Assembly (NCBI GenBank): GCA_016872015.1
Contig: VHBK01000001.1
Span: 38,235 to 102,234, forward strand
Source of the DNA: Nitrososphaerota archaeon
GTDB taxonomy: Archaea; Thermoproteota; Nitrososphaeria; Nitrososphaerales; Nitrosopumilaceae
Direction of reading: 5' to 3'
Length of the DNA stretch: 64,000 nucleotides
In this document: positions 1 through 64,000 of the stretch, piece after piece
Numbering within the stretch: position 1 is the first letter of the stretch
Layout: each line of letters starts with the position of its first letter
Position numbers and translations under genes: made by a program
The notes under the pieces: model-generated
The model's database searches: none
What the model saw: the letters and a program-made list of their open reading frames with translations, nothing else
What the model was told of the DNA's origin: nothing

Positions 1-14
1 TTTGGGAAAAGGAA

Positions 15-257
15 CTATCCTTGTCCTTCAATTCCCATCAGTGTAAGAGTAGAGCGGATTCTGTCTATTTTGCGAATCTTCCAGGTTATTGTCTCGCGTA
101 ATTGTTCCGTTGTGGGCGTCTCTATTTTTGCCAAAATGTCATATGCACCAAAGACTCCTTTGACTTCTCTTACTCCGTCAAGGGGCTTTATCTGATCAAT
201 TACCTTTTGTTCGGATCCCAAGTCACAGTTGATCAGAACATAAGCAGTTGAGCTCAT
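15..257 (-). CDS. Stand-alone Lrp/AsnC ligand-binding (RAM) domain protein
   Basis: 80 aa; AYVLINC...V.GVFGAYDILAKI...IRKIDRIRSTLTL pattern, no HTH. Confidence 0.85.
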   Translation of the reverse strand: MSSTAYVLINCDLGSEQKVIDQIKPLDGVREVKGVFGAYDILAKIETPTTEQLRETITWKIRKIDRIRSTLTLMGIEGQG

Positions 258-364
258 TTTACTCCTCCCGGTTTCATGGGATTATATCTGGTTTGACGTA
301 TATATTGTAAATTATAGAAAACCTGGTAATTTGTTTAATTTTTCTATTCTAGTCTAAACAAATT

Positions 365-1954
365 TTAAGAAAACTTGGATTTTGGCATACGAAGGGATCT
401 GTTGTATGCCACGCCGAACCTGTGGGCCTCATCTCGTGCATATTGCAAAATTTTCAGCGACTGGTTTTGCCTTGGTATGATGACTGGCTCTTTTTGGCTA
501 GGCAAAAACACCTCTTCGTTTTCTTTGGCAAGTGATGCACAGGGAATTCTGATTGCCATACTTTCCAGAGCAGACATTGCAGCGCCTAGCTGGCCTCGTC
601 CACCGTCAACTAGTATGAGGTCTGGCATTTGCGCACTTTCATTGTCCAGTCTAAAGTACCTGCGCTTGACAATTTCATTTATCATTGCAAAATCGTCTTG
701 GCCTCTTATCGTCTTTATCTTAAATTTTCTATATCCTGACTTGTCTGGCCTACCATTGACAAATCGCGACATTGAGCCAACGGCATATGATGTGCCGTGA
801 TTTGAAATATCAAAGCATTCTATTATTTTTGGTATCTTTGGCAGTGCTAGTCTTTCTTTTAGCTCAACTAGGCCTGGCTCTGCGCCACTTGACTGCACTA
901 GGGCAATATTTCTCATAATTAGGTCCAGCATTTCGCGTCGCTTGCCTGACTTGGGCGATATTATTCTGACTGGAAATCCAGCAGTCTTGGCAAACATTTG
1001 CTCTAATAATACGTGGTCTTCTGGAATCTGGTTTGTTATGATAAATGGCGGAATCTGGTTTGTTGTGTAATACTGGTATAGGAAATTGGTAAACGTGTTA
1101 TCGCCAATCAAGTCAAAGGAATACTTGTTGCTGTCGCGAATCACTCCGTTTATTTTCTTAAATGTCATGATGTGTATAGTCTGGTCAGACGATACTATGC
1201 CAAAATATTCCTCATCTGAGCCAGTAGCGCTTTCCATTTTTTGCCTGGTTTTGAGGCTGCCTAGTCTTTGGAGTGTGTCTTTGATTTCCTGGGCGCGCTC
1301 AAATTGGAGGCTTTTTGAGGCTAGGCTCATCTCCTGCTCTAGGTTTTTTGTAAATGCACCTAGATCTTTGCCCCTGAGTATTGCCTCTAGGGCTGCAACA
1401 TGCTTTTTGTAGTCTGTCTGGGCATGGGCAAACTCGCATGGCGCCTCGCAATTTCCCAAGTGGTATTCTAAACATGCTTTTTTTGGCAGCCTCTTGCAGA
1501 TTCTAATCTTGAATGTCTTTCGGAGGGAGCCAATGCTGAGAAGCTTTGAGCTGCCCGAAGTAAATGGCCCAAACACTTTGCCATCTCCTAGAAATTTTCC
1601 ACTGCGGGTTCTTCTTGCTACTAGTAATCTTGGGTAATGCTCGTCTGTTATTCTCAGGTATGTGTATCTCTGCTGGTCTTTGAGCTCAATATTGAACATG
1701 GGCCTGTATTGCTTTATCATGTTTGATTCAAGCAAGAATGCCTCTGATTCATTATCTGTTAGGACGAATTCTATTTCTGAAATTTTCTCAACCAGCTTTT
1801 GCGTCTTGTAGTTTTGGTTCTTTAGAAAATATGACCTGACTCTATTTTTGAGGTTTTTTGCCTTTCCGATATAGATTATCTTAGAATCAACATCTTTCAT
1901 CAGATAAATTCCTGGATGTGACGGGATGGTGATTTTTTTGATGTCTAGAGTCAA
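365..1954 (-). CDS. uvrC: Excinuclease ABC subunit C (lacks C-terminal HhH domain)
   Basis: GIY-YIG (PGIYLMKD..IIYIGKAKNLKNRV), UVR motif, RNase H-like CFDISN / DGGRGQ / RDEAHRF; overlaps uvrA. Confidence 0.97.
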   Translation of the reverse strand: MTLDIKKITIPSHPGIYLMKDVDSKIIYIGKAKNLKNRVRSYFLKNQNYKTQKLVEKISEIEFVLTDNESEAFLLESNMIKQYRPMFNIELKDQQRYTYLRITDEHYPRLLVARRTRSGKFLGDGKVFGPFTSGSSKLLSIGSLRKTFKIRICKRLPKKACLEYHLGNCEAPCEFAHAQTDYKKHVAALEAILRGKDLGAFTKNLEQEMSLASKSLQFERAQEIKDTLQRLGSLKTRQKMESATGSDEEYFGIVSSDQTIHIMTFKKINGVIRDSNKYSFDLIGDNTFTNFLYQYYTTNQIPPFIITNQIPEDHVLLEQMFAKTAGFPVRIISPKSGKRREMLDLIMRNIALVQSSGAEPGLVELKERLALPKIPKIIECFDISNHGTSYAVGSMSRFVNGRPDKSGYRKFKIKTIRGQDDFAMINEIVKRRYFRLDNESAQMPDLILVDGGRGQLGAAMSALESMAIRIPCASLAKENEEVFLPSQKEPVIIPRQNQSLKILQYARDEAHRFGVAYNRSLRMPKSKFS

Positions 1955-4764
1955 TTTAGGATCTTTTTGAGATATTGCCCTGTATAGCTTTTGGAATTTG
2001 CGGCAACCTGGGATGGGGTTCCAGTTGCAATTACTCTGCCGCCCTTGTCTCCGCCTTCCGGCCCTAGGTCTATTATCCAGTCGGAATTTTTGATTACATC
2101 CATGTTGTGCTCAATTACCACTATGGTGTTTCCAAGGTTAACCAGCCTGTTTAGGACATCAAGCAGCTTTTGCACATCAGCAAAGTGCAAGCCTGTCGTA
2201 GGCTCATCTAAAATGTACATTGTCTTGCCGGTGTCGCGCTTTGCAAGCTCTGATGCCAGCTTGACGCGCTGGGCTTCGCCTCCTGATAGTGTTGTAGATG
2301 ACTGGCCCAGCTTGATGTAGCCTAGGCCAACATCAAATATTGTTTGCAAAATTCGCTTTATTTTTGGAATGTTTTCAAAAAATACCCGTGCTTCTTCTAC
2401 TGTCATGTCTAGGACATCGGAGATGTTTTTGCCTTTGTATAATACGGATAGTGTCTCAGAATTGTATCGTTTTCCTTTACATTCATCACATCGAACATAA
2501 ACATCTGATAGGAACTGCATCTCTATTTTTTTGACGCCGTCGCCTTCGCATGCAAAGCATCTGCCGTCTGCAACATTAAATGAGAACTGCCCAGGTGTGT
2601 ATCCTCTCTCTTTTGATGATTCTGTATTTGCAAAGAGTTCTCTAATTGGAGTAAATGCGCCAATGTATGTTGCAGGGTTTGATCTTGGAGTGCGCCCAAT
2701 TGGGGATTGGTCTATTGCAATTACCTTGTCAATTAGTGTGGTTCCATCAATGGATTTGTGTTTTCCAGGCCTCTCATTGGATTTGTAAAAATATGATGAC
2801 AGTGATTTTAGCAGAATCTCATTTACCAGAGTCGATTTACCAGAGCCAGAAACTCCGGTCACAGTAACCAGCAACCCTAATGGAATCTCTACTGTGATAT
2901 CCTTGAGGTTGTTTTCTGCAGCGCCCTTGATGGTTATTGTACCAATCTGGTTTCTCTTTTTGTCTGTTAGCTTGATGATGTTTTTGTCTTTGAGATAGTC
3001 ACCTGTGACTGATTTGTGGTTGTTCATTATTTGTGGTACAGTTCCCTCAAAGACTACCTCTCCTCCATGGATTCCTGCACCTGGGCCCAAATCCACTATC
3101 CAGTCTGCATTTTTGATTACCTCTTCATCATGCTCTACTACTATTACGGTATTGTCTAGGTCTCTAAGCTTGACTAGTGTTTTGATTAGCCTGGCATTGT
3201 CGCGCTGGTGCAAGCCTATTGTGGGCTCATCAAGTACGTACAATACTCCTGTGAGATTAGAGCCAATCTGGGTTGCAAGCCTTATTCTCTGTGATTCTCC
3301 GCCTGAGAGAGTCGAGCTCTGCCTGTTTAGCGTCAAATAGTTGAGGCCCACATTTCTCAAAAATTCTAGTCGCTCTGTTATTTCCTTGAGGATGTCTTTA
3401 GCAATGTATTTTTCAGTATCTGTTAATTTGATTTCTTTGAAAAATTCATAGCAGTCATCAATGGATAAATCGCAGACTTCGAAAATTCCCTTGTTGTTTA
3501 CCTTGACTGCAAGTGCCTCTGGCTTTAGCTTTTTGCCATCACAAACGTTACATGGGATGTCTCGCATGAATTGCTTGAGCCAGTCCCGCTTTGACTCAGA
3601 ATCCGTTCCCATGAATACTCGCTGCAAATTATTCAGCACACCTTCAAATGAATTAGTATAAGCCCAGTGCGAGTCCGTTGTCTGGGATTCATAATGGAAG
3701 TTTATTCTCTGGTCTGTCCCATGTAGAATAACTCGGAGGTGCTCCGGCTTGAGCTTGTTAATTGGAGTCATCAGATCAAAGCCGAATTTTTTTCCAACTG
3801 CACGCAATTCCTGTTTTCTGAATGCGGAAAATCTCCCACTCCATGGAATTATGGCCCCATCCAGAATTGATTTTGTCTTGTCAGGAATTACCAAATCCTC
3901 ATCAAATTCCATTTTTACGCCAAGGCCATGACATGCCTTGCAGGAACCAAATGGTGAGTTGAATGAAAACGTCCTAGGCTCTATTTCGCCTACGGTGAGT
4001 CCGCAATATGGACACGCATTGTTTTGGGAAAACATTTTTTCGTCTTTTTCTGATGACACTAAAACCGAGCCCTTGGCCGCCTTTAGCGCGGTTTGAATTG
4101 CCTCAAATAATCTGCTTTTTTCTGCCTTGGAGGCCTTGAGTCTGTCCACTATAATCTCGATATTGTGCCATTTCTGCCTGTCTAGTGCTGGGATTTCATC
4201 TTCTAATAGAATTACTTGGCCATCAACTCTAGCTCGGGAATAGCCATCCTTTTTCATCTGCTCAAATAGTTTTTCGTACGTTCCTTTTTTTCTCTGGATT
4301 AGTGGCGCCAAAATCAGGACTTGTCTTTCATCAAAATCCTTGAAAATGGATTCACAAATTGATTCAACTGACTGGTTTGAAATTTTCCTGCCGCATTTGA
4401 TGCAATGAGGAATCCCAATTCTTGCGTATAGCAATCTCAGATAGTCATAGATTTCAGTAGTGGTGCCAACAGTAGAGCGGGGATTTTTTGATGTTGTCTT
4501 TTGTTGTATGGATATGGCAGGTGATAATCCTTCTATGGAATCAACATCTGGCTTGTCCATCATTTCTAGGAACTGCCTTGCATATGCAGATAGTGACTCT
4601 ACGTATCTTCTCTGCCCCTCTGCATAAATTGTATCAAAGGCCAAAGTAGACTTACCAGAGCCTGACAAGCCAGATATCACTACGAGCTTGTTTTTTGGTA
4701 TGTCCAAGTTTAGGTTCTTGAGGTTGTGATGGCGCGCACCTCGAATCTTTAGCTTATCGTGCAT
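1951..4764 (-). CDS. uvrA: Excinuclease ABC subunit A
   Basis: Two ABC ATPase modules (GLSGSGKS, GVSGSGKS, LSGGE x2), Zn fingers, 937 aa. Confidence 0.98.
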   Translation of the reverse strand: MHDKLKIRGARHHNLKNLNLDIPKNKLVVISGLSGSGKSTLAFDTIYAEGQRRYVESLSAYARQFLEMMDKPDVDSIEGLSPAISIQQKTTSKNPRSTVGTTTEIYDYLRLLYARIGIPHCIKCGRKISNQSVESICESIFKDFDERQVLILAPLIQRKKGTYEKLFEQMKKDGYSRARVDGQVILLEDEIPALDRQKWHNIEIIVDRLKASKAEKSRLFEAIQTALKAAKGSVLVSSEKDEKMFSQNNACPYCGLTVGEIEPRTFSFNSPFGSCKACHGLGVKMEFDEDLVIPDKTKSILDGAIIPWSGRFSAFRKQELRAVGKKFGFDLMTPINKLKPEHLRVILHGTDQRINFHYESQTTDSHWAYTNSFEGVLNNLQRVFMGTDSESKRDWLKQFMRDIPCNVCDGKKLKPEALAVKVNNKGIFEVCDLSIDDCYEFFKEIKLTDTEKYIAKDILKEITERLEFLRNVGLNYLTLNRQSSTLSGGESQRIRLATQIGSNLTGVLYVLDEPTIGLHQRDNARLIKTLVKLRDLDNTVIVVEHDEEVIKNADWIVDLGPGAGIHGGEVVFEGTVPQIMNNHKSVTGDYLKDKNIIKLTDKKRNQIGTITIKGAAENNLKDITVEIPLGLLVTVTGVSGSGKSTLVNEILLKSLSSYFYKSNERPGKHKSIDGTTLIDKVIAIDQSPIGRTPRSNPATYIGAFTPIRELFANTESSKERGYTPGQFSFNVADGRCFACEGDGVKKIEMQFLSDVYVRCDECKGKRYNSETLSVLYKGKNISDVLDMTVEEARVFFENIPKIKRILQTIFDVGLGYIKLGQSSTTLSGGEAQRVKLASELAKRDTGKTMYILDEPTTGLHFADVQKLLDVLNRLVNLGNTIVVIEHNMDVIKNSDWIIDLGPEGGDKGGRVIATGTPSQVAANSKSYTGQYLKKILN

Positions 4765-6700
4765 TCTTCTTTTCCAACTCTACTTGAATTCGCCTTAGTC
4801 TGTCGCGACAGGCAATCGCATTCTCAAAGTCCAATTCTTCTGCATATTTTTTCATCTGGGTCTCTATTTCTATTATCTCACTAGACAAGTCATGTTGGGT
4901 CTTGTTTTTGAGATCATCAAGTGTTGCCACCTGCTCTGGAATGGACTTGATAATTGTCCTCGGTGTTATACCGTGGATTTTGTTGTATTCTAGCTGCTTT
5001 GTCCTTCTTCGAGCGGTTTCCTCAATTGCCTGCTTCATGGACTTTGTGGTGGTATCGGCATACATTATGACAGAGCCATCTACGTTTCTAGCGGCACGCC
5101 CAAATGTCTGAATTAGACTAGTAAAGTTGCGCAAAAAGCCCTCCTTATCTGCATCAAGTATTGCTACCAGGGCTACTTCGGGAATGTCAAGGCCCTCTCG
5201 AAGCAGGTTGATTCCAACTAGAACATCAAAGTCTCCAAGCCTTAGCTGGCGTATTAATTCAGTTCTTTGTAGTCCTTCAATTTCAGAGTGCAGGTATCTC
5301 ACTCGCACCTCTTTTTTTGCTAAATATTCTGCCAAGTCTTCTGCCATTCTCTTTGTTAGTGTGGTGACTAGGACTCGCTGGTCTTTGTCGATGCGCTTTT
5401 TTATTTCAGATATTAGATCATCCATCTGGTTTTTTGTAGACCTGATCTCTACTTGGGGGTCTACTAGGCCTGTAGGTCTGACTAGTTGTTCTACTATTTG
5501 GCGTGATAGTTCTTTCTCATATGTGGACGGCGTGGCAGAAACAAAAATGGTATTTTTGATATATTTTTCAAATTCTTCGAATTTTAGAGGACGATTATCA
5601 AATGCGCTTGGCAGTCTAAATCCGTAATCAATTAGGGATTTTTTTCTGGTGTGGTCCCCACCATACATTCCGTGCAGTTGAGGTATTGTGACGTGTGATT
5701 CATCAATTACTAGGAGATAGTCTTTGCCAAAAAAATCCAAAAGGCAAAAGGCTTGCTGGCCTGGTGCTCTTCCATCAAAGTGGCGAGAATAATTCTCAAT
5801 ACCAGAACAATAGCCAAGTTCTTCGATCATCTCCAAATCAAATTTGGTTCGCATTTCCAGTCGTTGTCGCTCCAGCTCGTTTAGCTCTGGCAATCGTACT
5901 TTGAGCTCCTCTCGAATTGACTTTACTGCGCGGGCTCGAACGTCATCGGCTATCAAATAATGCTTTGCTGGAAATATTTTGATAGAGTTTGCCTTGCGTT
6001 TTTCCTTTAGGGATACATTGTCCAGTATTGCGATTTTTTCAATTTCATCGCCAAACATGGATATTCGCACTAAATCCTGAGAATATGCGGGAATTACATC
6101 AAGTGTGTCGCCTTTGACTCGGAAATTTCCAGGCGCAATTGTGGTATCATTGCGCTCATATCGTGCGTTTACTAGGCGTCGAATCAGCTCGCTTCGACTC
6201 ATCTGCGCACCTGCTTTGAGCGTGGTTGCCATTTCCTCCCAATCTTTGGGGTTTCCCAGCGAATAGATGCATGACACTGTGGCAACGATGATTGTCGGCT
6301 CGCCGGATAAGAGCATGGCAGTTGCCTCTAGTCTCATTTTTTCAATTTTCTCGTTTATCTCGGTGTCTTTTTCGATATAAGTGTCAGTTTGCGCAATATA
6401 GCTTTCAGGTTGGTAATAGTCATAGTATGATACAAAATAGCCGACATTATTCTTTGGGAAAAACTGTTTTAGCTCTGAATATAGTTGTGCTGCAAGTGTC
6501 TTGTTGTGCGATATCACTAGGGTGTTTTTGCCTGTCTTTGCAATGACATTTGCAACCGTGAATGTTTTGCCAGAGCCAGTCACACCTAGCAATGTCTGAA
6601 CTTTGCCTTTTTGCACTCCTTGGACTAACTGGTCTATTGCCTCTGGCTGGTCGCCTGTTGGCTCAAACTCTGATGATATCTGATATGCTTGTACTTGCAA
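4754..6700 (-). CDS. uvrB: Excinuclease ABC subunit B
   Basis: LLGVTGSGKT, VSYYDYYQPE, DESH, GINLLREGLD; start uncertain (TTG 6700 vs 6724). Confidence 0.97.
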   Translation of the reverse strand: MQVQAYQISSEFEPTGDQPEAIDQLVQGVQKGKVQTLLGVTGSGKTFTVANVIAKTGKNTLVISHNKTLAAQLYSELKQFFPKNNVGYFVSYYDYYQPESYIAQTDTYIEKDTEINEKIEKMRLEATAMLLSGEPTIIVATVSCIYSLGNPKDWEEMATTLKAGAQMSRSELIRRLVNARYERNDTTIAPGNFRVKGDTLDVIPAYSQDLVRISMFGDEIEKIAILDNVSLKEKRKANSIKIFPAKHYLIADDVRARAVKSIREELKVRLPELNELERQRLEMRTKFDLEMIEELGYCSGIENYSRHFDGRAPGQQAFCLLDFFGKDYLLVIDESHVTIPQLHGMYGGDHTRKKSLIDYGFRLPSAFDNRPLKFEEFEKYIKNTIFVSATPSTYEKELSRQIVEQLVRPTGLVDPQVEIRSTKNQMDDLISEIKKRIDKDQRVLVTTLTKRMAEDLAEYLAKKEVRVRYLHSEIEGLQRTELIRQLRLGDFDVLVGINLLREGLDIPEVALVAILDADKEGFLRNFTSLIQTFGRAARNVDGSVIMYADTTTKSMKQAIEETARRRTKQLEYNKIHGITPRTIIKSIPEQVATLDDLKNKTQHDLSSEIIEIETQMKKYAEELDFENAIACRDRLRRIQVELEKKNAR

Positions 6701-6821
6701 TAGGCAATGAAAATCTAATTTCAAATTTAAAGGATGGGTGATTGTATTATCGTAGTGGTAAGTAACCTACTGATAATTCATACGTGTCTCTTTTAAGCTG
6801 ATTTTCCAAGTCAAGCTTTGG

Positions 6822-7478
6822 TTGCAAGGCTCATTTAACACGCACTTGATCGCATTGTGCAGTATTGCGTTTGTAGTTGTTGCGGCATTTTTGTTATTTG
6901 ATCTTGACGACAAGTTTTACCCAAAATCAACAGAACATGCTGCAAGCATTGACTATATCGAGACGCCAAACAAAACTCTGATTCCTGAACCAAGTGACGA
7001 ATCCGTACTTGCAATGGAATCCCCAAATACGCTTCAAAAACCAGCATCAAAATCTGCGCCCAAAGCTCAAGTTGAGCCTAAATCACGCCTGTCAGAGCTA
7101 GAAGGAAAACAATTCCAGCTGAATCTAAGTGGTGAGGCGTTTGTGTCTGGTATGCTCAAAGAGACAAACCTGATACTAAAGCTAGAGCCGATTCAGGGAA
7201 CAAGCTTAAAGCAGTTCAAGGTAGTCGAGTCGCGACTAATTCTGGATGGAGCCGGCGTTGCAATTGTATCTACTGGTGCTACCATTGATGATACTGCAAT
7301 GACATTGGATTTTACTGCAAACAATATCGGACCATTTTCAATTTCCGGCACACTAGATGAGAATATTCTAGATGATGCAAACAGCAGGCAAACCGTAACA
7401 ATACAAGATCAGAATTTCTATTTGGTCAAAAAGGAAATGCCATACAGATTAAACCTAATTGGCACTCTGAGCAACTAG
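6822..7478 (+). CDS. Hypothetical membrane-anchored/secreted protein
   Basis: N-terminal hydrophobic helix, P/S/K linker, beta-rich C-terminus. Confidence 0.7.
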   Translation: MQGSFNTHLIALCSIAFVVVAAFLLFDLDDKFYPKSTEHAASIDYIETPNKTLIPEPSDESVLAMESPNTLQKPASKSAPKAQVEPKSRLSELEGKQFQLNLSGEAFVSGMLKETNLILKLEPIQGTSLKQFKVVESRLILDGAGVAIVSTGATIDDTAMTLDFTANNIGPFSISGTLDENILDDANSRQTVTIQDQNFYLVKKEMPYRLNLIGTLSN

Positions 7479-7479
7479 T

Positions 7480-8112
7480 CTACCAGAGCGGCTCATCTAT
7501 CATCTTGACATCATTATCTATGACATCAAAGCCCATTATCTGTAATGCCTGTCTTGCAAGCGGACTGTTTTTCTCTAGTATTTTTCTTGCCAGGTGTGTT
7601 CTAGTGGTCTTGTCAATGTGCTGACCTATTTTGTATTTTCCACGCATTGTCTTTGGCGTTACCTTGATGATTGCGACCTCATCCACTACGTGCATGTCCG
7701 GTGTTAGTTTTTCATAGCCTCCTTCTGGCTGGTATTTTTCCATCAGTGCGTTTAGTGCCATTGCCTTCTCTGATTTGTCCTGAATTATTGCGGCTATTCC
7801 CTTGATTACCACACTAATGTAAAACGTGTCTGCCTGCGATGCGTCAGTAGGTGAGCTAAAGTACGATGGCAAAAACTCTACTTCTCTGTCCACTTCAAAG
7901 CCCACCTTTTGGCTTGCGCGGATATTGTCCATCTTTTCTCCCCTTGTGTGAGAGTGCATGTAGATTGCGCCGTTTACAAATGCAAAATTCATCGGTATAA
8001 TCTGCGGAAATCCTTCTGAATCTATTGACGCAATCCTGCCTACGTGTTCTGAGTTGAGAAATTCCGCTATTTTTTGAGGGGATTTTATCTCCAGTCTGCC
8101 TAGTAACTGCAC
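7480..8112 (-). CDS. Pyridoxamine 5'-phosphate oxidase-like FMN-binding protein (NimA-like)
   Basis: VGRIAS...PQIIPMNF...IYMHS..GEK...KVGFEVD...SVVIKG. Confidence 0.88.
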   Translation of the reverse strand: MQLLGRLEIKSPQKIAEFLNSEHVGRIASIDSEGFPQIIPMNFAFVNGAIYMHSHTRGEKMDNIRASQKVGFEVDREVEFLPSYFSSPTDASQADTFYISVVIKGIAAIIQDKSEKAMALNALMEKYQPEGGYEKLTPDMHVVDEVAIIKVTPKTMRGKYKIGQHIDKTTRTHLARKILEKNSPLARQALQIMGFDVIDNDVKMIDEPLW

Positions 8113-8266
8113 ACTGCAAATTGAATCACACTAATAATAAATTCAACCGAACTTGATGCTTGGGACTTTTACTCCCAAGCACTTTCGTATAGGTATGGTT
8201 TAGGGTCCATGTGCCCTAATTACTGGGATTGTACAATTTTACAATAAAACCATTGCGTATGATTTG

Positions 8267-8677
8267 TCAGTTATCGGTCCATTCGTATATGGAAAAGGTA
8301 AGTCCTTCATCTTTTTCAGATTCAACTAACTTCTTTTCCAAGACTGTTTTGTATACAGTAGAGTCATCCTTTATGATGTCTAGGCCTGCTTCTACTTCTT
8401 TGCCTGATGCCATTGTTGGTGAGAGTACAGCAAGCAAGACATTAGACAATGAGTGCGTGTCTTTTTTTGCATGCACGGAATCCTTTTTGAGATAAAATGT
8501 AATGCTTATGGATAATGGCTTTGATTCTATTCTTTTTTTGACTGCGTCAATGTTTTTGCCAAGCTTGGTCTCTATTGCCTCTTTGATTTTTTTCTTGTCT
8601 TCTTTGACGTTTTTGCCGGCAGTTGCGGGAATGAATCCTCGAACAGATATGTTTTGCAGTAAAATATCTCCCCTCAT
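8267..8677 (-). CDS. RusA-fold protein, catalytic motif degenerate
   Basis: KKDTHSLSNVLLAVL...IIKDDSTV...K...EGLTFSI aligns by eye with RusA RDLDNLQKAAFDAL...DDAQV...GRLELTI. Confidence 0.55.
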   Translation of the reverse strand: MRGDILLQNISVRGFIPATAGKNVKEDKKKIKEAIETKLGKNIDAVKKRIESKPLSISITFYLKKDSVHAKKDTHSLSNVLLAVLSPTMASGKEVEAGLDIIKDDSTVYKTVLEKKLVESEKDEGLTFSIYEWTDN

Positions 8678-8748
8678 GGTATTGGCTGAGAAAATTCTTA
8701 ATTTAAGCTAGGACTGCAAAGAAAATCTGGCCTGCTAGCTTGCACTTT

Positions 8749-9261
8749 TCATTCAAATTTGATCGGGCGGTGCCCAAAGTGCATTATTGTTTCATTTGCA
8801 CCATCTAGCAGTTTTGCCAAGCCCAGTGCTTTATCCTGATTTTCTGCAATGTTTTTCTTCAAGACATTGAGATAGTGGATGTTTTGCTTGAGCAGTTTTC
8901 TGCGCTTGTTTTTTGATAATTCCGATTCTTTTATCACCTTGAGATTGGCAGAAATCTCGCATAACTTGATTAGGACTGATTCCCACGGTGCCTGCTGTAT
9001 CTGCTCCACATAGGATTCTTCTTGCTTTTTCTTTGGCTTGGTGTTATCTCGCATTATGCTAGTTGCCATGACTGCAACGTCGCGCCCAAAACGCTCAAAT
9101 AATTCATCAAAGGTCGATTTTGTCTGCGATAAAATGGCAGAGCACAGAATCTGCTCATGTGTTATGCCAATTGACTTTAGTCTGAATACAACCCCCATGC
9201 AAAATGGAATGTCTGCGCCTTTTCCGCGAGCATAGGCCTCACACTCTACAAGCGTGGCCAT
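8749..9261 (-). CDS. RelA/SpoT/Mesh1-type HD-fold protein lacking the HD motif
   Basis: SAILSQT..TFDELFERFGRDVA...VLIKLCEISANL matches the HD_4 scaffold. Confidence 0.65.
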   Translation of the reverse strand: MATLVECEAYARGKGADIPFCMGVVFRLKSIGITHEQILCSAILSQTKSTFDELFERFGRDVAVMATSIMRDNTKPKKKQEESYVEQIQQAPWESVLIKLCEISANLKVIKESELSKNKRRKLLKQNIHYLNVLKKNIAENQDKALGLAKLLDGANETIMHFGHRPIKFE

Positions 9262-9272
9262 TACAAAGAAGA

Positions 9273-10358
9273 TTATCGTGTGTTGCCTTTGAGGTGTGGC
9301 ATTACTTTGGATGCAAACTTGTCAATTGATCCAAAATAGTTAGAGCCCCAGAATCGTATGACAAAGTGGTTCACGCCAGCTTTTACGAATCTCTCAAACA
9401 CTGGAATTACATCGTCTGGTGTTCCTACTGCAACAGACGAGCGTGCAATTGGGTCTGGAATGGTGGTGGCACCTTCTCTCATCTTTACAATCCAGTCCTG
9501 GTTTGACATGGAATATTCTGTGAAATATTTCTTGAAATCAAATCCGTCAATTGACTTTAGGTTGTGCACGCGCAAAACTTCGGGCTTGAACAGTGACACC
9601 TTGACTGCTTCTTTCATCTTTGCCCATGATTCTTCTGCATCTTCTGAAAAATACACATCAATATCCAAAGCATACTGGAAGTTTTCCTGTTCTTCTTTGG
9701 TGCGGTTGTTTTCCTTCATTGATTTTTTGATTGTTGCTGCATGGTCTTCGAACAATTCTGGTGTGTATCCAATTGGCAGCCATCCGTCTCCATATTTGCC
9801 TGTCATCTGTAGGGTTCGTTGTCCACCTGCTGCCATGTATGTTGGTGGATATGGCTTGCGAATTGGTCTTGCCTGCAAGCATGCCTCTGTTAATTCGTAA
9901 TATTTTCCCTTAAAGTTTACAGTGTGATCCGGTGATGACTCGTATAACAATTTGATTACTTGGAGTTGTTCTTCCCACTTTGAGACTGGGTTTTCAAATG
10001 GAATGTTGAATTCTTTTAGGTTTTGCGCCTCTCCTGCACCAATACCTAATGTTCCTCTTCCCTTTGAGATTCTATCTAGTGTGATTGCCGCTAGCGCAAT
10101 GTTTGATGGATGGCGTCTAATTGCGTCTGTAACACAAGTTCCTAGCTCTACATTTTGTGTAGTAGCTGCAATTGCCGATAGCATGACCCATGGATCCAGT
10201 ACTGTTGCCTTGGTCCATTGCGGGACATTGGAATGGTCCATGTACCAAATGGAGTCATAGCCTACTCTGTCTGCTAATAGACAGGCAGTCAAAATTTGAT
10301 CTTCTGAGAAACCGGCGCGTGCGACGTTTAGTCCGTTTTGAATTCCAAACTTTAGCAT
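9273..10358 (-). CDS. LLM-class (luciferase-like, possibly F420-dependent) oxidoreductase
   Basis: GYDSIWYMDH, LDPWVMLSAIA, LGIGAGE, GDGWLP. Confidence 0.92.
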   Translation of the reverse strand: MLKFGIQNGLNVARAGFSEDQILTACLLADRVGYDSIWYMDHSNVPQWTKATVLDPWVMLSAIAATTQNVELGTCVTDAIRRHPSNIALAAITLDRISKGRGTLGIGAGEAQNLKEFNIPFENPVSKWEEQLQVIKLLYESSPDHTVNFKGKYYELTEACLQARPIRKPYPPTYMAAGGQRTLQMTGKYGDGWLPIGYTPELFEDHAATIKKSMKENNRTKEEQENFQYALDIDVYFSEDAEESWAKMKEAVKVSLFKPEVLRVHNLKSIDGFDFKKYFTEYSMSNQDWIVKMREGATTIPDPIARSSVAVGTPDDVIPVFERFVKAGVNHFVIRFWGSNYFGSIDKFASKVMPHLKGNTR

Positions 10359-10441
10359 CTTTTTTTGTGATCGGATTTGACCTATTTAAGTTTGTAAAGT
10401 TTTGCGAATTTCGTGTACAAAACTAAAAGAGAAAAAAGCCT

Positions 10442-11386
10442 TTACATCTTGCCATCGATGATATCTTGTAGACACTGGATAACATCTTGTTTTGTCACTG
10501 GGTTTGGATTTGGATCCAAGTGGCCCTTGTCTGTCATTACTACGTCTGCTGCTTGGTCTAGTGGGGCTTTGAGTGACATTCTATCGAATTTTAGCTTTTC
10601 AATTACCTCTTTGAACTGCTCGTAGAAAATCGACTTGTTGAACTTGTGTGCAACTGTTGTACACGATGATAGTGAATATCCATGTGCCACGCCTTCGTTT
10701 GAGAAGACATAGGATAGCGCATGACCTAGTGTTGTGGAGCAGTTGCCAAATCCAATGCCTGATAACATCGAGCCATATGGATAGTTTTCCGGCTTGTCGT
10801 TGATGATTGCATCGTACAATACTTCAAATGCCTGCTTGCACATTGTTCTGGTGAATTCGTTTCCTAATTTCGAATCATAGCCTTCTGTTGCCTGTGCGCA
10901 TGCATCGCAGACAGAATTCTTGATGATTTGCTCTGGGGTGCCATCCATGAAATACGAGTCCACTACAGCTCTGTCTGCTAGGAATCTGTCCTCACGTAGC
11001 AGTTTTTTCTTGCCGTCGAATTTTAAGACGCAATATGTAGTCATTTCAGCTCCTGTTCCAAATGTGGTAGGGATTAGAATTTTTTCCAGCTTCATTTCTG
11101 CCGCAGAATATTTTGCAACATCTAGTGAGCTTCCACCGCCTAGTCCAATGATGCATGATGGATTCTTTGGCTTGAATTCTGCAATTACATTTTGTACTGT
11201 TTCAATTGATGGCTCTGGCTCCACTTTATCATATAACATGTAATCTTTGATGCCCATTTTACCAAGCCACTTTTGTGATATTGGTGGAGGTGCAGTTGTA
11301 ATTACTAGGGCATTTTTTGGATATTCTGCCTGAGATAATGCGTCTTTACCGAAATTGATTATTTTTGGAATTTTTACTGTGTGCAT
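10442..11386 (-). CDS. Iron-containing alcohol dehydrogenase; probable malonic semialdehyde reductase of the 3HP/4HB cycle
   Basis: GLGGGSSLD, IPTTFGTGAE, GHALS, HG motifs; closely resembles the thaumarchaeal enzyme as recalled (not searched). Confidence 0.8.
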   Translation of the reverse strand: MHTVKIPKIINFGKDALSQAEYPKNALVITTAPPPISQKWLGKMGIKDYMLYDKVEPEPSIETVQNVIAEFKPKNPSCIIGLGGGSSLDVAKYSAAEMKLEKILIPTTFGTGAEMTTYCVLKFDGKKKLLREDRFLADRAVVDSYFMDGTPEQIIKNSVCDACAQATEGYDSKLGNEFTRTMCKQAFEVLYDAIINDKPENYPYGSMLSGIGFGNCSTTLGHALSYVFSNEGVAHGYSLSSCTTVAHKFNKSIFYEQFKEVIEKLKFDRMSLKAPLDQAADVVMTDKGHLDPNPNPVTKQDVIQCLQDIIDGKM

Positions 11387-11412
11387 GTTTTGGTGATGTA
11401 TAATTTGAATAC

Positions 11413-12288
11413 TTATACCTTACACGATGAAATCAGCTCACCGATCATTCGAGATGCCAAATGCGATGTGACATCGTTTAGGTCGTGTGAGGGGCAGACT
11501 TCCATCAAATCAAATCCAATGATTCCTCTATTTGCTAGCTTTTTGATACTATACATGGCGTCTGGGGATTGCATTCCTATTGGGACTGGAACTGATACCC
11601 CTGGCGCAAATGATGGGTCCAAGCAGTCCATATCGAATGATACATAGACATTATCCTTTACTGTATCCAAAATTGTCTTGGTTACAGACTTGATGCCTGA
11701 TTCTATCACATCAAATGGAGTAATTACCTGAAGCTTGTGCTTTTTGATGTTATCTATCTCTTCTTGCTCTGGACTGCGAACTCCTATCTGGATGCTGGAC
11801 TTGATATTGATATGGTCAAGGCAGTCAGTGATTACCGAGCCGTAATAGTTTCTGGTATGGGAGACAAAGTCCGGGTGCGCATCAAAATACACTAGGGAGA
11901 TTTTGCCATGCTTTTTTGCCATGGCCTTGATAATATGGGCGGTGTTGGAATGATCCCCGCCAATAGATATTGGCAGTTTTTTAGAGGCAAGGATTTTTGC
12001 AAATGTTGATTCAATCTGCCGTTTTTTGATATTGCCATAGTCATGGATGCGACTCTTTCCTATTCCAAGTGTTGGCTGTGCTAAACACAATAATTTTTTT
12101 TCCACATAGATATCATTAGAATTTGAAATCTTTCTGATGTGATCTGGTGCAGCAGACGATCCTGTAAGTATTGCGTGCGATCCTGTCTCGTCTGGAATGC
12201 CAACCATAACAATATCAGAGTCATCATAGGACGAGTTTGCCCAGCAGATCTGTTTTTTATTCAATGAGGTAGATTGGCTACCATGCAA
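11413..12288 (-). CDS. Ureohydrolase (agmatinase/arginase family)
   Basis: GGDHS, DAHPD, SFDMDCLDP, E motifs; start may be TTG 12264. Confidence 0.9.
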   Translation of the reverse strand: MHGSQSTSLNKKQICWANSSYDDSDIVMVGIPDETGSHAILTGSSAAPDHIRKISNSNDIYVEKKLLCLAQPTLGIGKSRIHDYGNIKKRQIESTFAKILASKKLPISIGGDHSNTAHIIKAMAKKHGKISLVYFDAHPDFVSHTRNYYGSVITDCLDHINIKSSIQIGVRSPEQEEIDNIKKHKLQVITPFDVIESGIKSVTKTILDTVKDNVYVSFDMDCLDPSFAPGVSVPVPIGMQSPDAMYSIKKLANRGIIGFDLMEVCPSHDLNDVTSHLASRMIGELISSCKV

Positions 12289-12365
12289 AGCGAAGATAAC
12301 TCTTTCTCCTATTTTTATTTTAGAATGGTGCTAATCTATAAGCAAGGCAGGGCTTAAACCATTCA

Positions 12366-13601
12366 TTGAATGATGCACAAAAAATACTATGTGCAGGCCT
12401 AGATGCGGCAAGGCCTAGTCTGCATATTCCAAAATACATCACATCAGGCAAGCTTGTCTGCTCTGGAAAATCACACCGTGTATCGCAGTATGAACGGATA
12501 TGGCTTGTTGCAATGGGTAAAGCATCCGATACAATGGCAAAGGCAGCACATGATATCTTACATGCGGATGGCGGAATTGTAGTAATTCCAAAAAACAACA
12601 AATCTGTATTTTATAATAAAAAATTCCAAATTATTCATGCTGGACACCCAACACCAAATCAGAATTCTGTTATTGCTGCAAAAAAAATCATAACACTGTT
12701 GGAAAATGCTGGCAAAGATGACTTGGTTGTTTTTTTGATATCTGGAGGTGCATCAGCCTTGGTCTGCGCACCACAAGGAATTACTATACAGCAAAAAATC
12801 AAAACCACGAAAATCTTGCTGGAATCAGGCGCAGCAATATCTGAAATTAACGCAATCCGCAAGCACCTCTCAGGCGTAAAGGGGGGCAAAATGCTGGAAA
12901 ATCTACACTGTGACGCAATATCGTATGTAATGTCTGATGTAGTGGGTGATGACTTGGGCTCGATTGCCTCCGGGATGACATATTGCGACAAGACCACGTT
13001 TTCTGACTGCCTTGGCATAGTATCAAAACACAATCTGGGCAAAAAGCTGCCAAAGTCTGTTCTGATTCGATTACGCAATGGTACCAAAGGCAAAGCATCC
13101 GAGACTCCAAAAAAACCAAAGATTCCAAACCAAATCATTGCATCAAATTTTACCTGTCTTGGTGTTATGTCAAAAAAGGCAAAATCCCTTGGATACTCTG
13201 TTGTAGTATTTCCTAATGTGGCAGGAGATGTAGCGCTGGCAGCACAAAAAATTCTACGAAAATTCAAGTCTTCAAAAAAATCCTGTCTAATCTTTGGTGG
13301 AGAAACCACTGTCCAAGTCCGTGGAATGGGAAAAGGCGGCCGCAATCAGGAACTCGTACTGAATATGATTCCACAGTTGCCAGAAAAAACAATTGTTGCA
13401 TCAATTGGAACAGACGGAATTGACGGCAACACAAAACATGCGGGCGCAATATTTGATCATGCAATTGATTATGCTATAACAAAACCGTATTTGCAAAACA
13501 ATGACTCTAATTCGTTTTTTAAAAAATTTGGTGGTCTGATAAGGACAGGACCCACTCACACAAACCTGCAAGATATAGGAATAATACTACAACATAGATG
13601 A
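12366..13601 (+). CDS. Glycerate 2-kinase (MOFRL/TtuD family)
   Basis: GKAS, AGHPTP, LISGGASAL, GGETTV, GKGGRNQE, GTDGIDG, GPTHTN. Confidence 0.95.
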   Translation: MNDAQKILCAGLDAARPSLHIPKYITSGKLVCSGKSHRVSQYERIWLVAMGKASDTMAKAAHDILHADGGIVVIPKNNKSVFYNKKFQIIHAGHPTPNQNSVIAAKKIITLLENAGKDDLVVFLISGGASALVCAPQGITIQQKIKTTKILLESGAAISEINAIRKHLSGVKGGKMLENLHCDAISYVMSDVVGDDLGSIASGMTYCDKTTFSDCLGIVSKHNLGKKLPKSVLIRLRNGTKGKASETPKKPKIPNQIIASNFTCLGVMSKKAKSLGYSVVVFPNVAGDVALAAQKILRKFKSSKKSCLIFGGETTVQVRGMGKGGRNQELVLNMIPQLPEKTIVASIGTDGIDGNTKHAGAIFDHAIDYAITKPYLQNNDSNSFFKKFGGLIRTGPTHTNLQDIGIILQHR

Positions 13602-13967
13602 GCTGATGTTATCTTGACTTGATATCTTGGAATACTGGTAGACTAGGCCGCGTTGCTCTGCTAGCATATTGATGAATCTTTTCTTGCCCTCAATTAGTGG
13701 GTCTTGTGATTTCTCATCACTGGATAAATGTTTGATCATTTCGTCCGAGTCTAGCTGAATTTTTATTGTATCTCCATTTTTTATTATGAACACACCAATT
13801 CCCCAAAAAATTCCAACATGCAGTGCAATGTATTTTGACTGCAAATCAGTTACTTTGTCCAGATAAATGTCTGCGTGATCTCGGAACTGATCAGCTGTGG
13901 AATCGCCAGTCTGAATAGTCCAGCAAATTCTCTTTGCATTTCCGTCACAAAAAATCGTATGCATCAT
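13587..13967 (-). CDS. RNase HI-like protein, probably inactive
   Basis: IFCDG...T.LQSKYIALH...IQLDS...DN pattern; start reset to ATG 13967. Confidence 0.55.
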   Translation of the reverse strand: MMHTIFCDGNAKRICWTIQTGDSTADQFRDHADIYLDKVTDLQSKYIALHVGIFWGIGVFIIKNGDTIKIQLDSDEMIKHLSSDEKSQDPLIEGKKRFINMLAEQRGLVYQYSKISSQDNISSSML

Positions 13968-14043
13968 AGTCAACCAAAAAGGCGTTTTTTGTCTATATAA
14001 TTTGAATTCAGGTCTGAATAGTCTAGTGCAAAACCATACCGTA

Positions 14044-14250
14044 ATGCAAAAGTCCTTTGCCTTCTTTACCAGGATGGTCGACGAGCTGGTCCAGTTCTCC
14101 GACACTGATCCTGAACTAGCAGAAGGAATCAAGTGGCTTGATGCGCAGGCACAACAAAAAGGAATTACGTTTTACGAAATGGTATTCCAAGTTTTGTACA
14201 AGCATGACATAACAAATCGTGCACAACAATGGCTCAACACTAGAAACTAA
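14044..14250 (+). CDS. Small helical hypothetical protein (paralogue of 16404-16592)
   Basis: F.R.VDELV...P.L......D..AQ..G.TFY shared with 16404 ORF; start reset to ATG 14044. Confidence 0.75.
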   Translation: MQKSFAFFTRMVDELVQFSDTDPELAEGIKWLDAQAQQKGITFYEMVFQVLYKHDITNRAQQWLNTRN

Positions 14251-14538
14251 TTATATTCTGTTATCTCTTCCGTAGAGATTTTTGTGATCATCTAGATCTA
14301 TTAGCTGAATTATTTGTTCATCAATGAAAACGCGATACAGCAAACTATGTGATTTTGTTATGTGGATTGCATAACAATAACGAAATTTTCCATGTTTCAT
14401 CTCACCAAATTTCCTAGGATCGTCAGATTCTGCAAGTTCTGCAATTGTTCTCTTAAATCCATCAATTACCGTCTTGTCTGATTTGAATTTCTTTAATTTC
14501 TTTTCAAGATGATGAGAGTTAGAATCGATTTGCCACAA
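14251..14538 (-). CDS. Type II toxin, RelE/ParE superfamily
   Basis: 95 aa basic; ..LAESDDPRKFG..HG..Y......LLYRV......LIDLDDHKNLY. Confidence 0.8.
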   Translation of the reverse strand: MWQIDSNSHHLEKKLKKFKSDKTVIDGFKRTIAELAESDDPRKFGEMKHGKFRYCYAIHITKSHSLLYRVFIDEQIIQLIDLDDHKNLYGRDNRI

Positions 14539-14540
14539 AT

Positions 14541-14684
14541 TTACTTGGAAAGAGTTTCATCAACATGATTGAGAAATTCTTGAGCATTTTTGTATCGTTT
14601 TGTTTTAATTTTTCCAGAATCAATATCTTCTAGAACTTTTTCAATTTCTGGTTTGAGTTGAGTATCTTTTTCTGACTTTTGCAT
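14541..14684 (-). CDS. Putative cognate antitoxin (47 aa, not in ORF track)
   Basis: Hand translation MQKSEKDTQLKPEIEKVLEDIDSGKIKTKRYKNAQEFLNHVDETLSK; ends 2 nt before toxin TTG; TATA about 25 nt upstream. Confidence 0.7.
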   Translation of the reverse strand: MQKSEKDTQLKPEIEKVLEDIDSGKIKTKRYKNAQEFLNHVDETLSK

Positions 14685-14758
14685 CTGGTTTACTCAAGCA
14701 TGATTTCTATATAAAGAGAGGGTATAATATAATCACCAAACCCGACGCTTGCTTGTTG

Positions 14759-14926
14759 TTAGTCTGTTTTTGATTTTAATTCGCTGGCCTTTTTGAATTC
14801 CACTTTATGTTCTCCTGGAATGACTTTGACTTTTGGTTCTATTTGCAGCTTTGATTTTTTCTTTGTTTTTCCCGGCGCTTTTTTCTTTTTTGGTTTGCCG
14901 TAATCAGAATATCTAATCCAGACCAT
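14759..14926 (-). CDS. Small Lys-rich hypothetical protein (55 aa)
   Basis: MVWIRYSDYGKPKKKKAPGKTKKKSK...; start reset to ATG 14926. Confidence 0.6.
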   Translation of the reverse strand: MVWIRYSDYGKPKKKKAPGKTKKKSKLQIEPKVKVIPGEHKVEFKKASELKSKTD

Positions 14927-14951
14927 TGCATTTTGTATTGTATGCTGGTAA

Positions 14952-16118
14952 TTATTTTCTAAGATCGATTGGCTCGTACGTGCAGCCTTGCGGTCCGCAA
15001 TATTTGCCAACATATACTGCCTTTGGCCTATACAGTGCAGTCTTGGGTGCTGCCTGCGCAAATTTCTCCTCTATTACATGAGAAGTCCATCCAGCCACTC
15101 GAGATATTGCAAAGATTGGTGTGTTGAGGTCTGGTGGTATTTTTAGCATGTAATATAGTGATGCGGAATACAAGTCCACATTTGGATAAATATCGATTCC
15201 CTTTTGGCGCTTCATCTCGCGAATGGTAACCTCTTCTACTGCCTGGGTGATATCAAACCATGGCGCGCCTGTCTTTTTTGCCATTTTGTGAGATAACTCC
15301 TTGAGGACTTGTGCTCTTGGGTCATAGGTACGATACACTGCATGGCCCATGCCCATTATCTTTTGGCCATTGGTGATTCTCTCTTTGACCCATGACTCTG
15401 CATTATCTACAGTTTTGATATCTAGTAACATCTTCATTACCTCATAGTTTGCACCACCGTGCAATGGTCCGGACAATGCGCCAATTGCTGCACTGACTGC
15501 CGAATACATGTGCGCACCAGTTGATGCTACCTCGCGTGCTGCAAATGTGGACGCATTAAATGTGTGATCCGCATGCAACATCAGGCAAATATCAAAAATC
15601 CTCTCTGTTTCTGCGTCTGGCTTTTCTCCTACCAGCATGTTTAGAAAATTTGCCGCATGGGACAGTCTTGGGTCTGGGTCTACGATATCCTTGCTGCCTC
15701 GAACCCGCTCCCAGCTTGCAACTATGGTTGGCGTTTTTGATATTAGTGATATGGCGCTCTGATAGTTTACCTCCCGCTCGTTTGCACCCTTGTCGTCATA
15801 GTACCCTGACAGTGCAACTACAAATGCCTGCATCATTACCATCGGGTCTGCATTTTTCTTCCAGTTTCTCATGTTTGATTGCATTTGGCGAGGCATGTCG
15901 CGCGCATCAATTAGTCTTTGCTTGAATTCGTCAAACTCTGACTTTGTTGGGAGCTTGTCATTGAGTAGTAGATATGCAGTCTCCTCATAGGTAGAGTTTT
16001 TTGTAAGATCCAAAATGTCGTATCCACGATAAATCAGCTTGCCGTGCTCGCCGTCAATGTCGGATATTTTGGTGTCAGCTACTTCGACGTCTCGCAGGCC
16101 TATGTTTTTTGTCTCCAA
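14952..16118 (-). CDS. gltA: Citrate synthase
   Basis: LIYRGY, HADHTFNAST, GPLHGGAN, GMGHAVY, YPNVD; TTG start 16118 likely. Confidence 0.96.
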   Translation of the reverse strand: METKNIGLRDVEVADTKISDIDGEHGKLIYRGYDILDLTKNSTYEETAYLLLNDKLPTKSEFDEFKQRLIDARDMPRQMQSNMRNWKKNADPMVMMQAFVVALSGYYDDKGANEREVNYQSAISLISKTPTIVASWERVRGSKDIVDPDPRLSHAANFLNMLVGEKPDAETERIFDICLMLHADHTFNASTFAAREVASTGAHMYSAVSAAIGALSGPLHGGANYEVMKMLLDIKTVDNAESWVKERITNGQKIMGMGHAVYRTYDPRAQVLKELSHKMAKKTGAPWFDITQAVEEVTIREMKRQKGIDIYPNVDLYSASLYYMLKIPPDLNTPIFAISRVAGWTSHVIEEKFAQAAPKTALYRPKAVYVGKYCGPQGCTYEPIDLRK

Positions 16119-16403
16119 TTTGGCCTTTCTGCCCAAAATTTACCTATTAAGTTTATGCAGTGATTTTGCAAAATACTGAGAATTGTGATCAATCTTAAAT
16201 AATATTTTGACGTAACAATACTCCGGCGAGAAACTGCCATATCTGCGTCGTAGACTTGGCAGACAGGAAAACACATGTTATTGGAAAATACTATTTCGTT
16301 GTCGTTTTCCACCGTGTTCTCGTCTGTTTTTGTTTGATATGATATAGTAATTGGTCTAATCTGACAAAGCTGAATCCTATAGGTCTGTTTTTCATTATTT
16401 CTT

Positions 16404-16592
16404 ATGAGCCATATTGAGCGCGACTTTATGCGTCAGGTAGATGAATTGGTGCTGTCTGCCTCACCTCAACTGCAGGCAAAGCTTGCGGAAATCGACGTGG
16501 CAGCTCAAATGTCTGGCAGAACTTTTTATGATGTGTATTCTGCTTTATCCGATGAGGACAAGCGCCAGATTGTAATTCTGGCAAAAAAGTAA
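16404..16592 (+). CDS. Small helical hypothetical protein (paralogue of 14044-14250)
   Basis: 62 aa with shared motif. Confidence 0.7.
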   Translation: MSHIERDFMRQVDELVLSASPQLQAKLAEIDVAAQMSGRTFYDVYSALSDEDKRQIVILAKK

Positions 16593-16628
16593 TTTTGGTT
16601 TAAATTAGAGCCCAAAAACCGCACTCTT

Positions 16629-17633
16629 GTGGCAGCAAAAAAACCAGTCAAAAAAACCAAAGTCCTCTGCATTTCACACATGGAGGACGCAGACGGAATC
16701 AGCTCTGCCGCATTAATTCGAGAGGCGTTTGGCGGAGATACCATTCTAGTTGATTATCCTGGATTAATGCCAGCAATTGAAGCACTAGTCAATGATGAAA
16801 AGCTAAAGACACTATACATTTGTGATTTAGGCCTTGCAAAAAACAACCAGGACAAATTTGTCGAAGTGTTATCAACTCTGAGAAAACGCAAGGTAGCAGT
16901 TACCTATATTGATCACCACGATATCGACCCAGAAATTATCAAAAGACTGGAAAAGGCCAAAGTCAAAATTTATCATGACATCAATGAATGCACCACAGTC
17001 CAAGTATACGATGCATACAAAAAGAAACTATCTGACCATGCAACATTTGTTGCCACATGTGCAGCTATTACCGATTACATGGAGGACAGACCAAAGGGCG
17101 CAAAACTGCTCCAAATCTATGACGGGCAGTTTGCACTGATATCTGCCACCGTTATGACATACAACATAGTGGGACACCAAAAAGACCCCGACTATTTGTT
17201 GTATCTAGTAGAAATGTTATCCGAATCAAAATACCCGCATGAAATTCCAAACACGTTTGAATTTGCGCAAATCCAGGTGGGAAAGCTAGCAGAAATGATT
17301 GCCAAGGTCAAAAAGTCACTCAAAACAATGAAGAACCTTGGATACATGGAAATCATGGATGCCGGCGCATCTGGCGCAGTAAATTTCGTTTTGGGCCTAT
17401 CTGGAAAAGATGTTGGTGTTGCATACAAGGAGCGAGTAGACCATGGAATCTATGCTGTATCAATTCGAGGCTCTAAATCCTGCAAAATACACCTGGGAAG
17501 AATGGTAAACGGCCTTTCTGCAGAATTTGGCGGCTCTGGAGGAGGGCATGATAAGGCGTGTGGTGCAGTAATCCCAAAAGACAAGATTTTACCGTTTATC
17601 AAAGAGTTTAACGCAAGACTGAACCAAAAATAA
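16629..17633 (+). CDS. DHH/DHHA1 family phosphoesterase
   Basis: SHMEDADG, CDLG, IDHH, GGSGGGHDKACG. Confidence 0.92.
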   Translation: MAAKKPVKKTKVLCISHMEDADGISSAALIREAFGGDTILVDYPGLMPAIEALVNDEKLKTLYICDLGLAKNNQDKFVEVLSTLRKRKVAVTYIDHHDIDPEIIKRLEKAKVKIYHDINECTTVQVYDAYKKKLSDHATFVATCAAITDYMEDRPKGAKLLQIYDGQFALISATVMTYNIVGHQKDPDYLLYLVEMLSESKYPHEIPNTFEFAQIQVGKLAEMIAKVKKSLKTMKNLGYMEIMDAGASGAVNFVLGLSGKDVGVAYKERVDHGIYAVSIRGSKSCKIHLGRMVNGLSAEFGGSGGGHDKACGAVIPKDKILPFIKEFNARLNQK

Positions 17634-17635
17634 TT

Positions 17636-18103
17636 CTAGGAAAACTCGACAGTCATGTCGATTTCCACAGTAGAGTTTAGCGGAAGGCTGCTCACACCAA
17701 CTGCGATTCTGGAATGCTTTGCCTTTTCTCCAAATATGTTATAGAACAGATCCGATGCGGCATTGATTATCTTTGGGTGCTCGAAGAATTCTGACGTACA
17801 ATTTACAAATCCTGACACGCGAACAATCTTTGTGATTCTGTCCAGGTTGCCAAGATTTGCCTGGAGTTGTGCTAGTAGATTTATCGCGCATAATTTTGCC
17901 GCGGCCTGTGCTTCTTCTATTGATTTCTCAGAAGGGACTTTGCCTGTGTACTGGACTTTGCCGTCCTGCATTGGGATTTGTCCAGAGACAAATGCCAAAT
18001 TCCCCGATGTTACCACCGGAATGTAAGAGCCTGCCGGTTTTGGCGGTACTGGCAGTGTGATGTTTAGTTGCCTTAGTCTGTCTTCTATCATGGAATAATT
18101 CAA
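17636..18103 (-). CDS. RidA/YjgF family protein
   Basis: PAGSY, VSGQIP, HSRIAVGVSSLPLNSTVEID. Confidence 0.93.
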   Translation of the reverse strand: MNYSMIEDRLRQLNITLPVPPKPAGSYIPVVTSGNLAFVSGQIPMQDGKVQYTGKVPSEKSIEEAQAAAKLCAINLLAQLQANLGNLDRITKIVRVSGFVNCTSEFFEHPKIINAASDLFYNIFGEKAKHSRIAVGVSSLPLNSTVEIDMTVEFS

Positions 18104-18290
18104 AATCTTGGGAATTTATTGTTTTAAGATCTCGGAACGATGTGCTGAAAGTCGCATCGTTTGGCTTGCTTTGCGTGGCATCTGTAGTTTGATTTCTAAG
18201 TCGTCGTGTATGGTGTATATTTTGTAAATCGGTTTTGGAATGATCTCTACACTGAGATAATTGCGTGATTTTGGCTTAAAATGATTGTGT

Positions 18291-19442
18291 CTAATTTATC
18301 TTCAGGTGAATCATCTCGCCCTTGTGCGAGTCTGAATGGTATATCATCTTGGGGTGGTTGCCTTTTTGTTCCAAATAGCTTTCAATGAGCATTGCCCATG
18401 GTAGGGAATGACCAGAATTTACCTTTGATTCTAGAATTATGTTGTTTGTCTTTTCGTCATATTGGACTCGACCAGAGCAAGTCATCTCTAGTGTAGAGTT
18501 TACTATATCCAGTACTTGTTCTAGTGTTTTGTCCTTAAGTGAGATTCCTGATTTATCGAGGAATTTGGTAAAGTCGACAAATTTCTTTGAATTTAGTATA
18601 GAGTGCAGTGCAAAGCCCAAGCCATTTTGGTTGATAACGTTGATTATCTTGCAGACTTCGAGTGCCTGACTCTTTGTCATTTCTGATAGATTGTCGATTT
18701 TTAGGGCATCCTTCCACAGTTGAACAAATAATCTGGATTGGCTTGCACTGAGAATGTCTGTTGCAGAAAAGACTGCACCTCGGCCATTTGTGTTGTCAAT
18801 TAGCAAGATTTCAGAATCATCAAAGACAAAGCAGTTTTGCACAATTTCTGATGAGCGAATCTTTACACCGTCTGGAATATTCCTAAATGATTCCGAGCCA
18901 ATCACAGACACTGGAACAATTAGTCTGATATCGAGGTCGCGTCTTAACACTGATAGTAGTTCTTCCTTGCATTCCGCTAGAATGGACAAGCCCCAGGAAT
19001 CCGCTGTGATGTGAATCGACGTCTTTGCGCCGTCAATCATTGTTCTCATTCTGTCTGGGACATAGTTTGCGCCAAGGTGGAAGTACCGCTTTTCTTCTGC
19101 GCCTTGGGCCTTTTTGCCGTCCTCGCTGATTTTCTTTAATTTTGATACCAGAGTGTTCATTGCCTCTACTTTGCTGATTTGCTCGTGCACAATTTCATCA
19201 AATGCATCTTCTGGTGCAATTGCCGTGCACATTACCGGCTTTGATTTTGAAATTATGGCAAGTTTTTTCTGTTGCAGTTTTAGCAAAACTGGATAGACCT
19301 TGGTTCTAGGCAACTCTGCGTAATATGCGACATCGGATGCGGAAATCGTTCCCTTGGTGATTAGTGTGACATAGGCTCGAGCCTCATACTGTGATAATCC
19401 GAATTCTTCTAGGCTTACTGTAATTTCCCGTTCTTTTCCCAT
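18291..19442 (-). CDS. TrmB-family transcriptional regulator
   Basis: LEEFGLSQYEARAYVTL...LPRTKVY wHTH plus PLD-like effector domain; start reset to ATG 19442. Confidence 0.9.
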   Translation of the reverse strand: MGKEREITVSLEEFGLSQYEARAYVTLITKGTISASDVAYYAELPRTKVYPVLLKLQQKKLAIISKSKPVMCTAIAPEDAFDEIVHEQISKVEAMNTLVSKLKKISEDGKKAQGAEEKRYFHLGANYVPDRMRTMIDGAKTSIHITADSWGLSILAECKEELLSVLRRDLDIRLIVPVSVIGSESFRNIPDGVKIRSSEIVQNCFVFDDSEILLIDNTNGRGAVFSATDILSASQSRLFVQLWKDALKIDNLSEMTKSQALEVCKIINVINQNGLGFALHSILNSKKFVDFTKFLDKSGISLKDKTLEQVLDIVNSTLEMTCSGRVQYDEKTNNIILESKVNSGHSLPWAMLIESYLEQKGNHPKMIYHSDSHKGEMIHLKIN

Positions 19443-19591
19443 GCGCAGTCTTGGCGGTTTTCTAGTCAAGACCGTTTGTCAAATTCAGTAAACAATTAGA
19501 AAAAAACTGTAACCCCCGGGACTTGTTACCGCGGTTACGATAAAATCTGGGACACCGCGCTCATAAGCAAACGCCAGATCTGAAATTAGGT

Positions 19592-20143
19592 ATGGTCGCA
19601 AGCTCTGTATTTGTAAATGACACGGTCCATGTTTTGCCAAACCCGTATGCTATAACAATAAAGCCAAGACTGGAATACTGCATCCATGTCTCTGGTATGA
19701 TTCTAGAAAAACTGGAATCGGCACTAGGAGAAGTACACACTAAAAACCGCTCATTTTACTCACAAAACGATTCGCTAGAGGAGACTGGTTTTGAAAAGCA
19801 AATCGAAGCAGAAACTAATCTCATAATTGCAATAGAGGCAATAAAATCAATCAAAAATACATTATCTGGCATATCGCAAATTTCTGGAATTGTGCAGATT
19901 TGTCCCTTGATTTCATTAATCCGAATGATAAACTCGAATATCTACGGACTGGTTCACGCCACGCGACACGACTTGGTGGAACTATCGACTTCTTTGGGCA
20001 GCATTGTTATGGATTCGGGGTGTCTGTTGGAATCTAGGTTTGATTTTAAGCAGACCAACCTCGAATCCAAACAAATCCTAGATGAGCTTAATTTGATTGC
20101 CGAATCTAAAATCCGCAAGTTCTATCCTAATCTTAATTCCTAA
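19592..20143 (+). CDS. Divergent ESCRT-III (CdvB-like) paralogue
   Basis: IKPRLE N-terminal motif, helical core, E...ILDE...AE.K.RK.YPNL C-terminus; two genes upstream of vps4. Confidence 0.6.
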   Translation: MVASSVFVNDTVHVLPNPYAITIKPRLEYCIHVSGMILEKLESALGEVHTKNRSFYSQNDSLEETGFEKQIEAETNLIIAIEAIKSIKNTLSGISQISGIVQICPLISLIRMINSNIYGLVHATRHDLVELSTSLGSIVMDSGCLLESRFDFKQTNLESKQILDELNLIAESKIRKFYPNLNS

Positions 20144-20154
20144 AAAAACACACC

Positions 20155-20619
20155 ATGAACTTTGAGAGTACTAGTTTTGAGCGTGATTTAGGCAAAGTAA
20201 AGCAGCTTTCCGGCCTAGTCAGAAAAAAGATACTAGAGTCCAATCCAAACTATGAATCAAAAATAAACAAGCTATCAAAAGACGAGCTAGAAGACCTTGA
20301 TTCCATACTGGCGCTAGCCGAGCAGATAATACTAAAGCACCACGGCAAAAAAGAGGCATACGCATTATTGCGCGAATTCGTGGACATGATGAAAAACTGG
20401 TCTGTCTCTATAGGTGAGGTAAACGACCAAATCCAAGAGTTGCTAATATCTGCAAAATCCTCTGTATCTGAGATAGAGAGCGCAAAAAGCGATGTGTCTA
20501 ATAATTTGTCATTTGATGGGCAAAATCAAGGTACAATAAATTTAACAAAATTTGTCAACGGAGTTCACACCCAAGAATACCAAGGCAAACCTAAAGTCAC
20601 ATTCGAGCAGGTAGTATAG
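20155..20619 (+). CDS. Coiled-coil hypothetical protein in cdv locus
   Basis: Heptad-rich 154 aa, 2 nt before cdvC. Confidence 0.75.
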   Translation: MNFESTSFERDLGKVKQLSGLVRKKILESNPNYESKINKLSKDELEDLDSILALAEQIILKHHGKKEAYALLREFVDMMKNWSVSIGEVNDQIQELLISAKSSVSEIESAKSDVSNNLSFDGQNQGTINLTKFVNGVHTQEYQGKPKVTFEQVV

Positions 20620-20621
20620 AA

Positions 20622-21821
20622 ATGAGTCTGGCACCACAAGAACTAGAAAACAACGCATCAAAGTATGCATCCGATGCAATAAAGCTAGACTCGCAGGGTG
20701 CTCGCGGAATGGCAATTGCGAATTATCAAAAGGCAATTGATTCCCTAGTAAAATTAATCCAATTATATCCGGACAACAAGCTAAACAAGGTTTACACCGA
20801 GAGGTGCCGCGCATATGAGAACAGAATCAAGGCTTTACAGCTGAGCCACGGCGTAGATATAGAGCCCGCCGTGGATCCAAACGCCACTCCTGCTGAGCAA
20901 AAGGCGCAACTGGAAAAGAAAAAGGACGAAGACACATTTGATGACCTAATAATGAAGGAAAAGCCGGACGTTACCTGGAAGGAGGTAATCGGCCTTGATG
21001 ATGCCAAAAATGCATTGCGCGAATCCATTGTTTATCCTACACAAAGAGCAGACTTGTTCCCACTTGGATGGCCAAGAGGCATACTCTTGTATGGTCCGCC
21101 AGGATGTGGAAAAACAGTACTGGCTGCTGCCACCGCAAACGAAATTGACGGCTATTTCATTGTAGTTGATGCCGCATCGATGATGTCAAAGTGGCTTGGA
21201 GAGGCAGAGAAAAATGTCTCAAAGGTATTCAAATTAGCTCGAGGATATGCAGAAAAGGAAGACAAGCCAGTCATACTGTTTATCGACGAAATCGATTCAC
21301 TCCTTGGCAACCGCAACTCAGAGGTAGGAGGCGAGGTTAGAACCAAGAACCAATTCCTAACTGAAATGGATGGAATCAACGGAAAAGGCAAAGACATCAA
21401 AATGTACGTAATTGGTGCTACAAACAAACCATGGAGTCTGGATTGGCCGTTTTTGAGAAGATTCCAAAAAAGAGTCTATGTGCCATTGCCGACACTAGAG
21501 GCAAGAGAAGCATTATTTGAGCTATACACTGCACAACTAAAGAAGGATGATAAGGTAAAGCCAATGGATCTTGCAAAATTATTTGACGGCTATTCCGCAT
21601 CCGATGTCAAAGATGTGTGCCAGAGTGCACAGCTAAGAATAGTAAACGAGTTATTCACACAGCCCGGCTATCACGAGCCAATAGAGGGCGAGACTCCACC
21701 ACAGCCGCGAGATCTAACGGTAGCTGACTTTAAGGAAATAATGGCAAGACGCAAGCCAAGTGTGTCAATGGACATGATTCGCGCCTACTACAAGTGGAGC
21801 GAGCAGTTCAGAGCACTGTAG
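20622..21821 (+). CDS. cdvC: Vps4-like AAA ATPase with MIT domain (cell division)
   Basis: N-terminal MIT helices, GPPGCGKT, FIDEID, ATNKPW..D..F.RRF. Confidence 0.93.
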   Translation: MSLAPQELENNASKYASDAIKLDSQGARGMAIANYQKAIDSLVKLIQLYPDNKLNKVYTERCRAYENRIKALQLSHGVDIEPAVDPNATPAEQKAQLEKKKDEDTFDDLIMKEKPDVTWKEVIGLDDAKNALRESIVYPTQRADLFPLGWPRGILLYGPPGCGKTVLAAATANEIDGYFIVVDAASMMSKWLGEAEKNVSKVFKLARGYAEKEDKPVILFIDEIDSLLGNRNSEVGGEVRTKNQFLTEMDGINGKGKDIKMYVIGATNKPWSLDWPFLRRFQKRVYVPLPTLEAREALFELYTAQLKKDDKVKPMDLAKLFDGYSASDVKDVCQSAQLRIVNELFTQPGYHEPIEGETPPQPRDLTVADFKEIMARRKPSVSMDMIRAYYKWSEQFRAL

Positions 21822-21981
21822 CAATACTATTTTCTTGGGATCTATTCAATATTTGATAATCGATAGATTTGAGACGTGTCAAATTCATATCTTAAATAAA
21901 TTCAAAAATTAAGTAATTTTCAAATAGATTTTCAGTTTTTGCATAAAGTGTCTTAAATTTGTTGATCGTGTAGTGTATTTG

Positions 21982-22134
21982 GTGGTAAAAATAAAAGAGG
22001 ATTTTGCAGAATACACTAAATGTCCGGCATGCGAGTCTGCCTTGATAAATTGTGGATGTGCGTGTCCTTATTGCGGTAAAAGAGACAAGTGTAAATGCGA
22101 ACTAGCACCAATTCGGCGTTAAACGATTCTAATT
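21982..22134 (+). CDS. 50-aa Cys-rich protein (8 Cys), not in ORF track
   Basis: MVKIKEDFAEYTKCPACESALINCGCACPYCGKRDKCKCELAPQFGVKRF; CTTAAAT about 24 nt upstream of GTG. Confidence 0.65.
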
Positions 22135-22341
22135 GTTTGCAAAGATACTCGTGGCAGTAGATGGTTCAGAATCCGCAAACGAGACCACGCATGTGAAATA
22201 ATTGGAATTGCAAAAAGACTGGACTGTAATTTGATAATATTGGAAAGCCGAGGCATGAGTCCTTTTAAGGAATTAATGCTTGGAAGCGTCTCAAACAAGG
22301 TAGCCCATCACGCAAATTGCCCAGTTATGGTTGTAAGATGA
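22135..22341 (+). pseudogene. Universal stress protein (UspA) remnant with internal deletion and frameshift
   Basis: N-terminus MFAKILVAVDGSES then stop; another frame gives the C-terminus ..IILESRGMSPFKELMLGSVSNKVAHHANCPVMVVR. Confidence 0.85.
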
Positions 22342-22347
22342 CACACA

Positions 22348-22596
22348 TCATTTGATTGTGTTCTGAAAAGCCCATTCTGTCATGTCTCTTCTGTCGTGCC
22401 CCCAACGCACATGTCTTTCAAAATATAGCTTATTGGCAAACGGCTCAGAATTTGTACACAACACGCATCTAGGATATTGCTCAACTAGGTACTTTATCAT
22501 ATTCTCTCGGTGTTTTGAGAGGTGAATGAGCCATTGTTTTTTGTCAGCACTAATTGGCCTAGAATTTATGCAAAATACACAAGAACCCGTTCTCAT
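22348..22596 (-). CDS. Tandem C2H2-like zinc-finger protein
   Basis: CVFC...HLSKH and CVLC...HVRWGH. Confidence 0.7.
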   Translation of the reverse strand: MRTGSCVFCINSRPISADKKQWLIHLSKHRENMIKYLVEQYPRCVLCTNSEPFANKLYFERHVRWGHDRRDMTEWAFQNTIK

Positions 22597-22602
22597 CTGT
22601 TT

Positions 22603-22851
22603 TCAACTTATTTCGATGTTTTCTCTTAGGTACTCCTCTCTTGATAGCAAAAATCTTAGCTGCATCAGCTCCGAGCGAGTTTTTTCTGAATAGGTGCAGG
22701 ATATCATTGAGCTTAGTTTTCTTATGATTAAAGCAATCTCGTCTGTGGTTAATTTGGGCAAAATAATTTCAATGTCTTGACTCTTTGCCAGTTTTGTTAT
22801 CTCTTTTCCACTCAGAAAGTCAAATTCAAGCATCATGTGTGTTATGCGCAT
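22603..22851 (-). CDS. Hypothetical helical protein
   Basis: 82 aa ORF, apparently co-transcribed with the zinc-finger gene. Confidence 0.55.
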   Translation of the reverse strand: MRITHMMLEFDFLSGKEITKLAKSQDIEIILPKLTTDEIALIIRKLSSMISCTYSEKTRSELMQLRFLLSREEYLRENIEIS

Positions 22852-22964
22852 TAATCATATATTAAGTGGATTTATGAATTATTTCATTTTCATGAAATTA
22901 TTTTGGTAATTATTAAACAAGTTGTAAATATAAAAATTGTTTTGCTTAAATATGTTTACTACGT

Positions 22965-23270
22965 ATGAAGTATATGGGATTCACTGAAATCGAGATTTGG
23001 GTTGGCCTTTATGTCATGCTATCGGCAATATCATTTGTGATTTTAACTTCAAACAAAAGTCAATCTAGGATAAGTGATGAGGATGTATTACAAATTGTTA
23101 AAGAAACACTGGAGATTGACGAGCTACGAAATTATGAGGTCATATCAATAGTGAGAATACAAGAGACTAATACGACTACGGTATTAGTGGAATCAAGCAT
23201 AACCGAGTTTGCCATCGAAATTGATGATCTTACATGCAAGGTAATCAGCAAAGAAAAGCTCATTTTATGA
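22965..23270 (+). CDS. Membrane-anchored hypothetical protein (PepSY-like C-terminus)
   Basis: N-terminal TM; ...EFAIEIDDLTCKVISKE. Confidence 0.6.
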   Translation: MKYMGFTEIEIWVGLYVMLSAISFVILTSNKSQSRISDEDVLQIVKETLEIDELRNYEVISIVRIQETNTTTVLVESSITEFAIEIDDLTCKVISKEKLIL

Positions 23271-23629
23271 TTTCAGACTATGAGAACTTGTGTGAGACAA
23301 TTTTTGAGATTGACCCCAAGATAAGGTATGTTGCAATATATCACAAAAGCGGGCATAAATTATGTGGTGGGATACGTGCTGATCTAGATCCATTGCTGCC
23401 GTCCGAAGAGATTACCAAATCTGCCATGCATTCCATTATGAGATGGGAGACTCGTGGTGCACTTGCAACGTTCATCGGACAGGGAAAATATTCGCTGGCA
23501 GAATATGAAAAGATAAAGCGTATGACTTTTCCATTAAACCAGGCAGAATTACTCTTGGTTTCTACTGAAATAGACGTAAACCACGATCTGATTATATCAA
23601 AAATTCTTGATGTGCTTCAGAAAATTTAA
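23267..23629 (+). CDS. Thaumarchaeal roadblock/profilin-like protein (DUF6659-like)
   Basis: IDPKIRYVAI...G..R...LL...IGQGKYSLAEYEK..RMTFP; start reset to ATG 23267. Confidence 0.75.
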   Translation: MISDYENLCETIFEIDPKIRYVAIYHKSGHKLCGGIRADLDPLLPSEEITKSAMHSIMRWETRGALATFIGQGKYSLAEYEKIKRMTFPLNQAELLLVSTEIDVNHDLIISKILDVLQKI

Positions 23630-24537
23630 TTGCGCAAAATTCTTTTCTTTAATTCATTACTCCTGGTTCGAATTGTCACGGTAGTGGTTTTTACTATTTG
23701 GATTAGCTCAGTTTGTGAATAATACTCACCCAACTCAATTCCTGCGACATAAACTATGGCCGCGGCTAGTCCCATGGGGTCTTTTCCAGCAGTTATTTTG
23801 GCTTGTTCTGCCTTTTGCAGTATGGATATGGCCAGACGCTTGACTTTTTCAGACGCGCCAAGGGTGTTTGCGATTCGCGTGACGCAATTGGACAAATTCA
23901 CAACAGGCAACGTCAATTCTAGCTCATGCACAAGCAATCTATAGCAGGCGCTGACATCCGTTTTCTTTACATTTAGGGAAGTTGCTATATCGTGAAGAGT
24001 TCTGGGAGTCTCACTTTCTCTGCACGCTGCATACAAACAAGATGCACCTATCAACAATACGTTTCGCCCTCGAGTCAGTTTTTTGTCCTTGGCTTTTCTA
24101 AATAGGTATGCAGCTTTTTCTATGGTTGCATCTGTGATAGCAAGCTTGTGTCTCAGCTTTTCAAACTCATAAAATATTCTGCAAAAGCTCCTATCGGAAG
24201 AGGTATGTGTTTTACTTCTGGAATCAAACATCCTTAAGCGATACATTGCACCTTTTGTAACAAATGACAGTGGTTTGCCAGAAAAATCCCAGTTTTCGTT
24301 TCCAATATTAGTAAACAATCGCATGTTGCCAAACGCAAGTACTGTGGGTTGGCCTACTCTACTATTATCAGATTCACCGTTAAAAGATCGCCACTCCCTG
24401 TCTGTGGACTCTAGTCTTTCGACCATCACCAATCCACAATCACTGCAAACTACCTCACCACTATCAAAATCCGTTATGGGCGAACAAGAAGCACAGTTAG
24501 GGTGACGCGTCTTTTTTCCAATTACACTGTAGACCAT
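23626..24537 (-). CDS. tfb: Transcription initiation factor IIB paralogue (divergent)
   Basis: Zn ribbon CxxC..GEVVCSDCG, two cyclin repeats, GKDPMGLAAA, TIRTR. Confidence 0.93.
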   Translation of the reverse strand: MVYSVIGKKTRHPNCASCSPITDFDSGEVVCSDCGLVMVERLESTDREWRSFNGESDNSRVGQPTVLAFGNMRLFTNIGNENWDFSGKPLSFVTKGAMYRLRMFDSRSKTHTSSDRSFCRIFYEFEKLRHKLAITDATIEKAAYLFRKAKDKKLTRGRNVLLIGASCLYAACRESETPRTLHDIATSLNVKKTDVSACYRLLVHELELTLPVVNLSNCVTRIANTLGASEKVKRLAISILQKAEQAKITAGKDPMGLAAAIVYVAGIELGEYYSQTELIQIVKTTTVTIRTRSNELKKRILRN

Positions 24538-24753
24538 ATCGTAATTAGATGTTCGGGCAGCAATCTATTCGCCAACTGATGACTCTTGCATCAGCCACTA
24601 GCTGTCTAGTGTTTCTGTAGTTGCTACCCAAGCCATATACGTGACACAGAAATAAAAAGTTGAAATTTGACCACTAAACGAATTTTCATTTTTTGTATCT
24701 AAATATATACAACAATAAAGAGATGATGAATCATCCTAAAATTTTAGGATGCA

Positions 24754-25155
24754 GTGATACAGTCAATATTGAATTCGCAGATGGAAGAATCCGATGAATA
24801 TTGGGGTTTAAATCAAAAATGCAATTTGGCATTACAAGAAGCCGACGTAAGATTTGCAGGAATAATAAACAGAATGGGCAAGATCGTTGCTGGCGGCTTT
24901 AAAAAAGGAGTAAAGCCTCTGGTTGATGATGCAGAACTGCAAAAGCTGTACTTGGAGCTTGCACTACGAGTCTCAATGAGGCAAGAATTCGATTACTGCC
25001 TAGGGCCTGTAAAGTATTCTGCGTCATATAGAGAGAATGCAATAGTGATGAGCTTTCCTCTGGATTCTAACATATTGCTGGTTTCAGTAGAGCCTCATGT
25101 ACAAATTGATGCAATGGCAAACAAAATCATGAGGATAATTGGATTGCGCTTATGA
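24754..25155 (+). CDS. DUF6659-like roadblock/profilin-like protein
   Basis: VRFAGIINRMGKIVAGG...EFDYCLGPVKYSASYRE. Confidence 0.78.
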   Translation: MIQSILNSQMEESDEYWGLNQKCNLALQEADVRFAGIINRMGKIVAGGFKKGVKPLVDDAELQKLYLELALRVSMRQEFDYCLGPVKYSASYRENAIVMSFPLDSNILLVSVEPHVQIDAMANKIMRIIGLRL

Positions 25156-25195
25156 ATCATTAAACCCTTATTAGCTAAACTCACGTAATTTTATC

Positions 25196-25441
25196 ATGGA
25201 AATATCCTATGTGCTCATACAGTGTGATATGGGCCGTGAGACAGAAATCATTAAAAAATTGACGGACATTCCACAAGTAAAGGAAGTCCGGGGGACATAT
25301 GGCGTCTTTGATATCTTTGTCAAAATAACCGCAGATTCAAGAGAAGAAATTGACGACATTATGACAAACAAAATTCGCAAACTGCCAAACATCCGTGGTA
25401 CAAATACTCTGATTGCAATACTAACTCAGGGCGGCAAATAA
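25196..25441 (+). CDS. Stand-alone Lrp/AsnC ligand-binding domain protein
   Basis: SYVLIQC...GTYGVFDIFVKI...IRKLPNIRGTNTL. Confidence 0.87.
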   Translation: MEISYVLIQCDMGRETEIIKKLTDIPQVKEVRGTYGVFDIFVKITADSREEIDDIMTNKIRKLPNIRGTNTLIAILTQGGK

Positions 25442-25530
25442 TATCTGGAGATCAAATATTACTAAATTCGTTCTCTACAATTTCGAGTAGCATAAACAGT
25501 AAGGCCCATCAATCCTGACTACAAGCGTTT

Positions 25531-25638
25531 TTACTTGTACAGGGCTAGGGTAAAGCCTACTAGGAAGCCAATGACTGCTCCACACATCACAAGCATGGCT
25601 ACCTTGTCTAGTTTCCTTTGCCTGACTTGGAAGCTCAT
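25531..25638 (-). CDS. 35-aa single-TM microprotein, not in ORF track
   Basis: MSFQVRQRKLDKVAMLVMCGAVIGFLVGFTLALYK; CTTATAT about 23 nt upstream. Confidence 0.55.
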   Translation of the reverse strand: MSFQVRQRKLDKVAMLVMCGAVIGFLVGFTLALYK

Positions 25639-25787
25639 AACACATGTTGGCAGTTTCAAAATATAAGGTTCGTTTCTGAATCTCTGTAAAGTTGTAATAT
25701 TTTTCTTGATATATTAAAACAAATGTTCATGAAACTGTCGTATTGCTGAATGGTTAGATTTTGATCAAATGGACAGCAAACAACGCT

Positions 25788-25976
25788 TTAGCCTTTTATT
25801 TTTAGCTCAGATTGCATAAAATCCTTATTGTTTGTTTTGCCTTGCTCAAAAATATCTACACTCTCTAGTGTTTTATCAGTTGCTGATTTTTCAAAACTTT
25901 CCCCTACCACAAAACCAAATATTCCGAAACCACCAACAACAAGAATTCCAAGTAAAACATAACCAGATATTTTCAT
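25788..25976 (-). CDS. Small membrane-anchored protein
   Basis: 62 aa, N-terminal Gly-rich TM. Confidence 0.55.
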   Translation of the reverse strand: MKISGYVLLGILVVGGFGIFGFVVGESFEKSATDKTLESVDIFEQGKTNNKDFMQSELKIKG

Positions 25977-26044
25977 AAGACGATTAGAAAAGCAAACACG
26001 ATATTATAATGATTGTGTCCTGATGTCCGATAGTGCCGTGGTAT

Positions 26045-26251
26045 CTAGTTTGAGCCTAACTGGACATTTTCACATCTTGGACATTTTAGACCATTTGTTC
26101 TGTAGCCGCATTTTTTACAATAAAGACTGATTCTGAGTGGAGCCCTTGACGATGATGTAATTGTTTTTTTGAGTAAAACAATCGCTAGTAGTATTCCGAA
26201 TCCTATTCCAATCCAAACAATGACCACAATTACTGTTACGTCATCATGCAT
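26045..26251 (-). CDS. Small TM protein with C-terminal zinc ribbon
   Basis: TM then CKKC...CPRC; start reset to ATG 26251. Confidence 0.6.
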   Translation of the reverse strand: MHDDVTVIVVIVWIGIGFGILLAIVLLKKTITSSSRAPLRISLYCKKCGYRTNGLKCPRCENVQLGSN

Positions 26252-26273
26252 AAAAAATGGATGTCTTGATAAA

Positions 26274-26894
26274 CTATGGCTCAAGCTTTATTGTGATCTC
26301 TTCACCATTGTCAATTGGCACGGTTACGGAAATGACTTTTCGGTTACTCCTGACGTGTTTTAAATACGCCCTCATCAAATTATTAAATTTTTTCGGATAC
26401 GTGATATTGTCGGCACAGATCAATCCTCCTACTTTGAGTAATGGCAGACTGGCGTCAAAATACTGGATATAGCGCTCTTTGTCTGCGTCAATAAATATAA
26501 AGTCAAATTTTGTTTTTTTAGGCTCGTGAGAAATCCATTCTAAAACATCCAGGGCGTCACCAAATCTTGTTTCTATTTTATCGGCAATACCAGACTCTTC
26601 AAAATTTCTTTTTGCAATCTGAATTTTTTCTGGATTGTTTTCTATGGTGATTATCTTTGATTTGGGGATTTTTTGCAGTGCTTCTGCAAACCAAATTGTG
26701 GAATATCCTGCTGATGTACCTATTTCAAGAACTGTTTTTGCTTTTGTTGCTTTTAACAGAACATTGTAAAATCTGCCGATTTTTGATGTGATGGTGTGTA
26801 TTTTTTGTAAATTCGAAATCGAGTCGCCTTTTCTCAGCTCGGCTCTTTCTTGTTTTTCAAGTCTTGCAAGAACTTTGCTGATTTTTCTATCCAT
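26274..26894 (-). CDS. SAM-dependent O-methyltransferase (COMT/CCoAOMT-like)
   Basis: VLEIGTSAGYS, FDFIFIDADK, GGLICADN. Confidence 0.92.
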   Translation of the reverse strand: MDRKISKVLARLEKQERAELRKGDSISNLQKIHTITSKIGRFYNVLLKATKAKTVLEIGTSAGYSTIWFAEALQKIPKSKIITIENNPEKIQIAKRNFEESGIADKIETRFGDALDVLEWISHEPKKTKFDFIFIDADKERYIQYFDASLPLLKVGGLICADNITYPKKFNNLMRAYLKHVRSNRKVISVTVPIDNGEEITIKLEP

Positions 26895-26908
26895 ATTTTA
26901 CCATGTGG

Positions 26909-27310
26909 CTAGGCACTAAAAGATCTGTATTTGTTAGACTTGATTATGCATACAAAGATCCCGCTTCCAGATGTGGCTCTGGCCTTGTGCTTTGTCCACT
27001 TTGGGATGAATATTGTTGATGGTGATGATACTTTGTAGCATTTATCTCCAAGCTGAACCTCGTAGATCAGCTTATCGTTTTCAGATAGAATCAGATTAAT
27101 CTCATCCACGTCGTGTTTGTGCAGTCTGCTGTATTCTGGTATTTTTTTCTTTGACGCATCGACAAAATGAACCGCAATGTGCATCTTCGAGTCTGGAATT
27201 AAGGATCTGCTCAACATGGACAAACGTCTGATTGGGGCTTTTTGATGAAAAGGAATCTTGTAAAGCGGCTCGCTAACTCCCCTTACTATCAGCTTACGAT
27301 GATTTCTCAC
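26909..27310 (-). CDS. Cupin-fold protein
   Basis: LHKHDVDE...IFIP....H metal-binding motifs. Confidence 0.8.
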   Translation of the reverse strand: MRNHRKLIVRGVSEPLYKIPFHQKAPIRRLSMLSRSLIPDSKMHIAVHFVDASKKKIPEYSRLHKHDVDEINLILSENDKLIYEVQLGDKCYKVSSPSTIFIPKWTKHKARATSGSGIFVCIIKSNKYRSFSA

Positions 27311-27398
27311 TAATCATATTGTGATTTTTTAATATTAAATCCGAATGAATTTTCTATATAAATAAACGATATATGCGATAATCTGGTAGTACTTACCT

Positions 27399-28088
27399 GT
27401 GCAACAAGATAGAACTACAGAATGGTTTGTTCCAAAGTTTGGCCCGAGAAATTTCAGAATTGGCGTAGGAATTCTGTTTCTTCCATACACTTCAATAGTT
27501 ACTTGCTTTGCTGCATGGGGGTCGCTTTCTGGACAATTTGAAACTGGGAGATTTGTGGCAATCTGTGTTATCTATTTTCTATCCGTTGGGGTCTCTGCAC
27601 ACTGTCTTGATGCAGTAGGAGGAAAAACAAAGCCATGGGGAAACCTTCCAAAAAAACTCCTTTGGATAATCGCAATGTCTGCACTGGGTATTGCTCTTAC
27701 AATTGGATTGTACTATGCATTTTTGGATTCGCCGTTACTGTTCCCGATAGGAATCGCTGAAGGGTTTTTCTTGTTTGCATACAATTTAGAATGGTTCGGA
27801 GGAAAATTCCATAATAAATCCTCAACCATACTGTCGTGGGGGATACTCCCAGTATTTGCTGGTGCTGCAATACAAACCAACACCATTAATTCCGAATCTG
27901 TGTTGCTGTCTTTCATTTCTGCAATTATCACTTATGCGTTGATAACCACTTCACGAAAATACAAAGAATGTAAACAAAACGATGCAGAACTCCGTATAAT
28001 ACGCAATAAGGAGTTGATCTTAAAATCAATAACATATGGAGTGATTGCCTCAACTGTAGTCTTTTTCGTTCTTAGGTATTTCTTCTAA
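27399..28088 (+). CDS. Polytopic membrane protein, UbiA-prenyltransferase-like
   Basis: About 7 TM segments; SAHCLD at the position of the first UbiA Asp-rich motif. Confidence 0.5.
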   Translation: MQQDRTTEWFVPKFGPRNFRIGVGILFLPYTSIVTCFAAWGSLSGQFETGRFVAICVIYFLSVGVSAHCLDAVGGKTKPWGNLPKKLLWIIAMSALGIALTIGLYYAFLDSPLLFPIGIAEGFFLFAYNLEWFGGKFHNKSSTILSWGILPVFAGAAIQTNTINSESVLLSFISAIITYALITTSRKYKECKQNDAELRIIRNKELILKSITYGVIASTVVFFVLRYFF

Positions 28089-28752
28089 CTCCAATCAGAA
28101 TGGCTACACAATTACCTGTATGACGGTGTATTTTGACGTCTAGTCCGCATAATTTCATTTCCCTTTCGTATTTTTCGAGCCAAGCACTTAATCTTATTAG
28201 TTTTGGTAGCTTAGAGAACGCATCCTTCCATTCGGGAATAAAATTCCCAATGCCGTTCAATATTACAAAATAAAGATTCCACAATGTTTGTATGGTTTTA
28301 TTTCTTGGATAGACAAAATCATGAATGATTATTTTCCCGTTTGGGTTTAACATGTCTAAAGAATTTTTTACAAGAATTTGCGGATCACAATACTTTGCAA
28401 TATATGATGACACTATACAATCGAATTTCGAATTGAATGCGAGTTTTTCTGCGTCTTGATACAAAAATTCAATGTTTTTGTATGATGACGAATTTTTCTT
28501 TGCGATTTTAAGATAGCTCAAAGTTATATCAATTCCAACTATTTTTGCCATCGGAAATTTCTGTGCAATTTTTCTAGTCAAAATACCAGTGCCGCAACCA
28601 AGATCTAAGAAGAGACCCCCATCCGAGATTTCGTCTATGATTTTTCTCTTCCAAAAACTATCTCTTCCAAAAGTAGTCCATGCAACTATTTTATCATACG
28701 TGCTGGATGTGTTGTTAAAAAATTGATATGCAAGATTTTGTTGAGTCATCAA
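28072..28752 (-). CDS. UbiE/MenG-like class I SAM methyltransferase
   Basis: YD......FGRDSFWK, LDLGCGTG, GIDI, DAE, GKIIIHDF. Confidence 0.88.
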   Translation of the reverse strand: MMTQQNLAYQFFNNTSSTYDKIVAWTTFGRDSFWKRKIIDEISDGGLFLDLGCGTGILTRKIAQKFPMAKIVGIDITLSYLKIAKKNSSSYKNIEFLYQDAEKLAFNSKFDCIVSSYIAKYCDPQILVKNSLDMLNPNGKIIIHDFVYPRNKTIQTLWNLYFVILNGIGNFIPEWKDAFSKLPKLIRLSAWLEKYEREMKLCGLDVKIHRHTGNCVAILIGVRRNT

Positions 28753-28975
28753 TCTCCATTCTAATGAATATAGGCTGCAATAATTATTATCATTTCAGCT
28801 AATCCTGAAAATTATGCAAGAAAAAATCACGCACTGATAAAACCAAGGTAGAACAAACTGTACAACCCAATAATAACAAAATCAATCATTTTTCCTTATT
28901 CACAATCCAGATTTTAGATGCGATCAGACTCATAAAACTTAAATCATCTCTAAAATCCAAACACGGAGGGTCACA

Positions 28976-30130
28976 ATTTCAATAAAAAAATCCCAGTTTG
29001 CAAATAAAAATGCAAAACTGATCTTGTCTGATGGTACTATTCTTTCTGGCAGGGGCTTTGGTGCATCAAGGGCTGTTTTTGGAGAATTAGTATTCAACAC
29101 CGGAATGGTGGGTTATGTCGAAACCCTAACCGACCCGTCTTATTCTGGGCAAATCTTGACTCTGACCTATCCACTTGTGGGCAATTATGGCGTGCCTGAC
29201 CCTGCACAAGCCGATGAGTCTGGGATATCAAAATTCTTTGAATCTGGGCGTATTCAGGCTCGAGGATTGGTAGTACATGAATTATCAGAGATTGCAAGCC
29301 ACTGGAATTTGTCCATGACATTAGATGAGTGGATGCACAAGGAAGGTGTACCGGGAATTTCCGATATTGATACTAGGGAGCTGACAAAGAAACTTCGAAT
29401 CAGCGGAGTCACAATGGCTGCACTAGTAGTCTCTGATTCTGAAATCAATGCAGAACAAGTCAAAAAGGAATTGGCAGCTGCAAAGCCATATTCTGAAGAA
29501 AAATTCATGGATGCCGTTTCCACAAAACAAGCCCAGACATTTGGGCAAGAATCTGATTGTGTTGTTGTGGTGGATACTGGCGTCAAAAATGCCATACTGC
29601 GAAATGTCCGGGATCTGGGATACAAGGTAATCAAGGTTCCATGGAACACTAGCTATTCTGATATAATGAAATATGATCCAAAGGGAGTCGTACTAAGTAA
29701 TGGTCCTGGAGATCCGGAAGCATGTCCTGAGACAATAGAGACTGCCAAGAATCTAATCCAAAATGACATCCCAACACTTGGAATTTGTCTTGGCGCACAG
29801 ATAATTGGCCTAGCCGGTGGTGCCAGTACTTACAAGCTAAAGTACGGGCACCGGGGACAAAACAAGTCTTGTCTTAATCTGCAAAACAAGCAAGTCTATG
29901 TCACATCGCAAAACCATGGATACTGCATAGACCCTGACTCGCTAGGAAAAACGGAATTTGATTTATGGTTTACAAACACTGACGATAACACAGTCGAAGG
30001 CATTCGACACAAGCTCAAAAAAATAATTGCAGTGCAATTTCATCCAGAGGCATCGCCTGGCCCATATGACTGCAAATTTGTTTTCGAAGAGCTTGATTCT
30101 TTGATAAAAGGAGGGAAGCAAAATCAATAA
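28976..30130 (+). CDS. carA: Carbamoyl-phosphate synthase small subunit
   Basis: GELVFNTGMVGY, LSNGPGDP, GICLG, QNHG, VQFHPEA; start uncertain (first canonical TTG 29024 is inside the conserved AxLxLxDG motif). Confidence 0.96.
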   Translation: MSIKKSQFANKNAKLILSDGTILSGRGFGASRAVFGELVFNTGMVGYVETLTDPSYSGQILTLTYPLVGNYGVPDPAQADESGISKFFESGRIQARGLVVHELSEIASHWNLSMTLDEWMHKEGVPGISDIDTRELTKKLRISGVTMAALVVSDSEINAEQVKKELAAAKPYSEEKFMDAVSTKQAQTFGQESDCVVVVDTGVKNAILRNVRDLGYKVIKVPWNTSYSDIMKYDPKGVVLSNGPGDPEACPETIETAKNLIQNDIPTLGICLGAQIIGLAGGASTYKLKYGHRGQNKSCLNLQNKQVYVTSQNHGYCIDPDSLGKTEFDLWFTNTDDNTVEGIRHKLKKIIAVQFHPEASPGPYDCKFVFEELDSLIKGGKQNQ

Positions 30131-33100
30131 TGAGTCACTGAAAAAAATCCTAGTTTTAGGCAGTGGGGCAATTAAAATCGGAGAAGCAGGCGAAAGTCGC
30201 TAAAACGACCGCTAATTCGACTACTCCGGTAGCCAATGCCTCAAGGCCATACACGAAGACGGTCTGAAATCCGTACTGATCAATCCAAATATCGCAACGA
30301 TTCAGACTGATACTAGATTTGCAGACAAGGTGTACCTACTTCCTGTTACGCCAGAGTATGTTTCCTCTATAATAGAATCAGAGCGACCAGATGGAATAAT
30401 GCTTGGATATGGGGGACAGACTGCCCTTAACTGCGGTGTTAAACTAGCTGAGGCAAACGTTTTACAAAAATATGGAGTCAAAGTTTTGGGAACGCAAATC
30501 CCAGGAATTCAGAGAACCGAAGACCGACAATTATTCAAGGACTCGATGAATGAATGTGGAGTTCCGGTACTCAGATCAAAAACGGTAAACACATTTGAGG
30601 ATGCAAAAAAGGCAGCAGAAGAACTGGGATACCCGGTAATAATTCGAGTCGCCTATACTTTGGGCGGCCGTGGAGGCGGAGTTGCACACAATGAAATTGA
30701 ACTGCACGAAATTGTAGAGCGTGGCCTCAATGCAAGTTTGGTACACCAAGTACTAATTGAGGAATACATTGGCCACTGGAAGCAAATTGAATATGAGGTA
30801 ATGCAGGACTATGAGGGAAACAATGTCATTGTGTGTAACATGGAAAATGTTCTATCCATGCGAGTCCACACTGGTGATAACATTGTAGTTGCCCCCTCTC
30901 AAACAATAGACAATCGAGAATACCACATGTTGCGCTCTGCCGCACTACGTGGAACAAAATATGTCGGAATAATTGGCGAGTGCAACATCCAGTTTGCACT
31001 GGATGTAAAATCCGATAGATATGTTGCAATTGAAATCAATCCGAGATTATCACGATCATCTGCTTTGGCTAGCAAGGCAACCGGATATCCGCTTGCGTAC
31101 ATGTCTGCCAAAATCGGACTAGGACATACATTGCCTGAGCTGGTAAATAGAATCACAAAAACCACGACTGCGTGCTTTGAGCCGTCCCTGGACTATGCCG
31201 TAATCAAGCATCCTAGGTGGGACTTTACCAAATTTGAGCGTGCAAACCGCAAGCTTGGTCCTACAATGAAGTCAGTAGGCGAGGTAATGGCAGTCGGGCG
31301 CACATTTGAGGAATCACTGCAAAAATCAATTCGAATGCTAGACATTGGTAATGATGGCTTGGTGCTAAATAGAATCAATGTGGATGATGAGGAAATAGAA
31401 AACATTGAAAATCACCTGCTAAACGCAGACGACCGGGTTTTGTATTATGTGGCAGCTGCTCTCCGCAAAGGAATCTCTGTTGAAAAAATCCAAAAACTCT
31501 CGTTTATTGATCCGTGGTTTATTGAGAAAATCAAAAATATCGTCGATGTAGAATCTGACCTCAAGAAAAAACAACTGGACAAAGAAATAATGCGAAAGGC
31601 AAAACACCTGGGATTCTCTGACAAGCAAATTGCGCGGGCTACAAACAAAGACGACATGGAAATACGCAAAATACGCAAAGACATGGGAGTGTTGCCCGTA
31701 GTAAAGCAAATTGACACACTGGCAGCAGAGTGGCCTGCCAAGACTAACTATCTTTACATGACTTATGGGGGTTATGACAACGACATTACAGTAACACCTG
31801 ATCAAAAAGGCATCATAGTATTGGGCGCAGGCCCATATCGAATCGGCTCTTCAGTGGAATTTGACTGGGGAACAGTCAACATGGTCTGGGGCTTGCAGCA
31901 AAACGGCGAATCAAATGTTGTCGTGGTGAACTGTAATCCTGAAACAGTATCTACTGATTATGACATTTGCTCTCGATTATACTTTGAAGAGCTCACACTC
32001 GAGAGAATTCTCGATATAGTGGACATGGAAAATCCAAAAGGCGTAGTAACATCCGTGGGCGGACAAACCGCAAACAATCTGACACCAAAACTGGCAAAAT
32101 CTGGAATCAAGCTGTTTGGCACATCTGCAGAAGATGTGGACAGAGCCGAGGACCGCTCTAAATTCAGCGCAGTTCTGGACAAACTGCACATAAAGCAGCC
32201 TCAATGGCAGGCATTTTCCAACTTTTCAGAGGCAAAATCCTTTGCCACAAAGGTTGGCTATCCTGTCTTGGTTAGGCCCTCATACGTGTTGTCTGGTGCA
32301 GCAATGAAGGTTGTCTGGTCACAAGAGGAATTATCTAGATATGTTGGCGAGGCAACAACTCTTTCACCGGATCATCCAGTTGTAATAACAAAATTCATGC
32401 TAAATTCCCTGGAAGTAGATGTCGATGGGGTATCTGATGGAAAGAACGTTTTCATTGGCGCACTCGTGGAGCACATTGACGCGGCTGGCGTACACTCTGG
32501 TGATGCAATGATGGTCATTCCGCCATGGAGACTATCAAACAAGCAGGTCGAAACGATAACTGACTATGCGACACGAATTGCAAAGTCGTTTAACATTAGA
32601 GGACCGTTTAATCTGCAGTTTTTGATAAACAATGATCAGGTCTATGTAATAGAGCTGAACATCAGGGCGTCTCGCTCAATGCCGTTTGTATCAAAACTGA
32701 TCAAAACCAATCTTATCAACCTGGCAGCACAAGCAGTTCTTGGAAAAGAGATACCGAAAATCCAGCCCGACAAATGGAAGAAAACACCAATACATGGAAT
32801 CAAGATGCCCCAGTTTTCGTTTATGCAGCTGGATGGGGCAGACATTGTACTCGGTGTAGAGATGCAATCAACTGGCGAGGCTGCATGTTTTGGAGATAGT
32901 TTCTATGATGCACTATCAAAGGGCTTGATTTCCGTTGGATATAATCTGCCAAAGACTGGCACCGCGCTGATCACAATAGGCGGCTCGGAAAACAAGGAAA
33001 AACTGCTTCAAACAATGGCTACGCTTAAGCACCTTGGGTTCAAGTTGCTGGCAACAGAGCACACTGCAGAATTCCTAGAGGAAAAACAAATCGGCGATGT

Positions 33101-33383
33101 TCAAATAGTCCACAAGATCTCCGAACCGGAAAGAAAGCCAAACATCTCGGACTTGTTATATGAGAGAAAAATCAATTTCATCATCAATATTCCATCCACA
33201 TCAACTCTGGAAAAATACGTAGGAATGCTAAATGACGAATACCAAATTAGAAGAAAGGCAATCGAGCTTGGCATACCCGTGCTCACTACCACAGAGCTTG
33301 CGGAATCCTTTGTAAAGACACTAGAATGGATGAATCACAACGAAACGACCAAAAAAGCACTAGAGCCGTACGACCCCATCTAA
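30123..33383 (+). CDS. carB: Carbamoyl-phosphate synthase large subunit, interrupted; join(30123..30194,30216..33383), about 1079 aa
   Basis: LVLGSGAIKIGEAGE | FDYSG continuous after removing 21 nt; two ATP-grasp domains and an MGS domain; start codon non-canonical or uncertain. Confidence 0.95.
30195..30215 (+). other. Putative bulge-helix-bulge (BHB) mRNA intron in carB
   Basis: AGTCGCTAAAACGACCGCTAA; helix GGCG(30189-92)/CGCT(30210-13), bulges AAA and AAT, intron stem GTCG/CGAC; canonical cut sites give exactly the frame-restoring deletion. Confidence 0.88.
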
Positions 33384-33424
33384 AGTGAATGTTTACTAGT
33401 TACGGTGCAGCATAATACCCATAC

Positions 33425-33829
33425 TTGGATGATGCAATATCTATCTGCGATATTTTAAAAAACAACACCACCAAGGTAATCAAAAAACTGGAATCACAAA
33501 TTCCGCCAAACATCCAGGCAAGCTCAAATCTGTACACACAATATCTACATTTACTGGATGATTACTTTGGCACCTGCTATTTGTGGCAAAAGCAGTACTT
33601 TGATCGGCTTGGCATTGATAAAAACATGTTAGATGCAATAAACAACTATTGGAGTGTTGTAACTGAACTGTATTGCTCGCAAATAGAGGTAATGACGGGC
33701 ACTCAAAAATCAAGTGTTGACGTACAGGAAAAAATGATGCATCTGTGTGATCAGTACATTCATCAAGCACTAGATTACTATGGCAAGATCTTTGCAGATG
33801 CTCTGGCAAAAATGAATCAAAAACAGTAA
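33425..33829 (+). CDS. Helical hypothetical protein
   Basis: 134 aa amphipathic ORF. Confidence 0.75.
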   Translation: MDDAISICDILKNNTTKVIKKLESQIPPNIQASSNLYTQYLHLLDDYFGTCYLWQKQYFDRLGIDKNMLDAINNYWSVVTELYCSQIEVMTGTQKSSVDVQEKMMHLCDQYIHQALDYYGKIFADALAKMNQKQ

Positions 33830-33926
33830 TTGATGTTTGATCGAATCAGATCGCAAAATTATTGGAATTTTTTTGATCAAAATCGCAAAATGAACATGCT
33901 TAATAACATACAAAAATCTTAGCTGT

Positions 33927-33983
33927 ATGGCCGCAAAGAAAAAAGCAGCAGCAAAATCAAAAGCAAAGAAAAAATCAAAGTGA
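33927..33983 (+). CDS. 18-aa Lys/Ala-rich micropeptide
   Basis: MAAKKKAAAKSKAKKKSK; TTAATAA 33900-33906 about 21 nt upstream. Confidence 0.55.
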   Translation: MAAKKKAAAKSKAKKKSK

Positions 33984-34012
33984 CCTAAATAGGTCGATTT
34001 CTTTTTTTACAT

Positions 34013-34150
34013 CTAGAATCGTTTTCGTGAGGATTTTGATTTTTCATGCAATGGGCTACGCTTTTTACAATAACTAGGCCTGCTTGGCGAAGAATCAAAT
34101 TTTGCGTCAGAGAATTTTCCGCAATCTGAACATGTTTTTCCATATGGCAT
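34013..34150 (-). CDS. CxxC-x17-CxxC family protein, last Cys replaced by Arg
   Basis: MPYGKTCSDCGKFSDAKFDSSPSRPSYCKKRSPLHEKSKSSRKRF (hand translation). Confidence 0.65.
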   Translation of the reverse strand: MPYGKTCSDCGKFSDAKFDSSPSRPSYCKKRSPLHEKSKSSRKRF

Positions 34151-34215
34151 GATTGTATTATGACATTGTTGCATAAGAACGGTGGTTTTGCTAATGTGAT
34201 TACCAAGGGTTAATA

Positions 34216-34626
34216 GTGACTAGTAAACAAACATGCGTGCCAAAGAATCGTGAGGACCACAAATCTCTTGTAAAGCACCTCATTGATCATTTTACATCCC
34301 TTGGACTTGAGATACAATACGCAAACTATGATAAATATGAAAAACCGTTTGTGATAAACAGGCATCCGCCAGACATAATAGCGTTTGACCGCACAAAACA
34401 CCTTGGCTATATTGGTGAAGCCAAAGTCTGCACGGAACTCGAAGAGCAAAGAACAAAAGAACAACTAGCTGATTTTTCAAACAAATTGATGCGGTCTGGC
34501 GCATCAGAGCGCACACACTTGCCGCTTTTCATCGCAGTTCCGCATGACTGCAATTCTAAAATGATTCAAACACTAAAGACATTGCAACTGGACTCAAAAG
34601 AAAACATCCATGTTGTGGATTTTTAG
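34216..34626 (+). CDS. Small PD-(D/E)XK nuclease-fold protein
   Basis: HPPDIIA...YIGEAK...TKEQL. Confidence 0.6.
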   Translation: MTSKQTCVPKNREDHKSLVKHLIDHFTSLGLEIQYANYDKYEKPFVINRHPPDIIAFDRTKHLGYIGEAKVCTELEEQRTKEQLADFSNKLMRSGASERTHLPLFIAVPHDCNSKMIQTLKTLQLDSKENIHVVDF

Positions 34627-34650
34627 TTTTATTGTAAAATTTGAATTGCG

Positions 34651-35556
34651 ATGATAATTCGTAAACTAAACTCTGAAAATTGTATTAGGTGCAAAGGAAT
34701 GCTTGTAACTGATGGAGTCACAGGCGAGCGGTTCTGTCGTACATGTGGCTATGTCGTTGATGAGCAAATCGACGAGATAGGTCCTGAGCGCAATATGGTA
34801 AAAGATGACGGAGTGGACAAAACTCGCGTTGGCATCCCAACATCCCTTGCAATCCATGATATGGGCTTGTCTACGGTGATTGGTACTGTAAATAAGGATG
34901 CTACCGGTAAACCGCTTTCGAGTCAGGCAAAACACGAAATGAAGCGGCTACGAACATGGGATTCACGCAGTCAGATGAATGCACAAGCAGACAGAAATCT
35001 TCGTTATGCATTTGTCCAACTGGATAAGCTAAAAGACAAACTCACACTATCTAATGCTATAGTAGAAAAAGCTGCATACATCTACAGAAAGGCACTATCT
35101 AAAAGTCTGGTTCGTGGACGATCTATAGAAGGTGTACTTGCCGCATCCGTTTATGCTGCATGTCGTGATGTCGAGACTCCTAGGACTTTGGGTGATGTGT
35201 CGGCGGCAATTAACATCAAGCGCAAGGATCTGTCAAAAAACTATAGATTGTTAGTAAACGAGCTTGATCTGAAGATGCCAGTTGTCAATTCCGTTACGTG
35301 CATCTCAAAGATTGCAAACAAGGTTGGGCTTAATGAAAAAATAAAACGGCAAGCGTTAGAAATTCTGAGGGTTGCAAACGAGCAAAGACTCACTGCCGGA
35401 AAAGATCCGATGGGCATGGCCGCATCGGCTCTATACATCGCATGTGTTGCACAAAATGCTGATGTGTCTCAAAAGGATGTGGCGCTGGCAGCAGGCGTAA
35501 CAGAGGTTACCATCAGAAATAGGTACAAGGATCTTAAAAAATCACTAAAAATATAA
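34651..35556 (+). CDS. tfb: Transcription initiation factor IIB paralogue
   Basis: CIRC..GERFCRTCG, LAIHDMGLST, cyclin repeats, VTEVTIRNRYK. Confidence 0.95.
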   Translation: MIIRKLNSENCIRCKGMLVTDGVTGERFCRTCGYVVDEQIDEIGPERNMVKDDGVDKTRVGIPTSLAIHDMGLSTVIGTVNKDATGKPLSSQAKHEMKRLRTWDSRSQMNAQADRNLRYAFVQLDKLKDKLTLSNAIVEKAAYIYRKALSKSLVRGRSIEGVLAASVYAACRDVETPRTLGDVSAAINIKRKDLSKNYRLLVNELDLKMPVVNSVTCISKIANKVGLNEKIKRQALEILRVANEQRLTAGKDPMGMAASALYIACVAQNADVSQKDVALAAGVTEVTIRNRYKDLKKSLKI

Positions 35557-35585
35557 TAAAAAAGAAAAAAAGACTCAACTAAGTT

Positions 35586-35735
35586 TTAGTATCTTTTTTG
35601 AAATCTTGGTTTTTGGTGTTTTGGTAGACATTCTTTGCAATAAACTGGTCTGTCTGGTTTTGGTTCAAAAGGTACCTCTGATGCTTTACCGCAGTCTGAG
35701 CATGTGCATGGGTACATTTTTTTGTCATATGACAT
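35586..35735 (-). CDS. CxxC-x17-CxxC zinc-binding protein (49 aa), not in ORF track
   Basis: CSDCGKASEVPFEPKPDRPVYCKEC. Confidence 0.85.
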   Translation of the reverse strand: MSYDKKMYPCTCSDCGKASEVPFEPKPDRPVYCKECLPKHQKPRFQKRY

Positions 35736-35780
35736 GCCTTGGCTTTTATCAATCCAAATAAGAATGAATGGTATTGTTCA

Positions 35781-36527
35781 CTAGATTACTTGGGATAATG
35801 ATGACTCGTCTCCAATTATTGTGCCGTCAAGGGTTACGATTTTTGCAGACAGATCTCCTTTGATCTTTTCTATGATTGGTGAGATTGATTTTTTGTATGA
35901 TTTTTTCTTGGTTGCGTAAAAATACCGATTAAACGACGGCACAATGATTATTTCTAGTTCTCCTGACTCTGATGGAAAGATGTTTTCCTTTTGTGTCCTA
36001 ATTGAGACCCAGACGCGCTGGCCATTCAAAATGGAATCCTCATCAAAGAAAACCGGATGGACATGACCCATTATGATTTTTGATACGTGTGAAAAATTCT
36101 CAGTGGGCATTGTGTGGCCGTGTGTAAGCAGTGTGTCTTCTAGGATCATTCCAAGGGAGCTGATCAAAGTTATGCTTGGCGGCGTTAGATGGGAAATGTT
36201 TGCATCATGGTTTCCAGGTATGAGTATGGTTTCGGTTTTCGCTGCTAGTGCAGATAATAATTTTGGCACCTCATCCCACTCTGATTTTGAGATCCTGGAA
36301 ATTCCTGACTTTACATCGCCTAGCAAGATTAGTGAGTCTGGCTTTTCTGAATCTATCAGTGAGGTTATTTTTTGGATTGATTCGTTTAATGTGGTGTTTT
36401 TTCCAACAAAGATCTTGTTTTGCGCTAAATTTGCTTCAAAGCCAACATGCAAATCCGTTAGGACTAGGTGCTTTTTGTCTCCTTGTAGAATTAAGGCTGC
36501 CTCGCTGGATACTGGCTTTGTTTTCAT
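35781..36527 (-). CDS. Calcineurin-like metallophosphoesterase
   Basis: DLHVG, LGD, PGNHD, HGH, GHVHP; start reset to ATG 36527. Confidence 0.9.
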   Translation of the reverse strand: MKTKPVSSEAALILQGDKKHLVLTDLHVGFEANLAQNKIFVGKNTTLNESIQKITSLIDSEKPDSLILLGDVKSGISRISKSEWDEVPKLLSALAAKTETILIPGNHDANISHLTPPSITLISSLGMILEDTLLTHGHTMPTENFSHVSKIIMGHVHPVFFDEDSILNGQRVWVSIRTQKENIFPSESGELEIIIVPSFNRYFYATKKKSYKKSISPIIEKIKGDLSAKIVTLDGTIIGDESSLSQVI

Positions 36528-36560
36528 CAAAAAATAATACAATGTGTTTTGAATTAATTC

Positions 36561-36860
36561 TTGTTGGAACAAGAAAAAACATCAGTCATTGTATCGGAGA
36601 GGCGAGTCAAATGCCACATCTTTGAGCCAAGCAAGCGCCAAATCTGGACAGTAGTTGGCATGGGAAAAGAGCACTGGCTTGCACCAGAACATGATTATTG
36701 TTCTTGCGAGGGGTTTTACTTTGGCAAACTAAAGGGCAAAAAATCCTGCTATCATTTGGACTCGCTTAGAATAGCGCAAAAACAACACGAAATAGAATAT
36801 GTGGAATTTTCCGATGACGAATATGCTGACTTTCTAAAAGGCTTAATCTCTGAAATCTAA
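36561..36860 (+). CDS. SWIM zinc-finger protein
   Basis: YCSCEGF...CYHL. Confidence 0.8.
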   Translation: MLEQEKTSVIVSERRVKCHIFEPSKRQIWTVVGMGKEHWLAPEHDYCSCEGFYFGKLKGKKSCYHLDSLRIAQKQHEIEYVEFSDDEYADFLKGLISEI

Positions 36861-36861
36861 C

Positions 36862-37056
36862 TTACTCATTCCTAATGGAATCTCTGGAATGTCCGTGATT
36901 TACAAGCATCTGAATTAATGCCTCTTCGGAATAATCGATTCCATGTTCTGAATCAAAGTGCTTTCTGAGTTCTTTGATTAGTGATATGCTTTTTCTGCCC
37001 TCTAGGAAGTACTCACACTCAAACCCGTAATCTTTGCATAAAATCTTGACTGTCAT
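36862..37056 (-). CDS. DUF1059-like small metal-binding protein
   Basis: CKDYGFEC...HFDSEHG. Confidence 0.8.
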   Translation of the reverse strand: MTVKILCKDYGFECEYFLEGRKSISLIKELRKHFDSEHGIDYSEEALIQMLVNHGHSRDSIRNE

Positions 37057-37117
37057 TTGGCCTTACAAATTAACATTCGTTAATAATTCTTTTTCCAATA
37101 TTCAGAATCTGGAAAAA

Positions 37118-37411
37118 TTATAGTGGAATTGTGGTAATGTCTTCTTTAGAGACGCCCTTCCATAGGCCAATCATTCCCTGCGGCTCGACTGGCTCCACCT
37201 TGGTGATTTTTTGAATCTTGATGTGGTCTGGATTTGGAGGCATCCAAAGCATCGCCATGTACTCTCCAATTTGGCCTACCTTTGTTGGAACTGCTGGCGT
37301 TATCCTGTCTTTTGCAAATCCCTTTGACACTAGGGCATCAACTGATTTTTGCATCAGATCCATTCTTCCATGAACAAAAAGATAGACTGTTTTTGTGTTG
37401 TCTAGCGACAT
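37118..37411 (-). CDS. Conserved hypothetical protein
   Basis: 97 aa ORF with coding-like composition. Confidence 0.7.
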   Translation of the reverse strand: MSLDNTKTVYLFVHGRMDLMQKSVDALVSKGFAKDRITPAVPTKVGQIGEYMAMLWMPPNPDHIKIQKITKVEPVEPQGMIGLWKGVSKEDITTIPL

Positions 37412-37494
37412 TGTGGTGTCTCTGCGTGGTTGCTAAATCAACGTTTGGGAATGAAGAAAAAACGGTTAAATTGGTACATGTAGGCGCAAAAGTC

Positions 37495-37791
37495 GTGAAG
37501 ATTGTAACTATAGGCAGCAGAATCTTTGTTACAAGCTTTCAGCTTGCCGGAGTACAAGGTGTTGTAGTTGATACCCCACAAACTGCATTCTCGGAAGTAA
37601 AAAAACTAGCAAACGATCCTGATGTTGGCCTGGTTTTGATATCTGAAGACATGTCTACTCCAATTGCAACAGAGCTAACCAAGCTTCGCGCAACAAAATC
37701 AAAGCCACTCGTATTTGCGCTTCCTGCGTCTGGATCTGAGAAAAAGGAAGTCGACTATAGAAAAATGCTCAAGACTATCTTGGGCGTCTAG
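37495..37791 (+). CDS. atpF: A/V-type ATP synthase subunit F-like protein
   Basis: MKIVTIG....VTSFQLAGV...VGLVLISE...P.VFALP; start reset to GTG 37495. Confidence 0.8.
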   Translation: MKIVTIGSRIFVTSFQLAGVQGVVVDTPQTAFSEVKKLANDPDVGLVLISEDMSTPIATELTKLRATKSKPLVFALPASGSEKKEVDYRKMLKTILGV

Positions 37792-38492
37792 AATCTATCA
37801 TATTTTGCCAGGTTTTCATGTTTTGACAGCTTTGATAGTTTTGGCCCGCCAAGATATGTGGTAACATATGCAATTCCGCCAGCTATCATGCCTGTCGCAA
37901 AGACTAGGGCAAACACTGCTACTGGAAGCTTGACAATATCCATTAGGTATTGCGCTTGGTTTTGCTCGCCTTCTGCAAAGCTGACAAATCCAGTTCCAAC
38001 AAATCCTGCAACTATGAGAAGAATAGTAGTTGTTGCCCCTCCAACATTCATTCCGATTAGCTGAGTCCAGGCTAGCTTGGTTTTTGTTCCGCGCACTTGT
38101 TTTCCTAGATTTGATTCTAGGTGATTGTAGAAAATTGCGGTGATTGCTATTGCTACTACTAGTGTGATGTACATGAAATATCCAAAAAAGAACCATTTTG
38201 CAGGCCCATCAAGTGACAGTGACAAAAACTCTATCAGTGATACTTCGGAAAATATTGCTTGCATTAGGATCAATGAAACTGTTAATCCTGTTATGACTGC
38301 GCCTTGGATTATGGCAGATAATACGAATCTGTTGCCCCAGGGGCTAGGCTTTTTCTTGTCAGATACTTCCAAGAATCGCCTGCGTTCTGACTCTTTTTTC
38401 TCTATTTCTGCATAATCGTGGAATTTCTTTAGCAGCCTGGATTCTTCTTCCTCTGAAAAAAAGTCATCTACTGGACTATCCCATCTTGACAT
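37788..38492 (-). CDS. Four-TM hypothetical membrane protein
   Basis: Charged N-terminus then four hydrophobic segments. Confidence 0.75.
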   Translation of the reverse strand: MSRWDSPVDDFFSEEEESRLLKKFHDYAEIEKKESERRRFLEVSDKKKPSPWGNRFVLSAIIQGAVITGLTVSLILMQAIFSEVSLIEFLSLSLDGPAKWFFFGYFMYITLVVAIAITAIFYNHLESNLGKQVRGTKTKLAWTQLIGMNVGGATTTILLIVAGFVGTGFVSFAEGEQNQAQYLMDIVKLPVAVFALVFATGMIAGGIAYVTTYLGGPKLSKLSKHENLAKYDRF

Positions 38493-38603
38493 TGTATGGT
38501 ATCATTTGAATTTTATAATATCTGATATCATGTTCGAATCGAACGGATTGTTTGAAAAATTGTAACAATTTTTTCAAAATCCCGAATCATGTTTGGAAAT
38601 TAC

Positions 38604-39071
38604 TCACCATATTACAATAAACAACAATCCCGTAACAACTCCGTACACTAGATGACCAATCAGACTTGTTATCATGGGGGTGTTTCCATCAGGATGCCTC
38701 CACGGTATTATTCCTGTAATTGGCTTGTGTATTGGAATTAGAGTGACTAGCCACAAAAATATTCCATAGGCGAGGCCTGCCAGAATAACACTTGATGCCG
38801 CAAGTGGAAATACGATCAGAGCCAAAGCAAAACCAATTCCGCCAAGGCCGCCATTTACAAAGTGCAACAAGAATATGCCCTTTACATGCAGCTCAGACTC
38901 TGCCAATCTGAAAAACTTTGTAGATAACACCTGATTTTCATGCCATTCCAAGACACCGCGTAATCCAAACCTCTTCCAAGCCGGGATCTCGATTACTGTC
39001 ATGACTAGCGTGGCGGCAAGACCTACCAATAATGAAAGAAAAAACGTATCAACGTTGGGATGAATATTCAT
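38604..39071 (-). CDS. Membrane protein (DUF2938/DUF6789-like)
   Basis: GLAATLVMT...LHFVNG...GHLVYG; start reset to ATG 39071. Confidence 0.7.
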   Translation of the reverse strand: MNIHPNVDTFFLSLLVGLAATLVMTVIEIPAWKRFGLRGVLEWHENQVLSTKFFRLAESELHVKGIFLLHFVNGGLGGIGFALALIVFPLAASSVILAGLAYGIFLWLVTLIPIHKPITGIIPWRHPDGNTPMITSLIGHLVYGVVTGLLFIVIW

Positions 39072-39193
39072 GAGGTTTGTTTCAGTTAGTGATCTGCGTT
39101 TTTGAATTATTAACCAAGGCAACCGGCTTATCATAGTGCTAACACGCAAATCCGTCCACTCTTCTTTATAGGGAAAAAAAGACAATATTCCCC

Positions 39194-39292
39194 ATGAAAC
39201 AAACCTGTAAAGAATGCGGCATTGAATATGAATACAGGTCAAGCCCGTATTGTTCTTCCAAGTGTTTTGCAAAATCACTGGGATTAGATTAA
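39194..39292 (+). CDS. 32-aa treble-clef-like Zn-finger microprotein
   Basis: MKQTCKECGIEYEYRSSPYCSSKCFAKSLGLD; TTTATA 24 nt upstream. Confidence 0.55.
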   Translation: MKQTCKECGIEYEYRSSPYCSSKCFAKSLGLD

Positions 39293-39301
39293 AACTAATT
39301 T

Positions 39302-39514
39302 TTGGCAAAAAAGTTCAGTATGCGAGTACATCTACGCGCGTTATATTGCAGACACGACTTGCTAGTTGACGAGATGATAAGGCGAGGATACAACCATAAC
39401 AGTATCTTGGATAAAAGACTGGCAAGTGGCGCTACAATACAAAATGATTTTGTTAATTCCTATCAAGAACAAATCAAAATTCTAAGACAGAAAAATTGTG
39501 CATGCAAGGTCTGA
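39302..39514 (+). pseudogene. C-terminal half of a pyrimidine-dimer DNA glycosylase (endonuclease V-like) family gene
   Basis: LRALYCRHDLLVDEMIRRGYNHNS.LDKRLA...KNCAC; N-terminal GEHRELH region not found in any frame upstream. Confidence 0.6.
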
Positions 39515-39558
39515 GCATCTAAAAGACTACATATACCCTAAACAAATATCTCCATCAA

Positions 39559-40584
39559 ATGAAGACTGCGTCAGTAAAAGGACCTTCTCTTGTTGATGTT
39601 ACAGAAACAACAAAACCGACTGTGGGCCCTGGCGACATTTTAGTAAAAATGCAATCTTGCGGAATTTGTGGCTCTGATGTAGAAAAAGTATTTGGAAAAT
39701 ATGGCCAACCGTCAATGAGACTTGGACACGAGCCAGCAGGAGTAATAGTTGAAGTCGGCTCCAATGTCAAGGATTTCAAAAAAGGCGACCGAGTCTTTAC
39801 ACATCACCACGTACCGTGTTATTCATGTCACTTGTGCAATCATGGAAATGAAACCATGTGCCCAAAATATTATGAGACTAATCTGTCTCCATGTGGATTA
39901 TCAGAAGAATATGTAGTTCCAGAATGGAATGTATCTCATGGTGGAGTGCTGAAAATTCCAGATTCCATGTCATTTGATGAGGCAGCATTGATAGAGCCCC
40001 TGGCATGCTGTATTAGGTCTTGGAACAAGTTCGAGTCCCAAAAAGGTGACACTGCAGCAATCTTTGGTGCAGGACCGACTGGCATGATGCATGTAATGCT
40101 TGCACAGGCGCAAGAATTCTCCAAAGTATTTGCGCTAGACCTAAATGACTTTAGGCTAGAATATGCAAAATCAAACGGCGCAATTCCTCTAAAGTCCGGC
40201 ACACCTCAATCTATTCAGAGAATCCTGGAAGAGACGACAAACCAAGGAGTCGACGTATCTATTGTGGCAACAGGCGCACTGTCAGCAGTAACTGATGCCA
40301 TAGCGCTGACAAGAAAGGGCGGCACAATAGTCATGTTTGGCGTCCCATCAAAGAGCGCAACACTAAATGTAGACATGAGTGTGATTTACTCTAAAGAACT
40401 GACACTGGTTACAAGCTATGCGGCATCCGACCGGGACACAAAGCAAGCACTAGATCTAATTTCTTCAGGCAAAGTCCCTGCAAAAAAACTGATCACACAT
40501 CGATATACATTGGCAGAATCACAAAAGGCATTTGAGCATGCACACACTGGCCACAACGCAATGAAGATAGTAATAAACGGCTGA
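39559..40584 (+). CDS. Zn-dependent alcohol dehydrogenase (sorbitol/threonine DH-like)
   Basis: CGICGSD, GHE, CYSCHLC..C, GAGPTG. Confidence 0.93.
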   Translation: MKTASVKGPSLVDVTETTKPTVGPGDILVKMQSCGICGSDVEKVFGKYGQPSMRLGHEPAGVIVEVGSNVKDFKKGDRVFTHHHVPCYSCHLCNHGNETMCPKYYETNLSPCGLSEEYVVPEWNVSHGGVLKIPDSMSFDEAALIEPLACCIRSWNKFESQKGDTAAIFGAGPTGMMHVMLAQAQEFSKVFALDLNDFRLEYAKSNGAIPLKSGTPQSIQRILEETTNQGVDVSIVATGALSAVTDAIALTRKGGTIVMFGVPSKSATLNVDMSVIYSKELTLVTSYAASDRDTKQALDLISSGKVPAKKLITHRYTLAESQKAFEHAHTGHNAMKIVING

Positions 40585-40627
40585 GGAAAAGATTAAGAAG
40601 GGTCTGAATAGGTCGGTTTTTGCAGAT

Positions 40628-41827
40628 ATGGATTACGGACTAAAAAGCAGAATAGCAAGCATTCTGAAGCCAAACAACGGTAGAGGAGTAATGCTTGCAG
40701 TAGATCACGGTTATTTTCTTGGACCAACAGAAAAACTCGAAGTACCAAAAAGAACAATTTCTCCAATTGTGAGGTATTGTGACTCTTTGATGGTAACAAG
40801 AGGAGTAGTTAGAAGCTCAGTTGATCCAAATTTCCCAGTGCCAATTGTACTTCGAGTTTCAGGCGGCGCAAGCATCATTGGCGAAGACTTGTCCAATGAG
40901 GAAATCACAACTAGCATCAAAGATGCAATTAGAATTAATGCAACCGCAGTAACAATGTCTATCTTTGTAGGTGCAAAATATGAGCACAAATCCCTAGTCG
41001 GCCTAGGACACCTAGTAAACGAGGCAGAAGAATACGGCTTGCCGGTACTAGCTGTTACCGCAGTAGGAAAAGAACTAGCAAAGCGAGACGCAAGATACCT
41101 ATCATTATCATGCAGAATTGCAGCTGAATTTGGCGCACACATGGTAAAGACATACTATTGCGATGACTTTCAAAAAGTAGTCAACTCTTGCCCAGTGCCA
41201 ATTATCGTAGCTGGCGGACCAAAACTCCCAGAGCGCGATGCATTAGCCCTGACGTACAATTCCATCAAGGCAGGCGCTGCAGGCGTAGACATGGGACGAA
41301 ACATTTGGCAATCACAACACCCAGTAGCAATGATTAGGGCAGTACGAGCCATAGTCCACTCTAATTACAACTTGGACCAAGCATACAAGCTGTTCCAACA
41401 ACTAGCAAAGGGGCAACCAATACCACAAAACAGAGGCAACTTTAATCCAAACCAAAATCAAAACAGACCACAACAAAACAGGCCAAATCCGCAAGGAAAC
41501 AGACAAAACCAAAACAGAAACCAGCAAAGACGTCCACAACAAAACAGACCAAACAACCAAAACCGACCAAACCAAAAACCAGGACAACCAAATCAATCTA
41601 AACCAAATCAAAAACCAAACCAAGGCAAACCACAAAATCAAAACCGTCCTCAAAACAAACCACAACAAAAGCCAAACCAAACAAAACCAGCACAACAAAC
41701 AAAACCAGCACAACAACCAAAGCCAGCACAACAACCAAAGCCAGCACAACAACCAAAGCCAGCACAACAACCAAAGCCAGCCGCACAGCCAGCAACTCCG
41801 GCACCAGCAGCTCCAAAACCACAATAA
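40628..41827 (+). CDS. LsrF/DhnA-type class I aldolase with a Q/N/P/K-rich disordered tail
   Basis: LAVDHG, AAEFGAHMVKTYY, AGG, DMGRNIWQ; low-complexity C-terminal about 135 aa. Confidence 0.9.
   Translation: MDYGLKSRIASILKPNNGRGVMLAVDHGYFLGPTEKLEVPKRTISPIVRYCDSLMVTRGVVRSSVDPNFPVPIVLRVSGGASIIGEDLSNEEITTSIKDAIRINATAVTMSIFVGAKYEHKSLVGLGHLVNEAEEYGLPVLAVTAVGKELAKRDARYLSLSCRIAAEFGAHMVKTYYCDDFQKVVNSCPVPIIVAGGPKLPERDALALTYNSIKAGAAGVDMGRNIWQSQHPVAMIRAVRAIVHSNYNLDQAYKLFQQLAKGQPIPQNRGNFNPNQNQNRPQQNRPNPQGNRQNQNRNQQRRPQQNRPNNQNRPNQKPGQPNQSKPNQKPNQGKPQNQNRPQNKPQQKPNQTKPAQQTKPAQQPKPAQQPKPAQQPKPAQQPKPAAQPATPAPAAPKPQ
41681..41779 (+). repeat. 18-bp coding tandem repeat, 5.5 units of (T/P)KPAQQ
   Basis: ACAAAACCAGCACAACAA x2, CCAAAGCCAGCACAACAA x3, plus a partial unit. 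Confidence 0.95.
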
Positions 41828-41838
41828 AATTTTCTATT

Positions 41839-42240
41839 CTAAGAAATTTTTGATAGATGAATGTGAGCTATCTTCCAGCTCTCCTTTTTGACTAGGACAA
41901 AGGTAGCTCGTCCCTGAATCTCCATAAACTCGCCAGTGTACGCCTTGGTGTCTACTAGCATTCCTTTCTGTGTCAGCTCAAATGCCACCACTGCGACATC
42001 TCCAAAGATGCTAATCTTTGGATTCCTAATGGAATAATCGTAATCTGATATTGAGACAAATCGCAGCTCTTCTAATTCGACTGATGTCTTGTAGTCTTTG
42101 AGGTCATATGGGGGCAAGTCAGAAAACGAAGAAAACGCAGGATCATCTAGCTGAATTTCTCGCAACGGTGTGAGGTCTTTTGTTTTGCCTGCCTCAAAGA
42201 ATGTCTCTATTGTTTTGATAATGTCTTCTCTGTCTGTCAA
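41839..42240 (-). CDS. NTF2/SnoaL-like (DUF4440) protein
   Basis: IFGDVAVV...GRATFVLVK...WKIAHIHLS. Confidence 0.85.
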   Translation of the reverse strand: MTDREDIIKTIETFFEAGKTKDLTPLREIQLDDPAFSSFSDLPPYDLKDYKTSVELEELRFVSISDYDYSIRNPKISIFGDVAVVAFELTQKGMLVDTKAYTGEFMEIQGRATFVLVKKESWKIAHIHLSKIS

Positions 42241-42339
42241 GTGATTTTTTTGAGCCTGAGTCAGAGTTTAAGCCTTGGGATTTGGCTGTGTTGTGCCAAG
42301 CAATCTTTATAAGAATAATTTCGCTGTATCACTTTGAAT

Positions 42340-42396
42340 ATGTCACATAGCTTGACAGCACCATTTGTAGGACTGCTAGTCGAGCTGGTGCTGTAA
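42340..42396 (+). promoter_or_regulatory. Putative ilv leader peptide (18 aa) / attenuator
   Basis: MSHSLTAPFVGLLVELVL; TATA TTTATAAG 42306-13; alternative hairpins overlapping the ilvB SD. Confidence 0.6.
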
Positions 42397-42432
42397 ATTT
42401 ATACTACAGCGCGCATTTGTGGTGAATAAATC

Positions 42433-44121
42433 ATGGAAAAAATTTCAGGCGCAAGATCATTAATCAAAGCATTAGAAAAACAAGGAGTAAAAGAAATCTT
42501 CGGGCTACCGGGAGGTGCAAACCTTCCAATGTATGATGAGCTCTACAAGAGCAACATTAGACACATTCTAGTTAGACACGAACAGTCAGCTGCGCACATG
42601 GCAGACGGATTTGGCAGAGTTTCAAGACGTGCAGGTGTGTGCTTTGCAACATCTGGTCCTGGAGCTACTAACATTGTAACTGGTCTTGCAACTGCAAATG
42701 CAGACTCGGCACCAATGGTGGCAATAACAGGACAGGTACCAACCGCAATGATTGGCAGAGACGCATTTCAGGAAAGCGACATTATTGGAATAGCAAACCC
42801 AGTTGTGAAATATTCATTCCAGCCAACCAAGGCAACTGACATTCCAGAAGTAGTCAAAAAAGGATTTTACATTGCAGAGACGGGCAGGCCTGGCGCAGTA
42901 CTAATCGATATTCCTAAAGATGTTCAGACAAACGAAGCAGAGATGTCATTCCCAGAGGAAGTCAAAATCCGTGGATATCATCCATGGACTGATCCTGACG
43001 TTGTAGCAATAGAAAAAGCAATCAAGTTGTTGTTATCATCCACAAGACCTGTCATCCTAGCTGGTGGCGGTGTCATAATATCGTCGGCATTTGCGGAATT
43101 GCAGTCACTAGCTGAAATGCTAATGATTCCAGTGGTGTCTACATTCAAGGGCAAGGGGGCGTTTCCGGAAAACCATGCATTGTCCCTAGGTCCAATAGGC
43201 ATGCACGGACACGCAGAGGCAAACAAGATAATGTCCGAAGCGGATTGTGTGCTTGCTATTGGAACTCGCTTCTCTGACAGATCAGTTGGAACTTTTGCTG
43301 AATTTGAAAAGAATCTCAAAATCATACACCTAGATGTCGACCCAGCAGAAATTGGCAAAAACCAAACAACAAGTGTTGCCATAGTTGGCGATGTCAAAGC
43401 ATCATTGAGAATATTTGTTAAATTACTAATGCAAAAAGCGTTCAAAAAGACAGAAGAAAATGAATGGCTCAAGCACGTAAGCGAAGTAAAGCAATACTGG
43501 CACGATAATCTCAAGATACCTCAAGGAGAATTGACTGCAGCTAGAATAATGCGTAAATTGCGTGAGGTAATGCCTGCACAATCCATTGTAACAACAGAGG
43601 TAGGCCAGCACCAAATGTGGGCATCATTATTCTATGATGTGATATCTCCTGGAACTTTCTTTAGCTCAACTGGCCTAGGTACCATGGGTTGGGGATTCCC
43701 AGCAGCAATTGGTGCAAAGGCAGCTCGACCAGACTTGCCAGTAGTGGACATTGCAGGCGATGGAAGCTTTAACATGACAGAAAACTCGCTAGCTACATCG
43801 GTTCTAGATAACTTACCAGTGATTGTATTTTTAGTAAACAACTACACCCTAGGAATGGTTGCACAGTGGCAGAGAACATTCTATGACAGAAGAATGATTG
43901 GCGTTGACCAAAAAAGATGCCCAGACTATTGCAAGCTAGCAGAATCGTACGGCGCACAGGGAATTCGAGTGGGCGACCTAAACGAGCTAGGCCAAGCAAT
44001 CAAAGCGGGACTAAAGTCAGATGTTGCAACAGTAATTGACATTCCAATCGACCCAGAAGAAGACGTATTGCCGTTTGTAGCGCCAGGCACGTCACTTAAG
44101 GACATGATCCTACCATCATAG
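42433..44121 (+). CDS. ilvB: Acetolactate synthase large subunit
   Basis: LVRHEQ, ATSGPGATN, GQHQMW, GDGSF, SD GGTGA upstream. Confidence 0.97.
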   Translation: MEKISGARSLIKALEKQGVKEIFGLPGGANLPMYDELYKSNIRHILVRHEQSAAHMADGFGRVSRRAGVCFATSGPGATNIVTGLATANADSAPMVAITGQVPTAMIGRDAFQESDIIGIANPVVKYSFQPTKATDIPEVVKKGFYIAETGRPGAVLIDIPKDVQTNEAEMSFPEEVKIRGYHPWTDPDVVAIEKAIKLLLSSTRPVILAGGGVIISSAFAELQSLAEMLMIPVVSTFKGKGAFPENHALSLGPIGMHGHAEANKIMSEADCVLAIGTRFSDRSVGTFAEFEKNLKIIHLDVDPAEIGKNQTTSVAIVGDVKASLRIFVKLLMQKAFKKTEENEWLKHVSEVKQYWHDNLKIPQGELTAARIMRKLREVMPAQSIVTTEVGQHQMWASLFYDVISPGTFFSSTGLGTMGWGFPAAIGAKAARPDLPVVDIAGDGSFNMTENSLATSVLDNLPVIVFLVNNYTLGMVAQWQRTFYDRRMIGVDQKRCPDYCKLAESYGAQGIRVGDLNELGQAIKAGLKSDVATVIDIPIDPEEDVLPFVAPGTSLKDMILPS

Positions 44122-44130
44122 GTGTGTAAA

Positions 44131-44616
44131 ATGGTGTGGGCAATACTCTCAATTCTAGTAGAAAACAAACCTGGAATACTATTCAAGGTGACTCATTTGT
44201 TTCGCTCTAGAAACTTTAACATTGATTCAATCTCTGTAGGGGTGACTGAAAATCCGGAGCTTTCCAAGATGACAATTACCACAATAGGCGATGAAAAGCA
44301 GATTGGGCAAATTGTAAAGCAGCTAGACAAAATGATTGACACAATAGAGGTAAAGCGACTAGACGACAAAAAAACAGTATTCAGGGAGTTGTCGTTGTTT
44401 AGAGTCAAAGTATCCAAGCCGTCGGATTCCATGGAAATCAACAATATAGCAAACTCGTTTGGCGCCAAGGCTCACGATGCAAGAAAGGACTCTATCATGG
44501 TGGAACTCACTGCCACGCCTGAGCAGATCAACAATCTTCAAGAGCTACTTGCTCCATATGGTATACTAGACATTGCAAGAACTGGCGTTGCTGCACTACA
44601 AAGGGGCGGGGACTGA
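44131..44616 (+). CDS. ilvH: Acetolactate synthase small (regulatory) subunit
   Basis: LVENKPGIL..VTHLF..RNFNIDSISVG ACT domain. Confidence 0.95.
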   Translation: MVWAILSILVENKPGILFKVTHLFRSRNFNIDSISVGVTENPELSKMTITTIGDEKQIGQIVKQLDKMIDTIEVKRLDDKKTVFRELSLFRVKVSKPSDSMEINNIANSFGAKAHDARKDSIMVELTATPEQINNLQELLAPYGILDIARTGVAALQRGGD

Positions 44617-46133
44617 TGCGAGTTAGAATATTTGATACCACACTACGAGACGGAGAGCAAACCCCGGGAGTAGCATTATCTCCAGAAAAAAAGCTAGCAA
44701 TAGCAAAAAGACTAGATGAATTAGGAGTGGACGCAATAGAAGCAGGCTTTCCAGTGATATCAGAAGGAGAACAACAAGGAATCAAGCTAATTACTAAAGC
44801 AGGACTACGCGCAGAGATTTGCGGCCTAGCTAGGACCAACAAAAAGGATATCGATGCAGCAATTGATTGCGGCCTAAAGTACATTCACACATTCATTGCA
44901 ACATCTGACATTCACTTACAATACAAGCTAAAGATGAGCCGCGAGCAGGCGCTAGCAAAGGCAATCGAGGCAGTAGAATATGGCAAGTCACACGGATTAC
45001 AGGTAGAGTTTTCAGCAGAAGATGCCACAAGAACAGACCGTGCATTTCTAAAGCATGTCTTTGGCGAAGTAGCTAAAGCAGGTGCAGACAGAATAGACAT
45101 TCCCGATACTGTGGGTTATTCGACACCACAATACATTGCAGAAATTACCAGAGATGCAATTGACGCAACCAAGCTACCAGTATCAGTCCACTGCCACAAT
45201 GACTTTGGCCTGGCAGTTGCAAATGCAATATCTGGCGTACAGGCAGGTGCTGCATGTGCACATGTAACAATTAACGGAATTGGCGAGCGGGCGGGAAATG
45301 CATCGCTTGAGGAATTTGTAATGGCGTTGCAATGTTTACAGTTTGGTGATCAGAAATGGGAAACTGGAATCAACACCAAGCTACTATACGAGACTTCAAA
45401 ATTTGTATCAAACCTAGTTGGAATCAAGGTCCAGCCAAACAAAGCTATAGTTGGCGAGAATGCATTTGGCCACGAATCTGGAATCCACACACACGGTATA
45501 CTAAACAATCCATTGACATACGAGCCAATCAGTCCGGAACTAGTCGGCAGAACTCGCTGGCTCCAAGTTGGCAAGCACGCAGGAATTCACGGAGTTTCTG
45601 CAATGCTAGAAGAATATGGAGTCAAGCCAAACGAGGACCAACTAAAGCAGATCCTAGACAAAGTCAAAGCAATCGGTGACCAAGGAAAGCAGGTAACCGA
45701 AGTGGAGCTAGTATCAATTGCAAATGAAATTCTATCAGAGCATCCAATCAAAAGAATTGTTCAGCTTGCTGGCTTTTCAGTTTCTACGGGTATTGGTACA
45801 ATGCCATATGCGTTTGTCAAGCTAAACATTGACGGTGTTGATTACAGTGGAACCGACTTTGGGGTAGGTCCAGTCGATGCGGCAATCAATGCCATTCAGA
45901 AAACCACCGGAGAAATAGCAAAGGTCCGAGTAAAAGAATACAAACTGGATTCCATTTCTGGCGGAGCAGACGCACTATGTGAGGTTACAATAAAGGTAGA
46001 GGATGCATATGGGAATGTCGCGTCTGCCAAATCAATTGGCGAGGATATCGTCACAACAAGCGTCCAGGCAGTAATAGAAGGAATAAACCGAATCATGTTC
46101 AAAAACACACTAAAGCAGAAAAAACTGGGTTAG
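44616..46133 (+). CDS. leuA: 2-isopropylmalate synthase / citramalate synthase family
   Basis: DTTLRDGEQ, HCHNDFG, GIGERAGN, C-terminal regulatory domain; leuA vs cimA not resolved. Confidence 0.9.
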   Translation: MRVRIFDTTLRDGEQTPGVALSPEKKLAIAKRLDELGVDAIEAGFPVISEGEQQGIKLITKAGLRAEICGLARTNKKDIDAAIDCGLKYIHTFIATSDIHLQYKLKMSREQALAKAIEAVEYGKSHGLQVEFSAEDATRTDRAFLKHVFGEVAKAGADRIDIPDTVGYSTPQYIAEITRDAIDATKLPVSVHCHNDFGLAVANAISGVQAGAACAHVTINGIGERAGNASLEEFVMALQCLQFGDQKWETGINTKLLYETSKFVSNLVGIKVQPNKAIVGENAFGHESGIHTHGILNNPLTYEPISPELVGRTRWLQVGKHAGIHGVSAMLEEYGVKPNEDQLKQILDKVKAIGDQGKQVTEVELVSIANEILSEHPIKRIVQLAGFSVSTGIGTMPYAFVKLNIDGVDYSGTDFGVGPVDAAINAIQKTTGEIAKVRVKEYKLDSISGGADALCEVTIKVEDAYGNVASAKSIGEDIVTTSVQAVIEGINRIMFKNTLKQKKLG

Positions 46134-46138
46134 CTAAC

Positions 46139-47152
46139 TTGTACAAGATTTCATTAATTACCGGAGACGGCATAGGGCCAGAATTATCCGAGTCTGTTGT
46201 CTCTGTGTTAAATACAATCCATGATAGATTAGATGTCAAGTTCGATGTTCAGAAATTACTAGCTGGAGATGTTGCACTAAAACAGTACGGAAAGGCATTA
46301 CCTGATCAAACACTAGATGCGATCAAAAAGTCTGATGTCTGCATGAAGGCACCGGTAGGTGAATCAGCTGCAGATGTAATCGTGGTATTGCGTAGAATGC
46401 TGGATTTGTATGCAAATATTCGGCCTGCAAAATCGTATCCTGGAATGAATGCACTAAAAGACGGAATAGACATGGTGATTGTTCGCGAAAACACCGAGGA
46501 CTTGTACACCGGGCAGGAGTTTGAGACGCCAGGCGCAGCGGTAGCATTTAGGATTATTTCGGAAAAGGCATCTGCAAAAATTGCAAAATATGCATTTGAG
46601 ACGGCAAAGCAGAGAAATGGCAAAAAGCGTGTCACATGTGTGCACAAATCAAATGTTATGAGAAAAACAGATGGCTTGTTTTCCAGAGTTTGTGCAGATG
46701 TTGCAAAATCATACTCGGATGTACAATTTGATCAAATGTATGTAGATGCATGCGCAATGAATCTAATTCGAAGACCTGAAACATTTGATGTCATAGTAAC
46801 TACGAATCTCTTTGGTGATATCTTATCTGACGAGTCATCTGAGGTAGTTGGTGGTTTGGGAATGGCACCAGCTGCAAATATCGGAGATAATTTTGCCTTG
46901 TTTGAGCCGGTTCATGGTGCGGCATTTGACATTGCTGGCAAAGGAATTGCAAACCCATCTTCGTTCATCTTGTCTGCAAAAATGATGCTAGAGTGGCTGG
47001 GTAAAAAACACAATGACTCTAAATGCTTTGAGGTTGCCAAAAAGCTGGAATCTGCTGTATATGGCGTTGTCAATAAAGGAATCAAGACTGTGGATATTGG
47101 CGGCACAAAAACTACTACGGAATTTACTAAAGAAATAGTTTCTTTGCTGTGA
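46139..47152 (+). CDS. leuB: 3-isopropylmalate/isocitrate dehydrogenase family
   Basis: GDGIGPE, RENTEDLY, NLFGDILSD, EPVHGAA; operon context. Confidence 0.88.
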   Translation: MYKISLITGDGIGPELSESVVSVLNTIHDRLDVKFDVQKLLAGDVALKQYGKALPDQTLDAIKKSDVCMKAPVGESAADVIVVLRRMLDLYANIRPAKSYPGMNALKDGIDMVIVRENTEDLYTGQEFETPGAAVAFRIISEKASAKIAKYAFETAKQRNGKKRVTCVHKSNVMRKTDGLFSRVCADVAKSYSDVQFDQMYVDACAMNLIRRPETFDVIVTTNLFGDILSDESSEVVGGLGMAPAANIGDNFALFEPVHGAAFDIAGKGIANPSSFILSAKMMLEWLGKKHNDSKCFEVAKKLESAVYGVVNKGIKTVDIGGTKTTTEFTKEIVSLL

Positions 47153-47176
47153 TTTGAATCCACGTGGATTCGAATC
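47151..47176. terminator. Palindrome at end of ilv-leu operon (possible terminator or operator)
   Basis: Perfect 16-bp GAATCCACGTGGATTC (47156-71), extendable to 26 nt. Confidence 0.35.
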
Positions 47177-47275
47177 GTAGTTTGTGGCATTTAGGGTCCA
47201 ATTCTGAGCAAAACCGTTTGACTATATCTGAAAAGTGTAAAGCCGCAACATTAGGATACGTATTCCTCAAGAAAT

Positions 47276-47443
47276 CTATGACTTGGAACTAATGTGATAT
47301 TCCAGAGTGCATTTGTTCTCATCGTTTTTTACCACAAGTGATATCTTGGAAGAATCATCGAAGTCAATCATCTGGACAATATTTTTTGGTATGAGTAGAT
47401 ATGTGCTTTGCTTTATTTTGATCGGCTCAATTGTTATTGTCAT
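47276..47443 (-). CDS. AbrB/SpoVT-like swapped-hairpin protein (55 aa), not in ORF track
   Basis: MTITIEPIKIKQSTYLLIPKNIVQMIDFDDSSKISLVVKNDENKCTLEYHISSKS. Confidence 0.6.
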   Translation of the reverse strand: MTITIEPIKIKQSTYLLIPKNIVQMIDFDDSSKISLVVKNDENKCTLEYHISSKS

Positions 47444-47647
47444 GGCATGAGGTTTAGTTTCTCCTTAGAAAAAACTTAGTTTGTTTGAAATGAAAAGATA
47501 ATTTTTAGGAAAAATAATCGAACGTTTTCTGAATTTTTTGCGCAACTTTAAATAATATATTTATGGCTATCATCTGTCGCCAAATGCAGAGCCGCAAAAT
47601 TCGCAGGTGCCCAATGGTAATGTAATGTGCTGGAAACTTAATTTGAT

Positions 47648-48928
47648 TTATGGCGATAATCTCTCTGGGTCGCGAGGATACAGCACCACTTCGCGGACAT
47701 TGTCCATTCCAACTAGTACGGCCATCAGTCTGTCGAGGCCCATTCCCCATCCCGAGTGAGGCGGCATGCCCCAGTCAAATGCGCGCAAGTGGTCCTCAAA
47801 TGTTGCAGGGTCCAGTCCTTGCTCTGCAATTCGGGCCTTTAGCGTGGCAGGATCGTGCAGTCTTCTGCCTCCTGATGATAATTCCAAATGCCCAAATTGC
47901 AGGTCAAATGAGCGTGAAATCTTGGGGTCATCATCCCTTGGGTGAATATAGAACGGTTTTAGCGACATAGGCCAGTCAAGCAAAAAGAACAAGCCAGGAT
48001 GTGATTCGCCTACCAGTTTGAGATGCGAGTCAAGCAAATCATCGCCCCACTTCAAGTCAACGCCTTTCTTTGTCAGCTCTTCAATTAACTGTGAATATGT
48101 AATTCTCTCAAATGGCGTCTTTGGCACCTCCAACTTTCGCTCCAGTATTGCAAGCTCTTTTTGGCAGTTTTCAATGACATCGCGGAACACTTGGACAACT
48201 AACTCCTCTAGGATCTGTATTACATCGGTATAGTCCATGAACGCAGCTTCCAGATCAATTGATGTAAATTCAGATAGGTGCCTACCTGTATGGGATTTTT
48301 CCGCCCGATAAAACGAAGCAATCTCAAAGACCCGCTCTAATCCAATAGTCATCTGTTCTTTGTATAGTTGCGGCGATTGCGCAAGGTATGCTTTTTTGCC
48401 AAAATATTCCAATGAAAACAGGTTGGCACCGCCCTCACTTGCGCTGCCGATTATCTTTGGTGTGGTAATCTCGATGAATTTTTTCTCCAGAAATGTCTTT
48501 CGCAGTGACGCCAAAACTGCAGAGCGAATCTTGAAAATGGCGGCCACTCGCTGGTTGCGCAAGTCCAATGCACGGGCATTTAGTCGATTATCAATGTTTG
48601 ATTCCAGTCTGCCGATTGGATCAATCGGTAAAGGATGAACCGCTTTGGTCAAAATGTCAATTGCCTCGGCTTTAATCTCATATGCAAAGTCTCGCGCTTT
48701 GGTTCCTTGGACCACTCCCTGCACCATGATTACTGTCTGGCGCGTCAAATCCTCAGGCAGTGCAATATCTTTGACTATAATTTGTGCCAATCCCGTGACA
48801 TCGCGCACAGTCAAAAAGGACATTTTGCCCAGTTTTCGCAGGTCTTCGACCCAGCCGCCAATTACCACTTGCTTTCCTTCTAGTGATATTGAAATCTGGT
48901 CAATGTCGTAGGTTTTTTTGAACTTCAT
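47648..48928 (-). CDS. aspS: Aspartate--tRNA ligase (archaeal type)
   Basis: OB fold, LAQSPQLYK, FYRAEKS, SSGGRR, PPHSGWGMGLDR. Confidence 0.96.
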   Translation of the reverse strand: MKFKKTYDIDQISISLEGKQVVIGGWVEDLRKLGKMSFLTVRDVTGLAQIIVKDIALPEDLTRQTVIMVQGVVQGTKARDFAYEIKAEAIDILTKAVHPLPIDPIGRLESNIDNRLNARALDLRNQRVAAIFKIRSAVLASLRKTFLEKKFIEITTPKIIGSASEGGANLFSLEYFGKKAYLAQSPQLYKEQMTIGLERVFEIASFYRAEKSHTGRHLSEFTSIDLEAAFMDYTDVIQILEELVVQVFRDVIENCQKELAILERKLEVPKTPFERITYSQLIEELTKKGVDLKWGDDLLDSHLKLVGESHPGLFFLLDWPMSLKPFYIHPRDDDPKISRSFDLQFGHLELSSGGRRLHDPATLKARIAEQGLDPATFEDHLRAFDWGMPPHSGWGMGLDRLMAVLVGMDNVREVVLYPRDPERLSP

Positions 48929-49437
48929 TTCTTTTCCTCAAATTCTATTACAATATCCAGCTGGCGCAGCTCTTTTACAATCTTTGCTACTTGCTCTGTG
49001 TCAATTGGGAATCGACTAGTCCACTTGCCAGAAACAATTACCTTTGTTTTCTGCAGGCCTCCAGGCGCCCAAACAGCATTAATCGATATTAGTTTTGCAG
49101 GAAAAAACAAGTCCTCGATGAATTTTCTGTCAGATGCTTCGGATTCCACAAGCCAGACCTTGCCTGAAAACTCGCCTGAAATTGCGCGATACATTGTGCG
49201 GCTTTTTCTCGTGGCATCAATGTCATGTTTTGATAAATACAATACGTGGTTGAGGCCAACTTGCCTACAGGAATTCATAGAGAACTTTTCTATTTCAGGA
49301 ATGGTCTTGGCAAGATTGGCAAGCTTCATTGATGCATCAACGTCTGCCTGTGTAAGCTGACCCGTCTCTAGCTTGGACTCGCACTGCGGACAAAGCACGG
49401 CATTTTTTGCATCAAAAAGACAGATAGGTACTTGCAA
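48925..49437 (-). CDS. NusA-like (NusA2-type) KH protein with N-terminal Zn site
   Basis: PIC.FD....LCPQCE; degenerate KH C-terminus; overlaps aspS start. Confidence 0.7.
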   Translation of the reverse strand: MQVPICLFDAKNAVLCPQCESKLETGQLTQADVDASMKLANLAKTIPEIEKFSMNSCRQVGLNHVLYLSKHDIDATRKSRTMYRAISGEFSGKVWLVESEASDRKFIEDLFFPAKLISINAVWAPGGLQKTKVIVSGKWTSRFPIDTEQVAKIVKELRQLDIVIEFEEKK

Positions 49438-49496
49438 TATTCCAAGTCAAAAATAAAACAAAGTTAAATGTTGCCCTTGACTCAGATCAACGATCC

Positions 49497-50426
49497 ATGA
49501 GTTTTCTTTCCATACAAAATCTAAACGCCGTCTATCCTATTGAAAAGGGGCCTGTCAGAGCAGTGCAAGATGTCTCGTTTTCCATTGGTCTTGGCGAGTC
49601 CGTAGGTATTGTAGGAGAATCTGCATGCGGCAAAAGCACGCTTGGCCTATCCATAATTAGGACCATTCCAGGCGGCAATATCGATTCAGGCACCATACTG
49701 CTAGACGGCAAATCGATTCTGGAGCTATCCAATGCCGAGTTTGACTCGCAATACCGATGGAAGAAAATATCCATGATATTCCAAGGCGCAATGAACTCAC
49801 TGGACCCAGTATACACAATATCGCAGCAATTCGCAGACATTCAAAAACAGCACCAATCGGTCGACAGGGAAACAATCAAGTCTTTATTATTGCAAGTGGG
49901 CCTAGAAGAATCCATACTATCAAAATATCCACACGAGCTCTCTGGCGGAATGAAGCAGAGAATAGTAATAGCAATGGCATTACTACTCAAGCCAAAACTA
50001 GTCATTGCTGATGAGCCAACAACTGCGCTGGACGTCCTAGTACAATCCCAAATCCTGAATTTATTCAAGTCGCTAAAAAAGCAAGGGGTATCATTTGTGG
50101 TAATATCGCATGATTTAGCAGTAATATCGGAGGTGTGTGAAAAAATTGGAATCATGTATGCAGGCCAGATGGTGGAATTTGGCACGGCACAACAAATTCT
50201 GCAAACCCCCAAACATCCATACACGCAAGCACTAATCAAATCCATTCCAAGATTGCACGATTCGCAAAAACCACAATACATTACAGGCTCCCCACCAAAT
50301 CTCATAGACCCAAAGCCAGGATGCCGATTCGCATCAAGATGTATTCATGTCATGGACAAGTGTGCCCAGGACCCAAAATACACAAAGACAGAGTCAGGAT
50401 ACGTGCAGTGCTGGCTCTACGAATAA
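49497..50426 (+). CDS. Oligo/dipeptide ABC transporter ATP-binding protein (orphan)
   Basis: GESACGKS, YPHELSGGMKQR, ADEPTTALD, HPYT, GCRFASRC. Confidence 0.93.
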   Translation: MSFLSIQNLNAVYPIEKGPVRAVQDVSFSIGLGESVGIVGESACGKSTLGLSIIRTIPGGNIDSGTILLDGKSILELSNAEFDSQYRWKKISMIFQGAMNSLDPVYTISQQFADIQKQHQSVDRETIKSLLLQVGLEESILSKYPHELSGGMKQRIVIAMALLLKPKLVIADEPTTALDVLVQSQILNLFKSLKKQGVSFVVISHDLAVISEVCEKIGIMYAGQMVEFGTAQQILQTPKHPYTQALIKSIPRLHDSQKPQYITGSPPNLIDPKPGCRFASRCIHVMDKCAQDPKYTKTESGYVQCWLYE

Positions 50427-50791
50427 TTTTTCACAATAGGAAAACACGCGTCAATAATTCGAAGCATCTCTGAGCGGATTACCTTTTTGTCAATGGATAC
50501 CCAGACTCGATGCTTTCCCACCGCGAACGATATTGTCTGAACCTTTTTGCGCTCTTCCCACACGAACTGGACCTCGCCCAGGCTCTTGTCGAACTTTGCC
50601 TCCATGTCTGTTTTTATCGCAATGTGTGCAAACTGGTTCTTAGTAGCAGTAGAGTCCAAAAGTGGAGTCATGTTGTCTCTTCTCTTGTATGCTAATAATT
50701 CGCCGTTGGTGCTAATTACTCCAACAAATCGAATGTACGGGCTAATCAGAGAAATCCTATTGCAGATTTCTTCCAGCTTTTTTGTAGCCAT
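50417..50791 (-). CDS. DUF6659-like roadblock/profilin-like protein
   Basis: IRFVGVIS..GELLAY.RR...PLL...FDKSLGEV. Confidence 0.75.
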   Translation of the reverse strand: MATKKLEEICNRISLISPYIRFVGVISTNGELLAYKRRDNMTPLLDSTATKNQFAHIAIKTDMEAKFDKSLGEVQFVWEERKKVQTISFAVGKHRVWVSIDKKVIRSEMLRIIDACFPIVKNYS

Positions 50792-50870
50792 TTTCTGTTT
50801 GTATCAAATTATTCTATTTTAAGCTCGTGGTGGTATAATGGCTTAATAATCATCTGGCGTTTCCAAGTTC

Positions 50871-51500
50871 GTGGATTTATCCGCTATTTTCCCATTTACC
50901 GATGAAATCGGATATTTGGGATTGGCACTGGTTAGCTTTTTTGGCTCACTAATTCCATTTGTACCGCTACCATCTTTCATATTATTGGCTACAATGTCTG
51001 CAGGCGACAAGTTCAACATTCACTATTTGGTGTTTATTGCAGCAATAACATCAACTGTGGCAAAGCAGATAATATTTCTGATATCATACGAAGGAAGGCG
51101 AATCATCACAGAAAAGACAAGAAAAAGAATGAAGCCCTTTGAGAGACTAGTAAAAAGATATGGAGCAGCTGCCGCATTTGTAGCTGCTGCCACGCCAATT
51201 CCTGATGACCTAATCTACATACCACTAGGCCTTGCAAGGTATAATCCCCTGAGATTTTTCATCTCTACTCTGGTTGGCAAAATTGTCCTATGCTATGTTA
51301 TAGTGCTGGTATCGCATTATTTTGGAATAAACTATGTCGACCCGTTCCTAGAGAATATAGAGGATCCAACCATCATCTATGTCGGATTTGCAATATTTGT
51401 AGCCGTAACCACGGGCTCTGTACTGTTGGTTTTGCGCCTAAACTGGGAGAAAATCTTGGGTAGATTTGCCCCATGGACTGTACAAAAAGACGATGACTAG
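50871..51500 (+). CDS. DedA/VTT-family membrane protein
   Basis: IPFVPLP...YG......AAATPIPDD...G..RY. Confidence 0.88.
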   Translation: MDLSAIFPFTDEIGYLGLALVSFFGSLIPFVPLPSFILLATMSAGDKFNIHYLVFIAAITSTVAKQIIFLISYEGRRIITEKTRKRMKPFERLVKRYGAAAAFVAAATPIPDDLIYIPLGLARYNPLRFFISTLVGKIVLCYVIVLVSHYFGINYVDPFLENIEDPTIIYVGFAIFVAVTTGSVLLVLRLNWEKILGRFAPWTVQKDDD

Positions 51501-52045
51501 ATTCTAAAATTCCATTTTTTGTCCAAGCCGAGTCGTATTCCTATTCTTGGTGCTGAAATTATTCTATCAGGTGTGATTCCCTCTGTAATGTATAATGATG
51601 CTGATCTTACCAAGTCTTCGCCGTATTGCTTTTTTGTAATGTCTAGCGCTATTGTCAGCTTGCCCGGCCCACTAGTCAGATTTGCCAGCTTGTCAGTCTT
51701 TCGGTTTTTTATCATGGCGTCAATTCCTGATTTTGGCTGCAGTGCGCGAATTAGGACTGCGCCTGCTCGATGTTTTTGGTTTCTTGCCACAACATTAACA
51801 CAATGATACATTCCATATGTGAAATACACATAGGCACATCCGACATTTCCAAACATTGCCTGGTTTCGAGGTGTGATTCCTTTATGCGCATGGCTTGCAG
51901 GGTCATCTGATTGTCGATAGGCCTCCGTCTCTGTTATTATGCCCGATATTGTGGTTTTTCCTATTTTGCGCACCAGGATTTTGCCTAGTAGATTTCGTGC
52001 TACATCTACAGTGTCTTGCTCGTAGAATTCCCGTGGCAGTCTCAT
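51497..52045 (-). CDS. mpg: 3-methyladenine DNA glycosylase (AAG/MPG)
   Basis: LLGKILV, ITETEAY, YVYFTYGMY, AVLIRA, GPGKL, PRIGI. Confidence 0.95.
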   Translation of the reverse strand: MRLPREFYEQDTVDVARNLLGKILVRKIGKTTISGIITETEAYRQSDDPASHAHKGITPRNQAMFGNVGCAYVYFTYGMYHCVNVVARNQKHRAGAVLIRALQPKSGIDAMIKNRKTDKLANLTSGPGKLTIALDITKKQYGEDLVRSASLYITEGITPDRIISAPRIGIRLGLDKKWNFRI

Positions 52046-52581
52046 TTTACTAGTCTTGCAAGTGTCGCAATGTCTGACTCAAATATTGCTGCTAGCTCTT
52101 GATTGTAAATTATCGCTGCTGGATGAAATGTAAGAAAATACTTTTTGCCGTCTTTTTCTATTATTTTGCCCCTGTTCTTTGTAATTTCTCTCTGACCCAA
52201 GACAGAGTTGCTTGCGGTGTTTCCCAAAACGCAGATTATCTCCGGCTTTATTGCATCTAGTTCTGCATCCAGGTATGGCCTACATGATTCTCGTTCAGAT
52301 TCATTTGGAACGCGGTTGTTTGGTGGGCGGCACTTGACCACATTTGTAATGTACACAGAATCGCGCAAAATCCCATTTTTTGCAAGCGCATCGGAGAGTT
52401 TCTTTCCTGCCGAGCCCACAAATGGCTCACCTCGAACATCTTCTGTTCTGCCCGGTGCCTCGCCAATAAAGACAATTTTGGCATTCGGGTTTCCTTTTCC
52501 CGGCACTGCATTGGTGCGAGTTTTGCACAATTCACATTTCGTACAGGATGTAACTTGGCCTCTAAGCTCAGATATGCTCAT
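52042..52581 (-). CDS. udg: Family 4 uracil-DNA glycosylase (4Fe-4S)
   Basis: CTKCELC, GEAPG, NVVKCRPP.NR, C, HPAA. Confidence 0.95.
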   Translation of the reverse strand: MSISELRGQVTSCTKCELCKTRTNAVPGKGNPNAKIVFIGEAPGRTEDVRGEPFVGSAGKKLSDALAKNGILRDSVYITNVVKCRPPNNRVPNESERESCRPYLDAELDAIKPEIICVLGNTASNSVLGQREITKNRGKIIEKDGKKYFLTFHPAAIIYNQELAAIFESDIATLARLVK

Positions 52582-53951
52582 CCTGCACTCCTAATTGTTG
52601 CAACACCGCGTATTGTAGGTCCGCCGTTTCCCATCTTCAATTGTTGCATTGGATCGCCTTTTCCGCAGTTTGTAATTGGGCGCACAGTAAAGTCATTACC
52701 ACAGACGTCAATTGATGAGAAAAATTCCGGAGCAGTTCCAACTATTATGACATCGCGCAACAATTCCTTTACCTCGCCGTTTTCTATTCTGTTTGCATAT
52801 TGAGCAGAGATGCTCCAATTGTGGCGCTTCATGTCTATTGATGGTACCTTCATGTTTGATACCAAGTATCCATGTTTTACGTCTTTGATTATTTCTTGGG
52901 GATTCCAATTTCCGGGCTCTATGCAAGTACAAGACATTCTAATCAATGGCATAAACTGGTATGACGTTGCACGCATAGAGCCAGTTGGTTCCACTCTAAA
53001 AATCTCGGCAGTCTCTCTGCTGTGCATGTGGCTTACCAGAGTGCCGTTTTCAACTAGTCTTGTTCTTTTGGTCTCTACTCCCTCGTCATCAAACGCAAAC
53101 TGACCAAGGCTTGCAATTGTAGGATCATCAATTACATTTAGCGCATCAGAGCCTATTTTTTGTCCTAGTTTTCCTGCCCACCATGCGCCTCCTGCCCAAG
53201 CCATTTCTTTTCCAAGGACTCTGTCTGCCTCTGATGGATGACCAAGAATTTCATGCGTAAGAAGCGCAACAAAGTCGGGATTCATCACAAGTGTTGCCTT
53301 TTCTTCTTTTGGTGCTCTGGCGTCTAAGATCTGGACTGCTTTATCTGATATTTCCTTTGCAGATTTTGCAGCATCACTGATCTTTTCAAGACCGCCGCGT
53401 CCGCCTTCAGTAATGTTAACTGATTGTGTTATTCCGTATCGTGCAGTAGCAGTCAGGTCTATTGTACAATCCATATAGTTTTGAGTAATTATGGTCCCTT
53501 CACTGTTTTCAAAATTCTTTTCAGTGTGAACCGATTGCGCAAAGACGTACCTTTTTGTAACTTTCTTGTTTTCCTTCATTATGTTATCACATTCGAATGC
53601 CAATTTCGCCAGGTCTTCGATTTCAGGTTTTTTGATAATTGCAAAAGTCATTGTTTTTTTGTTTGCAGGTATGCTTGCAAGTCTTACCTTGAGTTTTTTT
53701 GATGTGGCTTTTGCTGCCCTTATGGCAGATAATACCCCGTCATTGATTTTTCCTTCATTGGTTGTGGCAAAAAACCCCCACGCACCGTCATACAACACCC
53801 GAACTCCTATTCCTTTATCAAATCGGCTCTGGGCTTGTTCCTGCTGACCGTTTTCTAATAAAACTCCCCGCCTTTTGCTCCACTCTGATCTGACATCACA
53901 ATATGTGGCGCCTTGTTCTAGCGCAATTTTGATTGCCTTGTTGCATTCCAC
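52578..53951 (-). CDS. tldD: TldD/PmbA family metalloprotease
   Basis: GIGVRV, HEILGHPSEAD, FDDEG, CGK. Confidence 0.92.
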   Translation of the reverse strand: MECNKAIKIALEQGATYCDVRSEWSKRRGVLLENGQQEQAQSRFDKGIGVRVLYDGAWGFFATTNEGKINDGVLSAIRAAKATSKKLKVRLASIPANKKTMTFAIIKKPEIEDLAKLAFECDNIMKENKKVTKRYVFAQSVHTEKNFENSEGTIITQNYMDCTIDLTATARYGITQSVNITEGGRGGLEKISDAAKSAKEISDKAVQILDARAPKEEKATLVMNPDFVALLTHEILGHPSEADRVLGKEMAWAGGAWWAGKLGQKIGSDALNVIDDPTIASLGQFAFDDEGVETKRTRLVENGTLVSHMHSRETAEIFRVEPTGSMRATSYQFMPLIRMSCTCIEPGNWNPQEIIKDVKHGYLVSNMKVPSIDMKRHNWSISAQYANRIENGEVKELLRDVIIVGTAPEFFSSIDVCGNDFTVRPITNCGKGDPMQQLKMGNGGPTIRGVATIRSAG

Positions 53952-53976
53952 AATTTTTCAGAGTTATTGCTTATTG

Positions 53977-54108
53977 TTAATTGTTGCCTGAAATGATTGG
54001 CATTGTGTAATAATATTCGTCTTCAAATGCGTCGTCGTTTCTGCCTGATTTTCGCAATGCCATAAAATACTCGTTACATGTGGCATAAAATTCAGTGTTC
54101 TTGTCCAT
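53977..54108 (-). CDS. 43-aa hypothetical protein, not in ORF track
   Basis: MDKNTEFYATCNEYFMALRKSGRNDDAFEDEYYYTMPIISGNN. Confidence 0.6.
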   Translation of the reverse strand: MDKNTEFYATCNEYFMALRKSGRNDDAFEDEYYYTMPIISGNN

Positions 54109-54167
54109 ATGGCGTGATGATGGATTTTGGATATTTTGGGATGTGTTGAAAAGTTTTGATTATTTGA

Positions 54168-56032
54168 TCACACTGCGCCTCTATGATCCGACTTTGGAAG
54201 CGAAAACGTGACTGTGGTCCCAGAGTCAGGCGTGCTTTGCAGGCTGATTTTGCCACCGTGGGCCTCTACGATTCCTTTGCATATTGAGAGGCCTAGTCCG
54301 CTTCCGCCCTTTTCCCTAGTGAGAGATGCATCTGCCTGGTAAAACTTGGTGAAAAGCTTGGACTGTTTGTCATATGGGATTCCAATACCATTATCTGAGA
54401 TGATAATTTTGAGCTCAGCTGGAGAATCTTCGGAATAAATTCGAATTTTGCCTGTGCCTGGCTTGACTGCCTTGAGGCTGTTTCGAATCAGGTTTGTTAA
54501 AACTTGCGTGATTCTATCAGAATCATGAGGTGCCACAATGCTTGCTACTTCATTTATTATTGTTATTCCATCCTCTTCTATCTGAGGCTGTAGTGTTTGA
54601 ATTGACCTGTCCGCAGTAGCTCGTATGTCTGTATTTTCTTTTTTCATCTTGAGCTGCCCCAGTTCTAGTTTTTGCACATCTAACAAGTCTGAAATCAACT
54701 GCAACAAAGATGATGCACTGGACTTGATAATTGAGATTCGTTCCTTTTGTTTTTCTGTTAGGCCTAGTGGCCTCCAAGCAAAATGTCCGCATATCCGCGA
54801 ATTGGCACAAGCGGCGTTTTTAGCTCATGTGTAATCATTGCCAAGAATTCGTCTTTGGCAGTATCCATTTTCCTTGCCTCTTCTTCTTTTACGCGGATTG
54901 TCTCTGACATGGTGTTAAAGCTAGATGCAAGATCTCCGATTTCGTCTTTGCCAGCGTATTCTATTTTTTGACCATAAACTCCCTCTCTGACTCTGGCAAG
55001 TGCATGTGTGATGGTCTCAAGTGGGCTAAGTGACCTTCGTATTGTAAACAACACAATGACAAATATTGCAATGTCTATTCCAATTACTGCTTGTGTGATT
55101 ATCTGGCCTTGGTCCCTTCTCTCAATTCTGTCCGCATTCCACATGTCTAGCATCGAGTCAATTGAGCCCAAAAGCGTCTGTCTTTGGTTGTTAATTCGAG
55201 CAATTGGGTTATCAAGCTCATCCGAATAGAGAGATTTTGTCTCTATTGTCTTTACTCGCAGTTCTACTGCCTCCCACAACAAGTCTAACTCTTCAAGCGA
55301 GTTCGAGTTTTCTCTTGGAATTGGTATTATCTCTTCTGATCTTATGTTTGTACCACTCAAATCAAGATCATCTAGAGGTAATTGAAGCAGTTTTCTAATT
55401 CCTGCATCAAATGTTATTCTTGCCTTGTGCAGGTTTTCTTTTGCTTCCTGTTCTTGCCCTAATGATACCAGTAATGCATTTTGCCCTATTGTTTTGGCAG
55501 TCTCACGTAGTTCTGCCGCAATCTCTTTGTGTCTGTTATAATTCCTATCCAGTAACTCCAAGTCACGTGTTAGGCCATCTGATACTAAAATCAGCTCAGT
55601 GTTTTTTTCTAGGACGTAATTTACTGCATTTACAACATCCTTGTTGTATAGTGATGTTGCCTGGATCTCTGCCGCATCTGCTCGATACTCCTTCCAAATT
55701 TTGGCCACTTCATCATAATCATGTACTATGTCTGCAGGTATTGGAGCAACTACCTGTCCCTTTATCGTACCGCCTGTTTTTAGTGTGGATAACACCGAAT
55801 CAAAGTCTGTTATTTCTTTTTCAAGTACAGGCCTATCACTTTCTTTGCCGTTTGCGATGGAGCTTGTCAGGACTGCAATTGTTTCTACTTTGGCCTTGAG
55901 GTCTCCCGCACGAATAATGGAATAGGATTCGTTTGCAGTTGTGGTTTGCGTGTTATACAACACAAATAGGTTAAAGAGAGCAACGCCGATTAAAACCCCG
56001 ATTAGCAGGTATGTCTTGCTAATTATCTTCAA
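54168..56032 (-). pseudogene. HAMP sensor histidine kinase split by a 1-nt frameshift at about 54767
   Basis: TM-sensor-TM-HAMP-ITHELKTPL..LLGGH stop; adjacent frame continues LGLTEKQKER...HATPase (NLIRNS, DNGIG, GSGLGL). Confidence 0.85.
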
Positions 56033-56087
56033 TGAACTACCTGACCTCTAATATGGTATAAAAACCACGATTAAAATATTGTTAGTG

Positions 56088-56445
56088 ATGTCTGAAGAAT
56101 TCTTACGCGTAGCACGACAAGAGGTAAGCGAAGATATTGCCGAAATTGGTAATTTACTTCAAAGATGTAGTACTGATTCGGATGTTACAAAAAATGCATC
56201 AGAAATAGAAAAACACATCCACAAAATAAAGGGCCTTGCACCAATGATGGGCCAAGAGCAAATAGGCAACATTGCAACACTCTTATAAAATCCTCAAAAC
56301 AATGCTCTCAGGCAATCCAATACCACAAATACATCAAACTATGGTGCAATCGCACAAATTCATGCAAAGTGCAATGGGTGGCAACTCTGATGGCTATGAT
56401 TCCCTAGTGTCGCAGATCCAAGCGACACACAAAGATTTGATTTAA
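56088..56445 (+). pseudogene. HPt phosphotransfer protein, frameshifted at about 56286
   Basis: HKIKGLAPMMG H-box; stop 56286-88; frame from 56287 continues KILKTMLSG...KDLI. Confidence 0.7.
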
Positions 56446-56485
56446 TCGAAATTCTCTTAAGCTATGGTATTGTGATTTGGTTAGA

Positions 56486-56845
56486 ATGGCTCGAGTTATG
56501 ATAGCAGACGATTCTGATGCTATACGAATGGTACTACAAGATATTTTGTCCATTGGCGGGCATGAAATTGTGGCCGAGGCACAAAATGGGGCAGAGGCAG
56601 TGGAAAAATATCCGCAGGCAAACCCCGATGTATTATTATTGGATCTAGCAATGCCAAAAAAGGACGGCCTAACAGTAGTAAAAGAAGTAATGGCAAACCA
56701 TCCCAATGCAAAAATCATCTTAATTACTGCAAGTGACAATCAAAACGTGATTAATGACTGCATAAAGCATGGTGCCAAGTCGTTTATCTCAAAGCCGTTT
56801 GACTTTGATCACGTTCTAAAACTAATTGCCGAAGTAACTGCCTAG
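56486..56845 (+). CDS. CheY-like stand-alone response regulator
   Basis: IADD, LLDLAMP, ITA, KPF. Confidence 0.95.
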   Translation: MARVMIADDSDAIRMVLQDILSIGGHEIVAEAQNGAEAVEKYPQANPDVLLLDLAMPKKDGLTVVKEVMANHPNAKIILITASDNQNVINDCIKHGAKSFISKPFDFDHVLKLIAEVTA

Positions 56846-57753
56846 CGAGCCCAACTATACCCCTTGCTTGTCAAAAGCTTGGCATGGTCCAGCTTGAACT
56901 TGTCGTTGCATCGAAGGCACAGATATTCCAATAATATCTCGGCAAATATCTCGTCACATCCATTACACGAATACATGTTTTCCTGAACTCTATAATCGAC
57001 GCCAAAAACTTTGATCAGTTCGTGACATTTGGGGCATTTGTCATCTGTGTATGTGGCAGAGGAGGTAACATTTCCGCACTTGTAGTGCTCTATGATTTTG
57101 TCTTGCTTAAAGTTGGTACCGCGACATTTTGGACAGTGAAATGTCTGCGCCACTCGCACAGAACTACATCTAGGACACGCAACCTCCTTTATGTCATCTA
57201 TTTGCAGTATCTTTTTGTCCGCAGCCAGTTTTTTTACTATCTGCATAACTTCTTGTTCTTCTTTTCCTGTTTGCTGTTGGATTCTCAAAAGGCTGATCTG
57301 AGTCGAGTTTGAGAGCAATTTTTCAACTAGCTCACTTGTCCCCTCATCGACACTCTGGGTTTCTTCAATTTTGAGTGTCTCTATTATTTCCTTTATTTTT
57401 TCTAGCCTGATTGGCTTTGGAATGTATTGGTATGCGCCTTGGGCAATCACATCTTTGATAGAGTCTTCAGTTTTTTCACGTGCTGTTTCTATAATTATTT
57501 TAACATCAGGCCTCATGGTGAGCATCTGTGTCATAATGGAATATCCAGTCATGTCTGGTAGGTTGTAATCCAGAAAAACCAGCGGGACCTTGTTTGATTC
57601 TACTAGCTCCTTAAATGACTCTATTCCGGTTTTACCGTTTTGACAATGATGGATTTTTTTGAGTCCTAATTTATTTAGAAATTCTCTGAGCAAAATGCCG
57701 ACGGCCGGACTGTCTTCTACAATCAAAACATCCTTTTCTTCAATTGCCGACAT
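56842..57753 (-). CDS. Response regulator with C-terminal multi-CxxC output domain (TackOD1-like)
   Basis: VEDS, FLDYNLP, KPI receiver; CPRC/CPKC/H..C/CPKC/CNGC/CLRC; start reset to ATG 57753. Confidence 0.85.
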   Translation of the reverse strand: MSAIEEKDVLIVEDSPAVGILLREFLNKLGLKKIHHCQNGKTGIESFKELVESNKVPLVFLDYNLPDMTGYSIMTQMLTMRPDVKIIIETAREKTEDSIKDVIAQGAYQYIPKPIRLEKIKEIIETLKIEETQSVDEGTSELVEKLLSNSTQISLLRIQQQTGKEEQEVMQIVKKLAADKKILQIDDIKEVACPRCSSVRVAQTFHCPKCRGTNFKQDKIIEHYKCGNVTSSATYTDDKCPKCHELIKVFGVDYRVQENMYSCNGCDEIFAEILLEYLCLRCNDKFKLDHAKLLTSKGYSWAR

Positions 57754-57831
57754 TGTTTTTTTGATTTCTATCTGGTATGAAAAGTTTAGTTTGTAGTTAT
57801 GGTTAATAGTGCCAAACTGCCTTGAGGACTT

Positions 57832-59658
57832 GTGCCAAAGATAGTTGCAGATACAAGCGTCATAATTAATGGCTATATAACAAAACAACTCGAATCAAAA
57901 TCAATACGCGACGATCTGATAATTCCAGTAGCCGCACTAGATGAGTTACAGGCACAGGCCTCGCAGGGAAAAGAGCAGGGCTTTGTGGGACTGGAGGAAA
58001 TAAAAAAGATCCAAAAACTATGCCAGCAAAACAACACCCCAATCCAGTTTGTAGGACAAAGACCAGGCCTCGACGATATCCGTCTTGCAAAACATGGAAG
58101 AATTGACGCAATCATAAAGGACGTCGCAAAACAACAATCCGCAACACTATACACAGCAGATTACGTACAGGGCTTGACTGCAGAGGCAGAAGGAATTCCA
58201 GTATTTTATCAAAAACCAGAAAAAGTAACCTCTAATCTTGAATTTTTGCGATTCTTTGATAATACCACAATGAGTGTGCACCTAAAGGAAAACAACGCCC
58301 CTTTTGCCAAAAAGGGGAGACCGGGTGCATTTGACCTAGTCGAACTAGAAGAAAAAACCCTAGATGAACAATACTTGGAATTAATTACCACACAAATTCT
58401 AGAGGCAAGCAAAATATCAAACGCAGGGACAATAGAAATATCCAAGTCAGGCGCACTGGTCATACAGTATGCAGATTACAGAATAGCAATAACTAGGCCT
58501 CCATTCTCAGAATCCCATGAAATTACAATAGTTCATCCTACAACAAAAATGACACTAGACCAGTATGGTCTGTCTGCAAAACTAATGGACAGACTTGCAG
58601 ATCAGGCAGAAGGAATAATCATTTCTGGGCCTCCAGGTTCTGGCAAGTCAACTCTGGCATCAAGCATTGCAAATTTTTATGCCGCAAAAGGAAACGTGGT
58701 TAAAACATTCGAGTCGCCACGAGACCTCCAAGTGGACAAAAACGTAACGCAGTACACCAAGCTGGAGGGAAGCTTTGAGAATTCAGCAGATATTTTGTTG
58801 CTAGTCAGGCCAGATTACACAATATTTGATGAGGTGCGGCAAAGAGACGACTTTAGGGTGTTTGCCGATTTGAGGCTTGCAGGAGTAGGAATGGTTGGCG
58901 TGGTTCACGCAAACATGCCACTTGACGGAGTACAGCGATTCATTGGTAAAATAGAGCTTGGAATGATTCCAAGCGTAATCGATACTGTGGTATTTGTAAA
59001 AGACGGAAGCATTGCCAAAGTCTATGATTTGGAATTAAAAGTCAAGGTGCCATCAGGAATGGTTGAGCAAGACTTGGCAAGGCCGGTAATAGAAATCGCA
59101 GACTTTGAGACTGGCGCCCTAGAGTATGAAATCTATACCTTTGGAGAGGAAAATGTGATTGTTCCAGTATCCGAAGGCACAGAAACCAAGTCCGGAGTTT
59201 ACAAGCTAGCCGCAGAAAAAATCAAGGAGGCAATACGAAGATTTGATCCAAATCCGCAAATCGAGGTCCTCTCCGACAATAATGTTCGAATCAAGATAAA
59301 AAAAGACGCAATTCCCTCATTGATAGGAAAAGGCGGCACCACTATCAATGAGATAGAAAAGATACTACATGTTCACATTGATGTGCAGGAAAAAGACTCG
59401 CAAGAACCATTTTCGGAAGGCTCCACACATGGCGTGTCGTTTGATTTTTCCGAATCAAAAAACACTATCCTCTTTGAGGTAAACAAGCGTTACAGCGGAC
59501 AGCTGGCAGAACTATACGTCAAAGACCAGTATGTGACAACCACAAGGGTTGCAAGACACGGCAAAATCAAGTTATCCAAGCGATCCGATGCGGGAAAGGC
59601 ACTCTCACGATCGGCTTTCTCAAAAAACGATATTGATATTATGATTAAAGATTCTTGA
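57832..59658 (+). CDS. PIN-domain/ATPase/KH protein (PINA-type)
   Basis: VADTSV PIN, GPPGSGKST, FDEVR, LIGKGG KH. Confidence 0.92.
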   Translation: MPKIVADTSVIINGYITKQLESKSIRDDLIIPVAALDELQAQASQGKEQGFVGLEEIKKIQKLCQQNNTPIQFVGQRPGLDDIRLAKHGRIDAIIKDVAKQQSATLYTADYVQGLTAEAEGIPVFYQKPEKVTSNLEFLRFFDNTTMSVHLKENNAPFAKKGRPGAFDLVELEEKTLDEQYLELITTQILEASKISNAGTIEISKSGALVIQYADYRIAITRPPFSESHEITIVHPTTKMTLDQYGLSAKLMDRLADQAEGIIISGPPGSGKSTLASSIANFYAAKGNVVKTFESPRDLQVDKNVTQYTKLEGSFENSADILLLVRPDYTIFDEVRQRDDFRVFADLRLAGVGMVGVVHANMPLDGVQRFIGKIELGMIPSVIDTVVFVKDGSIAKVYDLELKVKVPSGMVEQDLARPVIEIADFETGALEYEIYTFGEENVIVPVSEGTETKSGVYKLAAEKIKEAIRRFDPNPQIEVLSDNNVRIKIKKDAIPSLIGKGGTTINEIEKILHVHIDVQEKDSQEPFSEGSTHGVSFDFSESKNTILFEVNKRYSGQLAELYVKDQYVTTTRVARHGKIKLSKRSDAGKALSRSAFSKNDIDIMIKDS

Positions 59659-60106
59659 ACCCTTCGAGAATTTTCTGATTTGACTTCAAATATGCAATGA
59701 ATTTTCGTAATTGCCTTATGGTTTTTGGATTTAGGTGATGCTCTATTCCCTCGGCGTCCTGATTTGCGGTTTCATGCTCTATTCCAAGTATTTCAAAAAA
59801 TTCTAGTAAAATTCCATGTTTTTGTCGTATTGCGTCTGCAACACTGTTTCCCTTTGCAGTGAGATTTATTCCATGATATTTCTCATATTTGAGATAGCCA
59901 TTTTCATCTAGTCTTTGCAGCATTTTGGTGACACTTGGCGCACTGACATTCATGTAGCGAGAAACATCAAGCGTTGTGGCATATCCCTTTAGCTCCACAA
60001 GTTCTGATATTACTTCAAGATAGTCCTCCATTCTGGAAAGATTTGATTTTGTAGACTTGTGAGCAGCCTTGATGGACTCTAATCGTATCTCGCCTTTTTT
60101 CTTCAA
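59645..60106 (-). CDS. mntR: DtxR/MntR family metal-dependent regulator
   Basis: EDYLE, VSAPSVT.M, RQKHG.L..F, DAEGIEH. Confidence 0.9.
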   Translation of the reverse strand: MKKKGEIRLESIKAAHKSTKSNLSRMEDYLEVISELVELKGYATTLDVSRYMNVSAPSVTKMLQRLDENGYLKYEKYHGINLTAKGNSVADAIRQKHGILLEFFEILGIEHETANQDAEGIEHHLNPKTIRQLRKFIAYLKSNQKILEGFKNL

Positions 60107-60184
60107 ATTGCTTTGTTGTGTGTTGCGGCTCTTATAATCAAATTGGATAATTGGTTTTTAATGACCATTTAATTTTGTATTTTC

Positions 60185-60679
60185 GTGGCAAGTCGCGCTC
60201 AGGTCCTAATTCCTATTGGAATAGCTGCCGTAATCATTGGCGTTGTGGGAATGCTATCAATGCCAAAAGACGTCAAGCTAGAGCAGACTGAATTTCCGCA
60301 AGGCATAGTCAAAATTGATAATGTCGCACTCCAAGTTCAAATCGCAGACACAAAACCCCTCCAGACGCGAGGCCTGATGTTCCAAGAAAAACTACCCTAT
60401 GACCAAGGAATGCTCTTTATCTTTGAAGACCAAGGAATTCGCTCAATGTGGATGCTAAACATGCAGTTTTCACTGGACGTTATGTGGATTGATGAACAAG
60501 GAAACGTAGTGCATATAGAAAAAGACACACAACCTTGCAAATCCGCACTTGAAACAATGACCTGCACGTTTACGAACGGAAACGGTGAGGAAGCAAAATA
60601 CGTCCTTGAAGTAACAGCAGGGTTTGTAGACAAGTTTGGCATAACAGAAAATTCCAAGTTGGAAATAATCTCAGTCTAG
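60185..60679 (+). CDS. DUF192 family protein, membrane-anchored
   Basis: IAD....RGLM, GMLF.F, WM.N..FSLD, YVLE. Confidence 0.9.
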   Translation: MASRAQVLIPIGIAAVIIGVVGMLSMPKDVKLEQTEFPQGIVKIDNVALQVQIADTKPLQTRGLMFQEKLPYDQGMLFIFEDQGIRSMWMLNMQFSLDVMWIDEQGNVVHIEKDTQPCKSALETMTCTFTNGNGEEAKYVLEVTAGFVDKFGITENSKLEIISV

Positions 60680-60698
60680 CAAAGGCTTATCTGTAGTT

Positions 60699-61346
60699 GT
60701 GCAATTTTATCAAAAAACGATGAAAAAAATAATCCCGATTGCATCATCTGGTGTAATTGCAGTAATAATCGGTTTGATCATGATGCAGACTCCTGCACCA
60801 GAGCCTATGTTGGAAAAAATTGAATCCAAATATGTCACGGCAAATTCACTGCTAAAGCAAAAGCTTGCAGAAAACCAAATCCAAATGTCTTCGCCAATTA
60901 AATTATCTGATCCAAAAGATGTCGAAAAATACTGTTCATTTTTTACGTCTGAGGAAAAACAACAACTGGTTCAGTATTGCACTTCAACTGAACTAAAGGA
61001 CCAAAACGGTGTCTTTCTTGGAAACATTCACATGGTTGGCACCAAAGATGAGCCAAAAATCGCACTGGCATTAATTCAAACTGACGACTCTGCATCAAAT
61101 CTTGATTCGGTCAAGTCTGTCTTTGCAATATTATCTGATACTCTGGTGTGTGATTGTTGGGCACAACAAAAGCCTGGAGGCCTTGACAATATTGGCCAAT
61201 GGGTAGATGGGTTGTACCAATTCCATCAAGGCGATATCAAGCCGCACAGCAAATCAAATCCTATTTTTCTTGATGGAAAATCGCTACAACTGGAGATAAC
61301 CACGAAGGAAGAAGGCTATCTCTGGCAGTTTTTTATATACTACTAG
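60699..61346 (+). CDS. Membrane-anchored hypothetical protein with Cys pairs
   Basis: N-terminal TM; YC...YC...CDCW. Confidence 0.75.
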   Translation: MQFYQKTMKKIIPIASSGVIAVIIGLIMMQTPAPEPMLEKIESKYVTANSLLKQKLAENQIQMSSPIKLSDPKDVEKYCSFFTSEEKQQLVQYCTSTELKDQNGVFLGNIHMVGTKDEPKIALALIQTDDSASNLDSVKSVFAILSDTLVCDCWAQQKPGGLDNIGQWVDGLYQFHQGDIKPHSKSNPIFLDGKSLQLEITTKEEGYLWQFFIYY

Positions 61347-61403
61347 TTTGTCTGTTTTGAACAGACAGTTCGTTATTATTCAATTAATGCCAATCAAGTT
61401 GGT

Positions 61404-62291
61404 TTGGGGGAATTGGAGTCTGTCGTTCGGTCTACGGATTCGTCGTTATTGTCAAAAATCGCAAAATTAGAAAAAGAAAAACAGGAATTAATCCAAGAAA
61501 CTCTGTCCCAAAACCGCATGATTGTATCCTATGAGAGAAAGTTGTCCCAGTTTGAAGCAGTCAAAGAACAGCGCGACTGGCTTCTAGAAGAAATGACTAA
61601 AAAAATTAGCGAGCTGAGTCACTTTCAAACAGAGCTCTTCAAGGCGGAGCGATTATCCGCGATAGGCGAAATGTCTGCCAGACTGGCTCATGACATGAGA
61701 AATCCCCTAACAATAATCAAAAACTCTATCGAGCTAGTCAAGCTAAAGCATGCTGAAAAAATTCCCCTTGATGTATATCGATTGTTCCTTTCAATAGAAA
61801 ATGCTTCTTCTAGAATGGTTTTTCAGCTTGACGATGTTCTTAATTTTGTTAGAAGCTCACCTCTAGATTCTACGTTAAATTCTCTGTCAGACATCTTAGA
61901 AGAGTCCTTGTCCGAAATTGTCATTCCAGATCAAATCACAATACAAAAATCAACAAAAGATGTTTCATTGTTGTGTGATGCCGAAAAAATAAAGGCAGTA
62001 TTTACAAATCTAATTGTTAATGCAATTCAAGCGATGGACAATCACGGTACTGTTCTAATACGATTTGAGGAAACCGACACCGAAGTAATGTTTACTGTTC
62101 AAGATTCTGGTCCGGGAATACCTGATTCCGCAATTGAAAAAATCTTTGAGCCACTCTTTACCACAAAATCACGCGGAACTGGGCTTGGATTGCCTGCGGT
62201 AAAAATGATCATACAACAACATCAAGGCAAAATAAGCGTCTCTAACAAGCCAACTACATTTCTAGTCGTCCTACCAAAAAAGTCCAACTAG
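61404..62291 (+). CDS. Soluble sensor histidine kinase
   Basis: Coiled coil, LAHDMRNPL, NAIQA, DSGPG, GTGLGL. Confidence 0.93.
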   Translation: MGELESVVRSTDSSLLSKIAKLEKEKQELIQETLSQNRMIVSYERKLSQFEAVKEQRDWLLEEMTKKISELSHFQTELFKAERLSAIGEMSARLAHDMRNPLTIIKNSIELVKLKHAEKIPLDVYRLFLSIENASSRMVFQLDDVLNFVRSSPLDSTLNSLSDILEESLSEIVIPDQITIQKSTKDVSLLCDAEKIKAVFTNLIVNAIQAMDNHGTVLIRFEETDTEVMFTVQDSGPGIPDSAIEKIFEPLFTTKSRGTGLGLPAVKMIIQQHQGKISVSNKPTTFLVVLPKKSN

Positions 62292-62328
62292 GACAAGATT
62301 CAAAAACTAATTCTATCTTATAGCAAAA

Positions 62329-63081
62329 ATGTTTGAAAATCTATGGCTAATCCCGCTTGGTTTTGTAGCAGGTGTGATTGGCTCTATTATTGGCCTTGGA
62401 GGCGGAATTGTAGTTGTCCCAGTATTGACAATTCTTGGAATTCCTCACACCATCGCATCTAGCAGTAGTCTGTTTGCAGCCTTTAGTAATTCCGTGGCAT
62501 CCACCGCTTCATATGCAAAGCAAAAACGCATTGATTACAAAAATGGATTGCGTTTAGGACTGTTTTCCATTCCAGGAACTATTCTTGGCGCAATTTTGTC
62601 TGGCCAGGCAACATCAGATGTCTTCAAAATATTGTTTGGCATAGTTCTTGTCGCATCATGTTACTATCTATTTGTCAAAAGAAATCTAGAATCAAAACAA
62701 AATAATATCTCTTCACAAATGTTGGTAATTTCCTCCGGGGTTAGTTTTTTTGCCGGAATTTTGTCAAGCTTTTTTGGAATCGGCGGAGGAATAGTCTTTG
62801 TCCCACTAATGATAATTGGGCTTGGAATTGCAATCAAAAATGCTACTGCTACATCGCAATTGATTCTGTTGGTTTCATCCGCAACAGGGATGATAACTCA
62901 TGCATTGCTAGGGCATGCTGATTTTGAATATGCTGTTTTGTTGTCAATAGGTGCGTTTGCAGGAGGCCTAGTAGGAGCAAGACTCTCACTTGAAATAAAA
63001 GAAAACAAACTGAGAATTCTAATAATTATGGTCATCTTGGCCGCCGCAATCAAGCTTTTCTTGGACGCATTCGGTCTTTGA
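62329..63081 (+). CDS. TauE/SafE family exporter
   Basis: GLGGG..VP and GIGGG..VP repeats, multi-TM. Confidence 0.92.
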   Translation: MFENLWLIPLGFVAGVIGSIIGLGGGIVVVPVLTILGIPHTIASSSSLFAAFSNSVASTASYAKQKRIDYKNGLRLGLFSIPGTILGAILSGQATSDVFKILFGIVLVASCYYLFVKRNLESKQNNISSQMLVISSGVSFFAGILSSFFGIGGGIVFVPLMIIGLGIAIKNATATSQLILLVSSATGMITHALLGHADFEYAVLLSIGAFAGGLVGARLSLEIKENKLRILIIMVILAAAIKLFLDAFGL

Positions 63082-63115
63082 TTAAGGATATAATCAGGTG
63101 CCTTGGTTACTCAAC

Positions 63116-63268
63116 ATGGTAAAATTCGATGGAATCCGAATGCAAGAGCTGATCTCAGTCCAAGATCCAGACAAAGACGGCGGCATTACTTTGGTATTTC
63201 AAGGAAACCGATTCTTGCACATCAAAATCAAGGATGGTAAACTAGAGACAGTTTCCACCCCCGAATGA
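63116..63268 (+). CDS. 50-aa hypothetical protein, not in ORF track
   Basis: MVKFDGIRMQELISVQDPDKDGGITLVFQGNRFLHIKIKDGKLETVSTPE. Confidence 0.6.
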   Translation: MVKFDGIRMQELISVQDPDKDGGITLVFQGNRFLHIKIKDGKLETVSTPE

Positions 63269-63269
63269 A

Positions 63270-63716
63270 TTATCTTGGTGGCTCTTTTTTAATTCTGTAA
63301 AGATTTTTCTTTGCTATTACGACCGTGTCACCGTTTTCCTTTTTGCCTTCAAAATCAACTGTTATGATGCCGAATTCCTCATCTTGGTCTTTTTTGTCTG
63401 ATATTGAGTATTTGATTTTAAGAATCTCATCTACGTGTAGCGGTTTTAGGAATCGAGTGTTTCTGTTTTCCCAGCCTGGGTCGCCATCCATGCCATATAA
63501 TAAAATCATGTTTCCATAGATTTGGCTTAGTCTGGTGAATTCTCCTTCCATCCTTGCAATTATTGCACGGCCTGAAACAATGCTACTATATTCGTCATCA
63601 TCAAATATCGTGTTTTTTATTCTGGCAAATGCCAAGTATGATTCAAGTTCTTTTTTGGAAAATGTGCATGTGGAAAAATACTCATCTCCAACTTTTAAGT
63701 CAGAAAATTTTTTCAT
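63270..63716 (-). CDS. MaoC/hotdog-fold protein
   Basis: LKVGD...FLKPLHVD..L...I hotdog pattern. Confidence 0.75.
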   Translation of the reverse strand: MKKFSDLKVGDEYFSTCTFSKKELESYLAFARIKNTIFDDDEYSSIVSGRAIIARMEGEFTRLSQIYGNMILLYGMDGDPGWENRNTRFLKPLHVDEILKIKYSISDKKDQDEEFGIITVDFEGKKENGDTVVIAKKNLYRIKKEPPR

Positions 63717-64000
63717 CTAGTCTCTTGTCTCATCAACACAGAATATTACTTCTGATGATCTTCGCGCAGAATCCGTGACAAAGTAATTCAGCGCATTTGC
63801 GATTTTCGAATTATCGCCGTCTTTTCCGTCAATACTTCCAGGCAGGATCAAAAATGATCTAATGTTGGATTTGAGCACGTCGCTTAGCTCTTGGTTTACT
63901 GTGGTTGCAAATGGTCTCAATGCTCCTCTGAATACCTCTACTCGCGCTCTGTCTGCGCCAGAAACCTTTGGTCCTGCCGGTAGGTCTGGCCCTATCACCA
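63717..64000 (-). CDS. C-terminus of a gene running off the window (possibly SDR-like oxidoreductase)
   Basis: Open frame to window edge; ALRPFATTVNQE...ILPG resembles an SDR C-terminal segment. Confidence 0.5.
   Translation of the reverse strand, partial: VIGPDLPAGPKVSGADRARVEVFRGALRPFATTVNQELSDVLKSNIRSFLILPGSIDGKDGDNSKIANALNYFVTDSARRSSEVIFCVDETRD

Follow-up and report, generated by a model that had tools for sequence, protein, structure and literature searches.

In the 64,000-nt stretch of Candidatus Nitrosotenuis DNA analysed here (the window) we identified a 21-nt insert splitting carB which very probably, at close to nine chances in ten, represents a tRNA-type, bulge-helix-bulge (BHB)-like intron within the coding sequence, one that would be cut by EndA and whose flanking exons would be joined by a ligase, restoring a CarB of 1079 amino acids. 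This reading is supported by the conserved, frame-breaking position of the insert, by helix covariation, by constraint on synonymous sites in the exons and by one RNA contig without the insert.

The split carB gene of the window

The insert is unique within the window and falls between the ...IGEAGE and FDYSGSQ stretches of CarB. The initial annotation had described it as splitting carB with two in-frame stops and these can be read directly in the window, as TAA codons at 30201-03 and 30213-15. Translation in the carB frame gives ...LVLGSGAIKIGEAGE, then SR(stop)NDR(stop), then FDYSGSQ, and the unspliced reading ends after 26 codons, while beyond the insert, from 30216 on, no stop interrupts the frame before the terminal one at 33381-83. 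The features of the locus, all on the plus strand, are:

29024..30130, plus: carA (glutamine-hydrolysing carbamoyl-phosphate synthase small subunit), ORF; TIGR01368 431 bits, cutoff 307
30110..30115, plus: Shine-Dalgarno-like GGAGGG, 7-8 nt 5′ of the presumed carB start
30123..30194, plus: carB exon 1, 24 codons, INNESLKKILVLGSGAIKIGEAGE; corresponds to TIGR01369 profile positions 1-24, absent from exon 2
30195..30215, plus: putative intron, 21 nt, AGTCGCTAAAACGACCGCTAA
30216..33383, plus: carB exon 2, 1055 codons and stop; TIGR01369 1385 bits, profile positions 25-1051

Deletion of exactly 30195-30215 yields GGCGAA/TTCGAC with Glu and Phe in frame, restoring GE-FDYSG as had been proposed. The joined sequence acquires GAATTC, an EcoRI site, in place of the TAATTC of the DNA, and the unspliced DNA indeed does not have this site at that place. 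Counted from ATC 30123 the joined CarB has the expected 1079 residues, its N-terminus aligns gap-free with human CPS1 and E. coli CarB, and it covers the start of the 1052-position TIGR01369 profile, which the exon 2 product enters only at position 25.

There is no ATG, GTG or TTG in the carB frame between the stop at 30105-07 and the insert, and for this reason the start is presumed to be a non-canonical ATC at 30123-25; the initial annotation had overlooked this absence. The carA stop (TAA, 30128-30130) overlaps the start region, and relatives show an equal GGAGG spacing before the ATG, TTG or CTG at their carB start position. A weak, non-canonical carB start codon is also found in many intron-bearing lineages.

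A scan of the whole window for BHB motifs, with an ORF-merging test, turned up 80 candidates, of which the one in carB alone restores a long conserved ORF. The most striking of the others, at 1900-1958 (minus strand), is merely where two neighbouring genes overlap by 4 nt in the ordinary way; these are probably uvrA and uvrC, judging by their size and by a motif at the N-terminus of the second ORF.

Conservation and predicted fold of the insert

The exact 33-mer containing the insert was found in two independent MAGs, and contigs from a lake-metagenome run (depth 214-355) span 30050-30243 gap-free with the insert, as do contigs from three further runs. The 21 nt are therefore present in the DNA and are not an assembly artefact, a possibility that the initial annotation had raised. 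Among the matches listed, 231 distinct sequences, with 82 distinct introns between them, had an insert at the identical codon boundary, and the species genomes and the metagenome contigs in which the E/F boundary is interrupted each numbered at least 119. The carriers include Nitrosotenuis, Nitrosarchaeum, Nitrosotalea, Cenarchaeum, some Nitrosopumilus, Nitrosomirales and others, in a survey whose DNA patterns were not aimed at Nitrososphaera, Nitrosocosmicus or Nitrosocaldus. Across the 231 sequences the intron is 20 nt long in 30, 21 nt in 151, 22 nt in 45, 23 nt in one and 24 nt in four; its length is not a multiple of 3 in 76 and all 21- and 24-nt inserts contain an in-frame stop, so that the insert always breaks the carB frame in these sequences. 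A 39-nt counterpart of the same architecture was seen in an Iainarchaeum MAG.

It could be supposed that the insert is a disabling lesion which makes carB a pseudogene, or an assembly or sequencing artefact, as the unspliced product is only 26 amino acids long, the gene has no canonical start codon and intronless sister lineages exist (L085). This is extremely improbable, however, as the same insert occurs in independent assemblies and in raw-run contigs, the 1055-codon exon 2 is intact in the window, and the downstream carB ORF attains full length (≥1000 aa) in 94 of the 105 loci that extend as far as a stop, with 86-98% amino acid identity across genera over its first 300 residues; the purifying selection on pairing set out below also speaks against it. 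Short exon 2 ORFs in the remaining 11 loci were considered as second introns within carB and rejected, since they are explained by frameshifts, by an N-gap or by single stops in assemblies that have low coverage or seem prone to error, the MY2 record included.

The intron has been precisely lost several times with carB kept, as in Nitrosopumilus species and in L085, which is intronless and yet 95% identical to the intron-bearing L177; close intronless relatives can therefore exist. One intronless sister still carries the helix-forming codons. Taken across the lineages compared, the distribution of the insert shows the putative carB intron to be ancient and conserved across several orders of ammonia-oxidizing archaea (AOA), to which the window's organism belongs.

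The RNA of the region is predicted to fold into the following elements, again all on the plus strand:

30177..30183, plus: outer exon-exon helix, 5′ strand AUCGGAG, pairs with 30224-30230
30189..30192, plus: central 4-bp helix H, exon strand GGCG; 98.5% of cells paired
30193..30195, plus: 5′ bulge A-A/A, three nt; predicted 5′ splice site between 30194 and 30195
30196..30209, plus: intron hairpin h′; GUCG 30196-99, loop CUAAAA 30200-05, CGAC 30206-09
30210..30213, plus: central helix H, intron strand CGCU, pairs with GGCG 30189-92
30214..30216, plus: 3′ bulge A-A/U, relaxed; predicted 3′ splice site between 30215 and 30216
30224..30230, plus: outer exon-exon helix, 3′ strand CUCCGGU, pairs with 30177-30183

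All of the pairings listed by the initial annotation are present, and the minimum-free-energy fold reproduces them (-16.4 kcal/mol, z = -1.8). With such a z-score thermodynamics alone is a weak argument, and single-sequence folding z-scores are modest in general (-1.2 to -2.8). RNAalifold, given 65 homologous sequences, arrived at the same structure unprompted. The initial annotation had called the motif a canonical BHB. With regard to the definition of a 4-bp helix with two 3-nt bulges, the central helix and 5′ bulge fit this description, but the 3′ bulge (A-N-U) is poorly closed: in the window AAU is closed by at most one A-U pair (30188:30217) followed by an interrupted helix, which is why the minimum-free-energy fold places a 1x5 internal loop at the 3′ site. 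As the adjoining outer helix is irregular, the motif has on its 3′ side a relaxed BHB or bulge-helix-loop form and not a canonical one. The flanking helices conform to the BHB architecture, h′ being a 4-6 bp intron hairpin and h a 10-pair interrupted exon-exon helix (94.9% paired), and cleavage between the second and third bulge nucleotides predicts removal of 30195-30215 and the in-frame E/F junction.

The pairing is maintained across the homologs, as expected by the initial annotation. Paired cells amount to 94.4%, compared with 21-52% when the partners are slid, and the observed covariation score was reached by none of 500 shuffles. Compensatory changes occur in four of the five pairs of the inner hairpin, including 27:41 (UA 44, CG 14, UG 7), 28:40 (CG 56, UA 8, AU 1) and 29:39 (GC 46, AU 15, UA 3, UG 1), with no unpaired cells in the listed hairpin pairs. 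The intron strand of the central helix is CGTC in 36 of the 82 distinct introns, CGCC in 28, CGCT in 10 and CGCA in 8, all of which pair with exon GGCG except for the terminal A of CGCA, and more stem-swapped variants were seen in run contigs. Positions 1 and 3 of the 5′ bulge are invariably A, position 2 is A or G and the bulge length is invariant, while the introns end in AA (71 of 82), AG (9) or AT (2), the next base always being the T of the Phe codon. Constraint extends to the synonymous sites of the exons. In the 5′ strand of the outer helix ATC and GGA are 99% fixed in the presence of the insert, whereas intronless genes use ATT (64%) and GGT (38%); in the 3′ strand GAC, TAC and TCC are 98% fixed with the insert as against GAT (75%), TAT (66%) and TCT (64%) without it. 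These patterns indicate purifying selection on the pairing of the insert.

In the mechanism we propose, exon GGCG of the pre-mRNA would pair with intron CGCU to form the 4-bp central helix, and the intron hairpin and the long interrupted exon-exon helix would flank it, presenting both splice sites, of which the 5′ one would lie in a 3-nt bulge and the 3′ one in a bulge or loop. A splicing endonuclease, the broad-specificity alpha2beta2 EndA, would cut after the second nucleotide of each bulge and the RNA ligase RtcB would join the exons to give ...GGC GAA/TTC GAC..., such that the 1079-aa CarB would be encoded by the spliced mRNA only. Thaumarchaeota possess an alpha2beta2 EndA of broad specificity that accepts relaxed motifs (PMC4090602), and cbf5 introns are cut between the second and third bulge residues, cleavage by EndA having been demonstrated there (PMC2738675). 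From established archaeal biology we infer that EndA and RtcB act on carB. The window's own carB transcript would likewise be spliced, and splicing would be constitutive, in which case the intron would be conserved because an essential gene has to remain spliceable, and not for a separate function of its own.

The non-canonical 3′ site could point to removal of the insert from the RNA by some other nuclease and ligase pair, or by self-cleavage, in place of EndA and RtcB. We consider this highly unlikely, since a 4-bp helix, a 3-nt bulge and cuts after the second nucleotide of both bulges are an EndA signature, the bulges are pseudo-symmetric (A-R/A and A-N/U), the cleavage rule is that of cbf5, and inserts of 20-24 nt are below any ribozyme size. 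Rfam gave no match at E ≤ 1 within 29900-30500, which together with the size of the insert rules out a self-splicing group I or II intron or a known RNA family.

Spliced and unspliced forms in RNA

A search for the spliced junction, as suggested by the initial annotation, found it in a single 361-nt contig of a lake metatranscriptome, X37 (depth 34.7), which has 5 mismatches (98.6% identity) to L077, an insert-bearing Nitrosarchaeum locus. The contig is without exactly the homologous 22-nt insert and reads GGCGAA/TTTGAC, and the intron has thus been observed both as present in DNA and as absent from RNA, the latter in this one contig from one run, belonging to Nitrosarchaeum, a sister genus of the window's Nitrosotenuis. 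The window's own sequence was found in no RNA run. The RNA evidence consists of assembler contigs, which may contain DNA and drop minority variants, and an excised intron circle of 20-24 nt, a form in which such introns are often released, would be too small for the libraries to capture.

To save the explanation of the insert as a lesion or artefact, the X37 contig would have to come from an unsampled intronless strain. The 25 DNA sequences nearest to it (5-36 mismatches) nevertheless all carry the intron, the nearest intronless sequence being 53 mismatches away, and the joined form with these flanks occurs in 0 of 241 million metagenome records as against at least 119 contigs with the insert.

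The same contig bears on whether ribosomes might instead hop over an insert that is kept in the mRNA, as happens during translation of gene 60 of phage T4, which likewise has a short coding-sequence gap with a stop and a hairpin. A hairpin directly after the last exon 1 codon, early stop codons and a short gap (20-24 nt) are all compatible with bypassing, but it needs matched codons and carB does not have matched take-off and landing sites, the take-off codon being GAA or GAG and the codon before TTC being TAA, CAA, CAG, AAG or CAT. The covarying 4-bp helix between exon GGCG and the intron 3′ end, with its 3-nt spacing, is BHB geometry with no role in bypass, and in X37 the gap is physically missing from the RNA contig, unlike in gene 60, leaving this explanation barely credible.

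Ten other RNA-labelled runs (X25, X31-X36, X38, X39) contained the unspliced form only, as did X26-X30, which are labelled RNA and look DNA-like. These contigs offer a hint that the intron is a regulated switch, as the initial annotation had thought possible, and not a constitutively spliced passenger, with unspliced pre-mRNA accumulating under some conditions and EndA/RtcB splicing gating CarB and thereby arginine and pyrimidine synthesis, comparable to HAC1/XBP1. Contigs that still contain the intron come from nine RNA-labelled runs of sediment, estuary and soil, the intron-retaining contig of X32 has a depth of 54, above that of neighbouring carB pieces, the water-column run X37 contains the spliced form only, several AOA orders have preserved the intron and the carB start codon is weak in many of these lineages. 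However, contig depth is not quantitative, DNA carry-over explains unspliced contigs equally well, and the precise losses in close relatives that keep carB (Nitrosopumilus species; L085 as compared with L177) argue against an indispensable role; we therefore regard a switch as unlikely. Conditional splicing, in which AOA would maintain a reserve of carB pre-mRNA in unspliced form and the tRNA-splicing machinery would gate carbamoyl-phosphate supply and with it arginine and pyrimidine synthesis, also seems to us rather improbable. If true, it would be a prokaryotic counterpart of HAC1/XBP1 and the intron-retaining sediment and estuary contigs would be real pre-mRNA, not DNA carry-over.

Several further candidates for splicing products were set aside. 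Marine RNA runs X48 and X51 contain joined contigs in which exon 2 runs straight into exon 1, with the loose end CGCCCGCTTCT; first read as spliced, these were not counted, as their alleles fit the intronless L085. A contig of X38 that starts at the first intron base was rejected as a cleavage product, since the adjacent base is polymorphic (GAG/GAA) and a k-mer assembler would break there. In X43 and X48 depth falls across the intron, but this says nothing about splicing, since several strains and intronless species contribute to the depth of the exons. When a protein database was searched for spliced Nitrosotenuis transcripts by means of the peptide across the junction, the only matches were fragments belonging to intronless lineages in DNA metagenomes.

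Relation to known introns and significance for AOA

A pre-mRNA intron in cbf5 of Crenarchaeota was reportedly described by Watanabe in 2002 and Yoshinari in 2006. The putative carB intron resembles that of cbf5 in being short, within coding sequence and of unconventional or relaxed BHB form, in its predicted cuts between the second and third bulge residues, in hosts with a hetero-tetrameric, broad-specificity EndA, and in occurring patchily, close relatives having gained or lost it (Yokobori 2009, PMC2738675). Unlike cbf5, which encodes an RNA-modification enzyme and has its intron in Crenarchaeota, carB encodes a core metabolic enzyme and its intron is found in mesophilic Nitrososphaerota; cbf5 is intronless in Cenarchaeum and Nitrosopumilus (PMC2738675). 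The carB intron is in phase 0, between codons, whereas that of cbf5 lies inside the catalytic Asp codon, and it is very short, with little variation in length (20-24 nt); its central helix uses the exon Gly-Glu codons, while an exon-exon helix of 7-10 bp constrains synonymous sites. The two introns are of the same mechanism class, not of the same intron family.

Non-canonical tRNA introns of Thaumarchaeota and Crenarchaeota (relaxed BHB, HBh′ and bulge-helix-loop forms) share with carB the presumed enzymes and the cleavage rule, a size range (11-175 nt) that includes the carB intron, and the combination of one canonical bulge and one relaxed site. The carB substrate differs in being an mRNA, with no tRNA body aiding recognition and with a reading frame that must survive. 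The Haloferax volcanii HVO_1309 mRNA also has BHB sites, at which it is processed by the splicing endonuclease, and removal of the intron appears to matter for expression (Schwarz 2020, PMC7714728); this intron, however, lies in the 5′UTR and not in coding sequence, and is known from one species only, a euryarchaeon whose enzyme has a narrower specificity. HAC1 and XBP1 resemble carB in having a small structured intron in coding sequence whose splicing changes frame or product, and in outline in being cut by a protein endonuclease and joined by a tRNA ligase (RtcB in metazoa). Their endonuclease is IRE1, acting on twin 7-nt loops without EndA or BHB, and they are proven stress-regulated switches, whereas for the carB intron regulation is only a proposal.

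We found no report of a carB intron in the literature searched, which consisted of papers readable without a subscription. The only BHB intron inside archaeal coding sequence listed in 2020 was that of crenarchaeal cbf5 (PMC7714728), and a 2025 paper cites only cbf5 papers for archaeal pre-mRNA splicing (PMC12397907). Per the literature available, carB would be the second archaeal protein-coding gene family with a BHB intron. With a second family, the splicing of mRNAs by the tRNA machinery could no longer be regarded as a crenarchaeal oddity; this family concerns a core metabolic enzyme of globally abundant mesophilic ammonia oxidizers and is conserved across several orders. As the intron is invisible to gene callers and the start codon is non-canonical in many lineages, carB would be called truncated or a pseudogene; such miscalls are expected in hundreds of AOA genomes and MAGs, from which metabolic reconstructions could wrongly infer arginine or pyrimidine auxotrophy. 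The 82 intron variants, with their compensatory changes, structure-bound exon codons and several precise losses, form a natural data set showing the requirements of a relaxed mRNA BHB and the routes of intron loss, and open the question of whether EndA/RtcB splicing limits or regulates biosynthetic gene expression.

The carB insert and its distribution

Translation of the window bears out the initial annotation's reading that an insert with two in-frame stops splits carB. The frame runs through ...ESLKKILVLGSGAIKIGEAGE and then SR*NDR* before the protein of exon 2 (carB from 30216), which stays open for 1055 codons past the insert and ends at stop 33381-33383. Exon 2 matches positions 25-1051 of the CarB model TIGR01369, so the missing residues are exactly the 24 encoded ahead of the insert by exon 1, and removing the 21 nt in silico gives an N-terminus that aligns without gaps over the junction with human CPS1 and E. 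coli CarB. The insert 21-mer occurs once within the window, and an Rfam search of the insert region matched no family.

Features of the carB locus
30195-30215, + strand: insert, AGTCGCTAAAACGACCGCTAA, 21 nt, two in-frame TAA
Directly upstream of carB: carA (TIGR01368, 431 bits)

The 21 nt are present in independent assemblies, which answers the concern that they might be an assembly artefact. Two independent MAGs contain the exact 33-mer around the insert, and the label of one of them, Ca. Nitrosotenuis, also gives the genus from which the window comes. Contigs from four lake-water metagenome runs (word depth 214-355) span 30050-30243 with the insert and no gap or joint, and contigs from three further runs likewise span the region with it.

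Among 80 Nitrosopumilales carB loci retrieved by a protein-guided scan, all Nitrosotenuis and Nitrosarchaeum-like loci have their insert at this E|F boundary between the exons, and most Nitrosopumilus/Nitrosopelagicus loci read uninterrupted GAA|TTT. A DNA pattern allowing any 12-42 nt between GGCGAR and TTYGAYTAYTCNGGNAGYCA matched at least 119 species genomes, including Nitrosotalea, Cenarchaeum, N. salarius BD31, many 'Nitrososphaerales' MAGs and Ca. Nitrosomirales, and a similar pattern matched at least 119 metagenome contigs. Combined, these gave 231 distinct sequences bearing an insert, and the insert itself takes 82 distinct forms. Every insert begins with AG and ends with AA, AG or AT. 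Since the length is not a multiple of three in 76 of the 231 sequences and every 21- or 24-nt insert holds an in-frame stop, the insert always destroys the carB reading frame; it is genomic and ancient.

Insert lengths among the 231 sequences
20 nt: 30 sequences
21 nt: 151 sequences
22 nt: 45 sequences
23 nt: 1 sequence
24 nt: 4 sequences

Among the 105 loci in which the stop of exon 2 is reached, 94 have this exon at full length; the others show frameshifts, an N-gap or single stops, in assemblies that have low coverage or appear error-prone. CarB is 86-98% identical between genera. Intact exon 2 and this strong protein constraint rule out a pseudogene, and the insert must therefore be neutralised after transcription. 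The complete-genome record of Ca. Nitrosotenuis chungbukensis MY2 (NZ_CP130341.1, locus L124:2272-5533) shows at least four frame changes in carB downstream of the intron, at about residues 365, 836, 890 and 1040, which resemble indel errors of long-read assembly and not further introns.

We also identified a 39-nt insert at the same carB boundary in a Candidatus Iainarchaeum MAG labelled DPANN (JAZDEL010000009.1, L146:5858-5922), laid out as in the window (A, a GCAA...UUGC hairpin, CGCC, AA) and containing an in-frame TGA. Three origins are conceivable: an intron that predates Nitrososphaerota, an independent acquisition or a transfer, and a mis-binned contig.

From the stop at 30105-07 up to the intron, the carB frame has no ATG, GTG or TTG. 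An ATC at 30123-25, 7-8 nt 3' of GGAGGG, occupies the position of the ATG or TTG of intronless Nitrosopumilus. This position is ATC, ATT or ATA in Nitrosotenuis, CTG in 159 Nitrosarchaeum-like loci and in some intronless lineages (L085, L336, L337), and ATG in Nitrosotalea. In all these lineages carA is longer by 5-6 codons, its stop overlapping the start of carB; this arrangement suggests a near-cognate initiation codon for carB, perhaps used through termination-reinitiation. Elsewhere, on the minus strand at window positions 365-4764, long ORFs of 937 aa and 529 aa share 4 nt. The latter has a UvrC-like beginning, ...IYLMKDVDSKIIYIGK, and the pair is probably uvrA-uvrC. A BHB (bulge-helix-bulge) scan flagged this overlap, which is an ordinary gene overlap.

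Structure and covariation of the insert

All pairings listed for the proposed tRNA-type BHB are present in the window sequence. The minimum free energy structure of 30170-30236 contains the outer stem AUCGGAG/CUCCGGU with three intermediate pairs, the 4-bp helix GGCG/CGCU, a 3-nt AAA bulge and the GUCG/CGAC hairpin, folding energy by itself being weak evidence (z = -1.8 for the window, -1.2 to -2.8 for relatives). The motif was originally called canonical, and its 5' half is; the 3' half is relaxed, since the AAU bulge has no regular closing helix, only at most one A-U pair followed by an interrupted helix. It is thus of the HBh' or bulge-helix-loop type. The hetero-tetrameric EndA (splicing endonuclease) of Crenarchaeota/Thaumarchaeota has been reported to accept relaxed sites (PMC4090602, PMC2738675, PMC12397907).

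Homologous inserts keep these helices with compensatory changes. When the window structure was imposed on an alignment of 65 distinct sequences, standard pairs occupied 94.4% of cells, against 21-52% with the 3' partners slid by 1-3 columns, and none of 500 shuffles attained the observed covariation score or count of doubly changed cells. RNAalifold returned the identical consensus structure unprompted. Compensatory changes occur in four of the five inner hairpin pairs, the three core variable pairs (UA/CG/UG, CG/UA/AU and GC/AU/UA/UG) having no unpaired cell, and run contigs supplied further stem-swapped variants (CCUG/CAGG, GUUA/UAAC, CCAG/CUGG, GUCAG/CUGAC). In the central helix the exon strand GGCG is kept constant by Gly-Glu codons, while the intron strand is CGCU, CGUC, CGCC or CGCA, all of which pair except for the last base of CGCA. 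Synonymous sites of the outer helix (ATC, GGA, GAC, TAC, TCC) are 98-99% fixed where the insert is present; the same sites are free in intronless genomes (ATT 64%, GGT 38%, GAT 75%, TAT 66%, TCT 64%). Selection acts on the hairpin and on the 4-bp exon-intron helix with its 3-nt spacing.

A carB RNA lacking the insert in a sister genus

RNA-labelled runs with the window's own sequence were not found. For a Nitrosarchaeum locus (L077, 22-nt insert at 2479-2500) we drew on 17 RNA-labelled runs. One of these, the lake-water metatranscriptome X37, gave a single 361-nt contig (depth 34.7, five mismatches to L077) from which the 22 nt are absent, and since a 31-mer assembler yielded the joined contig, the reads must contain the junction. 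Allowing for left-normalisation of the gap and a GAG/GAA polymorphism, this junction is GGCGAA|TTTGAC, as predicted from cuts after the second nucleotide of each bulge. RNA without the insert therefore exists, joined at the second/third bulge nucleotide on both sides.

The contig could instead derive from an intronless strain, and three controls speak against such a source. The 25 DNA sequences closest to it (5-36 mismatches) all carry the insert, the closest intronless DNA differing at 53 positions. The joined-form pattern, searched in 185,579 species, matched only two intronless thaumarchaeal genomes, at 81% and 75% identity to L077. Finally, with Nitrosarchaeum/Nitrosotenuis flanks the joined form appears in 0 of 241 million metagenome records and the insert in at least 119. 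We take the X37 contig as spliced mRNA. The junction search suggested by the initial annotation was thus rewarded by one contig from one run in a sister genus, and the comparative evidence is independent of it.

Some DNA may be present among the run contigs, which follow only the majority path and give no quantitative measure. Contigs from nine RNA-labelled sediment, estuary and soil metatranscriptomes (X25, X31-X36, X38, X39) keep the insert over L077:2250-2850, that of X32 at a depth of 54, exceeding adjacent carB pieces; four more RNA-labelled runs (X26-X30) look DNA-like, with contigs up to 41 kb. The insert-keeping contigs could reflect DNA carry-over or real pre-mRNA accumulation, which contigs do not separate. 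Marine-run contigs joining exon 2 to exon 1 were not counted as spliced RNA, since their alleles fit intronless L085. At another locus (L267:3995-4083, run X43) one depth-5 contig omits 87 nt in frame, made up of the 21-nt intron and the 66 nt that open exon 2, with the break falling precisely at the final base of exon 1. Possible origins are mis-splicing, an alternative 3' site and an assembly chimera.

Known mRNA introns, probable intron loss and CarB synthesis

Covariation, frame-breaking conservation and the X37 junction together support the interpretation first proposed, and we consider a real, spliced BHB-type intron in carB very likely (probability about 0.88). The nearest known counterpart of the carB intron is that of crenarchaeal cbf5, which it resembles in mechanism class, cleavage rule, relaxed motif, enzyme type and pattern of gain and loss. 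It differs in gene, phylum, phase and small uniform size and, unlike cbf5, uses coding sequence for the central helix and for a long exon-exon helix. In review and primary literature to 2025 cbf5 is still cited as the sole coding-sequence example (PMC7714728, PMC12397907), the Haloferax HVO_1309 5' UTR being the only other mRNA substrate, and full-text searches turned up no description of a carB intron.

Two intron-bearing species lie inside the otherwise intronless Nitrosopumilus cluster, and close pairs differ (BD31 with the intron, L050 without; L177 with, L085 without), a patchiness that points to repeated precise losses. The intronless carB of Thaumarchaeota archaeon NIOZ-UU124 (L085:1290-1644), 95% identical in DNA to intron-bearing L177, retains the helix-forming codons ATCGGAGAAGCGGGCGAA|TTCGACTACTCCGG, as expected soon after loss, and looks like a recent, precise one.

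From established archaeal biology, EndA would recognise the relaxed BHB and cut it, leaving 2',3'-cyclic phosphate and 5'-OH ends, the ligase RtcB would join the exons, and the 20-24-nt intron would be set free. A regulatory role of the intron is a less likely possibility. Unspliced mRNA would yield a 26-residue peptide, so that CarB synthesis depends on splicing, and the simplest reading of the conservation is the need to stay spliceable in an essential carB rather than a function of the intron itself.

Follow-up and report, generated by a model that had tools for sequence, protein, structure and literature searches.

This work describes a Leu/Ile/Val-rich upstream open reading frame (uORF) that precedes ilvB, the first gene of the ilvB-ilvH-leuA-leuB operon, across the archaeal family Nitrosopumilaceae. 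Comparison of its sequences marks it as a genuine, family-wide, and unannotated BCAA leader ORF. The uORF and the two hairpins that it overlaps probably act in cis to give the ilvBH-leuAB operon a leader that is sensed by ribosomes; the element is most likely a ribosome-mediated attenuator of nonclassical architecture and is the best candidate so far for leader-peptide (ribosome-sensed) gene control in Archaea.

Locus and promoter context

The analyzed window is a stretch of 64,000 nucleotides from a "Candidatus Nitrosotenuis" genome, with an IlvB that is 98% identical to that of N. aquarius. A preliminary description of this DNA had proposed a Leu/Val-rich leader peptide and switchable hairpins at the head of an ilvB-ilvH-leuA-leuB operon. 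The operon was borne out by NCBIfam, with ilvH between ilvB and leuA and a leuB-type dehydrogenase as its last gene. On recheck, the coordinates and sequences of the TATA box, uORF, GGTGA, and ilvB start all proved correct. The features of the locus are collected in Table 1.

Table 1. Features of the ilvB leader and operon, numbered by position in the window
Feature	Position	Strand	Basis
Leader promoter: BRE-like GCAATC and TATA box TTTATAAG (42306-13)	42300..42313	+	Motif conservation, spacing
Leader element matched by covariance model R1	42337..42424	+	24 bits, E about 0.03
Leader ORF (uORF), ATG 42340, 18 codons MSHSLTAPFVGLLVELVL plus TAA 42394-96	42340..42396	+	Conservation, codon-position entropy, frame openness
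P1 5' arm, codons 3-8, UAGCUUGACAGCACC	42348..42362	+	MFE fold; within-genus pairing; family compensatory changes
P1 3' arm, codons 11-16 (G-L-L-V-E-L codons)	42370..42387	+	As for P1 5' arm
P2 5' arm, GUGCUGUA, last two sense codons and first two stop bases	42388..42395	+	Fold, conservation
P2 3' arm, UACAGCGC	42405..42412	+	MFE fold, within-genus pairing
Short T-run TTT, 4 nt past P2	42416..42418	+	T4-T6 in close relatives
Shine-Dalgarno (SD) GGTGA of ilvB, 7 nt before ATG	42421..42425	+	Conserved in the window's group
Operon ilvB-ilvH-leuA-leuB (type)	42433..47152	+	NCBIfam and Pfam; relatives with same gene order
ilvB (ATG 42433)	42433-44121	+	NCBIfam
leuA	44616-46133	+	NCBIfam
leuB-type dehydrogenase	46139-47152	+	NCBIfam

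The TATA box lies 26 nt before the uORF ATG, and the promoter motif AATnTTTATWAaTTAT is kept in all clades, with its 8-mer ending 25 to 31 nt (mode, 28) 5' of the uORF ATG in each. Other leaderless-type genes in the window display the same promoter-to-ATG geometry, and transcription of the leader probably starts close to the uORF ATG. A bacterial sigma-70 scan of the locus was negative or irrelevant. A search of RNA runs turned up none that contains the window. In metatranscriptomes, soil contigs on a Nitrosotalea locus (L006) stop short of the leader; marine contigs on another locus (L131) span the uORF and ilvB but cover the promoter too and may therefore be DNA.

Conservation and coding character of the leader ORF

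For the survey of relatives, a uORF was defined as an ATG-initiated ORF of at least 15 codons with a final Leu, at least 5 of 7 Leu/Ile/Val codons at its end, and a stop codon 20 to 80 nt before ilvB. Of 88 distinct Nitrosopumilaceae loci, 72 carry a uORF of this type ahead of ilvB, compared to 0.26% of mononucleotide shuffles. The Leu/Val-rich uORF reported upstream of ilvB is thus real and far beyond chance, and the comparison across relatives that the preliminary description had proposed reveals conservation throughout the family. Linkage to ilvB is strict, the element being found only upstream of the cognate BCAA operon, and the distance from the uORF stop to the ilvB start is constant at 27 to 36 nt across all clades (36 nt in the window). 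Among the 37 small upstream ORFs of the window, this one is unique in kind, and public records do not annotate it. As to scope in the direction of Nitrososphaerales, the genome scan returned Nitrosopumilaceae and distant taxa only, the homologue search gave only hits of at least 85% identity, and the best 50%-cluster representative proved to be a Synergistaceae protein.

In the window, the uORF is near-leaderless, and 8 of its 18 residues are Leu or Val, including 7 among the last 9. In relatives, it ends in [ILV]LLV[DE]LxL directly before the stop codon, and Leu/Ile/Val make up 5.5 of the last 7 codons, compared to 24% of codons in the window's genes. The final codon encodes Leu in 75 of 75 loci by way of five different codons (CTG, CTA, CTT, TTG, and CTC); likewise, Leu at codon -7 is written TTG, CTG, or TTA, and Val at codon -5 is written GTT, GTC, or GTA. 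The reading frame is open in all 75 loci, whereas the alternative frames are closed in 56 and 73 loci, and column entropy follows a coding pattern (position 2 < position 1 < position 3). The uORF is thus predicted to be translated. Conservation does not extend to its N-terminal half, which differs between clades. The LLVE codons are also constrained by pairing in hairpin P1 (see below), so part of their conservation resides at the RNA level; in Nitrosopumilus-type loci, the tail is still rich in Leu/Ile/Val though its codons sit in no helix. The idea that the tail acts through rare codons was ruled out, as CTA and CTG are not rare here.

Two adjacent hairpins within and after the leader ORF

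The MFE fold of the leader (-32.4 kcal/mol; z = -3.16) holds two hairpins side by side. P1, which was absent from the preliminary description, is a 15-pair hairpin inside the uORF (-17.4 kcal/mol alone), and its 3' arm is built of the regulatory Leu/Val codons themselves. P2 (-10.7 kcal/mol alone) spans the stop codon and represents an 8-bp extension of the helix previously designated 2:3, which was borne out with a pair probability of 0.984.

Pairing of P1 and P2 is retained in 84% of cells, compared to 15 to 49% in slid controls, and in 98.9% of cells within the genus. For sequences outside the training set of covariance model R1, 91% of cells are paired and compensatory changes occur at 9 of 17 pairs; no shuffle out of 500 did as well. 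Individual substitutions are also informative: when Leu codon -3 changes synonymously (CTG/CTT/CTA), the sequence past the hairpin changes with it (CAG/CAA/TAG), and a U-to-C change at codon -2 in two loci (L164 and L168) turns a G.U pair of P2 into G-C. R1 was built without any Nitrosotenuis sequence, and it gave a single hit in the window and recognized the corresponding position of every Nitrosotenuis locus. Nitrosopumilus-type loci have a rebuilt stem, P0, in which the uORF start pairs with sequence past the stop codon, again with compensatory changes and a T-run following. RNAalifold gave no consensus on the raw MAFFT alignment of all clades because loop lengths differ; this fold was replaced by a gap-free sub-alignment (A2), the covariance model, and per-sequence folds. 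A search of positions 41800 to 42900 against Rfam 15, including the bacterial amino-acid leaders, gave no family match at E values up to 10, the sole hit being a chance miRNA match inside ilvB.

Covarying stems, which the preliminary description had proposed to look for, were found in P1 and P2; its helices 1:2 and 3:4 lack covariation. In its exact model, 1:2 and 3:4 alternate with 2:3, and 3:4 hides the ilvB SD once ribosomes reach the stop codon. All three complementarities exist in the sequence, the two contested helices having energies of -13.1 kcal/mol (1:2) and a weak -4.7 kcal/mol (3:4) when taken alone and being 80% and 86% paired within the genus, but only 2:3 is meaningful. In free RNA, mean pair probabilities are 0.000 for 1:2, which is outcompeted by P1, and 0.002 for 3:4, and the best fold containing both (-25.7 kcal/mol) lies 6.7 kcal/mol above the MFE. 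In roughly half of the 11 Nitrosotenuis sequences, central pairs are disrupted (4 of 9 pairs of 1:2 in 2 to 6 sequences, and 2 of 7 pairs of 3:4 in 4 to 6), and neither helix has an equivalent in other genera. A ribosome stalled between segments 1 and 2 leaves no room for 1:2, because it covers more than the 22 nt that separate the two segments. Finally, the proposed occlusion and exposure of the SD through stalling is not supported by modeled SD accessibility, which is flat with respect to ribosome position in 21 sequences of the window's group. Comparison has largely ruled out the exact 1:2/3:4 model, and we consider it very improbable. Its general logic, under which ribosomes held upstream would keep the stop-codon hairpin folded and ribosomes at the stop codon would melt it and free its 3' arm, retains some support, since marine clades carry a start-codon hairpin (P3); this support does not come from the window itself.

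Spacer between the leader ORF and ilvB

GGTGA or GGAGA is kept at the SD position in the window's group, and the SD of ilvH (AGGTG) is similar, the ilvB SD being of the kind used for internal cistrons. An SD before ilvB implies a leadered mRNA for this gene, i.e., cotranscription with the uORF, which we consider probable. The unpaired probability of the SD ranges from 0.26 to 0.75 in the window's group and is unchanged by modeled stalls. In marine clades, P3 shows covariation, and modeled accessibility changes little.

The loop of P2 contains a TATA-like sequence, TTTATACT (42398-42405), 27 nt before the ilvB ATG, which could be a promoter of ilvB's own. A weight matrix derived from the leader promoters was uninformative for scoring such a second promoter, being overfitted to homologous sequence, and for TTAAAATTATGG in marine clades, the "second promoter" reading was largely replaced by one of ilvB start-codon context plus P3. 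Two further interactions were rejected. A pseudoknot joining the P2 loop to the SD-ATG spacer is marginal (-2.7 kcal/mol) and confined to Nitrosotenuis, the loops of other clades being 3 to 5 nt long, and base pairing between the mRNA 5' end and the ilvB ribosome-binding site, as in the mycobacterial type, was no better than in shuffles.

Ribosome positions and proposed mechanism

In the models, a ribosome with its A site anywhere from codon -4 to the stop codon abolishes P2 by direct coverage, while stalls at codons -10 to -6 leave the P2 probability at 0.66 to 0.86; with any modeled stall upstream of codon -5, this probability is about 0.8. No antiterminator or anti-sequestor alternative was found in the window among the modeled stalls.

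We propose that the transcript begins no more than a few nucleotides from the uORF ATG and that ribosomes would load on the 5'-terminal AUG and translate the 18 codons, the last 9 to 12 of which are nearly all Ile, Leu, or Val. The speed of the ribosome across this tail would report how much charged tRNA-Leu, -Val, and -Ile is available. As the tail codons constitute both the 3' arm of P1 and the 5' arm of P2, ribosome position would decide which hairpin exists: with the ribosome held at codons -12 to -5, P1 is predicted to be open and P2 still folded, and with the ribosome at codon -4 to the stop codon, P2 is predicted to be open and its 3' arm freed. The state of P2 would then set operon expression through the 36-nt spacer, where the T-run and the ribosome-binding site of ilvB are located.

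Any assignment of sign and level to this control is provisional. Control at the translation level, in which the freed 3' arm of P2 or a terminating ribosome would govern use of the ilvB start site, is a tentative but reasonable proposal. Conditional termination at P2 and the U-tract, at the transcription level, is possible though doubtful, and the same holds for other ribosome-dependent outputs (mRNA protection by a stalled ribosome, interference with a second promoter, or peptide-mediated arrest). It is unlikely that the leader exerts no regulation.

On balance, we lean toward viewing this element as the first leader-peptide attenuation in Archaea, family-wide in the Nitrosopumilaceae and built unlike the bacterial ones, with ribosome position at the uORF end as the switch. 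In this reading, a leaderless uORF contributes its last BCAA codons and its stop codon to the arms of two neighboring hairpins, there is no antiterminator or alternative helix of the 2:3 type, and ilvB starts at a constant distance of about 30 nt downstream.

Alternative explanations

Under classical transcription attenuation, P2 and the U-tract would be a terminator that is blocked by a ribosome on the last codons and that otherwise stops polymerase before ilvB. T-runs of four or more residues follow P2 in 46 of 67 distinct relatives (69%, compared to 31% of intergenic 30-mers), and the distance is nearly fixed, the first T4 beginning +13 to +17 after the stop codon in 42 of these 46. The Nitrosotenuis stem is GC-rich (8 to 10 bp) and is accompanied by T4 to T6 in five loci (L001, L014, L086, L161, and L164); the P0 stem of Nitrosopumilus-type loci, though differently built, still has its T-run. 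U-tracts are a termination signal in archaea, but hairpins are not required for it (PMC7515710). A third of members have a U-tract that is short or missing, the window (T3 only) and L001 both fail a bacterial terminator scan, no antiterminator was found among the modeled stalls, and the marine T-run has a second explanation, namely that it forms the 5' arm of P3 and pairs there with the A-run that precedes the ilvB ATG. The geometry poses a further difficulty. With the stop codon inside P2, a purely cotranscriptional model has a fast, coupled ribosome preventing the hairpin and a starved one allowing it; this pyrBI-like logic, in which a fast ribosome gives read-through, has the wrong sign for feedback on a BCAA biosynthetic operon. 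We therefore regard classical attenuation as possible but doubtful.

We consider two other explanations improbable. P1 and P2 might be a protein-bound or structural RNA element in which the open frame is incidental and untranslated, a reading that accommodates the strong conservation of RNA structure and the fact that the most conserved codons (LLV[DE]L and CTG-TAA) are exactly the helix arms. It fits poorly with a frame that is open at every locus while the others are closed, an ATG whose spacing from the TATA box is fixed, third codon positions that vary most, a final Leu kept through five codons, and a Leu/Ile/Val tail that persists in clades where its codons are unpaired. Alternatively, the uORF might be a separate mini-gene that has a terminator of its own and encodes a small, independently functioning hydrophobic protein, and ilvB might be transcribed from TTTATACT, whose 27-nt distance to the ilvB ATG mirrors the 26 nt of the leader promoter. 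The hairpin and T-run after the uORF agree with this arrangement, as does ilvB expression in clades without the uORF. However, a product of 18 to 20 residues with an 8-residue hydrophobic end is too short to cross a membrane, its N-terminal half varies between clades, and its linkage to ilvB, at 27 to 36 nt, is strict. Moreover, ilvB has an SD 7 nt ahead of its ATG, and such an SD requires a leadered mRNA; Nitrosotalea-type loci have no TATA-like sequence in their 29-nt gap.

Significance and comparison with known systems

To our knowledge, archaeal gene regulation past promoter recruitment is almost unknown. The preliminary description was aware of no established leader-peptide control of archaeal ilv operons, and in agreement with this, no archaeal precedent for leader-peptide attenuation was found in the literature searched. 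If the proposed ribosome-sensed leader is real, the linking of gene expression to amino-acid supply by way of the translating ribosome also arose on leaderless mRNAs of Archaea. The question is directly testable in cultured ammonia oxidizers (Nitrosotenuis, Nitrosotalea, Nitrosarchaeum, and Nitrosopumilus), and about 75 natural sequence variants provide a ready-made mutational series. In addition, the leader adds an unannotated ORF, predicted to be translated, to the genomes of abundant organisms.

The ilv and leu operons of Escherichia coli and Salmonella are controlled by leader-peptide attenuators. Like the enterobacterial leaders of ilvBN, ilvGMEDA, and leu, the archaeal element is a short ORF rich in end-product codons directly before the cognate BCAA operon, with regulatory codons in hairpin arms and a hairpin plus T residues before the first structural gene. 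It differs in its host, which is an archaeon, in its TATA/BRE promoter and near-leaderless uORF, and in an ORF that finishes with the regulatory codons and whose stop codon falls within the terminator-like hairpin; moreover, no 2:3-type antiterminator was found, the U-tract is not universal, and Rfam holds no match. The E. coli pyrBI and pyrE attenuators sense nucleotide supply through polymerase speed, and their leaders have no codon bias. As in these systems, the leader ORF runs into a terminator-like hairpin that a close ribosome would physically block; in contrast, BCAA codon bias is outstanding here, and the sign predicted by this geometry is wrong for feedback.

In Corynebacterium glutamicum, a Val/Ile/Leu-rich leader peptide with leaderless translation precedes ilvB of the ilvBNC operon, for which a three-hairpin model has been proposed (PMC11857589, PMC10272879; Morbach et al. 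2000, as cited in PMC13158618). Both leaders encode a BCAA-rich peptide before ilvB, and the archaeal one, too, would be translated without a ribosome-binding site. However, the C. glutamicum system is bacterial and has no sequence or structural homology with the archaeal leader, and its terminator/antiterminator alternative is backed by mutations, whereas no such alternative was found in the archaeal leader. The polycysteine leaderless small ORFs of mycobacteria act on downstream translation rather than on termination, as reported in a study that also summarizes the principle of leader-peptide attenuation (10.1101/834739). There, the downstream SD is sequestered by a defined structure, whereas modeling of the window predicts an open SD that does not respond to where the ribosome stands, and a start-codon hairpin (P3) is found only in marine relatives. 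Even so, with a leaderless uORF as first cistron and runs of cognate codons near its end, the mycobacterial small ORFs are the known system most similar in architecture to the archaeal leader.

A conserved leader ORF upstream of ilvB

Scans for IlvB in species-representative genomes and JGI metagenomes yielded ∼95 Nitrosopumilaceae loci with upstream sequence, to which eight further Nitrosotenuis-clade loci were added. The preliminary description placed a Leu/Val-rich leader ORF (uORF) between a TATA box and ilvB; on re-reading of the sequence, its coordinates for the TATA box, uORF, GGTGA, and ilvB ATG were all correct. A uORF, defined as an ATG-initiated ORF of ≥15 codons with Leu, Ile, or Val at ≥5 of the last 7 codons, a final Leu, and a stop 20 to 80 nt before ilvB, was present in 72 of 88 distinct Nitrosopumilaceae ilvB upstream regions versus 0.26% of mononucleotide shuffles, bearing out the expectation of a conserved uORF rich in branched-chain amino acid (BCAA) codons.

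Features of the ilvB leader and its neighborhood in the window
Feature	Position	Remarks
SnoaL-like gene	41839-42240	Minus strand; divergent, upstream of leader; not a regulator
TATA box TTTATAAG	42306-13	
uORF	ATG 42340 to TAA 42394-96	Encodes MSHSLTAPFVGLLVELVL
Hairpin P1	42348-62 with 42370-87	−17.4 kcal/mol; entirely inside uORF
Hairpin P2	42388-95 with 42405-12	−10.7 kcal/mol; adjoins P1
TATA-like TTTATACT	42398-42405	In P2 loop
Weak G.U-rich hairpin		Covers ilvB SD and ATG in leader fold
GGTGA (SD of ilvB)	42421-25	
ilvB	42433-44121	ATG 42433; NCBIfam TIGR00118, 714 bits
ilvH	Between ilvB and leuA	NCBIfam
leuA	44616-46133	NCBIfam
Isopropylmalate-type dehydrogenase	46139-47152	NCBIfam

The N-terminal half of the uORF varies by clade (MKLGGSASISS., MTKVDSTSISS., MNKISQTSIVG., and MSTKLTGTFDK.), and the C-terminal ends of all clades read [ILV]-L-L-V-[DE]-L-x-L-stop or V-V-[VI]-L-L-stop. 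Counting back from the stop, codon −1 is Leu in 75/75 loci, by way of CTG, CTA, CTT, TTG, or CTC, and synonymous changes preserve Leu at codon −7 (TTG, CTG, and TTA) and Val at codon −5 (GTT, GTC, and GTA). Codon positions 2, 1, and 3 have column entropies of 0.78, 1.05, and 1.36, respectively, the ranking typical of coding sequence, and stops interrupt the two alternative frames in 56/75 and 73/75 loci. Since the tail Val/Leu codons of Nitrosopumilus-type loci are preserved outside any predicted helix, the bias is not merely a by-product of RNA pairing. Among 37 small upstream ORFs in the window, only the uORF has a BCAA-codon bias. On these signatures it looks translated, and it lacks a gene call in the public annotations of relatives. 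In the 'MKLGGS' clade (loci L008, L090, L092, L093, L098, L104, L109, and L120), a perfect AGGAGG occupies uORF codons 3 to 5, 7 nt past the ATG.

The uORF is missing or degenerate in a few other loci and in one marine clade, whose eight loci (L122, L127, L135, L143, L146, L148, L150, and L155) have no BCAA-rich uORF upstream of ilvB. What they retain is a degenerate ORF of ∼21 codons that lacks the Leu/Val tail and ends in the T-run, resembling a decayed sensor.

Promoter and neighboring genes

A motif strongly conserved in every clade, AATnTTTATWAaTTAT, ends 25 to 31 nt (mode, 28) before the uORF ATG. Other window genes with clear TATA boxes have 24 to 27 nt between box and ATG; from this similar geometry, the uORF is predicted to have little or no untranslated sequence ahead of it, in line with the preliminary description. 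The window IlvB shows 98% identity to that of "Candidatus Nitrosotenuis aquarius," and no Rfam family matches the leader.

The 133-aa SnoaL-like gene is conserved next to the leader promoter, in divergent orientation, in the majority of Nitrosopumilaceae loci (also at 912-1316, minus strand, in locus L131), and the two promoters lie in a common region of ∼100 nt. A 399-aa ORF (40628-41827) has a DeoC/LacD-type aldolase domain in residues 1 to 259 only; its C-terminal 140 residues had no NCBIfam or Pfam match. For ilvH, ATG 44131 (AGGTG 6 nt upstream) is a more likely start than the listed GTG 44122 (window 44119-44135), and gene calls in relatives begin 8 to 12 nt past the ilvB stop.

Conserved hairpins of the leader

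The window leader folds with z = −3.16 into P1, P2, and a weak hairpin. The 3′ arm of P1 consists of the G-L-L-V-E-L codons, and the 5′ arm of P2 comprises the final two uORF codons and the first two stop-codon bases. Both hairpins appear in the minimum free energy (MFE) folds of essentially all Nitrosotenuis, Nitrosotalea, 'MKLGGS', and deep-marine clade sequences. When 37 sequences from outside Nitrosotenuis were aligned almost without gaps, 84% of P1/P2 cells paired, versus 15 to 49% with slid partners. A covariance model built from this alignment has the leader element (42337-42424) as its sole match in the window and matches all other Nitrosotenuis loci at the equivalent place. In these held-out sequences, 91% of cells pair and 9/17 pairs show compensatory changes (equaled by 0/500 shuffles), figures biased towards the structure in that the alignment was fitted to it. 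Within Nitrosotenuis, 98.9% of P1/P2 cells pair, and all variable positions are A-U to G-U, C-G to U-G, or U-G to C-G changes.

In marine clades, synonymous changes at Leu codon −3 (CTG, CTT, and CTA) are matched by CAG, CAA, and TAG past the hairpin. Covariation counts throughout were taken over related sequences, with few independent events inside the LLVDL clades. Nitrosopumilus and Nitrosarchaeum largely replace the local P2 with a long-range stem, P0, in which the first uORF codons pair with sequence directly past the stop (compensatory pairs GAGCAC/GTGCTC, GACCACA/TGTGGTC, GGATAC/GTGTCC, and GAGTGC/GTACTC). Sequence comparison marks the uORF as a genuine BCAA leader ORF that is conserved, absent from public annotations, and accompanied by two conserved hairpins.

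Possible regulatory outputs

The preliminary description envisaged a switch in which helices 1:2 and 3:4, the latter occluding part of the ilvB SD, alternate with helix 2:3, a shorter version of P2. The uORF and 2:3 stood up, the latter with a pair probability of 0.984 in free RNA; the SD switch did not. The corresponding probability is 0.000 for helix 1:2 and 0.002 for helix 3:4, and the best fold with both lies 6.7 kcal/mol above the MFE. Of their pairs, 4/9 and 2/7, respectively, are disrupted in 2 to 6 of 11 Nitrosotenuis sequences, with no covariation, and neither helix occurs outside the genus. Segments 1 and 2 are moreover 22 nt apart, less than a ribosome footprint, making 1:2 impossible around a ribosome stalled between them. 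In a crude footprint model (27-nt mask at successive A-site positions), none of 21 sequences from the window's group showed a change in SD unpaired probability upon masking. SD occlusion as originally written is therefore not supported. In the same model, stalling at codons −10 to −6 leaves a P2 probability of 0.66 to 0.86; the value drops to 0.51 with the A-site at codon −5, and from codon −4 onward direct coverage brings it to zero. No alternative pairing displaced P2 in the masked folds, so the leader has no classical antiterminator or anti-sequestor. In the clade of loci L084, L162, and L167 (e.g., L162 475-564), four AACTAG/CTAGTT copies, two in P1 and two just past the stop followed by T4, form classical-looking 1:2, 2:3, and 3:4 alternatives that other clades lack.

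Termination could also be the output. A T-run of ≥4 follows P2 in 46/67 distinct relatives versus 31% of intergenic 30-mers, starting at +13 to +17 past the uORF stop in 42/46, and archaeal termination is U-tract dependent without needing hairpins (PMC7515710). Close relatives have T4 to T6; the window has TTT only and did not pass a bacterial-type terminator scan. As P2 spans the stop codon, strictly co-transcriptional behavior would follow coupling-attenuator logic: a fast ribosome trailing the polymerase closely would prevent P2, and a starved one would allow it. That sign is wrong for a biosynthetic operon and there is no antiterminator to escape it, so we rate termination below a translation-level output. 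An internal ilvB promoter may exist at TTTATACT, whose 27-nt spacing to the ilvB ATG mirrors that from leader TATA box to uORF ATG (26 nt). Two features favor co-transcription of uORF and ilvB: the conserved SD, which precedes the ilvB ATG by 7 nt and is of the same type as that of the internal cistron ilvH, and the 29-nt uORF-ilvB gap of Nitrosotalea-type loci, which contains no TATA-like sequence.

A probable ilvB start in marine clades

Marine and Nitrosopumilus-type clades share a conserved TTAAAATTATGG located 24 nt upstream of the ilvB ATG defined by homology (loci L004 2940-3003, L110, L121, L160, and about 50 others). In 24/52 distinct loci its ATG opens a frame that continues into ilvB, adding an 8-codon extension, M-E-[KR]-N-L-[MI]-N-K, and in 21 further loci of the 52 its frame ends −1 to +4 nt from an ilvB-frame ATG. 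Because of this frame relationship and a sequence context like that of ilvB starts in the window's group (AAAATTATGGAA), its interpretation as a second TATA box was largely abandoned. TTAAAATTATGG probably marks the true, or else the ancestral, start of ilvB, and IlvB N termini of marine Nitrosopumilaceae may be misannotated. With this ATG, uORF stop and ilvB start are 27 to 33 nt apart in these clades, similar to the 26 to 33 nt in the window's group (29 to 36 nt counting the stop codon).

The TTAAAATTATGG ATG lies inside hairpin P3, which pairs the T-run and post-P2 nucleotides, overlapping the 3′ arm of P2 or P0, with an A-run and ATGGNN (e.g., L121 1444-1482). Covariation links the 5′ arm to ilvB codon 2 (GGTG-CCA, GGAC-GTCC, GGAG-CTC, and GGCG-TGCT). 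P3 is the kind of 3:4 element that the originally proposed logic needs, weakened by two points: in nearest-neighbor modeling of P3 clades, start-codon accessibility changes only slightly with ribosome position, and the window's own clade, with an SD instead, has no P3 equivalent. P3 persists in the uORF-less clade.

Comparison with known leader systems

The literature searched contained no archaeal examples of such attenuation, and the lack of any known archaeal system is stated explicitly (PMC8448881). From its sequence features, the leader is most likely a ribosome-mediated attenuator of new architecture. It would share its principle with bacterial ilv/leu leaders but lacks the antiterminator, one defining feature of the classical attenuator family; for the terminator, a second such feature, the T-runs of most relatives stand against the TTT of the window. 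The two nearest architectures are the leaderless Corynebacterium ilvBNC leader (PMC11857589, PMC10272879) and the leaderless polycysteine sORFs of mycobacteria, which act on translation (10.1101/834739).
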